Shown one piece after another: positions 1-64,000 of a stretch of 64,000 nt of DNA (position 1 is the stretch's first letter; the number at the start of each line of letters is the position of its first letter). The position numbers were made by a program, and so were the translations under genes. This DNA comes from Dimorphilus gyrociliatus (lineage: Eukaryota > Animalia > Annelida): positions 786,942 through 850,941 of the forward strand of contig CAJFCJ010000009.1 of assembly GCA_904063045.1 (NCBI GenBank). The letters are read 5' to 3'. Under the pieces are notes generated by a model, which worked only from the letters and a program-made list of their open reading frames with translations, did not search any database and was not told the origin of the DNA.

Positions 1-1
1 G

Positions 2-3303
<3,302 letters not shown>

Positions 3304-3933
3304 GGAACAAATTTTGTCGCAGAGGAACTCAACTGAGGAGATATTTGAACATCAGCAATGGGGAGACATGGATAAGATAGATTATATCCCTGCATGAGAT
3401 AGGTTGGAAAATTAGTAATAAAAAAAAGCCGTAAACTCTTCTCAAAGACTCACAATACTAGTTTCTTCTATCAAGTTTATCTTCTTCCCTTTCTCCTTAA
3501 CTTTTGCAGTAAATATTAATTATCATATGTGAAAATACTTTACGTCTTGAATAATCTCACTTAATATATTTGTTGGAAAAAAATAACTTGAGGAGGACGT
3601 TACTTTGAAGAATGAAAATAAAAACAAATAAACATCAAAACACGGAGATAATTTTCACATAAATAAATTTTTTTTGAAGGAAAGAGAAGTTCCACAGTCC
3701 AATTATAATTAATATTTCAATGGCACCAACTTGGCATTGATTACTATTATGTCGTTACATGTTTGTTTTAAATTTTGGCATAATGTTATGTTTAATTCAA
3801 TAAAGAGAACTCTTTTCAAATTATTGTTTTATTTGATTTATTAATTGGAAATTTCTGAGACAAATTAAATGTAAATAGTTTCTATTATAATAAAAAAATG
3901 CAAAAAAAATTAGTACTATTGTAATTTAGTTCG

Positions 3934-6276
<2,343 letters not shown>

Positions 6277-6964
6277 AACTAATTTATGATATATAACAAT
6301 CTGTCAATTTTCTTATCGTTCCTATCACAACGTTACAGTTATAAAATGAGTGATAAACTGATCCTTTTGAGTAAAATTATAGTGTAAACTGGTATATGAC
6401 AAAACTCGCTTAAAAGTTTACGTCACCTGCAACAACTAACTACAACTACATAGAGTAGTTTAATTTAAAAGAAATTGTAAATTCCATATGAAGAACATTC
6501 TGAATACTTGAATATTTCATCGTTCTTTTTTTAGAACATTGTAATGTTACTAAATATCTTTTTTTATCCGTTTAATGAAAACTATTAATTTCAAGAAAGA
6601 ATATTAAGTTAATATAATAAATATTTACATGAAAACGTGATAATCTAACCCTATTTTAGATAGACTTAAAATCGTGCTGAATTTAGCATAAATTGTTAGT
6701 GTTGTTTTAACGGTTTATATCTCTCAAGAAAAGCAGGGCGCCACCTATTCCATATGAGTATGTACAGTTGCTGTAAGGGCTTTAAGGACTGGCAGCAATC
6801 CTTTCAGTCTATATTAAGATTTCACTTGTATCACGTAGGAAGAGACAATTTGAACTAGAAAATATGAAGAAAAACTGATAAATTGTTATATTTTTTATAA
6901 GATTTATTTTTATATTATGCAATTTTTTTAAATGTGTTCGAAACGTTCTTGATATGCTAGTTAA

Positions 6965-7970
6965 ATGCCTTGTTGCCTAAATTTTGGAAGATCTAATAGA
7001 GTATCCCCCCAGCCTGAATTTAGCGAAGAATATCGCTTGGAAAAGATAAGAGACGATCGTCAGCTGTGTGTAAGGCATGTTAATAGACACCAAAGACCAA
7101 GAACGATTAAAGAGAATGAACCACTCCTTAATTTCGAAGATTTAGGAAAACTTCAAGTGCCTCTTGTTTCACCAGAAAACATTGTTATTTTCTTTATTCA
7201 TGGGGTTGGAGGTTCCTCCGATATCTGGAAGAGTCAGATTGAATATTTCTCAAATCTTGGTTACGAAGTTGTCTCTCCTGATTTAATAGGTCATGGATTT
7301 AGTGACGCACCAAGGGATCAACAAGCTTATCGTTTTGACGAAATATCGAAAGATATTTTGGAAATATTTGACACACGATGTAGCACTTGGAATGTTGTTG
7401 TTGGTCATTCTTACGGGTACGTTATCTATCTAAATGAGCTATCTGTATAGGCGTTGGAAGATCATTGTAGTTTATTATATTTTTCTTTACAGGTGCTGCT
7501 TTGCAGCTATTCTCGCTCGTCAACGTCCTCATTTAGTATCTCGTTTAATAATGGTCTCAGGTGGTGGACCTACACCTCTAGCACCTCAAACTGGGATTTT
7601 TTCCCTCCCTACACCAGTATTATCTTGTTGTCAGCCTGTCTTAAGTAGAGTATTTAATAAGTTCGCTTATGATGATCCATTGATTGCGGAAAGACGTCCC
7701 GCTTTTGATGTGCCGACTTACGTTCTCAGGAATACTATGAGAGGACAAATTTGGCTTTCTGGTGACGCTTCTTACCACAGCCGAATTTCCTGCCCAACCC
7801 TTATACTTCATGGAGCGGCAGATAAACTAGTGAAAATACAAGAAGAGGAGGAAATGAAAGCTGTAATCCGATATTCAACTTTAGAAGTATTACAACAAGC
7901 TGGTCATATGGTTATGATGGAACGTCCGAAAGAAGTTAATGAACGAATACTGCAGTTTCTTACAAATTAA
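6965..7970 (+). CDS. ABHD8: Alpha/beta hydrolase, ABHD8-like, 2 exons
   Basis: FFIHGVGGS oxyanion motif, GHSYG nucleophile elbow across the intron near 7417-7492, LILHGAADKLV and GHMVMMERP catalytic His. Confidence 0.85.
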
Positions 7971-8411
7971 CTTAACGTGTAATGTCGATCAAGAAGTATT
8001 CATTTTATGTTTTTTAGGAAATACAGTTTTAACGATTTTTTAATAGTCCAATCAAAAATATTACTTGAAAGCATATTAATCCATTATACAAATAACGAAG
8101 AAAAATCGATAATAAGAATCTGCTCAAAACTTAGTCAATTATAGGTAAAAGCTATCAAAGACGATATTTGTCATACAAGTAAATACATTAATAATATCAT
8201 TCATCTACTAATATTGAATGGAACCTTATTAGAAATGGAAAAATAGCATTAACCTATTATTCTTTTACTAGAAAATGTTCGCAGAGTGCTACCATGTGTA
8301 ATAGCGCCATCTATATTGTTACCACTCCTAGATAGATTCTGTCCTTGGGTATTGTAATTTACCAAATTATCAATTGAAAAATAGCGAAAGATCAATTTTG
8401 TTACTGAAAGT

Positions 8412-10360
8412 ATGCTAGGGCGTTTGATTCTTCAACGCTCGGGCTATCTAAGGTCTTGTAAGCTTGGAATTTCAACATGGAACAGTTTTTCTACAATGCG
8501 GATAATCTGTTTGCAAAAGGACGTCAAATCTCCTTCGATATTGTATAACTACAAACAACAACGACAGAGAAATAGATACACAGGTTTATTTGATGCTGTT
8601 AATGAAGAAAAGAAGAAATCGTCCAACAATATATTCACAGCCATTTACTACATCTTTCTCGGTGGTAGCTTATTTGCTATAATGTTTACACCATGGTATG
8701 TCTGCATGAACGATATATTTATAAAAGAGAATTTAACATAAAGGATTGTTCTTTCTTTGTAAAGAGAAAATTTTGACTATTCTTATTGCTTTATTTCCTC
8801 TAGGCCAGCAGAATTTGCTAACAAAATGGTGGGAAGAGTAGATTCTGCGTCTCCAACTGTGGAGGAAAATCCATCATCAGATAAGGTAGAAGAAGAGGAA
8901 CACGGAGAAGCAAAGAAGAAAGTTGGCTTTAGAGATAGAAAGGTTAAACTAGTCATACTATCGCACTTGATTAAATCATAATTATTCTATTATAGATTAT
9001 CGAATATGAAAACAGAATTCGAGACTATTCGACTCCGGATAAGATATTTCGTTATTTTGCAACTCTGAAAGTTTATCATGATCCTCATATATCGGAGGTT
9101 TATATGACTCCCGATGACTTCCTAAGATCAATTACACCTGGGGTAAAACAGCCAGACGGTCTAGGCTTAGATCAGTTCAGGAAATACGATCCAAAGGTAT
9201 TCATAAACGCATTATATGGTTATTTTTAAAAGATATTCACTTATATCTTCAGAATAAACATAAAGTCTCTTCAATCCTATCACCCGATAGCATATTCTAT
9301 AAACTCGGTCAAAGTGGTCTTATTTCATTTTCTGATTATATGCTTCTCTTGGTTATCCTTTCAAGTAAATTTAATTAATATTTAATTAAATTTTTGCAAT
9401 GTTTTATATGGAAATTTTCTATAAATAGCTCCACCAAAACAATTTCAAATTGCTTTTAAAATGTTTGATCTAAATGGCGACGGTGAAGTAGAATTTGAGG
9501 AATTTGAAAAAGTATTCAAAATTTACTTAACCTTTCCGTTATTAACAATATTTATCGTTTAGGTAAGAAAGTTACTTGGAAGACAAACAAGTATGGGAAT
9601 GAGACACAGAGATCACGCTGTTACTGGAAATACATTAAAATCAATGAATACAGCATTGTCTACTTATTTCTTCGGAAGGGATCATTCTAAGAAACTTACT
9701 GTTGATAAATTCCTAGATTTTCAGAAACAACTGCAAAATGAAATATTGCTTCTCGAGGTCAATTGACTTAGAAATTCGAAGTACATGTAATAATTATTTT
9801 GTATTTCTTAGTTTAATAGATATGATCCTGAGGATGGTAAAATATCCGAACGTGACTTTTCTGAAATTTTGATTGTTTATGCAAAGTTTTCCGATGCAAG
9901 AAAGAGGAAAATGTTAGCCAGAGTAAAGAAAGCTTATAAAGGAGAATCACAGGGTATTACTTTCAAAGAGTTTGTTGACTTTTATCAAGTTATGCAATTC
10001 ATTAATGATATTGATACCGCTCTAATGTTTTATCATTTGGCTGGAGCGTCTATTGATCAGGGTAAGGCCTTATTATATTGAAAATTCTTTAGTAAAATAC
10101 TATTCGAATTGTTTCTAGCAACATTCAAACACGTTGCAAAAACTGTTGCAAACGTAAATCTAAGTGACCATCTTGTCCAAGTTGTCTTCACCCTATTTGA
10201 TGAAAACGATGATGGAGAATTGAGTAATAAAGAGTTTGTCAGTGTAATTAAAAGAAGAATGATGAGGGGTTTGGATAAGAATAAAGATACTGGTTTCACA
10301 AAGTTGATCAATGCAATGTGGAAATGTGCAAAAAATCAGACTCCTTCAATTGTTGATTAG
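8412..10360 (+). CDS. MICU1: Mitochondrial calcium uptake protein 1 (EF-hand), multi-exon
   Basis: Mitochondrial-type N-terminus, [38 protein letters not shown] hands [15 protein letters not shown] and [16 protein letters not shown]-terminal MWKCAK. Confidence 0.93.
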
Positions 10361-10561
10361 AAACTGCTACTTTTTCTTCAAAAATATTTTTTTTCGATTT
10401 TCTTAGAAATAATTTTCAATTATCACAAAAATCTTTGTATTTTAAACTGATCTCTAACAAAAGTTAATAAGATCCCAAATAATTTGTCTTTTTTAATGCT
10501 GACTACTAAAAAGTTGTTCTCCAAATCATAAGGGGAGTAATTATATCGGACAGCCTCTCTG

Positions 10562-12984
10562 TCAGTGTTCATCAACTGACTTTGAATTACGTTTAGACGA
10601 CGTTAAATAGTTCTTATTATTTATAAATTCTAATAAATCTTCTGCGTAGCCTTTTAACGTTTTCAAATCATTATCTTTGCCTTCATCAGAATTGAACGGT
10701 AGAAATTGACCAAATTTTACTGAAATAAAATATAAAATTTTAATTTCGTCTATTAAGAAAATCATGACATAATTAAACCCTGATACCTACCAAATAATCG
10801 CAAGAAATGGGATATACTATACAGTTGAGTAAATCTTACTTTCGGATTTGATGTTATAAGTTCTTCATGTTGACTACGTTCTTGTTTATACAACAAATGC
10901 TTAGGTAATAAATCTTCAAAGTATTCTTTAAGTCCTTCTACAATTTCTTTGGTTTTATCTCTGAAAGGGAAAAAACCCATGGATATTTTTGCCTTGATAA
11001 ATGAATCATCGTGCTCACTTGTTTAACTCATCGTCTTTTTCTTTGTATAAAATATATCCATTCAGAATATCATCAATAGTCATTCTTTGCGGAAGATTAC
11101 AGACCTGCATATAAAAACTCTTGAAGAAAGCTCAGATATCAATTTAAGATCAGCGGTTTCGCTTATTTTGACATGGAATTAGTGCATTGCAAAAAGGACT
11201 ATGAAACTGTAGCATGTTCTTGGAACGACAAGACTATTGTTGTCAGAAGTAAGAAAAAGGGTGCCAGTGTCTACATCCATGTATTCGGAAATAATGCAAG
11301 CTTATTTAAAGAATTTAAAATTGGCAACAGCATTTCTGCAAAACCATTCAGTGATGCCATTGATTATCCTAGGCTTAGAATAGCAAATCATGAAAACAAA
11401 CTATATATTGCAAATGGCAAAAATATTATCAAATATTCCTATAGAGAGGGCAGAATTGATAAGAATTTTAGAGTGAGAGGTAGGCAACCGATTGCTCTTT
11501 GTATATATGATGGTATCCTCTATTTTCTCTGCAAGAGCTCTAAATGCATATATAAAGTTGTCAACGATACTATTATAAGAGTAATAGAAAATGTGCCAAA
11601 AAAAGCGTACGATTTAGTGGTTACCAAAGACAACGTTTTTGTATCATCTATTGCAGAAACTTTTGATGAATACTCGATACAAATCAGCATTTATAAGAAC
11701 ACGAGACTGGAGAGAAGTATCAAAGTTGGATATTCTTTTATTTCACTTGGAAAATATAGTACTGGTTCATTGTTGTGGAATGAAAAAAGAAAAATCTTAA
11801 TAGCAGCTCATACTGATATAAGAGCTGCGTCATCAATGTATGGCAATTATAAGAATATACTGGTAATCGAGAACATTAAAGGAAATTGGAAATGGAACAA
11901 AGAGAGGAGTGCCCAATTTAAAGGCAGACCCAGTGTGGTTAATATGAAACAAGATTTATTTGTCATTAGCAACAATGAATTTGTTCCTGTTAACCTGGAT
12001 TGTTAGTCATTTATCCAGAATAGACTACTAAATACGCTGAAAGTATGAAGTATACTCACAATATTTTGCTCAACAATTTGTTTTTGATCTTCAATCAAAG
12101 CAATTTTCAAATTTTCTGGTATGGAAATAGGGCAGTCTAAAGTTTGTTCCTCATGCTGAAAGAAAAGCACATAAACGCTCTTACATTTCAGGGAAATAAT
12201 AATATAATTTGTAGGTTAAACTAACTTCTTGTTTTTTAGGTGTTTCCAAATCTACTTTTTTTTTCTTTGCATCAGGCATATCCTTAAAAAAACTGTTTGT
12301 AAGAAAAAACTATAAGACTATTTGTTTTAACAAACTGTATCGGATGTCGTTGTTCTTGCGCGTTTTTTACGTGTCACTTCTGGAGGTGGCTTCTCTTCAA
12401 CTTTCTCTTTTTTTTTTTCTATATTTAGAAGATAATGTTGCATGAAATGCTATCTAAAATCAGATGTTTACCTTTAGTCTTATCAATTTGTTTTTCTCTC
12501 ATTCTTTTAGATTTTGAGGAGCCTTTTTTACTGAAAATTCAATTTTCAACTTAGTATGGTAATATGCATAAATAATTTGTATACGAACAGTTGACTTGTT
12601 TCTAAGTCTTTCATTTTTTGTATATTTTGATCATTGGGCTTTAATATTCGAGACTCTGGAACCCATTCATCCCAACTGTTAATTAATACTTTTAATTAAA
12701 TAAAAAAAAATCGTTTTATAGAGTTTCTTTAACCTTTTGTTCCATCCATTATAGTGGACGTAATACTTAATGGATTTTCCTTCTTCAGCATCAATTTTTA
12801 GACACTAAAATAAGTTTTCAAATAAATTTAGATATCAAAAGAATATTATACATTTTACCTTCGCTTCATATAATAATGGTCCATGATAACATAATAGCTT
12901 TTCACCTATCGGAAAGAAATTGTGTTTACCTTTGATAATTATAATAGTGCACTTCGTAGTACTATTAAACGTACTGATATACAT
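10562..12984 (-). CDS. MORF4L1: MRG15/MORF4L1-like chromodomain plus MRG domain protein, multi-exon; start codon at 12984 is tentative
   Basis: Spliced exons give GEKLLCYHGPLLYEAK, YYVHYNGWNK/SWDEWVPESRILK (chromodomain) and GLKEYF..LLYKQER..HFLRLF (MRG domain); stop at 10562-10564. Confidence 0.82.
11173..12006 (+). CDS. Intronless 277-aa beta-strand-rich protein (NHL-like/beta-propeller?) nested antisense in the large MRG15 intron
   Basis: 834-nt uninterrupted ORF in AT-rich DNA, lying entirely between the MRG15 donor (~12059) and acceptor (~11105). Repeating short hydrophobic strands: KLYIANG, PIALCIYDGILYFLC, DLVVTKDNVFVSS. Confidence 0.7.
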   Translation: MELVHCKKDYETVACSWNDKTIVVRSKKKGASVYIHVFGNNASLFKEFKIGNSISAKPFSDAIDYPRLRIANHENKLYIANGKNIIKYSYREGRIDKNFRVRGRQPIALCIYDGILYFLCKSSKCIYKVVNDTIIRVIENVPKKAYDLVVTKDNVFVSSIAETFDEYSIQISIYKNTRLERSIKVGYSFISLGKYSTGSLLWNEKRKILIAAHTDIRAASSMYGNYKNILVIENIKGNWKWNKERSAQFKGRPSVVNMKQDLFVISNNEFVPVNLDC

Positions 12985-13805
12985 ATATCAAATAAACATA
13001 CAAATGAATTATTAATACCTTTAAGAAAAAAACTTAAATAAAAATTTATAATATGAAAATAAAATACTATTAGTAGTATATTAACGTTTTAAAAAACTAC
13101 ACGTAATAAAAATTCAGGTTGAGCGATAATTCAAGCCCACCGAAATATTTGATTTATAATTTATATTTTGCACACTAGTTACGACTATTTCGAAATTTAC
13201 AATACCTTCTTGAAATTTAGGCTTTGGAGCCATAGTATCCTTATTTTACGATAGGGTAAATGATCTGATATTTAAAAGAAAAATTCCGGTCCTTAGAAGC
13301 TTACATGCAAGCGGAAATAGTTCCCAGGTAAATAACGATGTCTCATAACTTTCAAATTTTATGGCGTTGGCATTTAAAGAGGGATGGAATAGCAATAGCT
13401 TCTAAATTTATCAAGTTCAACTAAATACACTCCTAATTAAAGCCTATCGGCTTTCATATATTTTACTATCATGAGTCGATGTCAAAAGCTACTTTAAATT
13501 ACTAGATATCAAGATTACATAACATAAACACAAGATAAAAAAAGGTAAAAACTAAATAGCTCTAAATTGAAGACAACTTAAATAATTACGTAATTAAAGA
13601 TAAAAGCCTAAGTAAGAGGTTTTATCATTAACAACATAGAATCCGAAATAATTCGTTTATTTAGTAAGAATAGATAAAAATTAGGTAAGTTTTGTTAAAT
13701 TTAACAAAAAAAGACAATAATCTGGTTTATTAGTTGGGTTACAAAATGAATAGATTTTGAAACAAAAATAGATTTTTTAAAAAAGTCAAATAGAACATTT
13801 GCAGA

Positions 13806-16800
13806 ATGGCTAAAAGAATTAGAATAATCTTATTTATTCATTTAATATGGCCAACAATAATATTTATTCGCTGCGTAAAAATAGGAGTAATATTGGATAG
13901 AACGAACAATCGATTTAGTTTTGACAGAATAGAAGATGTATTAGAAATTGGACGTCTTGAGGTAATAGACCGTTATGGAATACATTTTGATTTTATTAAA
14001 AGAATATCGAACGTATCTGAATGTGGTAGCAAAGAAGTAATTCTAAAAACTGCAGAATTGTATAAAAAACATAATATAACGATATTTATTGGACCTAGTT
14101 GCTCTGATGAACTTTTTTATACAGCTCCACTAATATCAGGAGCTGATCTTCTTCAAATTACAGCTGTAGGATTAACTATAGATAGATCTATAGCAAATAT
14201 ATATGAAAATACAATAAGACTCTCGGGAAATATAAAAATTAGCTCTTACCGTCAATTTATAACTATTCTATTAAATAAATACAATTGGCATAAAATCATT
14301 CTTTTATACGAAACTACCAATTCAGAATTTAGAATAAAAGCTGAAGAGATCTTTGAAAATCTAGATTCGAATGTTTCGTATAACGTTACTCTTATAAAGA
14401 TTAACTCTTTTGATAATAATACATTACAAGATTTTATGTTAAATCTACAAACTAAAGGAAGGATATTTTTTCTATTTTTCTCTTTTAAAAATGAAGTAAA
14501 ATTTATGAAATTCGCTTATAAATCAATGATGACGTCATCGTCGTATGTGTACATAGCTTTCCATTCGGACGATGAAATTGAAGAAATGGATATTTTTAAC
14601 AAGGTTAACTATATATACTAATATAATGCATACAAAAAAATGAACTAATAATTTATTCATATTAGGTTAATTCTAATGCAAATGCTTTTAGGCAATATTT
14701 TTATGTTAGATATCAAAATCCAAATAATACTGTCTGGAATAACTTTAAGAAGATTGTAAGACACCATAAACCAGATTATACATTATTTGAAAGGAATATT
14801 TGGCAGTTATTATATTTAGAAAGTGTCCTTGTATTAGGATACGTTCTTGATAGATGCGAAGATTGTCGTCTTTCAAAAAGAATAAAAGGTTCAACCATTT
14901 TGAATTTACTAAGGGGAAGGAAGATATTTCTACATGATTTTAATGATATAAAATTTGACAAAAATGTTGATAAATCGTTAGGTTTAGAATTTATGCAATA
15001 TGATGTAATTAAGAAGAAATATATTCCATTATTTAGGTATAAACATAACTATTGAGAATGTATATAATTTAATAGCATTTGTTATTATAATAAAGTTATA
15101 ACACGAATTTCGGAAAGCATCAATTTATACCTGATATAAGTTGGATAGCTGGCAGTATACCATTAGACGAACCTGAATGTGGCTTTGGCAGAGATTGCTC
15201 ATTTTCTATTTTAGAAAATTTTAGTATTTACTTTATATTGCTGATAGTCTTATTGTTTTTAGTAATACCCATAATTGTACGAACGATAGTATATTATAGG
15301 TTTAGGCTTGTTAGGGAATCGGAAGATAATAGTTATTTCATAGATTGGCTTCAAGTTCAAGCTGTTAACGAATATAATGAAGATACAAACTCAACAAAGT
15401 CTTCTTTAAACTCTTGTTCTAGATCGCAAACTAGCAGCAAAAAATTGGGATACGATTTGGACGAAGATAAAATTCTATCCATTTTCTCAACAGACTCTTT
15501 CAAACAGTCACATACGGTTATTTACAAGCAAAACAGAGTGTTTGTCAAACGCTTAGAAAACATTGGTATTACATTTTCGAAAACTGTACAAGAAGATCTT
15601 AAGGCTAGACGTCAGATTGATCATAATAACTTGATCGAATTTATTTCAATATCGATTCTATCCAATTATGTGTTTCTTTTCGAAGAATTTTGCTCAAGGG
15701 GTAACCTTCAAAATCTTATTTTGTCACATGATTTTGCCTTAGAGCAATCATTAAGATATGAACTAATGAAAGATATTACTAATGGCATGATTTATTTGCA
15801 TAAAAGTCCAATCAAAATACACGGCTTTTTAACATCAAAGAGTTGTGTAATAAATAGTAGAATGATATTAAAAATAACAGATTTTGGTCTCAATAGTCTG
15901 AGAGAAATTGACGGTTACGATCCACATCCGTCAACGTTATTATGGACTGCACCAGAAGTCCTACGAGAACATTCTGCAATTAGTCAAGCGGCGGACGTAT
16001 ATAGTTTTGGTATAATTTTACAAGTATGACAAATATATATTCTTTATTTGTTTCATATCCTGATTCAGAATTGCTTTTATTTCTATACAGGAACTAATTT
16101 CGCAAAGTAAACCCTTTTACGAGCAATTCCCTCCTGAGACAATTGTTGAATTAGTAAAAAGTTCTTCAGAGGTTTCATATAGACCAAAATGTGCGGTCAT
16201 ATGTCCTCAAGATTTGTTTACTCTAATGACTAATTGTTGGAATGAAGATTACGATATCAGACCCAATTTTCAGGTAGCTAAGGATATTTTAAATAGTATA
16301 GAGATATCGAAAAAGACGTATATCGATAATCTTATGGCCAGATTGCAAATGTATGCAAAAAATTTAGAAATATTAGTGGAAGAGAGAATGGAAGAGGTTA
16401 AAGGAGAGAAAGATAGATCAGATGAAATTTTGCATATGATGCTGCCTAAATCGATTGCTAGAGATTTGAAAAATGGTAAAAGAGTCCGTCCAGCAAAGTA
16501 CGATTGCGTTACAATATTATTTAGCGATATTGTTGGTTTTACTGAATTATGTGCGAAATCAACACCATTCGATGTTTTAGAATTTCTTAATTCATTATAT
16601 GAATCATTTGATGCTATATTAGATCAGAGAGACGTTTTTAAAGTAGCAACAATCGGAGACGCCTTTATGGTTGCTTCAGGTCTACCTATTCGAAACGGCA
16701 GTACGCACGCAATTGAAATTGCTTATACGGCTTTACTCTTTATCTCTTCAACGAAAGGGATTAATTAAAGAATTGCTAAACGCCAATAATAATTGACATT

Positions 16801-17177
16801 TGAGAGGTTATTTTCTTTAATTAATTCCTCGAATTCTTTTTATATTTTGAAAAGGATTTAAATTAAATCATATGCCCGATTACAAACTCCTCGTCAGAAT
16901 TGGTATTCATTCAGGACCATGCGTTGCTGGCGTTGTTGGCCAGATAATGCCTAGATATTGCGTTTTCGGAGAAACTGTAAACATTGCCAATGAAATGGAG
17001 AGCTTGAGTAAACCAATGAAAATTCAATTAAGCGAGAATACTGAATCATTTTTGCGTAATCGTCAAGAGTTTGTCCTCATTCCGAGAGGAAAAATACAAT
17101 TAAAAAAGAAAAAAGCCCAAATAAATACGTTTTTTCTAGAAAATGCCGCCTCACCAAAACAGTCACTACCTTGCTAA
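13806..17177 (+). CDS. Receptor (membrane) guanylyl cyclase, ANP-receptor type, with atypical catalytic residues
   Basis: Signal peptide, ANF-type ectodomain (FIGPSCS, KYNWHKIILLYE), WIAGSIPLDEPECGF, TM, kinase-homology domain (IHGFLTSKSCVINSRMILKITDFGL, LLWTAPEVLR), cyclase domain (ILFSDIVGFT, RIGIHSGPCVAGVVG..MPRYC). The 14666-15040 exon, missing from the ORF track, is open and restores continuity. Confidence 0.92.
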
Positions 17178-17757
17178 AATGCAAATGAAAAAGATACAAT
17201 CTATGCGAAGCATTTAACTTAATTATAGATGAATATTTATACTGTTTAAATTAGTTAATTACAATAAGATAATTACTATTATATTTGAATTATTTGAATA
17301 TTTAATGAAACATTTACCTTCAAGTATATATTTACATCAAGTTATATATAAATGGTTTCTATAATTTTCTAATATTTCATTATTAACGAGATACGATAGA
17401 AAACAAGTAAAAAAACTGATAGGAGAAATAGAAAGGAATAACAGAGGGGTAAAGGAGACTTGGAGAGGAGGGAAAAAGCTTACATTCGAGTATTTTTACA
17501 CAACAAATGTAATAGAAATGGAGGAAAACGGTTTTTCTTTTATACTTAAAAATGAAAAATGATTAGAATGAATAGCTTTTCATAGATTTGCCATTCAAAA
17601 ATGAGTTATGTCTTACAAGTGTTATACTGTTTGTAAGGAAAAAATATAGGAAAGGAATGCTTGCAAATCTTTTCATTTCTCTTGATTTCTCATGCTCCTT
17701 CTGTTTTCTTTATTCTTTTCTCTTTTTGTAGTTTTTTATTAATGTTTCTTTTTTTTT

Positions 17758-18735
17758 CTATTGAAAAGATTCCTGTAATGAAGTAAGGGCGTTTGGCGGT
17801 GTTGATATTCTATTTATATCGTTCCTCTTCCTACGTTCAAACATTTTTTTAATTGCTTTTCGAAAAGCGGGAAATTTTGCTGCGAAGAGGAAAGGATTGA
17901 GACTAGAATTGAAGACGAACAGGTTCTGGAATGCCCTTGACACCCAAGGTGGAACGTCGTTCAGTTGAGGATCTATTAAATAGTGAAGATTTAAAGGTAA
18001 CCAACAAATGAGAAAAGCCAAGAAGAGGAGAGATAGACGTTGACAAGCCTTTATAAACCTTCTCCTGGATGTTGATCCGCGATTGGCCATTCGTACTTGA
18101 ACATTTGAATATATTATATAATAACAAACACCCGTTGCTACTATAGGCAAGACGAGAAAACAAATAGTTGTATATGAAGCATAAAAAAACCAGTGGCTCT
18201 TCTTACTCTTCCAATATGATGGAGTGCAATAGGCATATATCGAATTGAAAGTAATGTAAACAAAGCCCCCTAATGGAGGCAAGATTACTACGAAGAAGAC
18301 GATGAACCAAATAAACAATAATATCAAGTAGGTTATCTTTGTGGAGGTGATATCTACACCGCAAATGCTATGTTTGTGAGACTTTGCCAAAGCGCATCTA
18401 TTGACGGCAATTGCAAGGTTAGTTAGAACACTTACACCGGCGTTTTGTCCCTGTATAAGCGATGTGACCTCGCAGCTGAATATCGAGAGTCTCCAAGCTC
18501 GGAAGAGGAAGGCATGAATTAGTAGAGGGCAAACAATTATACATACAAGACCATCAATCACAGCCAAATTTACTACCAAAAGGTGACAACGTTTTCGTAA
18601 GGCTGGTGTCACCACCGCCACTGCTATTATAACGACATTGGTGAGTCCGCCAATTAAACCAATAAAGGTGAGTATAGTTATAACTATCCAACGTTCCGGT
18701 TCGGAAAGTTGTTCAATTTGTAGCGAACTGTTCAT
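17758..18735 (-). CDS. Class A GPCR, melatonin-receptor-like; single coding exon with a predicted 5'UTR intron at 18736-19739
   Basis: Seven hydrophobic segments; NLAVID (TM2), IAVNRC (NR-type DRY variant), ICWLPLN (TM6), FNSSLNPFLF (TM7). An AG acceptor sits directly before the ATG and an AAG|GTAAGG donor lies at 19740/19739. Confidence 0.85.
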   Translation of the reverse strand: MNSSLQIEQLSEPERWIVITILTFIGLIGGLTNVVIIAVAVVTPALRKRCHLLVVNLAVIDGLVCIIVCPLLIHAFLFRAWRLSIFSCEVTSLIQGQNAGVSVLTNLAIAVNRCALAKSHKHSICGVDITSTKITYLILLFIWFIVFFVVILPPLGGFVYITFNSIYAYCTPSYWKSKKSHWFFYASYTTICFLVLPIVATGVCYYIIYSNVQVRMANRGSTSRRRFIKACQRLSLLFLAFLICWLPLNLHYLIDPQLNDVPPWVSRAFQNLFVFNSSLNPFLFAAKFPAFRKAIKKMFERRKRNDINRISTPPNALTSLQESFQ

Positions 18736-19920
18736 CTGATAGCAATCTTTTATTCTTTTCTCTAGTTTTCGTGCAACCCCTTAAATTTTACTTTCAATTC
18801 TTTTTATTATCCTCTAAAGCTTCTATTCTGTATTCATAAATACAAAAAAAAGCTTTTTAATCTTTTTTGTCGAAATTCTTATTCCTTTGTTTTCTCCTTA
18901 ATAAGGCTTCCTCATTTACGGATGATAAGAAGAAATGTTCTTTTTTTTAACGACCTTCTTTTCCGTTTCCCTGGATATTATCGAATATTAATTGCGATGT
19001 AAATATTATAAATGTCGTTAGAAAGCAAATTTTTTATCAAATGCAGTATATATGTATGATTAATAGCATTGTTCTAAATTACACTTATTTTTAACGTAGG
19101 CCTGGATATTTTTGCTGTGTGTATACTGTATATGTAAACAATAAAACAATGCTTGTTTTATTTGTAAATAACTCTAGATGAAATAGGAAGAAAATAGAAG
19201 AAAGTTATATAAAAAACACAGAGAAATATATAAATTTATTAATATAAACGCTTAATTTTCGGTTGCAGAAAAGTGTTTACGTTATCTCCATCAGTTGAAA
19301 ATGGTACTTTTGCATTTGTTTGTATATTTTCCATACAATTACTATATTTTATATGTTTTTTTTATTACAAACTGTTAACTTATAAATATAAAAATATTAT
19401 CCTTATTATATAAGCAAGTATTCTTCGTGCTTTTTTTTTTTTTTTGCCTACCGAAGAAGAAAAAAAACAGCAAAAATGTTAGACCACCTACAAATATCAT
19501 TAATCACATATACTTTTTTCATGTTTATTAAAATCGTCTTGCAAGTTTCTTTCTTTGTTTTGCTTTGTTTTTTTTTCAAACAATGCATTTACCTATTGTA
19601 ATATCTTTTAAGTAAATTTAATAGAAAATCTCATTGAAGTTTGTTTTTTTAAAAAAACAATAAAAAAGTGTTTATAATTCTTTTTTATATTGTTCTTATA
19701 CTAAAAAAATGAAAATTTCAACGATAAAAAAAACCTTACCTTCTTTTTAATTAATAAATCCGATTGATTGTTTTTTTCATAGTATCCATTAAGATTCGAT
19801 AGGAGAAAAAAAATTGTAAAAACTAGTTGTTAGAACTTTACGAGAAGGAAAGTAAAGATTTTTTTTTTTTACACGCTCAAGGTTGGGAAGAGTAAGGCGA
19901 ACTGCGTCACGCACTTTTCA

Positions 19921-19934
19921 GTTGCCCTGGTAAC
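19921..19934. promoter_or_regulatory. RFX X-box GTTGCCCTGGTAAC
   Basis: Exact match to GTNRCC-N2-RGYAAC, about 180 nt upstream (minus sense) of the predicted GPCR 5'UTR donor; a CRE-like TGCGTCA lies at 19903-19909. Confidence 0.55.
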
Positions 19935-20228
19935 ATCTTTATATACATTTGTCTTCATCTTAATAAATTTTCGCTGGTCCGCTTTTTATTGCTATTCGTT
20001 TTATATGAAAATTAGAACGTTTTCTTTTGTCTTATTTCTTTATGAATACTTGATTTTTGTTCATTTATGGTTAAATATTGATAAATAAAATTTAGATTAA
20101 AATGTATAATTTATTAATATAAACCACTCATCATCATTATACATATATGAATATATATGTATATATATACATATACTGTATATATATAGTTTTTATTTAA
20201 AATATAAAGGTATAAATGAGACAAACTA

Positions 20229-20240
20229 CGCCCTCTAGTG
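20229..20240 (-). promoter_or_regulatory. CTCF-like motif CACTAGAGGGCG
   Basis: Plus strand cgccctctagtg matches the CTCF core CASYAGRKGGC(R) in a very AT-rich intergenic tract. Confidence 0.5.
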
Positions 20241-21021
20241 AATTGTTAAGAAGGAAAAGATAATTTCGTTAGTATGTATTGTGTCTTCTCCCTTTCAGTA
20301 ATAAAAATTGAATTACAATATAACTATGTTGATAATTTGATGATGAATTAGTCATTTATATTTATTTAAAAAAAAAAGCTTCTTTAATCAATTAGCACAA
20401 TTCTATTTTAGCTAATTGAATTATTTAAAAAAAAAATCTTCTCTCCATTAATTACAAAAGTAAACAACTCTATAAGATATCTTTTAATCTTGAAATTGTT
20501 TGCTTTGTTTGCTTGTTTGTTTTTCAACATTTTCTAAAGAGTTTTTAATTTAAATATAAAGTAAAAATTCAATCAGTGACATAATAAAATACTCTTTAAA
20601 AAAAAACCTGCATGTCTAACAGATGGTGAGAATAAATCTTGGGTTATTTATCAGTCTTTCACTCTAGTATTTCAGCGGTAGAAAAAATCCAAATGGAAAA
20701 CATCGGCGTTAGCTTTAAATTTTATATGTTCTGTCCTAAAATAAGAATGATATAATGTATAGTTTTTACAAAAGGAAATAATCTTTACAAGCATTAAGCG
20801 TCTCTTCTTTGATAAAGCTTTAAAGGTAAATTTTGGAGGGATGAAAAAGTTATTTTTCCCTGTACTTTATTATAGAGTTTAATAATCTTGACGTTTCTTA
20901 TATAATAGATCATTTAGGTTTTGTGTAATGTCAACAACCTCGTCTATATTTTTTCTTTTAATTGAAGTTGCGGTCGTTATTTAGACTGTATAATTGTAAA
21001 GATTTTCTTCATTTGGTAGTT

Positions 21022-21046
21022 TCTCTCTCTCTCTCTCTCTCTCTCT
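21022..21046. repeat. (TC)n microsatellite
   Basis: Pure TC dinucleotide run. Confidence 0.9.
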
Positions 21047-22378
21047 ATACAGAAACAATTTATTGTCAAAAATGAGGAATTCATACGATATACTCATATT
21101 TTATATAATTTCAATTGAATCGTCAATATTTAGTCTACTCTCATCACACCAAAATTAAATCTGTAATAGGCTGTTTTCGTCTTAAACTCTAATAATTATC
21201 AAGTATTATAAGCCCTTCGACTTGCTGTGGAAAAGTACTCGTTCTGAAGCTCGTAAATTTCTGAAATATTTCGAGGAATCTAGATTAATTGGAGAGTTAC
21301 GGATAAAAAGCTTAATCCTATGAATATATATTTATCAATCTCAAGTAGTGTCTTAATATTTAAAAGGATAAAGTTGCATAGATCATTCGATTCTATTAAA
21401 AACGAATGGTTTTTTTTATGTTAAAGACTTGAAGGACTTAAATAAATTGATGTTCTAAGATTGAAGATAATTAAAGAATCTTAATGTCTGTTTAAAGATT
21501 AAATACAGGAAATGTCATTCATAAATAATAAATGAGGATTATCAATATTCTCCTGCCTAGTCTATTTTTTAACTTTTCTCTCTGTCTCTCTCCAAGCATA
21601 ACAACGTTATTATTGTGCTATATGGGTTGAATAATTAAAATCTCTCTCTACAGTAATTATAGATAAAAGAAGAGATAAGCCATAAGGTGGAGAGGAATAA
21701 GGAGAAGAAGATATTTACTAATCTCAGGTATCTTTCATAGCATGCTTCATTATTCGTTTATCAGTCATAAATAGTCGTTGAGACGATTAAGAGATATAAA
21801 CTAGTTCCATAGTGTTACAGATAAGAGACTCGGGTTGTATAATTCATTAAGAATAATTGATCACAAAAATTGATAGGCAACTTTGAGAACAATACCATTG
21901 TGACTTAAACTGAACAAGCCTTCTCTCTCTCTCTCTAGTCTGTCTCCCAAATGGGTGCAATTTATCATAAGTATTTAAATGAATTTCTCTTTATATACTA
22001 TATATATTAGAATAATATAAATGAAAAGATCCGAATGATACTGTTGTTCATAATTTTGGGAATGTCCATATTCTTATTATTCTATCATTGTTTCCCTATT
22101 CTTAACAGGAAATAAAGGATTACAATTAGATAATAAAAGAAAAGTCTATAAAATATCTCTTCAATCATAATCATCTCCTATGTTGACGCCTTCTCATATT
22201 GACTGCCTCAATAAAATAAAAACAACTAAATTAAGATATCCTTTCCACCTACGTTTTCCTGACGTCATAAGATAAATGCAATTTATCAATGATCTATCAT
22301 AAATAATTATTAAATTACTATTCAATACAAAGCAAAAGCGAGATAAACAACTTAAAATTTAAAGTACTTTGTTTATAG

Positions 22379-22379
<1 letters not shown>

Positions 22380-22410
<31 letters not shown>

Positions 22411-22420
22411 AAGAAAGAAA
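22380..22420. repeat. (GA)n / (AAAG)n microsatellite
   Basis: GA run followed by AAAG repeats. Confidence 0.85.
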
Positions 22421-23551
22421 GAGAGCGATATATCTTTTTCTAATCTTATCAACTAAAAAATCAATCTTTAATTATTGCTCATAAATGATTTTTTTCTTAA
22501 TAGAATTATTTAGTTAATCCTTTTTTTTTTAAAAAAACAAAAACTAACAAAACTAGAAGAAAAATGTTAAAACAGATAATGTTATTGTCAGTTTTGAAGA
22601 CGTTCTATTTAGATTTGTTTTCCTTTTTTAGTAAAAAGTATAGTTATATAAAATTTCCTTAGTAAAGTATTTATTATATAAGACGAATATTTATACAAGT
22701 TATTAATAAATGAATTTAATAACAATTGCTTTTTATCAATAAGCTTCTATTATTCAAAATAATATCCAACAAAATAAGCTTTTTAGCTATATGAGAGATA
22801 TAGAATGCTAATCGTCAGACTTTTAATTGTTGAAAATTCTTTAATATTTCTTTGCCTATTTACCCGGTTACTGGGATATTCCTCTTAATTGATAGGTTAA
22901 GCAGTTTTTCAAATATTTTTAACGGAAGTTCTTTTATTTACGTTTGCAAAGTTTCAAGATTTTTAGTCATTTTCCAGCTAAATAGAGAATAAACAAGTAC
23001 AAAAATAGTGAAAAAATTTATTATTTAATAAATAAAGATTATTAATTTACATATTTTTTTCTTTCTATCATTTCTCTTCTATTTTTATTGAAAAGAATTT
23101 TTTATAAATGGTTGCTCTAAATAACTGAGAACATATTTTGTATTTAACGCCATCTCTTGAGTAAAATTATTACCGATACTCCCTGTGTTATATTGTTCAA
23201 CTTTACAATCCCTACTGTTGCTATGGACGCAGTTAAACATTAATTTCGTTCGCGTCTAGGAGAAGTACTCTTTCGACAGGATTTTGAAAACAAACAAAGT
23301 AGGCCAGAAGGTGATTCTAAAAAATATAATATTTTATACAATTGCTTTCTCCTATTCTCAAATTCATTTGTATATACGAAATCTTGCTAAGCGCACCTTT
23401 ATTCTATTTGTGGCATGTTATTGTACTTTTTCTCTCCGCTTAGATGATTATTGGTGATATGTTGTTATTTATTTATTAAATTTAGCTTTCAAGTATTCTG
23501 AATTTGCCGCATCTTGATTAAGATTTTATTTAAACAAACTTAAATAAAATT

Positions 23552-26500
23552 ATGGATCAACAAGAAAACGGTGTTAAATCCAACTGTGAGTACTCAAATA
23601 TACAACAGCAAAAATCTCTAATACTACCAAGACAAGTTATTATTTTTGTTAATTACAATTTTTAATACTTTTTTTTTTTTTAAAAAAATACTTTTCGCTT
23701 TTTTCATTATAAATAATAGCAAGGAAGATTTTCTATTTACACATTTTTTATTGTGTTTTGTTATAGTTTAAGTACGAGTTTTAACCGTTTTTTATCTTTC
23801 TCTCTCTCTCTCTCCTTTTCCTTCTTCACAGGGAATCGTTGAAAAATTAGTTTTCTTTTTAATTGGATTCTTTTGTCAATTTTCAAATGTTTTTTCAAGT
23901 ATTTTATTTTTTTATTAGCTCCAGTTCCTCCGCCGAGAGCTTCCAGTAGAAACTCAATTAAGTCTAAGGCGGAAAACGGAACAGAAAGTCCTAAGAACGG
24001 CGGTTCAAGACCATCGAGTCGAACTTCCATAACGTCAAAAGGTCGAAAGAGCCCAAGGAACGAGGAACCGAGGACTTCGAGTAGAACATCAACAAGATCG
24101 AAAGACGAAAGTGATAAATCTGCTGTAAAAGCGGATTCTCGACCTTCGAGCAGGAACTCTAATATTGATAAAAATCAGGGGTCTAGAGCATCCCTTAGAT
24201 CAACTAAAGAGAACGGTAATCAAAGTCCCAAGCCAGAAAAGGAAAGGCCTTCGAGCAAAGCCTCAGTAAGATCGGCTGCTGGAAACGAAGATAATAAGAA
24301 AGAAGAGCGGAGCAGGCCATCAAGCAAAACATCTATTCATTCAAAATTGGAAGAAGAAAAACAGCAAAACGACGAAGCAGTAGCTAAACAGGAGGAAGAA
24401 AAAAAACCGGAGGAAGAGGTGGAAAAAGAATTAGAAGAGAAAAAAGAGGAAGAACCGGCAGAAGAGGTAGAAAAGGAATCGGAAGAGAAAAAAGAGGAAG
24501 AACCAGCAGAAGAGGTAGACAAGGAATCAGAAGATAAAAAAGAGGAAGAATCAGCTGAAGAGGCACAAGTAGAGGAGAACAAGGAGGAAAAGAAAGAAGA
24601 GGAAGAGTTACAGCCAGAAGAAGAAAAACAGGTGGAGGAGAGTAAAGAAGAGGAGAAACCTGAAGAAAAATCTGAAGAGAAAAAAGAGGACGAAACTATG
24701 CAAGAACCTGAAGAACAGGAGCAAAAGGAAGAAATTAAACAACCTGAAGAGGAAAAAGCAACTGCAGAACCATCCGAGAAGAATTCAGATGAAAAGCCTG
24801 ACATGAACAGCAATCAAGGCGAAGGAAAATCAGAGGGAAATGGAAATGTTGCCGTTCTAGCCGGTGGAGCAGTGATCACTAAGGAAACCACACAGGAAAA
24901 GGAAAATCTGAAGAGAAGCCCATCTTGTATGGAGACCGAAGAAACCGTAGCTAATCTTATAGATAACTTAAACAATCGACCATACGATTCGCCAGATACT
25001 TTGGCCGATTTAAAGGTTCTAAGTGGAATGTATTGGGTAAAAAAGCAAGACACCGCAATAGTAAAAGAGAGGAGATTAGCAATTGCCTCATATTTTATCA
25101 AATATAAATTCATTTCAACTGCTTCAAAAATGATGATCTGGTACAATAGTGTTGGAGTTTTTAAAAATGACAACATATGGTTCCCATGCTATTTCGTATA
25201 CAATTGCCTATGGAACTATTCAGATTCATCCAAAGAGCTATGTACTGTAAGTTGAACATTTATATAAAAATCTTTTCAAATATCTAATTAATTTAATCAA
25301 AAAATAGGAACTAATGGAAAATGACATTACTAAATTGTTGGTAGCAAACTTGCAACACAAACCATATACTGATAACGCCAATAGCAAGGTATAAAATTAT
25401 CTTATATTAGGTTTTATTAAATTATTAACAAAACCTTTTTATCTTTTAAAGAATGTTTTATATTTACTAAAAGCGTCTTTAAGTATCCTGCAAAATATGG
25501 GAAGATTTCCTCACTTGATTGATCACTTGCGTGAAAATGGTGTCGGACCTGCAGCAGAAATTTATATTAATAGTTCAATTGTATTTCTACAAACTTTATC
25601 TATAATGCTCCTATCAGCTGTTGTAAAGGAGGGGGAAAATGCTGATAAACTCGGTGGGAAAGATGTTATTATAAGTCAAATCATTAATTTTTTAAAGAAG
25701 GCTCTAGAATCGTCTAAAAGACGTCATTCGGGATTTTCTCCAGATGAGTTACTTTTAGGCTTGGATAGGCTAGCGGCGTACGATGAAAATAAGAAAATTC
25801 TTTTGAATAAAGATATAGTTCCCGTTCTTACTGAACTTCTATCATCAGAAAATTTCGATGAAAGACAATACGCCGCCAAAGTTCTATGGTCTTTGGCATT
25901 TGATGAAGAGGGCAAGGAAATTATTCTTGAACAGAGTAAAACTGAATTAGAAATTTTGGCTAAAAAGGGATCTGATAAGGATAGTAAAAATGCTAAAGGC
26001 TGTTTATGGATATTATATGGAAACAGTGAGGAAGACATGAAAAAAAAGTTGGCTCAACAGAAAAATCAAACTATTCAGAAGAAGATTTTTATAAGCTATA
26101 GTTGGGCTTTTCAAGACGTAATTGTAGATTTGTCAAATGAACTGAAGAAAAACGGCTTTGATATTTGGCTCGATGTTGAACAAATGACTGGCTCTACTCT
26201 TGAAAAAATGGCAGAAGGCATTGAAGAAAGTGGTTTAATTGTTGTTGCCCTATCCGAATCATATAAGATGAGCCCCAGCTGTAGAGCAGAGGCGGAGTAT
26301 ATGTTCAAACTACAAAAACCATTTGTACCAATTATGACACAAAGAGGATATAAGCCAGATGGCTGGTTGGGTATCCTTATGGGCTCCAAGTTTTATATTA
26401 ATTTTGATGGCAAATTCAGCTTCAGTAAGGCTTTGGAAAAGCTGCTAAGGGAAATAAATCGAATACTAGATGCAGATGATAGCAATAATCAAGCCATAGT

Positions 26501-26843
26501 TCCAACAACAGCACCATCTACAATGGCACGTAAGTAACTGAAATTGTAAAGAAATACTAAACTAATCTAATTTTGATACGTAATTTTAGCATCTTTTAAA
26601 AGTGAAAAAAGAAACATAGACGAAGTGAAGACATGGGATAAAGACAGAATTAACCAATGGATTGAGAAAGAGAACATTGCTGATTTGAAAGATTTCCTAC
26701 AAGATTTTGATGGTAAAATGTTATATCAACTGCAAACAGTTCGTGAAGAAGTACCCGATTTCTTTTACAAGAAAATTGATGAATCTGGTTTGAGTTTCAC
26801 AAAAATATTAAAATTGACTAGTGCCATGGATAACTTTGTTTAA
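23552..26843 (+). CDS. ARM-repeat + TIR + SAM-like protein with a long Ser/Arg- and Glu/Lys-rich N-terminus; about 5 exons
   Basis: Exon 1 (23552-23585, phase 1) joins 23919 in frame. ARM-like helices (LDRLAAYDENKKIL, QYAAKVLWSLAFD, NAKGCLWIL), TIR domain (KIFISYSW..GFDIWLDVEQM..MAEGIEES..SPSCRAEAEY..PFVPIM..GWLG), and a final exon with a SAM-like VKTWDKDRINQWIEK..FDGKMLYQL. Confidence 0.88.
24380..24770 (+). repeat. Coding Glu/Lys-rich imperfect tandem repeats (EEKKEEEPAEEVEKES-type)
   Basis: Three or four copies of a ~48-nt unit at about 24400-24565 within a polyglutamate tract. Confidence 0.8.
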
Positions 26844-26983
26844 ATGTGAGTGTTACATGACAAACATAGCAAAATATTTTACCGATTTAAAGCTACTTAA
26901 CATTTGTTTCTTATTCCTTCATAAATGTCGATATTGTAACTTTAATTGTAATTAAACAATCCCTTTGACTGTTTCCGTCAGGG

Positions 26984-27343
26984 CTAGCACACATTTACCG
27001 TTTTCATATGATTGGCCACAAGAACGAAATATTTCATTACATATATTATGATGATCACAACTAAGTTCTCGTGTACAGGTTCCATTGCCATGGCTTTTTG
27101 TAATCCAGTTTGAGATTTATTACAAACATCTATGTATGTATAATATTCCTGATAAGAAATTGTGAAAGTTTTGGCCAGCATCTCTTCATATGTAGTACAA
27201 TATAGAGTTACTGAACGCTTCTGTTCGAAAAATACTCTCTCATAACTCTTCAAGGAACTAATTTCTTATGTCTACAACCAGGAAAATATATTCTACTTTC
27301 TGATCGCAATTTAGAGATTCATCCCATTTCATTCTTTTGGAAT

Positions 27344-27384
<41 letters not shown>

Positions 27385-28130
27385 AATAACCTGCTCAACA
27401 TAACGATAGCAATTATGATCAATTTCAAAAGGATGATAATTTTTGCAACATATGTGTCCACACTCAAGCAATACATTACACTTAATTGTACATATTCCAA
27501 TAGGATAATATCCAGTATCATGATGATCTTCATTTTGGACATCCTTCTTCTGAAATTTCTTCTTTGCAATTGGAATCATAGTTCATTCTGATCAGTAAGT
27601 GAACCTATGTCACAAATTGATCGTGTTTATCTACCTATATGCGATTATTCATGACTATAATCACATGTTTTCAATGATTATAGCATAATAACATGTAAAC
27701 TATCAATTGCTCTTACTTCCTTAAAAATTCCCAAATCTTCTTCATCGTCTTCTCTCTTATGTTCTTGTATCTGCTTAAAGAAAAAAAGAGTCTAAAGAGG
27801 AACTTTATTTTTCTTATCTTTCGTGCGGCCGTGATTGAAAAAGTTTACAATTCCAGAGATTTCGTTACTTCATCAGCATTTTTTAAATTGGTATAAATAG
27901 GGCGAACATAACCCACAATTCTCTGTACGCTACTTTTGAACAAACAATCTTATACTTTCAAGCCCTAATAAAGATATTTTTAGATATGAATTAACCCATC
28001 GTCTATTCTACAAAAGCTTGATTTTTTACTAGCTCCAGGTGTTGTCATGCCAATTAATACAGAACCAATATCATATTGAGAGAAATCATGAACTTTATCT
28101 AACATGTCCAAAGAGCTGTGTTTTAAAATA
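26984..28130 (-). pseudogene. ZNFX1: Decayed ZNFX1-like (UPF1-family helicase + NF-X1 zinc finger) pseudogene; may extend to about 28530
   Basis: Colinear fragments broken by stops and frameshifts: VLIGMTTPGA (~28030-28060), GLESIRLFVQK*, IVGYVRPIYTNLKNADEV, GIVNFFNH, EVRAIDS..VIML*SL, IGR*TRSICDIGSL, GICTIKCNVLLECGHICCKNYHPFE, CTRELSCDH. These parallel ZNFX1 motifs VVGMTTTGA / FVRLNYQHR / LTPHIYQDLENH / VRVHVVD / IILLSL / LSRAKKGMYCIGN / GGCSLPC..LGCGHVC...CHP as recalled. Confidence 0.72.
27349..27380. repeat. (AG)16 microsatellite inside the ZNFX1 relic
   Basis: Pure AG run. Confidence 0.9.
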
Positions 28131-29516
28131 GCACACCTTTCTGAATGTATCAGTTCGTTTGAACAGTTTTACAAGCATTTTTTATGGCGATTTTAGTTCT
28201 TTACTTATCTCTATACTTTATTCATAAAAGCTTTGTACGGCACCATTTCGAAACAACAGTGTGTTCCTTAACTTTGAGATTAACTTAAGTAAAAAGTTCA
28301 TGGAGGTACTTGGATAAGGGCAGAATTTTATCTGACAGCATACGGTGTGTCAAAGCTTCGTATTACGTCGGATCAAGAAGAACTTTGTCATCATGAGGCA
28401 TTTTGTCGTCTGAGAAAACATTACAATAATTATAAGATTCTTTAATAGGGGTATCAAATTCCAATCAGTTCAGATTTAATATGAATAGGTGATCCTCTTA
28501 AATCAGTTTGTAGCTTCAGAACTGCCTCCATGTTGCTATAGAAGATAAAAGAAATACTGTTATTTTAGTACATTAACTATTCCTCTCCCTGTCTTTAGTA
28601 GAGAATATTTGTAAACACACCCTTTTAGCAGCACTCCTCCCAACTTGATGGCATTTATCCATCTTTTTTTCACTTTGAGGAGAGCAACTCTCTAGGGGTG
28701 TAACCAACGACTTTGTGGACAAGTGAGATGTTTGGTAAAGACTCTTAAATTGAAAATTTATCAATTCTCCAAAAGAAGCTGATTCATTATGCAAAATTTA
28801 CCTCTAATTTATGCAATTGAATATATAAGCCTATACATTTATATAATTGACTTGTACGGATGTGTTTTCTAAAAGAGAGTCTAGATAGTTAAAACACAAT
28901 TTAATCTAAACATGATTTATTATATGATCATTTATTCTCTTTCATTATCGTATTTAAAAAGATGGGCAGAAAAAGAGAGAGAGAGAGAGAGAAACGAAGA
29001 AAGAAAGAGATAAAGATAAAGATTTTAGACAAAAGAAGAAAGGAATTATTTTTAGATAATAAGTATAAAAATCATATAAAACTTCAAAAATCATATCATT
29101 ATTGCGTAATAATTACAAATGAATCTTTTTTAAACGTATTTTCGATTAAACGTTTCTTTTTGGCCTTTCATAGCATGTTGATTTGATGAATATATTGATT
29201 TATTTCGGCTCTCATTACACGTTTGTTTGAATATATTGATTTTTTAATAAAAAAAAAAGTATCGATCACTATTTAATCATCAAGGAAAAGAAGGTAAAGT
29301 CAGAGAATAACACACTTTAAAGAATTATTAACCATCTGAGATGTATAAAAGCCTAGTGCTAAGAAAAATATAGGTAGGTAGTTGGTTTATTTGTTATTCC
29401 TTATTCTTGAATAGAGGTGGCCTAAATATTCAAATGATTCTGAGCAATATATTTGGCCTTATATAGAATTTATCATTCAAATAGTGTTTTGTTAAGCAGT
29501 GATCGCCATTTTAAAT

Positions 29517-30080
29517 ATGGGAAACGGAGAATCAAAAACTAAAAATAAAACTGAAACTAGTTGCATACTTGATAAACTACGAACTGAAACAAAGTTTAGT
29601 CAGTCTGAATTACAAACTTGGTATGATCGATTTCATCAGGATTTTCCAACTGGTTACATAGAAAGAGAAGATTTTAGATATATGTACTCGACCATTTCAG
29701 GACAGCAAAATAGTGATGATCTAGCTGATATAATATTCCAGGCATATGACTCTGACAATAATGGTACTATAGATTTTAGAGAATTTATGACAACCTTAAG
29801 TGTGACGTGTAGGGGAAGCAAAGAGGAGAGACTAAATTGGGTATTCGATATGTACGATACTGATAATTCGGGAACTTTAAGCCGTAACGAAATTATTCAC
29901 GCATTAAATGCTATATTAAAGATGAAGGGTTTTGAAGATACTGAACATCTGGCAGCTGTGCAAACTGAAGATATATTCAAACGAATGGATGGTGATGGTG
30001 ATGGAATCATTACGAGGAAAGAATTTCTCAGCGTCGCTACACGTCAGCCTGGTATTTGTGAAGTCTTTAATGTAAAGTGA
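29517..30080 (+). CDS. Neuronal calcium sensor (neurocalcin/hippocalcin/recoverin-like), single coding exon
   Basis: MGNGES myristoylation start at 29517; EF hands YDSDNNGTIDFREF, YDTDNSGTLSRNE, MDGDGDGIITRKEF; RGSKEERLNWVFDMYD. Confidence 0.92.
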   Translation: MGNGESKTKNKTETSCILDKLRTETKFSQSELQTWYDRFHQDFPTGYIEREDFRYMYSTISGQQNSDDLADIIFQAYDSDNNGTIDFREFMTTLSVTCRGSKEERLNWVFDMYDTDNSGTLSRNEIIHALNAILKMKGFEDTEHLAAVQTEDIFKRMDGDGDGIITRKEFLSVATRQPGICEVFNVK

Positions 30081-30912
30081 TCTGTACTATGTCAACGATA
30101 TAGATACTGCAAAACAAAAGAGGAAAGAGAAACATAATATGCAAACTGCAAAAGAAAAGTAAAAAGAAAAAACAATTGAATATTGAAATTTTTTACAATA
30201 TTGTAAATATAAATTAACCATTGAGCAGACTTTTTTCTAGATAGTTCAACTGTAATTTGCTATTGCACCATAGGATAAAAAAGACAAATATTTAAAAAAA
30301 AATACCCATCCATATGAATATATGTTGATGAATATGGTATCGTCTATGATTCATCTTTGGGGGAAGAAAATTTGACTACCTACAAAATATATTATATGTA
30401 TTGAAATTTTTATATAAATGTTCTTTATAGCTTTTTAAACTATTTATGAATGAATTTATTTACGCATTGTTGTTTTATTTAATGTTATTTACGATTTTAC
30501 AAATAAACATATTTCAATATTAATAACAGAATTATTATCTTGTATTAATTATTATAAAAGTGAAATATAGAATATTATTATTAAATTAGTTAAATAAGGA
30601 TTAATGGAACAATAGACCGCCTATAGAAAGTAAGTAATCTGTAGTTAATAAGTAATAAATATTAGGAAAATTGAAAGAAAGCCCTAACAAGTAGTTAATT
30701 AATCTAACTGGAGTAACAAGGAGGGTAATCGGCACAAGACGCATCGATTTTTACCCCGTTTGTATGAGCTTTAAGCACGTTTCATTTACCTGGAAAATAT
30801 CTTTCGGCAATGTGACAGAGATATAATTTTTAAAAAATTCATATTTAATTATTTATTATTTAAACATGATAGAAACTCTAAGATAATATCTATAAAGATC
30901 ATTCTAATTGAA

Positions 30913-32094
30913 ATGTATAATCTATTAAGGAAACTATTGGCCGATAATTTCTCTAAATTCGTGGATTTAGTGGAAAACTCGAATTCGAAACTTGATCTCA
31001 ATGAACAAGACGATGATGGAAAGACGCTTTTAATGTTTGCCGCAGAACTTGGTAGAATAGATGCTCTCGATTTTTTGATACAAAAAGGCTGCGACATTTC
31101 CATCGTTTGTAAATCAGATATGAATTGTATCCATTATTCGCTTTTGGGTGATAACGAAAATGCGGAAAATGTTTTAAGGAGACTTATAATATATAATGCT
31201 GATTTTAGCCAACGGAGCGTAAATGGAACACCTTTATCATTAGCTACTAAATCAGGCTTGAACGGATGTGTTTCGTTAATAATTAAATACTTCCCGGGAC
31301 TTGTTAATAGTGAGCCCCTAATTTATTACGCCATTCAAACGAAGCACTTCGATTTAGCGCGCAAGCTAATAGAAATCGACGAAATCGACGTCGACCTTAG
31401 GGCTGGCCAACGTCAACAGACGGCACTGCATCTGGCGGCAGCGATGAGTGAGGTTGAATTAGTGACGGCTCTATTAAAGAAGAGTAAAGTCAATATTGAG
31501 GACGATACTGGAAAAACTTGTTTACATTTAGCTGCGGAAAATGGTGTTTTCAAAATTATTAAACGCTTAGTTGACGCTGGATTAGACGTAAATAAGCAGG
31601 ATAGTACTCTATGGAAGTTTACTCCGCTTCATCAAGCGTCTCAGAGAGGCTTTGTAGAAACAGTAGAAGAACTTTTAGAAAACGGAGCGAACGTTGACGT
31701 TCTCGATGGAGACAATAGAACTCCTTTGATATTAGCTATAATTGCCTGTCAACCTCTAACAGCTTTGAGGCTAGTTCAGGAAGGCTGCAATGTCAACGCT
31801 TGTGTGTCGGGAACAATTATGAACATATCGGATAAACCCGTACATGCTCTTGATCTAGCAAGAGCTCTACAATTCGAGCCAATCGTTGATCTACTAGTAG
31901 AAGCCGGAGCTACCTCTGTCTTTCGACAGGTTGTTCCAACACTTTTATGTTTATCAGCGAACAAACTACGTCAGGCACTAAAACCTAAAGTCCGCAAGAA
32001 GATTAACCTCCAACCTCTACCTTATCCTATTAAACGAAAGCTTCTATTTTATGATTTACATTCAGCTTTTAAAACAATCGAGCATGAACCATAG
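30913..32094 (+). CDS. Ankyrin repeat + SOCS box protein (ASB-like), intronless
   Basis: Multiple G-x-TPLH/TALH ankyrin repeats; C-terminal VPTLLCLSANKLRQAL...LPYPIKRKLLF SOCS box. Confidence 0.88.
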   Translation: MYNLLRKLLADNFSKFVDLVENSNSKLDLNEQDDDGKTLLMFAAELGRIDALDFLIQKGCDISIVCKSDMNCIHYSLLGDNENAENVLRRLIIYNADFSQRSVNGTPLSLATKSGLNGCVSLIIKYFPGLVNSEPLIYYAIQTKHFDLARKLIEIDEIDVDLRAGQRQQTALHLAAAMSEVELVTALLKKSKVNIEDDTGKTCLHLAAENGVFKIIKRLVDAGLDVNKQDSTLWKFTPLHQASQRGFVETVEELLENGANVDVLDGDNRTPLILAIIACQPLTALRLVQEGCNVNACVSGTIMNISDKPVHALDLARALQFEPIVDLLVEAGATSVFRQVVPTLLCLSANKLRQALKPKVRKKINLQPLPYPIKRKLLFYDLHSAFKTIEHEP

Positions 32095-32141
32095 CAAAGT
32101 AAATAAAAATTGTATTAATTTAGCAAATAAATTAAAATATA

Positions 32142-33108
32142 CTAGCCAATCAAATCAAATTGTCCGAAATATCTGGTAACTATGGTAATAAACAGATTAT
32201 ACTGAGCTAAGAATTCAGAGTCTATCGTACAAGTCGATCGATGTCGAGCGCAACCTCTTGCAATTCTTCTTAAATCGTGACAGACGTGAGGAACTAGCGG
32301 TGTTTCTATTGCGATTAGAAATGCGTATAACCATTTTGATTTTAAAGAGGTCAATTCATAATCGTCCAGCCAATCGGCGAATACACTGAGAAAGTAGTTA
32401 ATCTTAGCGGCGTTGAGTGTAAGTAAAATGTTAAATGACGGTTGTTGAGCAGTTTCAGGATTCTCTACAAAAGTAATGCTTTGTCTGATAAACTTTTCTT
32501 AAAACTAATATCATTAATGTCGAACCTTCCTCTGGGGAATCCGTCCCTAGACAAAATTGGCAGCAATCCCTTTCGGATAAATTCTTAATCTTCAAGATAA
32601 AGGTACTACTTGATTAAAAACAACAACAAAGCCATTGGTAAAGTGACTTGCATACTTACACCGCTTTTCGAAGGCTTTCTTTGTAGTCTTACGTCGCACA
32701 TTCGCTAAAAATATGTTGAGTTAATTCCATATTTAATCACAATTATTGCTTACTTCTCTGAGACTATCAAAATGCTTTAAAACATAGTCTTGCCAGTCGG
32801 TAGGTGATCCAAGACCATCAGGAGCTGGTATTAAGCCATCATCCTCAGATGATGTATAAAATACTGTTTGTTTTACTTTAGCTTCCTTTTTCCTCTTTGC
32901 TACCACTACTTTTGGGCATTTTTTCCTTTCTTCTCTGAAAGTTTAGCTCATTTAAAGAAAAACATTTTATCTCATTATCGGTCACGCACTGAACAAATTT
33001 TAGGTAACCGCTACTGGTCGACGCATAAACACTTTCATCGTTTTCTTCCATTTCAACATCTCCAACCGGCAAACACGGCTTTAGTATATCTTCTTCCGAA
33101 CTTGACAT
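32142..33108 (-). CDS. GEMIN2: Gemin2 / SIP1 (SMN complex), about 5 exons
   Basis: Spliced: ILKPCLPV..GYLKFVQ/EERKKCPKVVVA..PAPDGLGSPTDWQ..HFDSLRE...KWLYAFLIAIETPLVPHVCHDLRRIARGC..YNLFITIVTRYFGQFDL*, matching the Gemin2 N- and C-termini. Confidence 0.88.
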
Positions 33109-33238
33109 TTCCGATAGTGTTGAATCCTAAACGACAATTCAACTACTTTTTTCGCATCTAACTTCAGTATGTTTTATGTGACTTATACCGGTTTCCCTCG
33201 ATTTGACCTTGACATTGAAATTTCGACAAAGTTGAAAT

Positions 33239-34720
33239 ATGTCTTTAAGAATCATTCTCAGCTCTTCCTGTTTTAGAAATACAATAAATACTTCAACGAA
33301 AAAGTAAACACATTTCCTAATTTTTCTTCAGCTGTCATTTTTTTTTCAGAGAATCTTAAATTTTTAATTTTTTACAATGAATTTAGATTTGGCAATGTGC
33401 AATCGTTCAGAGATATTGGGCTATCTAAGTCTTTTTGGCAAAGAGGCCAAACAGTACACACAAAAAGTTCACCTAAGAGAAGCCTCTTTCCTGATAAGAA
33501 CCTTGAACCCAATATTAGGCCTAGTTTAATTAAACCCTTAGTAATGGGTGTTGGGGTTAATATATTTTTACTTCAATGTTAGCTTTATATAGCAAATTTG
33601 ATATTCAGGTCAGTCTTACTGCCTATGGAGCTTGTATGGTTTGGCAATATGAAATATTGCGTCAGAAAGCTTATTCTATGTCAAAACAGTTCACAAATGT
33701 TCATTCGGGTATTCGTGGCCAAGTAAGGATTCTATTACGTATTACAAAGTATTCTTTAATCTATAATTAATTTTAGATACATTCAATATGGAAAAGAATG
33801 AAATTAACAGAAAAAGTAGCTGTCTCTATCATTGCCATAAATACAGGGGTATTCTTAGCTTGGAAAGTACCAGCTCTTAGCCGATATATGCTTAAATATT
33901 TTTCATCAAGTCCATATTCAAAAGCAGCATCATCATCAATGTTTTTTTCATTTTGGAGTCATTACAATACATTTCATTTGTTAGCAAATATGTATGTGTT
34001 TTGGAGTTTCTCGTACGCCGCAGGAGCACTGCTCGGAGCACCGGAAATGGTGGCATTCTTCGTTACTTCAGGTTAATAAATTAAGTTATACTGTGATTAT
34101 CAGTGCATAGATCATAATTTAACAGGTCTTTTATCTAATTACGGGAGTTACATCTTCAAAGCACTAACGCATAGTAGAGTTCCATCCCTAGGAGCCGTGA
34201 GTTGCACACAAGAGAGATTTTTTAACAGCGTCTATTTGATATTTATTTTCTTTTTTGAAGTCGGGAGCTATAATGGCTATTTTAGGGCTCACTTGTGCAC
34301 GCTTTCCAGAAGCTCGCCTAAGTATTGCGTTCGTAGACCAGCTAATACCTCATTCTTTTACAGCTGACAATGTAAGGCTTTTTTTTCTTTCATTATATTG
34401 ATTTTTATCGGTAATATTCCCTTCTATTGAAAAAACCTCAGGCCAAGAATGGTTTGATTCTAATTGATGTTCTTGGTATAATCTTTCGATGGAGATTATT
34501 TGATCATGCCGCTCATTTGTCCGGAATGCTATTCGGATTGTAAGTAGCATATATTGATTGTCATATTGTATTTTTATGCTCCTGTCCTATTGTTTGTCGA
34601 TCACTCTTAATGTTCCCTTTCTATAGATTCTACGCTCATTATGGTCATAAAATGGTTAGAGCTGGAGCGAAGCCGATCATGTCAAAGTGGCACGATTTAA
34701 GAAGATCGTCAGATAAATAG
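33239..34720 (+). CDS. PARL: Mitochondrial rhomboid protease PARL, multi-exon
   Basis: Mitochondrial-type start at 33239, SHYNTFHLLANMYVFWSF, PSLGA/SGAIMAILG (GxSG Ser), DHAAHLSGMLFG (His), stop 34718-34720. Confidence 0.9.
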
Positions 34721-35244
34721 GATATGAAGTTATGAAACTTTCTACAGTTTTTTAAGTATTTGTTATTTGTTGCCAAAAAAAATGTTCCCTATAAAATTAA
34801 ATATATATATATATATATAAACTATATACTAATGTATTAGTATATTAATCATTCAGTCGCACTTTTAATAAAGCAGTTCATTCTTATTTTAAGTCTACTA
34901 AACTGCAAAAAAAAGAACATTAAAGAAACCAAAGAGAAAGCCTGACAATTTATGACTAACAGAAAATTTAATGCTAATATTAGATGCTTTATTAATCATA
35001 AGGCAATCTATTACATTCTTCCATCGCGCCAAATATTCAAAGCTATTTTCGAATGTCTTAAAAAACTTTTTACCAGATTATTCTATTTTTTTAACGATAT
35101 CTTTTCTGCTAGTCGCAAAAATACGAAAATAATAAAACCGATTTACATGGCGACAGAACTACATTTTTTGTTTACATACAATTCTCCCTTTATCGCTCAT
35201 TTTTAAATTCGATCTTTCTCAAACACCTCATTTTTAAGTTAGTC

Positions 35245-35724
35245 ATGTCTCAAACTGGGGCAGCATTACAGACTTATAATCATGAGTTGGTCAAGTGTAA
35301 GTAAAATTTACTCAAATGCTGCTTTCAGATGTTAAAAACAGTTTTTTTCTCACTTTGATTAGGCATTGAAGAGTTGTGCTCAAAAAGAGACGAATTACAT
35401 AAGCAAATCATAGAAGAAGAGGAAGAAAAACGGAAATTACAAAATGATATTAGAAGTCTAACAGAACGTTTGGCTAAAGTCAACGAAAGCCTTAGTAAAA
35501 AAATGGCTGCCAGAAACGAATACGATAATACTATACGAGAAACAGAAGCAGCCTACATGAAGGTAATGTCGGATAAAATACTTTGAAAACAAGGGAAAAC
35601 AGTTAAATAATTCAATGCATTCTAACAGATCTTAGAGAGTTCACAAACGCTCCTCAATGTTGTAAAGAAAAGTGCAAATACGATTGGTGGTAAAAGTTCT
35701 ACACCAGCTCCACCAGCTCGTTAA
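35245..35724 (+). CDS. SSNA1: Sjogren syndrome nuclear autoantigen 1 (NA14/DIP13), 3 exons
   Basis: [67 protein letters not shown]. Confidence 0.95.
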
Positions 35725-35797
35725 ATTAATTCATATGTACTCAGACTATTACTGTACATGTGTATTTTCTTAGATTTTTATAAACAAGATTTTAACT

Positions 35798-38700
35798 TTA
35801 GACAAGCTGAACATTTAACTTCTTGTATGTCTGCAGAGCCGATAATACGATGTAGACGAACCACATCAAAATCAAACATATGGCAGTTAACCATTTAAGT
35901 TTTGTACTTCCTCCTAATTCTCCTCCGAACGCTTTTAGTTTCCTGCGCATAAATAATGAAGCAACACAGATAGAAGCAAATACGGAATAAACTAAGACGC
36001 TAAAACCCAAAGTTCCAGCTTCCACTTTGAAAGTTTTGTTCTAAAAGAGAAATATTTGTATTGTTTTAATAACATTAAATAATTAATATTTATAAGTTAG
36101 ATAAAGTTACTTTTGTCGTATGGTAAATTGACGCTATCACCCATGGCAGGCCTAAACCAAGGAAAACATTGACTGAGTTACTTCCTGTAATGTTACCTAT
36201 TGAATTATCAGCTGTCGACTCTTTTGAAGCGGCTTGTTTACTAGCAAATAAGTCAGGTAAACTAGTTCCAAGAGCAACTAGGGTTATTGCCGTTACTGAA
36301 TCGTCCAATCCTGATAGGCAACCTGCAATAGCAGCTAAATCTCCAACAATAGCAGTTAACAATCCAATCAATGACAAAGAGAAAATGAACGATAACCATC
36401 CTCCCATAATACCAGGGGGTGGCACGCATGCAAATAATACTTTCCAAAAGAAGGATAAAAAGTGCAAAATATAGTCGATGGCACATGCTTTATCAATATC
36501 ACCTTCAATTACAGAAAAAGCATTTTTAAACTGTTCTTTCCACGTGGTTTTATGCAACTCGATATGCCATAAATCTTGATTGGCGTTATTGACAATTCTA
36601 GATAAAACACCTCGAAATTCTTCGTCCGGAAGGATGCTTATTGCTACTCGATCGATTTTACCTACTTTTACACCCAAACTTGCGTCATCAGGATCGAGAA
36701 ACACTTCAAAGCCTCCTGTATCCTGATAAAAGAAATTTAATTTAGAATAGAATAACGTATTTTCAGGTTACTTAGATTTTATACCTCTTCAAGTAAAGCA
36801 TCTTTGAGAATTTCTATTTCGATATTCCTCTGACGCTGACCATTACAAAATTTTAAATAGCCCTCTTTCCCTAAATAATCTCTATTTAATTTGGATTTTC
36901 CATCTTTAGTATACCATCTAATTTGAATATCACCGTCACATCCATCCAGTCTGGTGACGGGTATTCTAGCGTGCCCGCAATGCTCTTTTATAAGCATGCA
37001 ATTATGCTTAAATTCTAAAGTACCCGGCTGATCGTTATCTTCAATGATAACTTCGTGAATTTTATTCAATCCGATTTTCATTAGTCCAAAATCAAAAACA
37101 TTCGATAGTCTAATCTCAAATTCATCATCTTTTATGTTAAACATTCCTAATTCGTCAAAATATTTTCTAATATCTGTTGTATCAGCTTCGTCATCCTTTA
37201 AACAGTCTATTATAGATGAACAATCGAGGGAGTTTACTTGGACAAAGAACACTTCGTTCTCTTCAAATTCGTTATCGTCAATGATTTTTATCAATACGGG
37301 TTTCCTAGTCTCATTCGCTTTAAATAGAACAATTTTATTTAAAGGTTGATAATCATTTTCGGACACTTTTGCAGTTCCATCGGTTGTATGTACTTTACAT
37401 ACAGCCGGTATTTCGATATTGCCTCTCCTTTGAACAAATACCGTAGCATATCCCTGGTTCTCTCTAACAACACTTGATGATGCTTCAAATTCTATAACAG
37501 CGTACTTCCTTGGAACATCGGATAACCGTAATTCTCCACTTTTTTGGATTAATTTGGGAGAAAGGGTTAAGGATTGCCGTCTGGTTAAGACTCTCATACC
37601 TTCTCTTACCCAATACGCTCTTGTCCGTTTTTGAGGGGGTTTTATCTTTTGTAATTCCGCTCTAGCTAGAGACTCAAGTTCTTTTTCCGTTAAATCTTGA
37701 TAATTTTCATCCATTTTTAAATGCTTAAAAACATACATATATATATATATAACTTAATACGTATAACTAATACTTTTAACTAAATAATAAGATATCAATG
37801 TCGTCTATTTAATGTATACCTTAATATATTGCATCAAATCTTTACGATATTTTTCATCCTCAGTTGATATACCTGTACAATAATAATTACATACTTGAAT
37901 CGTGCTTTATACTTAGATTAGTTCGTAAAGGACAGCATTTATTTTCTTTTCTTACGCACCTAGTGTTGCCTCTTGATCATTGTCTTGCTTCCTTTTAAAA
38001 ACACCAAAACAACCTTTATCGACAATGTAACAAGCTACTACTAATACTGGAAAGAAACAAAATGTTACAATAGCTTCCCATAGGTCAACGTGATCTGGAG
38101 AAATTCCAATAAGGATTATAAGAAGCCATATATAGGCAAAAACGGAAGAAAATGCCGTTATAGCGAATACGTTAAATTCTTTAATGCTCCTGCTCTCCGA
38201 ATTAGGAATTGAGACAACGCAGACAGCGGTTATAACTAACAAATTGAATGAAGCCGAACCAACAATAGTTCCAGGTCCTAGTTTACCAGCTTCAAAGTTA
38301 TTAAATATAATTTCTATACACGACAATAGAATTTCCGGTGCAGAAGAACCAAGGGCCATTAAAGTTAAATTCGCAACTGTATCATTCCAAACTGGAACTT
38401 CAATATAGTGCGATACATTCTTATCTGTTTATAATTACATCAAATCAGAAAAAAGGTATCTTATTAAATATGATTTCTTTCAATATTTAGCATAAGTTTA
38501 AATATATAATGAATTAATATAGAAGCAATAATTGCATATTTTTAATACAATTATCGATATCTCTCTCTCCCAAGCTATGAGTTAGGAGAGAATCGATATT
38601 GATGTTCAATTGTTTTTATCTAGTATTATCCATTTCTTATTTTTCATAAAAAAAAAGATGCAAAAGTATATTCGTACCATTCGGATCCGTATACTTAATT

Positions 38701-38927
38701 TTTCTTGTTTTTGACGTTATAACCTCAATAGACGCCATAAATTTATCAGCAATAATTGACACACCCAAGAATGACCATACTAAAGATAAAAAATAAAGAG
38801 ACGCTCTTGCTTTAATTGGCCATGTATATTCGTTAACTAAAGGTAGAAATAATCCTTTATCATGGCATTTGAAATTACTTATAACTTCATCCACAGTCCG
38901 ATTTAAAGATTCAACATTTACGACCAT
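35798..38927 (-). CDS. Na+/Ca2+ exchanger (SLC8/NCX family) with two Calx-beta domains
   Basis: Alpha-1 repeat MALGSSAPEILL, alpha-2 repeat VALGTSLPDLFAS, GSNSVNVFLGLG, Calx-beta motifs (IEFEASS..VRE, EIIEDNDQPG). Confidence 0.92.
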
Positions 38928-39895
38928 CTTATTTTATAAACTCTGCATATAAAATATTAAAAAAAACTTTTTAATATTCAATCGCTTGTCATTTCAAGAG
39001 AGAATCTAAAATCTTATACATATTTTTCCTTTCATATGAACCGACGCCCCTAGCTGAACAAAAAAAACATGTTGTATCGTTTTTAATTAAAATCGTGTTC
39101 TACGTACACTTTGAGGTCTTTACAGTCGTGTTTATAGGCTTCCAACTTGTTTCTCCATAATATGATCAACATTTTATTAAAGTAAATAACATATTCAAAA
39201 ATACGAAAAATGACTTTTTTTAAATTAACGCTGCGATGATATTTGTAAATGACGCTCTTTTTTTTTAGATTCATTTTAATTTATGCAAATTATGTATACT
39301 CCGATATAAGCAATGGAACGAAGGAATGATATTAAAAAATGTCAACTTTCTCTCTTATAAGTTTATATAATAAGAATTGTAAATAAATAAATATATAGGA
39401 TTATTTAAAAAACATGCATATTTAAACATATTAGTAGTTAATTTTTGATTTTTTATGAGTACTCATAAGGTTGGCGATTAAGAGAATGAAGGAGAAAGGA
39501 ATCGGAAAAGCCGCAGCAACTCGCTTTGGAAAAAAAAAAGAGAAAATTTCACATCTCCAAGCCTATAGAATATGAGAAACAAGATCTTTATATCTCATTA
39601 AACATGATATTGTATACTTTATCAGTGAATTTTTTTAGATTAAAAACAATCAGCAAACGTTTTATTAATTATAATGATTATGTTTTATTTTATATTTTAT
39701 CATCTTTCTTGTACTTTATATACTAATTAACAAACAACTGAAAGAAAAATTCAATTATCACGTGATCTTTTTTTTATTATTTTTTTCATTTTTTTCTAAA
39801 ATGAAAAAAAATATCTTTCAATGTACAAAAGCTTTGCAATTATAGTTGAAAACTATGCAATCAAGATATATAAATATATCTATATATCTTGTATT

Positions 39896-41501
39896 TTAAT
39901 CATCGTCAAATGTAATTCTCGTTCCTGAGTAAGAATTGAGAGATGGTTGCTGATTTGCTTTCCTTTTGGCCTCCCAAGATGGATGCAGTTTCTCTCCTTG
40001 GGCAATTTCTCTCTTTTCTATATTATCGATAATGAAAAAAATGAATAAGTAAACATTTAAAATATCAATATAATTATTGTATACCTGGCTTCTTTTTAAA
40101 TTTTGGTTCAGCAAATGATTTTTCCTTTGGCTTTTCTTGAGCAAACGGTTTATTCTTTTGCGTTTTTTCCATTTTCCTTTAAGAAATATAGGAAAACCAT
40201 TATTAATAATATTAATAAATTAATCATAAAATTAACTTACTTTGGCGCGAAATTCTTTCTCTTATTATTTTTGGTGCTAAGAGATGTTACAAATACGCTC
40301 TCTACATTTTTCTTTCTCTTTATATCAGTATTATTTGTCTCTTCCATTTCTTCATCAGATTCTTCAATTTCGGAAGCTCCATCGTCGCTATCCGCATCTT
40401 TAGCAAGGAAGAAATTGTCCCTATTTCTCTTCTTTTGAGATACATCACTATCAAGTATAATGGAATTATCGACACTGATTTCATCAGTTTCGTTCATTAA
40501 GTCAAACTCTTTTATTTCCATTAACTTTTTATTCTGTGTGCTCTGTTTGTCAACCTTTTCCTCATTATCAAACTTTATATTTTCCTTTTTAGTTTCTTTC
40601 GGCTGTGTTGCCTCAGGACTAGGAGTTTTCTCTAGTTCTTCGTAACAAGTTACATATTCCTCACTATCTGTACTATCTTCATCATTTTCACTCTGATCCA
40701 ATAGAGACTCTTCTGGAATAGCTTCTTTCTTCTTATTTTTCGATTCAAACAGTTTCGATATACTACCTCCTTTCATTTTACTCTTTAAACGTTCAATCTC
40801 TTCTTCGGCCAATAATCTATCAACTTTCTTCTCCTTTTCTGTTTTAACCTTTTGCTTAAATCTTCTACCAGTATTTTTTGTAGAAACAAAAGCAGCTAAT
40901 GATTGCCAATCAGAGTGTTCTTCCCGCCATTTTTGTACAAAATTTTCCAGAACACTACAGTTAGCTAACCGTAGAAGACTTTTGTGAGCAATTTTTCCCT
41001 CAGTTTTGTTGCCATCAAATTTCTCGGTATTTGATAAAGCAAATTTCGAAACCATATCCGGTTTTAACGACTAAAATAAGGAAATATTTAATAGGTTTTT
41101 TCTGTAATGGAATACAAAATATTTTTGTAATTATATCAAACCTTTATTAATGATATTTCTTCTAAAGTCTTCTGAACTTTTCTCTCCGCTTTATCTTTAC
41201 TTAATTTCCTGTCATTTGTTTAATGTAATATTAGAATCATTCAAGAAATGTTACATATTTTACTGACTTATTTTTTCTCAACTTTTGAATATCTTGAGTT
41301 AATTTTCTTATGCACCGAACTTTTGCTTGTTTTACATATTTTCTTAAGATTATAACCTTGACGTGAAATAATGTTTAAATTAAGAGAAGAAATGAATAAA
41401 TGAACACTTATATATCTACACATAGATAACTATACCATATTATTTAGCTGTGGGACAGACATGGATGCCTTGTTACCCTCTCCATCAACATTTCGATCCA
41501 T
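39896..41501 (-). CDS. SRFBP1: SRFBP1/BUD22-family nucleolar protein, about 5 exons
   Basis: N-terminal LNNM/VIILRKYVKQAKVRCIRKL, acidic middle region, C-terminal KLHPSWEAKRK...SGTRITFDD*. Confidence 0.85.
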
Positions 41502-41687
41502 AGTTTGTTAATATATAATATAATGTTCTTGTAATTAAATTAAGAATACAACTAAATCAAAAATATCAGTAACTTTTCATATTTTTGGTGCGATGAGCGT
41601 TATATACCGCACATGTAAAAACCGATTCAACAGGACACTGCTTCAATACTCGGAACGTTTATCGTTAAATATTAGGCCTTATATTGG

Positions 41688-41697
41688 GTCACGTGAC
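41688..41697. promoter_or_regulatory. Palindromic E-box GTCACGTGAC upstream of SRFBP1
   Basis: Perfect 10-bp palindrome about 190 nt 5' of the SRFBP1 ATG. Confidence 0.45.
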
Positions 41698-41805
41698 ACC
41701 CATTTTCTGAATAAATGGTAAAGAACTAGCGCGGCTAAACTACAACAAAGTTCTACTTAGAATTTATTTATTGATATCAATCATTAAGGAAGCAACAGAG
41801 TATGT

Positions 41806-43611
41806 TTACAAGATGTAGTCGTCTCTATGATATAGCTCGCTCAAAAGTCGATATACGTATGTTGGGGCATTTCCTCCTCTGAAAAAGTTTTGCTTTTAAA
41901 TTTGTCTAGTAGCCTAAGTATAAGATAATATAATTATATACAACTTCAATCAGACAATATGTGACATATGAAACTTTGATCAATAAAACCGAAACTATAT
42001 CTAGATCTATAGAGATTGATCGTAAGAATAGTTAGTTATGTATACTTACATGTTACTTATAATTAGAGTTACAAGATCGGGTGGAACATAATCATAAATA
42101 GGATTGTATACTTGAACATCGCTGGGAATACCACACTCTGCAAAATTGAGAACTTCTTGAGGACAGCCAAGCTTATTGAAAGATGACTGATCATGTGATC
42201 TGCAAGGATATTTTCTTATTAAAACTATATCTGAAAGTAGCTACATTTATAAAAATTACGTGAAAAATTCTGGAGAGAGCTTATATAGTGCAGCACAAAC
42301 GATAACCTATAAAATGAAACTAATTAATAATATTGCAATTCTAAAGAGCAACTTTACATACTGGTACAGAATGTCTCTTAGCTGCTAAAGCTATATTATG
42401 AATACCACATTTTGCTTTCAAACTGAAGAGGTAAGAAAGTATTATTAAACAAAAGGTAACTGTATGCAACCTTACCCTCCATCTGCCATTATAGCGTGTG
42501 TACCAATGAAAACTTTATTCACTCTTGCCATTATCGAAAAGGCAGCTGAGTCATTTATAACAGTTGTTTTAATTTTAGATTGTGCCAATTCCGCAGCCAT
42601 TTTTTGACCCTAAAAGATATACTCTATTTAAAGTTGAAAAATTAACAAACGATGGAAACTTACATTGAATTTTGGTGCGTCTTCAACCACAATAACTTGA
42701 AATTCTATCTGCTTTCTTGCTTTCTACATAAAGAAAAGAAATAATGTTATACGATTTGTAAGAGCTTACTCTTTGATAGTATCACTTTGAAAAATGCTAG
42801 GACTATACTTGAATAACCAAATGTAAGGACTACTTCATTTGAGTGAATATGCTCTGCTGCTTGATTTATTATATCTTCTCGACTAGTTAATAATTGGAAA
42901 AAATATTTAGGCACTTAGCAAATATTTATATATCTGCAAAACAACACTACCTTGTCTCCAATTCTGATATTAAGTCAGTCAATGCTTCGTACATATTCGT
43001 CCTTAAATTTTCAACTGGACGAGAAAAAGTATCTTCTGATTTAAGCAAGTATAATTTTGTTAAAGATTCCTCTCTGACTGGCTCAATAGTATTATCATCC
43101 TCTTCGAGACATCTATAAACAACATTTACATTTTACATAGGATGCGATACAAAAATATGATAAAAATTAACCTTGCATGTTCTTCTCGTACAATTTTCAA
43201 CACTATAGATAATTAATTTATTACAATAATAAAACAGTATTTATATTCTATTAACCTTTTCGAACCATATTTCCGATAGTTGATTGATTGGATGCAACGC
43301 TCATCATATTCTTTCCCTTTTCTTTCATTTCCTCCATTAGTTCTCTAAATGTAATAAATAGGCAATAACAAACAGAAATGACAAATATAATGTTAACTAA
43401 CCTAGCGTTTGCCCATCGATATTCGGAGATTACTTTTCGTAGAATATTAACAGTTTTCAAAGCAATTTCATAAGAGGTCAATGAATTCCTTAAGTATTAA
43501 TAACACAAACCATGAAAGAATTTACATTGTTAACATTTGTGATTTGTGTATAACAAACCCTTTTTTAATATCTCGTCTAAACGTGGCTATTTCTTCGTCC
43601 ACACTACCCAT
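41806..43611 (-). CDS. EIF2B2: Translation initiation factor eIF-2B subunit beta, multi-exon, with a 5'UTR intron at about 43627-43958
   Basis: TSYEIALKTVNILRKVI, STIGNMVR, VVVEDAPKFN, KVFIGTHAIMADGG, NPIYDYVPPDLVTLIISN/GGNAPTYVYRLLSELYH. Confidence 0.93.
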
Positions 43612-44221
43612 GCTTGCAAGAATCTGAAACGAAAGAGATTTCAATAATTTCAGTTTAATTTATGAATGCAATGAATGATGCAAGGAAATGTAAGATCAAG
43701 ATAAAAACCATATTTTCTTTAATTGAAATTAACATGAGTATAATCATTTTAACAATTGATAAAGCAAAATAGATGACTACAAAGCTATTGTTTGAGAGTA
43801 ATTAAGCACGAATATGTCCAATGCACCCAAGGCATATTGAAATATCTTATCTTTAATTTCATTAACGTACCATATTACTAATAGGTCTTAAAACTTCTTA
43901 ATGAGAAATTTGTAATAGAGCATTTGTATTTACTATCAAGTCTCTGAGAGGATACTTACAGTTATTTGCTTATAGGAATATTAAAGCCACAACACGTAAC
44001 TTTCAACTTAGACTATATGTCGTCTGCTCCATTTACAGGCGAAATATTGGAATTACCAGTCTTTCCCTGAAATATTATTGTTCATTGGTTGATCTCGCGT
44101 TTGGGAAATCACGTGGGTTAGAATGTTTTGGATCGTTCGTTTCAGCAAAACAGGTTGATATTTGCGTGATAAGTGTTAGAACTGGTTCAAACCTGCTTTA
44201 CATTGAGTCAGTTTGCGAGAC

Positions 44222-47200
44222 ATGTATCGTATAATCCAAGGAATCGGTCCTAAACGATCGTTACAGTTTGTCAAGAAAGCAGCGAGAAGTTTAACGACCT
44301 TTAGAGATCACTTTCCTAAGAACGATGATTTTTCGAATCGTCATATTGGACCAACTGAAGAAGAAGCATACCAAATGATCAAGTATCTTGGCTTAAAGGT
44401 ATAATTAAAAAAATAGTAAAATTCGGTTACAGATTCTAAAATACCCATTTTAAAATTATTATTATGTAAGAGAATTGACAAGAGAATGATCAGTAATTCA
44501 TTCTTCGAATAATCGCAAGGTCACAAAACTCTTAACCTGCAACAATTTTACCACAAGAACAGAAATGTTCCAAAAATAGCAATTCTTAAATGACGGAATA
44601 AAAAAATTAAAGCTATAAGCAATTTTTAAGTCTCTACTCTCTCTCCACGTTCTAATAATAGATTGAAAGAACATTTAAAAATAATTACCTAAAAAAGTTC
44701 ATTAAAAAACAGACGCATACTTATACATTTACCTATTCTTTACCAAATAGTCTTTCAGCTGAAAGTTTGGTCTACATGTTCTCAAGCTATACAATACTCT
44801 GCTAAAAATATATTGTCCGTTTATTGAAGTGTCAAGAAATCAGTCTTTACGCCCTTTTTTTGCTATATAATCACAACTAACCTTATTTTCGACAACATTT
44901 CATTGTTAAGAAGGAAATAATTTAATATTATTTACAGGATATAGACGAATTAACTAATCGAACTATACCTGACAATATCAAACTAACAAGACCATTGAAC
45001 CTTGAAGAGCAATTAGGTTAATCTAATTTAAATGCTTGTATTATAGTATTAAATTGTCATCAAGCAAATTATATTTTTATAGATGAGCCAGAATTAATAT
45101 CCCGTTTGATGAAAATAGCTGAAAATAATAAAGTTTGGCGATCCTACATGGGGATGGGCTATTATAACACCCATGTACCCAATACTATTTTGCGAAATAT
45201 GTTTGAAAACCCTGGCTGGTTTGTATCTTACTACTTATTCTATATAGTAAATATAGCTATTTTTATCTTCAGGACAACGCAGTACACGCCTTATCAGCCA
45301 GAAATATCTCAAGGACGTTTAGAAGGTCTAATAAACTATCAAACTCTTGTTTGCGATATGACAAAAATGGAAATTGGAAATGCATCTTTACTAGATGAAT
45401 CTACGGCAGCTGCTGAAGCAGTTGCATTATGCCACAGACAAACAAAACGAAACAAATTTATTATTGATTCGAAATGTCATCCTCAAACAATAGCCGTCTG
45501 TTTAACACGATCTTTGTATTTAACTCTTTCCTTTTCACCGCTTAAAGGCATTATTAGTATAAAAATTTGGTTTCAGACCCTTAGGAATAGATATAGATAT
45601 TGTTGATCGTGACAAGATGATTTTTGATAAAAAAGTGGCAGGATTTCTACTTCAGTACCCAGACACTGAAGGAACCGTACATGACATGCAAAATCTTGTC
45701 GAGGAGGCTCATAAACATCAAGTAAACGATTTGTAATTTGCCTTCTGTTTTTTCAAGCATCTATTATTCAACAGTGTTTAGCTGTTTGCGCAACTGATCT
45801 ACTTGCTTTAACGGCTCTTAAACCTCCTGGTGAATATGATTTCGATATAGCACTTGGTTCAACTCAACGATTTGGCGTTCCTCTCGGATACGGAGGTCCG
45901 CATGCTGCCTTTTTTGCTGTAAAAGATAAATTTAAAAGATTAATGCCAGGTAGAATGGTGGGAGTGTCGAGGTTTGTACACAAATAATCGAATGATTGGT
46001 TCTTATCTCTTATTAGTACATTTTGATATAAAAATAAATTTGGAACCTGTTTCAGAGATTCAAATGGAAAAGATTGCTATCGACTTGCTCTACAAACCAG
46101 AGAACAACACATTCGAAGAAATAAAGCAACGAGCAACATTTGCACAGCACAAGCCCTGCTAGCTAATATGTCTGCTATGTATGCAGTTTATCACGGACCT
46201 AAAGGTCTAAAACACATTGGTACTAGAGTTCATAAAGCTACATGCGTCCTCGCGGCAGGTGAACAACAAGTTATTTTGTTTTGATCTGTCTTATCTAATT
46301 TACTATGTGATTTTTTAGGACTTAGAAAAACAGGTCATGTAATAGAAAATGAACATTTCTTCGATACCCTACACATTCGACCGGTTTATACTCCCTCTGA
46401 AATTATGATTAAAGCTAATCAGAAAAAAATCAACTTGAGATATTTTGAAAACGGCAATGTAATAGAGCATATTTTAACATTTATTCACTCACGCCTGCGT
46501 GTTATAATTTTAGATTGGTGTTTCTTTGGATGAGACTATCGAAGATGAAGATGTAAGAGATCTTTTATGGATTTTTGGTTGTGAAATCCCTTTGGTAACT
46601 AAATATATAGAATACTAAGAGTTAAAATATAATGTACTTTAATAAAATAGGAAGATTTAATTAAAGAGGAAGAAAATTTAACTGAAAAATTAAAGCACAG
46701 CCGTACATCATCTTTTCTGGAACATGAAGTTTTTAATAAGTAAGTAAGCGTTATTTATGAATATAGTTAAAATTAAGAAATTTTTTCTTAGATATCAGTC
46801 AGAAACTGAAATAGTGAGATATATGAAAATCTTAGAGAATAAAGATTTATCTTTAGTTCATTCAATGATCCCTCTTGGATCGTGTACGATGAAATTGAAT
46901 AGTACAACGGAAATGATGGTAAGTAATGTTCAGAGTTCGGTTAAATAAAGATTTAATGTTTGTATCAACAATACAGCCTAGCTCTTGGCCGGCTCTATCT
47001 AGTATTCATCCCTTCGCACCTATTGAACAAGCTCAAGGTTATTTACAATTGTTTTTGGACTTTGAAAAAGATTTGTGCGAGATTACAGGCTACGATAAGA
47101 TTTCATTTCAACCAAACAGGTTTCACATTTTTTTCACATATCAAACTATAATATAAAAATTTTTTTTCAACTAGCGGAGCTCAAGGTGAATATGCAGGTT

Positions 47201-48769
47201 TAAGGACAATTAAAGCATACCTGGATGATAATGATCAGAAGCATAGAGTGGTAAATTTATTTTCACAGTTTTTGTTTTCTTATGAAATATATCAATATTT
47301 TCCGCAATTGGTAAAAAACTGTTACTCTAGGTCTGTCTTATACCTGAATCTGCTCATGGTACGAATCCGGCTAGTGCAAAAATGGCAGGAATGGATGTTA
47401 TAGACATTAAAGTTTGTTAATAGTAATAATAAATTAATGCTTAATAATTTTACTATTTTATTAGGTTAATAAACAAGGTGGAGTTGACATGCTCGACTTG
47501 AAAAACAAGGCAGAAGAGTGGAGTGACAAATTAGCGGCGTTGATGATAACTTATCCATCAACTAACGGTGTTTTTGATAAAGAAATTAGAGAAATTTGCG
47601 ATTTAATTCACCATCTTGGTGGTCAAGTATACTTAGATGGAGCAAATATGAATGCCCAGGTTGGTTTGTGTAGACCTGGTGATTATGGATCGGATGTTTC
47701 TCACTTGAATTTACACAAAACATTCTGTATACCTCATGGAGGAGGAGGGCCCGGTATGGGTCCAATAGGAGTGTAAGAAATGAGCACTTTTAATATGTGA
47801 ATCTTAGTTTTAACTTTTCCGTTTTAATCTTTTATTATAGAAAAGCTCATTTAGCACCATATCTCCCAACTCATCCAATTGTTCGTCCAGCCGGAGCGAG
47901 GCATCAATCCTTTGGCACAGTTAGTGCTGCACCCTACGGTTCTAGTGCCATTTTACCGATTTCCTATGCTTACATAAAGCTAATGGGGCCTAAAGGATTG
48001 AAAAGAGCCACTCAAATGGCTATAATAAACGCAAACTACATGGCGAAGCGATTGAGTAAACACTACAAAATATTGTTTACGAATAATGAAGGTATTCTAT
48101 TTTTATTACCCTGTTACTTTAATGTTAACAGGAAACTAATATAGAATTTCTTGAATAGGCTTTTGCGCACACGAATTCATAATTGACTGCAGAAATTTCA
48201 AAACATCAACTAAAATTGTTGCTACTGATATTGCTAAAAGACTACAAGATTACGGATTCCATGCCCCTACAATGTCTTGGCCAGTGTCAGATTGTTTGAT
48301 GATTGAGCCAACTGAAAGTGAAAGCAAATCTGAATTAGATCGTTATTGCGACGCGTTGATTTGTAAGATATTAAACTAAACTTTTCTCAATCGTCCTTTT
48401 CAAATTTTATTTTTCTTTAATCTAGCAATTCGTAAAGAAATCGATATGATAGCCGAAGGTAAATTAGACTTGCATGACAATCCGCTAAAGGTATTATTAC
48501 ACCAGTTGAATAAATGTGTGACATATGGCTTTAATTTAACGAATTTGCTTTTTTTTAATTAGCGATCACCTCATACAATTCAAGACGTTACGGCTTCGGA
48601 ATGGAACAGGGCGTATTCTAGAGAAATGGCTGCTTTTCCAGCCGAGTTTGTTAATCCCACTTCAAAATTCTGGCCACCGGTTGGACGAATTGATGATATA
48701 TATGGTGATTCACATTTTCAATGTAGATGTCCTCCTGTGACGACATACAAATCAGCCTATTTGGATTAG
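44222..48769 (+). CDS. GLDC: Glycine dehydrogenase (decarboxylating), glycine cleavage P protein, about 16 exons
   Basis: [46 protein letters not shown]-lysine motif [37 protein letters not shown]. Confidence 0.97.
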
Positions 48770-48995
48770 AGCAAGGAAACCTAGACCAATGTTTTAAGAA
48801 CGGACTGGTCAATGTTAAAGATACAGAAGAAAAGAAAAAAATGTATAATTCTGAATATTCTGACTTAATAGGCCATATATGTGTTTCATTAATCTGAAAT
48901 AAAACTAAAATTCTGTATTAATATAACAGCTAATAATCGAAATCGATCGTCTAAATTATTCGCGGCTGGTGATTGGTTGGAGCGCGCATAATTAA

Positions 48996-49037
48996 TGATT
49001 ATAGGCCTTCTTCAGCTGTGATTATAGGCCTCTTCAG
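48996..49037. repeat. Short tandem duplication TGATTATAGGCC(T)TCTTCAG x2
   Basis: Copies at 48996-49015 and 49019-49037, about 100 nt upstream of the ankyrin gene ATG. Confidence 0.8.
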
Positions 49038-49129
49038 AAATCTATGACGGTCGCTAGAGTGAACGGGAAAGGCAGGTCGATAACAACAGTAATACGTCGC
49101 GGTGGTGATAGTTTAGTGATGGAGCGAAA

Positions 49130-49869
49130 ATGACGGACATAATTAAGGCTGTTAGAGAAGAAAACCTTGAAGAGGTTCAACAATTGTTAGAATCAGATTC
49201 GGTAAGTTCATTTAAGGGCTTCTTTGTTCACACCTTTAATGTTTTCTTTATTTTTTACTTCGCTTGCTCTTTTACTTAACTTGAACACGCCGGTTTAAGA
49301 TCAAAAGTGTATAGTCTTATGTGCGTTTTAACGTTTAGAAAAAGTATTTCTCTCAACAGCCACGCCTGTATTCATCAAAATCAGTTAATCTAAAACTAAT
49401 AGACAGTAACTAATAAAGAATGTTTGGTTTAGTTGACAGCTGGATAGTTATCAATAATTAATACAATTCCCAATGCTACTCTCAAGGGCTTGAACGACGC
49501 GTGTTCAATGTAAACTTGTTAGACAATGATTAAAGAATTTTTCGGTATTTTTCTAAAGGATCTTTTAGCAGAAATATTTATGTAAACTTTGCAATTTTTC
49601 ATTTAAAAATTTAATGTTTAATCTTTTTTTTTTTATAAAAAAAAGATTAAAAATCTTATTACGAAAAAAAAGAACACTTAAGAAGAAATAAGAAAAAGAA
49701 TCTTTTGTTTTATCTAATTACTTTACTTAATTTTTGACGAATTTTCGAAGAAAAATTAAAAAATATCACATTTTCTTATAAAGTGATTGATTACAAGCTT
49801 CGTACTTCTATAAAAAAATCGATAAACGGTAAAATATTCCGGATTTTTTTCTGTATATACCTTTTTTTG

Positions 49870-49908
<39 letters not shown>

Positions 49909-52900
49909 TTTAGTCTATTTAGAGCGACCCTTTCAGAGAAAGATATTTATACTTATATAGATAACTTTACCTTGTACTATTTAGAGTTCTTGTTCAAAGT
50001 CAGATCAAGTAATTTATATGAGCTGTTTATTATGGATTAGTTCTCTTTCCCTATAGGTAAAGGGATTTTCAGTCATTTTTCCTGGATAACCTCTTTTCCG
50101 GGGTCGATTATCGTATTTGTCTATATGCTAAATGATTAAACAATTATGTTAAGTGAAAAAACAAGAAGAGAAAGAGAGGGAAAACAGAGGGAAAACAATT
50201 AACAAACTTGTATATATTTATATAAAGAAGGGGTTATATAAATAACTTACACTATTGAATAGTTGTTTTTTTAGATATAACTTAACAGTTAGACCTTCCT
50301 CTCGACAACTGTATTCTATATTTAATATTTCCACTCCCAACAGTTCGTATTGTTAAACACAATGAACAGAATAAACCGACAAAGTTACACTTGTCTTAAG
50401 ACAATTTAAGGAAGGATTTTTTTTTTCAAGCCCCTTTCCAATCATTTATTAAACAATTGTTAAGAAGATCGTAATTATTTAAGCTACTCCGCCATTTGAA
50501 TTATATAAAGCGTTTTTCATAATCTCTTTTCAATAAGTTTTCTTTTCAAATTCAACAATTTTTGATCTCTCGCTAGTCTTTAATAAAGGAATATTAATAC
50601 TTCACAAATGAAGTATAATCGTTCTCTTAAAATTTCCTTTTCTTTATTGGATAATCAAAGATTTTGTTATTGGTTCGCATAAATGTTTAGTTGTTAGGCT
50701 TATTTAATTATGCATGATAGTAAAAGAAGTTTTACTATCCAGATTTTAATCTTATTACGTTTTTTTTAACAGGCCTTTATATTTGTTTACCTTTTTAACT
50801 GACTCAACATTTTTAAGTGAAATTTCAACTTAAACTAATCAGCCTAAATAGGAAATAAGCTTGAATAAACATACTCTTTAAATGTTAATTCATTCTATTG
50901 AATGAATTGTAATAGTAGTTGAAAAGAAGGGAAACTTTAAAATGGTTTTACTTCCTTTATTTTTAGGATGTTAAGGGCGTCGATGAACATGGTCGTACAG
51001 CTCTTCACTATTGCGCCGAATCTTCTAAAACAGATATAGCTAAACTACTGCTGGAGAAGGATGCTACGATTGCTAATTGTCGGGATAAGGATGACGGATA
51101 TACGCCTCTCCACCTGGCCGTTATATCGTCAAATATCGAGTTAATAAAATGTCTTATTTCCTATAAAGCTGACCCAAATATTCTTGATAATGAAAGTCAT
51201 AGTACTATGCACTGGGCTTCAGTTTGCGGCCAGGATGAAGTTATTACACTTTTAATGGAGGCCGGTGCCAATCCTAATTCCAAAGACGCGTTTGGTGCCA
51301 CACCCCTTCACTATGCGGCTCAATTGTGCTCTAACAAAACTGAAAATGATGATATCGAGTCTGCTAAGGGAATCCTTGAAAAATTTTTGGGATATGACTG
51401 TGAAGTGGACTCACAAGACGAAACCGGTCGTTCCGCTTTACTTTGGGCTGCCTGCGTTGGTACCCAGCACGCTTGTAAAATGCTCATCGATAAAGGAGCA
51501 AATGTCAATTTTTCCGATAATGATGGATTAAGTGCTTTACATTGTGCAGCTTCGCAGGGCTTTGAAGAAGTTATTAACTTTTTAGCTGGTTCAGCAAAAG
51601 TAGACGCCGAAGATAAAAATGGTTGTACACCCTTATATTATGCTGTCAGCCATGGGCACGTAAAGGCTACTAAGGCTCTACTAGAGGTAATTACATTATT
51701 ATTGTTATCAAATATTGAATAAATAGGATTAATTCATTTTTTTTTTGGCAGAATGGTGCTAATCCTTCACAAACTGATTTCAAAGGAAGAAGTCCAGCAC
51801 ATTGTGCAGCTTCAAAAGGTCATTTGGATTGTTTAAAAGTGTTACAAGAGTTCAAGGGAGACTTATGGTTGCCAAACAGAAAGCAAGAACGAGCCATCCA
51901 TGAGGCTTGCTTGGAAGGCCATAATGGTAAATTTCAGTGGAAATACAATATTTCTATTATTTGAACAATTCTTTTCTTTTATCTATCAATGTATTTAAAT
52001 GATTTCCCATTTTAATTTATTTTCTTTTGTATCAACCTTGAAAGGTAAAAATAACAAATTAATTACTCTTTTTAGAAATTGTCGACTATTTATTATCGGT
52101 TGCTAAAGATAAGGAGAGTGTAAATAAAGCAAATGCTGACGGCCGAACGTGCCTTCACATTGCCACATTGACAAATAACATAGATTTGTGTAAACTGTTG
52201 GTTGATAAGGACGCTGATTTGGATGTAATTTATGAGATTAAGGACAGATCGTTGAAACCATATGATATAGCCGTTTACAAGAAACATTTTAAATGTGCTG
52301 AAATTGTTAAGCCACAGATTAAAAAGGCAGATGATGACAAAAATGATGAAAACAAAGACGAGGCGGAGGAAGAAATAAAGAATGATTCTAAACCTGAAGA
52401 AATTGAAAGTAAAGCAAATGTTAGTGAAGAAACTGAGCAAATATCGGAGGATACGCCTGAAGAGAAGAAAGAAGAGTTTCAAACAGATGACAATAAAACT
52501 ATAGAACAACCCGATGAGAAACCAATAGATGAAGAGAAGACAGCTGAATCAAATCTTGAATCAACACATCCAGAGGAATCAAATGCTGAAAAGGAAAAAC
52601 TTGAAGAAAATACTACTGAATCAAATAGTGAATTAAAACAAACTAATTCTGAAGAGGCAGAAGTGAATGAGCCAAAATCAGAGAAGAAGGTCGACGATAC
52701 AAAATCCGCAGGTTCAGCCGAAGAGAAAGATACTGATATTGAAAAGGAAGAAGATAGCAAGGTTGAAGCGAAAGTATCGAATGATAGTGAAAGAGAAGCA
52801 GGAACTGCTGAAGTCACTAGGGTTGAAACAACCTCTTCGGAAGATAATAAGGTAGAATCAAAAACCTCGGAAGATAATATAGTAGCAGCAAAGACATCGG

Positions 52901-55698
52901 AAGATAACAAGGTAGAAGCAAAGACATCGGAGGATAACAAGGTAGAGGCAAAGACATCGGAAGATAACAATATAGAATCAAAGACATCGAAAGATAACAA
53001 GGTAGAAGCAAAGACATCGGAGGATAACAAGGTAGAGGCAAAGACATCGGAAGATAACAAGGTAGAAGCAAAGGCATCAGAAGATAATAATGTTGAAGCA
53101 AAAACTTCGGAAGATAACAAGGCTGAAGCAAAAACATCGAATGAAGTTAAACCTACAGAAAGTAATCAAGTCGAAACAAATAAATCAGCTAACAAAGAAG
53201 GTTCAATCAAGTCGAGTGAAATGAAGACAGAAGATCAAAGTAAAGCAAATGAGGATAAGCTATCTAGTCAAAGTGGTGAACATAAACCTGCAGAGCAGAG
53301 AAATAATCAAGCAAATTTGACTCAGGAAACTGAAAGACTTGAAACTGACAAAAAGTCAGCATCAAAAACTACTGTTGGTAACGGTGATAATAGCAAAAGC
53401 AGTAATAATCCAAAGAGAGAAACTTTTCCAATATCAGTTCCCGTTCCTATCCCTCCCGTCTCTACATATAGTGACAAAAAGCGCAGAGATACTCGAGCTC
53501 CTAGTCGAAGAGCATCATCTAGAGCTAAACCAATTGAAAAACAGAAATCTTCTGTTACTGAAAAGAAATCAAGTAGTCCTTCTAAACCTGCAGTTCAAAA
53601 ACGACCAACCGAAGCAGTTAAAAGCCCTAATAAGAACAATTCTCAATTCACAAGAGAATCTACAAAATCTAAAATACCAGCAGCTGTTGCGACAGACAAG
53701 TCACAAGATGAAAAAGTCAATTCAAGCCCCAAGCCTATGACTTCGCATTCAAGTGAAAAAACAGAGTCAAAAATACCCAATGGTCAGATTGGAACACCCA
53801 TCAAGACAATTGGAAATAAGTCAGCTCAAGAATCTGAAAACAACCAAAGTAGCCCAGAGCAAACAAATCAAAACGTGACAGAAAACATTTCACCAGCCGA
53901 GAAAGCACAGACTACTGTCAAAGAAACTAAAGTTGAAAATAAAAATGAAAAGAAAGAGGAAGTTAGTAGCGAAGCAGTAATTTCCACAACACATCTAGAA
54001 GAACAAAGTTCCCAAGTGAAGTCGCAAAATAATCAGGAAGATAATCGTCCAAATAGCGTTCAAGAGTCAAAAGCGGAAGCTGGTGTAGGCCAAAATTCAA
54101 AGTCGATTGGGGAATCAGTCGTCGTTGATAAACCCAAAGATAATAATGAAACAATCAAAAAGAAAATGCATGAATCTTCAGTATTAGAAGCAACTGCCGT
54201 GGCAGCTGCGGTTGTGAATACTTCTCTTGAAGAATCGCATGTGAGCGAAGAAAAAGAAATACCAAAAGAGGCTAGAGAAACTAAAATTGTACATAATTCA
54301 AAAGCTGAAGAAGAAAGCAATCCAAAGGAAACTAAAGAACCTGCAAATGCTAAAGAATCAATTGTTATCGACTCTAACGATAATCAAAAAACTGAACATA
54401 CGACAGAGTCCGATATTCGAGATACAGAACGTGCCAATGAGAAAAGTAACACGAAGAGAAATGATTTGAAAGAGGAGCAAGATCCTATTGTAGAAAAAAA
54501 GAAGCTCAATCGTAATAGCAATAACCCATCAGTTACTTTGGCAAATGATACAAAACGTGACGAAAAGGAGAAAAGTGACAAAAAACCGCAACACATTAAT
54601 CGGTGGGATAGAAGAGAAATCAATACAAAGGAAGAGTACAATAAGAAGGTAACTAAACCAATCAATAAAGACAACCACGACGAAAAGAGTTCTACGTTTG
54701 AATATAATAGACCTATATTAAAGAGAGAAACAACTGATTATAAGAAACAAAATACTCCAGATCGAAGAGAACTCTATAGAAATCGAACAGATTTAAAATC
54801 AAGAGAAAAACGACCGGAAACAGGAAATCCGTACGAATCTACTTTTATACCGCCGATGACCCCTTTGAGACGAGAAAAAACGCAGACGTTTTGTTCGAGA
54901 GAACCAACTATTATTGAAGATGCTTCTCAACCACCGCCTCGTTTGAATCGTGAACGGACAAACGGAAATGTATTCCATAAGAGATTACCTCTGGTCAGAA
55001 GTGACACGTCTCCCAATTCTACTAGTAGTGAGGGATCCGTTCGAAATTTTCGTTTTAGATACGTTCCTCTTCGCCCTAAGCGTTTGGAAGAATCGCCTTA
55101 TAGACAAGTGGAAAATCGACCAAAAACTGCACCTAGACCAGGAACGAGACAAGGTTCAAAAATTCATTCTAGACCCTCAACAGCTTCTTCAAATTCCCAA
55201 AAACAAAAGTCAAGAATAGGTTTAGATCGGCCTAAAGTTGTCTACAAAAGAATTGACAATCATATACAAGAAGCGGTTAGACTATTTGAGTTGAAAAAGT
55301 TGGCAACACAGGAGCTTAACCGAGCTAAGAGATTAACTGTGTACAACCAATATAGAGGAAGTATTACCAGTAAAACCATTTTGAAGACTCTCATGGAGAA
55401 TTATAATCAAAAATCGATTCCACGCTATCGTACAACACAGAGCCAGTTTAGGGATATAAGATCGTGGCAGGATCATCTAAAAGATCAATTAACACAAGTT
55501 AACCAAGATGAAAAGGCTTACGAACAAGAATTTGGGGTAATAAAATATTTTAATATTTAGTTTATTTGTTATTTCATATTCTAATATGTTAATTTGTATT
55601 ATCTAATTTAGTGGAGACTCCAGCATAGACCATATTCAACAAAATGGTTAATCTACACACCGAATCAGGGAAAGACTAAAACTGAGAGTAGTCACTAA
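49130..55698 (+). CDS. Large ankyrin-repeat protein (inversin-like N-terminus) with a >1000-aa low-complexity tail
   Basis: Exon 1 (49130-49201), a 1.8-kb intron, then about 10 ankyrin repeats (GRTALHYC, GYTPLHLA, GATPLHYA, GRSALLWA, GCTPLYYA), a 3.4-kb exon, and a last exon ending in TAA 55696-55698. Confidence 0.85.
49870..49905. repeat. (TC)n intronic microsatellite
   Basis: TC run with one interruption. Confidence 0.9.
52834..53133 (+). repeat. Coding minisatellite, 10 x 30 nt (TSEDNKVEAK)
   Basis: Unit acatcggaagataacaaggtagaagcaaag; units 3 and 8 are identical, as are units 4 and 7. Confidence 0.95.
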
Positions 55699-55723
55699 TC
55701 TGCACTAATAAATTAAACTAAGC

Positions 55724-57320
55724 TTAATCCGCTTTCAAATCATTCTTAACTTCATCCGGAATCTTATTCAAGTACCAAGTGTGCTCAGACTCTAAGCACG
55801 TAGCCAGCACTCCACTGGAATTTCTTCTTGGAACGTTCACTTCATATGGAATATTGACACCTCTTATATCTGTCAACTTTCCGCCGGCCGCCTTAAGGAC
55901 AGCTTCTGGAGCTGCAGTATCCCATTTTTTACAACCTGGAGATGCAAATACATAAGCATGAGCTTTGCCTTCAATGAGCAAGAGAACTTTGTGCCCAGCG
56001 CCACCAACTTTGATAACTTCTGTTGGCTCGCAAGAATCTACGGCAGCTTTTACAGAACCACTGGAATGTGATCGAGTCGTTGTTATAATTCTACCAGTAG
56101 ATGGCGGAACGGTTGGTTGAGGTATTCCATAAGCTCCTGAATGCAATATTAATAGTATTGGAAAAATGAAAAACAATTGAATAGTAACGATGTGATTCTA
56201 TCTGTGTATATAATCATAAAAAGTTCCGTTTGCAGATGGTGCAATTTAATAAACATTCATACGATATATCATTGTCTAAACTGTCTGTTGCATATATAAT
56301 TATGCTTACCCACGCCCACAATTCCCCAGATAGTTCTTCCTAGTTCAGCGTCTGGTCCAGCTTTATAGTTAAAGTAAGGTTGATAGATTACACCACCGAC
56401 CGCTTCTCCGTTGACCGTTACTCCAATTAGTACAGTTACATGATCCAGAAGGCCTATAGATGATAGTAAATCTTTACAATTTGATAACAAAGTTTCCTTA
56501 ATCATAAAATACCTTGCGTGTACTCTGCTGTACCATCTAATGGGTCGATCCAAATAATTATCTAAACGCAACAAGGAGAAAAAAGAATATCAGCTATGTG
56601 CTCGATGAAGCACATTACGTAGCCATGGAAACGAGGCTTACTTGGTCGTCTGTCACGTTTTTTAGTTTGTCTGGTAATCGATCTGCAGTGCTTAAAACTT
56701 CTTCTGACTGAGATAGTTCTATCCAATCTTCGGGTACTTGGGAAGAATCCAGTTCCTCCTCACCAATCATGGTCACCTTGGGATAACGTTTTTTTAATGA
56801 CGCCATAATGCATCTTTGGGCAGACCTATCAGCTTCGGTTTGCAAATCATTCTTTCCCTACAGAAAAACAAAAGAGATTATTTGAAATCTATATGTCATT
56901 ATCATTAAAAGCAGTATGTGCCATAATTCCAATCTATTTAATTCAATACCTTCTCAACAATTCCTAAGTTACCCTTTTTTAGAATATCTCTAATGATATT
57001 TCCTGCTTTTTCCGATATATTAACAGAGCTAGCGATTATGTCACTTAATAAAGGCATTATTGACTATTTCACTCTCAATGTAATCCAACCAGCTGATGCA
57101 AACTTGATTGTGAACTATAGCCTGCAGAAATCACGCCATCTCTCTCAATACTCTTGCGCCATCTATTATCTTTTCTTAATAAAATTAAAATATATAAATA
57201 TATAATTACCTTATTAACAATACCCCACTTTCCTTCTTGAAACAAGTTTCTGATTATGCTACCACTTTTCTTTGCCGCTTGAACAGCTTGTGACATGATA
57301 GAGACAATTCTTCCTGACAT
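55724..57320 (-). CDS. BPNT1: 3'(2'),5'-bisphosphate nucleotidase 1
   Basis: [74 protein letters not shown]. Confidence 0.95.
56619..56632. promoter_or_regulatory. X-box GTAGCCATGGAAAC inside a 65-nt BPNT1 intron
   Basis: Exact match to the ciliary X-box consensus GTHNYY-AT-RRNAAC. Confidence 0.4.
56950..57057 (-). CDS. BPNT1: Alternative first coding exon (1b) of BPNT1
   Basis: 108 nt encoding [36 protein letters not shown], ending in a phase-0 AAG|GTATTG donor; paralogous to exon 1a (57210-57320). Confidence 0.8.
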
Positions 57321-58164
57321 TTTTTATGATTAAAATGATTTGCCTACGAAAATTGATATTACTTCAAGACCAATGAGAATGACCGTAACAAGCGTCTATT
57401 TGATTCTAAATTATTATAGAATTTAAAATAATTATAAGTTTGGGTGTTCGGCAATTTGTTCTATTTATAGATGTCGCTACTGTCTTCCGGCCCCGCGGTC
57501 TCAGCGACGCCGATCTTGGATATGAGATTTTCAGTAAGTTTTTCATAAAGTATTGAAAATTATATTACAGATATACGTTAACGATTAATACAACAAAAAA
57601 TGATTAACAGTAATCCATACTTTTCTTCATTTTAATTCCGATTCATATGTGACAGTTAAATTATCTAAATTTTCGCTCGATTCTTTTATTTCATACATGT
57701 ACTCTTTGTTTTGAACCTCAGAACTCTCCTTCTCTTTTTGTTTTCACCGATCTCACTATTAAAGTAGAAAAGAAAAGCCAAAATAATAATATAGTGATTA
57801 TTAGAGCTTTAAGAATTTACATTAATAGATATAATCGCATTTGGCTATTAGGTAAAAACTAATATTAATATTATTCCAGATTTCAGGCTTAAACAGAGAA
57901 ATTAAGCATTTATGATAATAAAAGTATCATATTTAAAGCAGTTTGTTTTAAATTTTTAATAACGATATAAAAGTTAGCGCTGATTAAATCTAACCAAAAT
58001 ATTAATTACGTATATAAATGTTTTATATAATTTTCGACAAGTGTTTTTATTGTGAAATCTTTTCTAGATCGATTCTTGGGGCATAGAATTTTTATTATTA
58101 TGTTAACTTATAGTAAAAATATTTATATTTTCTTGTGATAAAATAATTAATTTGCAGCTTTAAA

Positions 58165-61100
58165 ATGGATCATAACCAACCGATTGATTCGGAAAAATCT
58201 TCCGCTTCACCCGAAACGACAGCAGATGCTCAAGAAATTTCTGCGAAGAAAGCAAAATTGTCGTTAGAAGACATTTGTTCATACTCTGAAGAAGTTGGGG
58301 AAGTCGTTTCCAAGATATCTGAAGAAACTATTGTTACAGAAGTGAAAGCATGCTTAGAAGAATGTGTTATAAAATGTATCTCGGAAGAAGAAAGTAAATC
58401 CTTGATTGAGTCGCAACTGGAACCGTCTGAAGAGTCTGAGGATAATATTAAAGAGCAGACTGTCGATGACAATGACAGTAATTCTAATAATGATGTTATT
58501 GAGCCAGACTCCAAAGAGACACTGTCAGAAGCAGATGATAAAGAAAATACGATCCTCGAAGGATTGAAAGCTAAAGCTGACGAACAAAGTTCGGATGAAT
58601 CCAGCTCTAAAAATGATGACGATCAGCATTCGAACGAATCTAGTGCGGTTGAAGACGATCAAAAGTTAAACACACAAAACCTGAAAGTTACAAATGTTGA
58701 GGACGACAGCAACTCAAATGAGGAAGTAACTCTTGTGGATGATAAAATCTTTAGCAAAGACACTATTATGAACGAAGAATGCAATTCAAGCGAACCTTCT
58801 CCCTTGAAAGATGATCAGAATTCGAATGAACCTAAAACTATTGATGAAGATCAAAATTCAAATGAACCTTCGCCCTCGGAGGATTCGAACGAGCCCATAA
58901 CAATGGATGAAGACCAAAATTCAAATGAACCAGTTCTGATGGAAGAAGATCAGAATTCAAACGAACCTACTGCAACAGAAGAACAATCAGCTGCTGACGA
59001 TGATCAGAGTTCAGTTGAGAAGCAGACGGCAGAAGAACTAAAAGAAATAGATTCAGACACAAAGGCCTCTAAGGAAGATATTGTTGAAAGATATAAGTTA
59101 CCTTCAGTTGAATCGTCTCAAAATGCTGAGGATTCGAGAAGCAGTGATCAAAGTAAACCTGAAAGTAAAAATGGTGGAGAAAAGCCCACCAAACGATCCA
59201 GCTGTAGGACATCGTTAAGAAAGGAAATGAGTCAAATCGGACACGTCGCGTAAGATTTTAATTTTTATATTCTTTCATAAAATTTATTTGCAATAATTCT
59301 AATAAAATTTTTATTTTAGCCGCCAAATTGGCGCTCAGGAAGTTATAGAATATCAATGGCCAGCCAACTCTGAGCATCATTATTTCCTGCAAGAACAAAT
59401 TTCTGATTATCTTGAAGTAGTTTCATTCAGAAGAAGATATCCAGGTAAAATTATTTCTATCAAATATTGATTTTCCTTCTAAACGGGATTGTTTCTAACA
59501 AATAGAATTGACTCGACGGAATATAGAACCAAACGAACGAAATTATCTGCTAGATAGAGGACTTGTAAATGAAACTCAATCTGACCTAGGTATATAAGCC
59601 GATTTCATTAATAATATTTGTTGTAGCAATAGTACTAGAAAATTCTTTCATACATAGGCTTAGTTCCATTACGAAGTGAAGAGGTCATGGAACTTATGGA
59701 AAAAGACTTTCCTGAAAAATGTAAAGAAATAGCTAAAGTTCTTAGAGAGCGAGAAAGAAAAAAGATGATAGAAACCGTAAAAACTACTTATAGTACTCAG
59801 AAAACAATTGACAAACATAAACTAGAGCATTTAAGAAAAAAGGCAATTAAAGGAGCTTCTGAATTTAATTCCAATCTACGACGAGAAAGAAAAGATGAGA
59901 GAAGAGTTTATTTCGATTTACAAACAATGGTTCGTTAATTACTTTTTTTTTCTATTAATTAATGAAAATAATGACAATTCTAACTGTTTTAATTTCCTGT
60001 AGCAAGTGCATTTCCCTCAAAGAAAACTTAAATTGAAGGATCCTTCCTATAAACAGGCATATCCAGCAGCTCTTATTCCAGGACAATATACAGACTACAC
60101 TAAAAAGTATATTACTGTCTTGTATAAGTTAAAAGCATCATACTATAATTACAATGATATATCTAGATTTAACAATACTCAATTGAAATGTCTGCCTCTG
60201 AACTGTGCTCTTCGTATGCCTCCAACACCACCTCCCGAATTGGAAACTCATTTCTCTGAAGATGTAAATAGTTCTTTTATTGCATTTTAGAGGATAATAT
60301 TTTTAACTTATTGAAAAAATCTGTTTCTAGTCCGAATCAAGTAAAAGTGATGAAGAGTCTCAAAGTTCTGACATGAGTTCTGAGGACGAAAGTAATAATG
60401 AAATTGTACCAGAGGAAGTTGAAAAAGAACCGGTACAGACAACACCTGTAAATAGAGCTTCAAGGGTATTAGTTGGAGGTCGAGCAAGACGTAAGAGAAG
60501 AGGAGCATTCCTCTTCAGCATGCCGAGGAAATTGCCACCAAAGCCTGTTGGTAGACCACCAGGCCCTGGAAGAGGGCGAGGACGTGGTAGAGGAAGAAGG
60601 GTAAAACCTATTCAAATATACCTGTTTCAAAAAAAGTTCTTTTTATAATCTTAAAATAAATAATAGGGTCGACCGCCTTTGAGAAATGTTGCTAGGGAAA
60701 TACCACCTTTAAAACTAAATTTAGTAAGTTTTATATATCTCGTATTTTAAAAACCGGAATTCTCTTATAAATTCAATATTTTTGCAGAGTGCGCTTCCCA
60801 AAGAATCATCTGATAGTCCAACGCCAATAGTGAATATTCTATTTTTATCTTTTAATTTTTATATATATATATGTGTTCAATATCGCCTTAAGGCCTCAAC
60901 CGAAGAAGTTTGCGGTATTTGTCGAGGAGACGAACAAAAGAATAAGGAAGGATCACCAGAAGATCTTGTTAAATGTGGCGATTGCGGAAGAGCAGGTATT
61001 TATTAACACTTTGCTTCCAATCGATAATAACAGATGCTTAAAATTTAAAATGATCAGATTTTGAATAAGATGGCTCTGTGGCTTAGTTGGTTAAAGCGCC

Positions 61101-61606
61101 TGTCTAGTAAACAGGAGATCGAGGGTTCGAATCCCTCCAGAGCCTTTTGTACCAGTGAACATTTTTGTAATGAACATTTTTACTATACACAGGACACCCG
61201 ACATGCTATGAAATATCACATATGCTTACTCAAATAAAAAAATATAGCTGGCAGTGTATGGAATGTAAGGCATGCGCGTTTTGTGAATCAACAAGAGATG
61301 AAGATAAAATGATTTTTTGTGATCAGTGTGATAGAGGTTATCATACTTTTTGTCTCGGTATACCAAATATCCCATCTGGAAGTTGGCAATGTCCAAAATG
61401 TACACCAAAGAGAAGAACGTCGGATGATTCCTTAGATTCTGATGTTGAAATATTACCAACAAAGTAAAGTTATTAACTATAAGGAATTCATTATAAATTT
61501 TTAACTTATCTTTTTCTTTAAAAACAACAGAAGAAGAAGAAAAACCTTGACTAAGAACAGCAATGGCCTTAAGAAAGAAGCTTCTAGTGAAGGTGCATCA
61601 AACTGA
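58165..61606 (+). CDS. PHF10: PHD finger protein 10 (BAF45a): acidic N-terminus, SAY domain, double PHD
   Basis: [102 protein letters not shown]. Confidence 0.93.
61072..61145 (+). tRNA. tRNA-Thr(AGT), intronic in PHF10
   Basis: Acceptor stem GGCTCTG/CAGAGCC, D-arm, anticodon arm CCTGT-CTAGTAA-ACAGG (AGT 61106-61108), T-arm GAGGG-TTCGAAT-CCCTC, followed by a TTTT Pol III terminator. Confidence 0.97.
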
Positions 61607-61885
61607 TATTTAAACTTTTTATTAGTTTAGTTGTTTGTAAAAAATTGTACGAAAACATCTTTATAGGATTGTTATAAAAAAAATTTTTCTCACTTTATCC
61701 CTTTTTTTTATATTTGTACTAAAACATAAGAAAACAAGAAAAAAATACGAAAAGAAATTAGTTTCACAGTGTGACATTTATGCGTTTCAAGCTTGTTATA
61801 CTACTCTCTCTTAAAACTTCCATTATCGCTATTTACGTATTGAAGCAAAACAAGAGAACGCAACTTCTTATAAAGAAGTATATTA

Positions 61886-63750
61886 TCACGATCTTGCGGG
61901 GAACCACTCGATGATGTAGTATTTCTTTTTCCCCACTTTAATAACACTTATTCCATTTTTTAAAATGGCACTTGCTTCATCAATCCGATATTCCGGATCA
62001 AGAACTTTTTGTTCATTTAATTTAACTCCTCCTTGTCGAATGATTCTGTCAGCGTCCTCTATTTTGTTGAAGAAAAACTAGTTATTTCTATTTTAAAAAG
62101 AAATTACAATATTTACTATTTCTTTTAAAGCATTTTGCGGCCATACAAATATCAGACAACTTCATTCCATTCTCAAATTGAATTTGTGTTGTAGAAGCAT
62201 TCTTAAATAGATTCTGTAATTCAGTACCATCTAAGTCTCCTATCATTTTAGCAACGTCTTCATTTTTGCCAAAGAGAATTGCAGAATATTTTTCTGCTAT
62301 CTCTACTCCCACCTCTAATAATTTTAATATTATAAGAAACACATTAAAAGACAAATGATCTTCATTTACCTCCGTGAACTAATTTCACTACCTCTACTGC
62401 AAGTTTTTTCTGAGCCATTCGTTCGGATGGATTTTCCTATGTTTTAAAATAGTAACAAACAAGATAAATATGAAGTATTAACCCGGATTGTAAAATGTAC
62501 TAACAAGATGTAAATTTATAAGTTTCTTTATGGAATCTATAGGTAAAAAAGTAAATAATGATAACATTCTTTCCATATCATCGTCAGGGAGGTTGATAAA
62601 AAACTTCAAAAATAGTAAAAATAACTTTAAAGAGCAATATCATTATTTTTCCTTATTAATTACAAACTTGATATAACTCGTATGCGGAGGTTTGAATGCC
62701 GTCTAACCATACTGAATTTCCAGCACTCTTTCCCAATTTGGCGCCACTCGAATCTGTAATTAGTGGGACAGTTAATCCAAAAACAGTATCTTTTTTAACT
62801 CTTTGGATGAACTCGTATCCAGAAACGATATTTCCAGTTTGATCATTTCCTCCAATTTGAATATAGCAATTATATTTGTTCATTAAATGAAACCAATCGT
62901 AAGACTGGAATATTTGATAAGTGAACTCGCATAGACTGAGACCTTGCTCTCCCTTTAATCGAGTTTGGACTCTATGGAAAACATACTATAGTTACTTAAG
63001 ATTGTTAATAATATCATAAAATATAACGGACGTTTCTCTACTCAGGAGAGGACCCATTCTAAAATGCCTTCCGTATGTTGACAAAAATTCTACCAGATTT
63101 ATTTGGGAATACCAATCTTCATTATTGAGAATACTGAAATAATAGAGGGGTTTATATTAAAATGAAAATGTATCGCTTAACATACGTAAAAGATCCGGGA
63201 TTATCTTTTTGAAACATATCATCGAAATTCTTTTGTATTTTTTCAATTATCATTCTTATTGAGGACACATTTTCTCTTATATGAATTTTATCAATAGGAT
63301 TTCTTTCACTATTTTTTCCACTAGGGTCACCTATTTGTGCTGTAGCACCACCAATCTGTAAATAAATTATTGTTTGTCAGATGTTCATTGTTGTAATTTT
63401 AAGGATATTAACGAGGACAACAGCATTATGTCCAGCTCTTTGACAATGTAAGAGTGCAATTAACGGTAACAAATTCCCTATATGTAGACTACTTGCAGTT
63501 GGATCTATACCGAGATAGAAACACTGAGGGGATGAAAGTTTGGCCTCTAACTCATTCCTCCTGTAAGAGCATTATAGAAACGATTATTAGGGATTTTTTT
63601 GGTTACTTATTAGAGAGTCTTTACAAAGTATTAGGAAATATATTTTGCAGAATCCCTCTCTCTTGTAGATTTGATGTGTTTAAGCTGTACTGTCCATACT
63701 GTCTGGTGAGTTGGTTGTAATATTTAAAAACTTGCCTCCCGGTACGAATG
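61886..63750 (-). CDS. YARS2: Mitochondrial tyrosyl-tRNA synthetase; start codon not resolved (may lie upstream or outside the window)
   Basis: [26 protein letters not shown] (HIGH motif), [21 protein letters not shown] (KMSKS motif), C-terminal [19 protein letters not shown]; stop 61886-61888. Confidence 0.93.
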
Positions 63751-64000
63751 AATGACCTGTGAGCGATAACAGACAATAATTAGGGGAAAAGTACTTATTT
63801 TTCACTTTTGAAATTATGTTTCTTCCTAATGCATAATTTTTCAAATTGTATATTTTTTTAGAAGTTTTTTTATTTCAAGAAAGAACAACAAAATGAAGTT
63901 AAATAGTAGAAACGTAACAAAAAAAACTAAAATTAAGAAACTAACATTGTTTAATGAAAACTGGGGGGAAAAGATTCCAGAAGAGCCAGAATAACAATAA

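What the first reader, a model, noticed from the sequence alone, without database searches (positions are those of the whole stretch)
56857..57365. BPNT1 has two duplicated, apparently mutually exclusive first coding exons
Seen: two homologous ATG-bearing exons in tandem, 1a (57320-57210, [37 protein letters not shown]) and 1b (57057-56950, [36 protein letters not shown]). Both end at the same codon with phase-0 GT donors compatible with the exon-2 acceptor at 56857. Also seen: a GAA|GTAATA donor at 57362 upstream of 1a and a TTTCTGCAG acceptor just before 57122, which would splice out 1a and deliver 1b. Splicing 1a directly to that acceptor gives a TAA that overlaps the 1b ATG (TAATG). Known: this segment encodes the first helices of the inositol monophosphatase-like fold. 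Inference: two BPNT1 isoforms with a swapped N-terminal module, possibly differing in substrate preference, Li+ sensitivity, localisation or tissue. I do not know of this arrangement in other BPNT1 genes.
Basis: partly seen in the sequence, partly recalled or inferred. Interest (0 to 1): 0.72.

Follow-up and report, generated by a model that had tools for sequence, protein, structure and literature searches.

The report
Two alternative first exons in BPNT1
A housekeeping enzyme gene (BPNT1, which clears a by-product of sulphate metabolism) in the tiny marine worm Dimorphilus gyrociliatus has two related start exons, both kept by selection; this is a new case of a known way to make two protein versions, and nobody has tested what the second version does.

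Summary
On the minus strand, two ATG-bearing exons lie in tandem: 1a (57320-57210) and 1b (57057-56950). They are homologous to each other and to the N-terminal exon of animal BPNT1. Both end at the same codon with phase-0 GT donors. RNA contigs from two runs show 1b spliced to exon 2. Exon 1a is transcribed, and its RNA contig stops exactly at the 1a donor, but the 1a-to-exon-2 junction could not be shown.

The strongest new evidence comes from a close relative found in Logan contigs. It has both exons intact. Between the two species, 1a shows 22 synonymous and 10 non-synonymous differences, no indels and P about 1e-8 against neutrality. So 1a is a translated exon under selection.

Owenia and Helobdella have only the 1b-type exon, so the duplication is lineage-specific.

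The donor at 57362 is not used in the one RNA contig that covers it. Neither that donor nor the acceptor near 57122 is conserved, and the TAATG stop is miscounted. More likely 1b has its own promoter in the 1a-1b intron, so these are alternative first exons.

The kind is already known: tandem-duplicated N-terminal exon substitution. The scan noted similar pairs in spinster and HGSNAT in this genome. Function is untested.

The parts
57480..57513 (.). GC-rich block, identical over 34 nt in the relative. It lies where the 5' ends of the 1a transcript and of the divergent plus-strand neighbour overlap. Read as the shared upstream promoter / 5'UTR region.
   Evidence: Alignment A1. RNA contig ends at 57506 (minus-strand gene) and 57494 (plus-strand gene).
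57321..57506 (-). 5'UTR of the 1a transcript. It is unspliced and has no ATG upstream of the 1a start.
   Evidence: X4 contig 8 lies unbroken on 57209-57506. No ATG in 57321-57520.
57210..57320 (-). Exon 1a coding part: 37 codons, the divergent copy of the BPNT1 N-terminal exon, with a phase-0 donor.
   Evidence: Intact in the relative, with 22 synonymous and 10 non-synonymous differences and codon-position differences of 9/1/22. The RNA contig ends at 57209, one shared G past the exon end.
57124..57209 (-). Upstream part of the 1a-1b intron, with no RNA coverage. It holds two conserved AGATGGCG motifs (57134-57141 and 57157-57164). Read as the internal promoter of 1b.
   Evidence: Zero depth in X4. 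Motifs conserved in the relative. Motif found 5 times in the window against 0.46 expected. CTCF-type motifs lie close to TSSs in this species (PMC7854359). That the motif resembles the CTCF core is my own recollection.
57058..57123 (-). 5'UTR of the 1b transcript. The likely TSS is near 57123 (C at 57124, A at 57123).
   Evidence: 5' ends of RNA contigs at 57123 (X4) and 57093 (X1), with no joint coming in from upstream. 71-76% identity to the relative, higher than the 49-61% of other flanks (5'UTR of 1a, upstream 1a-1b intron, 1b-exon 2 intron).
56950..57057 (-). Exon 1b coding part: 36 codons, the canonical BPNT1 N-terminal exon, with a phase-0 donor.
   Evidence: 57-63% identical to the single N-terminal exon of Owenia and Helobdella. 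Joint 56949/56856 seen in X1 and X4.
56642..56857 (-). Exon 2, shared (72 codons, phase 0 at both ends). It carries the DLQTEADR and IGEE motifs.
   Evidence: Pfam Inositol_P match.
56513..56561 (-). Exon 3, with the WIDPLDGT metal-binding motif.
   Evidence: Joints in X1, X3 and X4. Sequence.
56310..56453 (-). Exon 4.
   Evidence: Joints. Sequence.
55724..56136 (-). Exon 5 with the stop codon (55726-55724). It carries the KKWDT motif.
   Evidence: Joint in X4. Pfam Inositol_P E 2e-15. 64-66% identity to the best BPNT1-family hits, one of them named BPNT1 (amphipod Hirondellea).

Best explanation
The single BPNT1 gene of this compact annelid genome carries a tandem duplicate of its first coding exon. 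The genome is Dimorphilus gyrociliatus according to an earlier scan note, and its size and intron lengths fit that.

The downstream copy, 1b, is the canonical one. It has its own promoter inside the 1a-1b intron, with a TSS near 57123 just downstream of two conserved CTCF-like AGATGGCG motifs. It gives the isoform seen in all three RNA sources that cover it.

The upstream copy, 1a, diverged fast after the duplication. It is now held by purifying selection. It is transcribed from the upstream promoter region shared head-to-head with the neighbouring gene, and its ATG is the first in that transcript. Its donor is most likely spliced over 1b to exon 2 through a 352-nt intron.

This would give a second enzyme of 310 residues that differs only in the N-terminal 36-37 residues. 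From general knowledge of the fold, I take these to form the first helix and the strand leading into the DLQTEADR helix.

Shown:
- The homology of the two exons.
- The 1b-to-exon-2 splice.
- Transcription of 1a.
- Selection on 1a.
- That the duplication is lineage-specific.

Inferred:
- The 1a-to-exon-2 splice.
- The internal promoter.
- Any functional difference between the two isoforms.

RNA:
- The 1b-to-exon-2 joint is present in X1 and X4, and all other introns are confirmed.
- The X4 contig on 57209-57506 ends exactly at the 1a donor.
- There is no coverage of 57124-57208, so 1a-bearing RNA is spliced at that donor.
- The 1a ATG is the first ATG of that RNA.

Comparison with the relative (L007-L011, five runs, identical sequence):
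- Both exons are intact, with the same lengths and donors.
- 1a has pN 0.115 against pS 0.92, with a binomial P of 1.5e-8.
- None of 20000 neutral simulations with the same number of changes kept the frame and as much identity.
- Codon-position differences in 1a are 9/1/22.
- There are no indels in 1a, while the flanking non-coding DNA is 49-61% identical with indels.
- The relative's 1a also scores 43 bits on the family HMM.

Age of the exon boundary and of the duplication:
- The phase-0 boundary after GIVEK is ancient.
- Owenia and Helobdella have a single such exon.

Internal promoter:
- Contig 5' ends lie at 57123 and 57093, with no incoming joint.
- The conserved motif pair is shown.
- The species' promoters use pyrimidine-purine starts and TSS-proximal CTCF motifs (PMC7854359).
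- That paper also excludes trans-splicing.
Against: No read or contig shows the 1a-to-exon-2 junction.
- The only read-laying run gave assembled contigs, not raw reads.
- The protein word search with the 1a ORF was blank.
- Two metagenome scans were blank.

The 1a contig stops at the donor instead of running into exon 2. This suggests that the assembly graph branches there, so there may be more than one fate.

The 1b contig starts exactly 2 nt upstream of a decent acceptor (TTTCTGCAG|G). Those 2 nt (AG) are also the last 2 nt of 1a. So some 1a-to-57121 splicing, which would be unproductive, cannot be excluded.

Exon 1a was seen in only one of four runs. Depth figures are one value per contig and cannot rank the isoforms.
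Confidence: 0.75

Rival explanations
1. Exon 1a is a regulatory upstream exon. Transcripts from the upstream promoter splice 1a to the acceptor at 57121, so the 1a ORF ends early (TGA 14 nt into 1b). The RNA is then decayed or translated poorly. In this reading only the 1b protein is ever made.
For: The X4 1b contig begins at 57123, exactly the AG of TTTCTGCAG|G, and those 2 nt equal the last 2 nt of 1a. The 1a contig ends at the donor as if the graph branched there. That junction gives a premature stop.
Against: The acceptor is absent in the relative (TGGTATGG|G), yet 1a is conserved there at the protein level. A mere uORF would not keep the BPNT1 N-terminal pattern (36-43 bits), nor the donor at the homologous codon and phase. 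No joint from 57210 to 57121 was listed.
Confidence: 0.1
2. Exon 1a encodes a free-standing small protein, either the unspliced 81-codon ORF or a short spliced product, that has nothing to do with the BPNT1 enzyme.
For: The 1a ORF is open, starts at the first ATG and is under selection.
Against: The read-through tails differ completely between the two species (81 against 59 codons, unrelated sequence). RNA does not cover the intron. Conservation ends exactly at the donor. The peptide matches the BPNT1 N-terminal profile, which only makes sense when it is packed on the enzyme core.
Confidence: 0.05
3. Exon 1a is a decaying relic of an exon duplication, or an assembly or haplotype artefact.
For: It is the more divergent copy, with 29% mean identity to other animals' exons against 44% for 1b. 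It was seen in only one RNA source.
Against: The frame, ATG and donor are intact in two species whose synonymous sites are saturated. There is a strong excess of synonymous change. It is transcribed and spliced. The copies are only about 35-39% identical in protein and both are present in independent assemblies of a second species, so this is not a haplotype duplicate.
Confidence: 0.03

Closest known systems
Tandem duplicated exon substitution events, N-terminal class (Martinez-Gomez, Tress and co-workers; 40 of 236 human events swap N-terminal regions, PMC9741552; tropomyosin is the classic N-terminal case)
   Same: Two adjacent homologous exons of equal length and phase. One or the other starts the protein, and the rest of the protein is identical. 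Both copies are conserved under purifying selection, and most changes are conservative.
   Different: It occurs in BPNT1, where I found no report of it. It is young and lineage-specific, being absent in Owenia and Helobdella, whereas most human events are ancient. The swapped region is a buried structural helix of a globular enzyme rather than a signal peptide, transmembrane helix or disordered tail. Use of the second exon in mature mRNA is not yet shown.
Classical mutually exclusive cassette exons (for example Dscam, or the C. elegans ME clusters, PMC4165533)
   Same: Homologous tandem exons of which a transcript should carry only one.
   Different: Here there is no common upstream exon and no conserved acceptor in front of 1b. 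The choice is therefore most likely made by promoter use, not by competing RNA structures or splice-site incompatibility.
Canonical animal BPNT1 (3'(2'),5'-bisphosphate nucleotidase 1; Pfam Inositol_P)
   Same: Exons 1b to 5 give a 309-codon reading frame with the family motifs. The frame is 64-66% identical in exon 5 to the best BPNT1-family hits, one of them named BPNT1 (amphipod Hirondellea). The intron after GIVEK is shared with other annelids.
   Different: There is an extra, divergent first coding exon 1a with its own 5'UTR.
Duplicated first exons of spinster and duplicated catalytic exon of HGSNAT in the same genome (earlier scan notes s1-081066 and s1-080243)
   Same: Tandem exon duplicates give alternative protein modules in the same compact genome.
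   Different: These are other genes and other protein parts. I did not re-test those notes.

Membership tests
BPNT1 / Inositol_P (PF00459) phosphatase | Pfam Inositol_P domain above the gathering score | tested here: met
   Exon 2 scores 30.9 bits and exon 5 scores 57.3 bits against a cut-off of 27. The exons were scanned one at a time.
BPNT1 / Inositol_P (PF00459) phosphatase | Metal-binding and catalytic motifs of the family (GEE, DPxDGT, WDxxA) | tested here: met
   IGEEE in exon 2, WIDPLDGT in exon 3 and [10 protein letters not shown] in exon 5, read directly. That these motifs define the family is from my own knowledge.
BPNT1 / Inositol_P (PF00459) phosphatase | Closest relatives are BPNT1 orthologues rather than IMPA, INPP1 or BPNT2 | tested here: met
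   The best representative hits are 64-66% identical over exon 5. Their kin are named 3'(2'),5'-bisphosphate nucleotidase 1 by NCBI and UniRef. The other PF00459 loci of this genome lie on other contigs.
BPNT1 / Inositol_P (PF00459) phosphatase | PAP / PAPS 3'-phosphatase activity, inhibited by Li+ | not testable with these tools
   This needs an enzyme assay of both recombinant isoforms.
Tandem duplicated exon substitution (N-terminal type) | The two exons are homologous, adjacent, and of the same length and phase | tested here: met
   The exons have 37 and 36 codons, and both donors are phase 0 at the aligned Lys codon.
Tandem duplicated exon substitution (N-terminal type) | Both exons are conserved as coding sequence in another species | tested here: met
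   Relative L007: 1a is 29/37 and 1b is 30/36 residues identical, with a synonymous excess (P 1.5e-8 and 2.6e-5).
Tandem duplicated exon substitution (N-terminal type) | Each exon is joined to the common next exon, and never both in one mRNA | tested here: inconclusive
   The 1b-to-exon-2 joint is seen in two runs. 1a RNA ends at its donor, but no 1a-to-exon-2 joint was obtained. No contig carries both exons.
Mutually exclusive cassette splicing in the strict sense | A shared upstream exon that can splice to either alternative exon | tested here: not met
   The RNA over 1a is unspliced across the proposed donor at 57362, and no joint enters 57121. Neither site is conserved in the relative.

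The most novel reading that the evidence does not exclude
The two first exons give two BPNT1 isozymes driven by separate promoters. These would be deployed in different stages, tissues or sexes (this worm has dwarf males), and the swapped first helix would change stability, regulation or lithium sensitivity. More broadly, tandem exon duplication would be a recurrent way for this gene-poor, compact genome to regain isoform diversity, since the scan also noted spinster and HGSNAT.
Probability: 0.2. Interest if true: 0.55.

Novelty: new member of a known kind. Interest (0 to 1): 0.35.

Why it matters
BPNT1 removes PAP, the toxic by-product of every sulphotransferase reaction, and it is a known target of lithium. 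A natural pair of enzymes that differ only in the first helix would be a clean system for asking what that helix contributes.

The case also shows that a recently duplicated exon in a very compact genome can be retained under selection. It suggests that public gene models for this species may be missing such alternative first exons.

It is not a new mechanism.

Tried and rejected
Direct proof of the 1a-to-exon-2 junction:
- A word search with the contiguous 81-codon 1a ORF found nothing.
- Exact scans of JGI metagenome contigs with the 3' ends of 1a from both species found nothing.
- The word search with exon 2 returned no D. gyrociliatus transcripts, only the relative's genomic ORFs.

Own annotated protein: a full-length word search seeded with an amphipod BPNT1 (P0001) did not list the worm's own annotated protein among its best 120 hits.

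Trans-splicing as the reason the 1b contig starts at an AG: rejected, because the genome paper finds no spliced leader.

Special targeting of the 1a form: 1a has net charge +4 and no acidic residue in its first 27 aligned positions. Several of 26 ordinary BPNT1 N-termini show the same, so there is no case for targeting.

Precedent in other animals: the crustacean isoforms X1 and X2 differ internally, not at the N-terminus. A literature search on BPNT1 isoforms gave nothing relevant.

Known RNA families: Rfam over 56800-58300 gave only a sub-threshold snoRNA-like hit (24 bits against a cut-off of 39), which I take as chance.

Species of the relative: a paper search on the run accessions returned nothing.

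All searches were done exon by exon and by reference, so there was no structure prediction of either isoform and no exact-sequence look-up of a full-length product.

Full report
**What is there.** On the minus strand, a compact five-exon gene ends at 55724. Its common exons are:
- Exon 2: 56857-56642.
- Exon 3: 56561-56513.
- Exon 4: 56453-56310.
- Exon 5: 56136-55727, followed by a stop codon.

Exons 2 and 5 match Pfam Inositol_P. Exon 5 is 64-66% identical to the best BPNT1-family representative hits. Close kin of the top hit are named 3'(2'),5'-bisphosphate nucleotidase 1 by their sources.

- Exon 1a: 57320-57210, 37 codons.
- Exon 1b: 57057-56950, 36 codons.

Both end with a Lys codon followed by GT, in phase 0, so both fit the exon-2 acceptor at 56857.

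**Is the resemblance real?** Yes.
- The two peptides score 60 in a global BLOSUM62 alignment. Shuffles give a mean of -1 and a maximum of 35 in 5000 trials.
- In a six-frame search of the whole 77.9-Mb assembly, each exon finds only itself and the other exon.
- I built a profile from the N-terminal 36 residues of 26 other animals' BPNT1. Exon 1b scores 61 bits and 1a scores 36 bits. Of 5000 shuffles of 1a, none exceeds 12 bits.
- Exon 1b is the canonical copy, with a mean of 15.7 of 36 residues identical to other animals. Exon 1a is the divergent one, with a mean of 10.6.

**Organism.** An earlier scan note names the genome as Dimorphilus gyrociliatus. The assembly size, the AT-richness and the 59-173-nt introns fit the published description (PMC7854359). 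That paper also reports:
- No trans-splicing.
- Narrow promoters with pyrimidine-purine start sites.
- CTCF-type motifs close to transcription start sites.
- CAGE data and stage-specific RNA-seq.

**RNA evidence.** The tool allowed one call, and all four runs were served as Logan contigs.
- Run X4 comes from the organism itself and its contigs are spliced, so it is RNA. One X4 contig starts at 57123 and runs through 1b. It is spliced from 56950 to 56857 and then across every other predicted intron.
- A coral metatranscriptome (X1) shows the same 1b-to-exon-2 joint, and its contig starts at 57093.
- A second X4 contig of 298 nt lies unbroken on 57506-57209. It covers the 5'UTR and all of 1a, and it stops one base past the exon. 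That base is a G, which is shared by the intron, by exon 2 and by position 57121.
- Nothing covers 57124-57208.

So 1a is transcribed, and its RNA is cut at the 1a donor. What it is joined to is not shown. Contig depths (98.6 for the 1a contig and 499 for the 1b contig) are single figures per contig. The 1b contig also runs into the convergent neighbouring gene, so the depths cannot rank the isoforms.

The 1a ATG is the first ATG in the region 57321-57520.

- The proposed donor at 57362 lies inside the unbroken 1a contig, so it is not used in that RNA.
- No joint enters the TTTCTGCAG acceptor.
- By my count that acceptor's AG is at 57123-57122, so the exon would start at 57121.
- Joined there, the 1a frame does not end at the TAATG. 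It ends at a TGA 14 nt inside 1b.
- In the frame that does contain the TAA, an earlier TGA comes first.

**A second species.** A word search with exon 2 alone found two ORFs that are 84% identical. They lie on Logan genomic contigs from five runs, and all five carry identical sequence. Gene order on both sides matches the window, so this is the orthologous locus of a close, unnamed relative.

Both first exons are intact in the relative. They have the same lengths, ATGs and GTAA donors: 1a at L007:1700-1810 and 1b at L007:1963-2070.

All exons align without gaps. The flanking non-coding DNA is only 49-61% identical and contains indels.

| Exon | Nucleotide differences | Synonymous / non-synonymous | By codon position | Rates | Test against neutrality |
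|---|---|---|---|---|---|
| 1a | 32 | 22 / 10 | 9 / 1 / 22 | pS 0.92, pN 0.115 | binomial P 1.5e-8 |
| 1b | 22 | 14.5 / 7.5 | 6 / 1 / 15 | dN/dS about 0.07 | binomial P 2.6e-5 |

- In 20000 simulations of 32 random changes to 1a, 94% destroyed the frame or the ATG. None kept 29 of 37 residues.
- The dN of 1a (0.125) is somewhat higher than that of 1b (0.094) or of exons 2 to 5 (0.00-0.064).
- The relative's 1a also fits the family profile, at 43 bits.

Exon 1a is therefore a translated exon under purifying selection. What selection preserves is the BPNT1 N-terminal pattern, up to the donor and no further. The read-through tails in the two species are unrelated. The simplest product consistent with this is 1a joined to exon 2.

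**What is and is not conserved around the exons.**
- The donor at 57362 is absent in the relative.
- The TTTCTGCAG acceptor is absent in the relative.
- A 34-nt GC-rich block at 57480-57513 is conserved. The 5' ends of the 1a RNA and of the divergent plus-strand neighbour overlap there.
- Two AGATGGCG motifs at 57157-57164 and 57134-57141 are conserved, just upstream of the 1b contig's 5' end.
- The 1b 5'UTR is also conserved.
- The AGATGGCG motif occurs 5 times in the window against 0.46 expected. From memory, it resembles the CTCF core.

The 1b contig begins at an A preceded by a C. Together with the published promoter features, this points to a separate promoter for 1b inside the 1a-1b intron.

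There is one caveat. The first two bases of the 1b contig (AG) are also the last two bases of 1a. In addition, the 1a contig stops as if the assembly graph branched at that point. So a minor, unproductive 1a-to-57121 splice in D. gyrociliatus cannot be excluded.

**Age of the duplication.** I fetched the BPNT1 loci of Owenia fusiformis and Helobdella robusta and searched them with all four exon peptides.
- Each species has one N-terminal exon that ends after GIVEK, with exon 2 beginning G-K/L-N-D.
- Each therefore shares the same phase-0 intron.
- Neither has a second copy in the 10 kb upstream or in intron 1.

The intron is old, and the duplication is specific to the dinophilid lineage or a part of it. 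Exon 1b is 57-63% identical to those exons, and 1a is 36-42% identical.

**Comparison with what is known.** Homologous tandem exons that substitute for one another are a recognised class. In the human set, 40 of 236 such events swap N-terminal regions (PMC9741552).

I found no report of this arrangement for BPNT1. The crustacean BPNT1 isoforms that turned up differ internally, not at the N-terminus.

The same scan has noted duplicated first exons in spinster and a duplicated catalytic exon in HGSNAT of this genome. I did not re-test those notes.

**Function.** Nothing here tests function. The charge pattern of 1a (+4, no acidic residue in the first 27 aligned positions) falls within the spread of ordinary BPNT1 N-termini, so there is no sequence case for different targeting. 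Separate promoters make differential expression the most economical reason for keeping both exons. A change in enzyme properties through the first helix is possible but unsupported.

**Limits.** Every search used single exons by reference. The decisive junction count needs raw reads, which were not available for these runs.

**Verdict.**
- It is a new member of a known kind.
- Interest is moderate to low.

Noticed in passing
window 57494-57533 and 58158 onward (+ strand): The divergent plus-strand neighbour (ATG at 58165, acidic low-complexity protein) has a 5'UTR exon at about 57494-57533, spliced over 624 nt to 58158. Its 5' end overlaps the 5' end of the 1a RNA (57506) by about 13 nt, at the conserved GC-rich block. 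A TATA-like CTATAAATAG lies at about 57461-57470.
   Followed up: partly
window 55536-55610 (+ strand): A 75-nt GT..AG intron on the plus strand was seen in X3 and X4. It lies near the end of the 1130-codon plus-strand ORF (52168-55560). The X4 contig runs from that gene straight into the BPNT1 3'UTR, so the two convergent genes overlap at their 3' ends and the true C-terminus of the neighbour differs from the unspliced ORF.
   Followed up: no
L012 17022-18494 and 22136-23212 (Owenia fusiformis): The Owenia BPNT1 gene spans 29.5 kb and has sulfotransferase genes nested on the opposite strand inside it. These are PAP-producing enzymes sitting inside the gene of the PAP-degrading enzyme.
   Followed up: no
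window 8305-8312, 23148-23155, 56099-56106, 57134-57141, 57157-57164: AGATGGCG occurs 5 times against 0.46 expected by shuffling. Two copies form the conserved pair upstream of 1b. I did not check whether the copies at 8305 and 23148 also sit near gene starts.
   Followed up: partly
P0002 and P0003 (representative proteins, species unknown): Two BPNT1 proteins share the same core and a 1b-like helix but have different, long N-terminal extensions. One starts with a basic, presequence-like stretch. This may be alternative 5' ends in another animal.
   Followed up: no
window 56823-56897 (- strand): A sub-threshold Rfam hit to the C/D-box snoRNA family snoZ159 (24 bits against a cut-off of 39, E 0.12) straddles the exon-2 acceptor. 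I take it as chance.
   Followed up: no
G000 C1:840622-842054, C2:407502-408011, C7:3497341-3497562: These are the other Inositol_P family loci of the genome. The C1 locus shows three separate hits and may hold two tandem genes.
   Followed up: no
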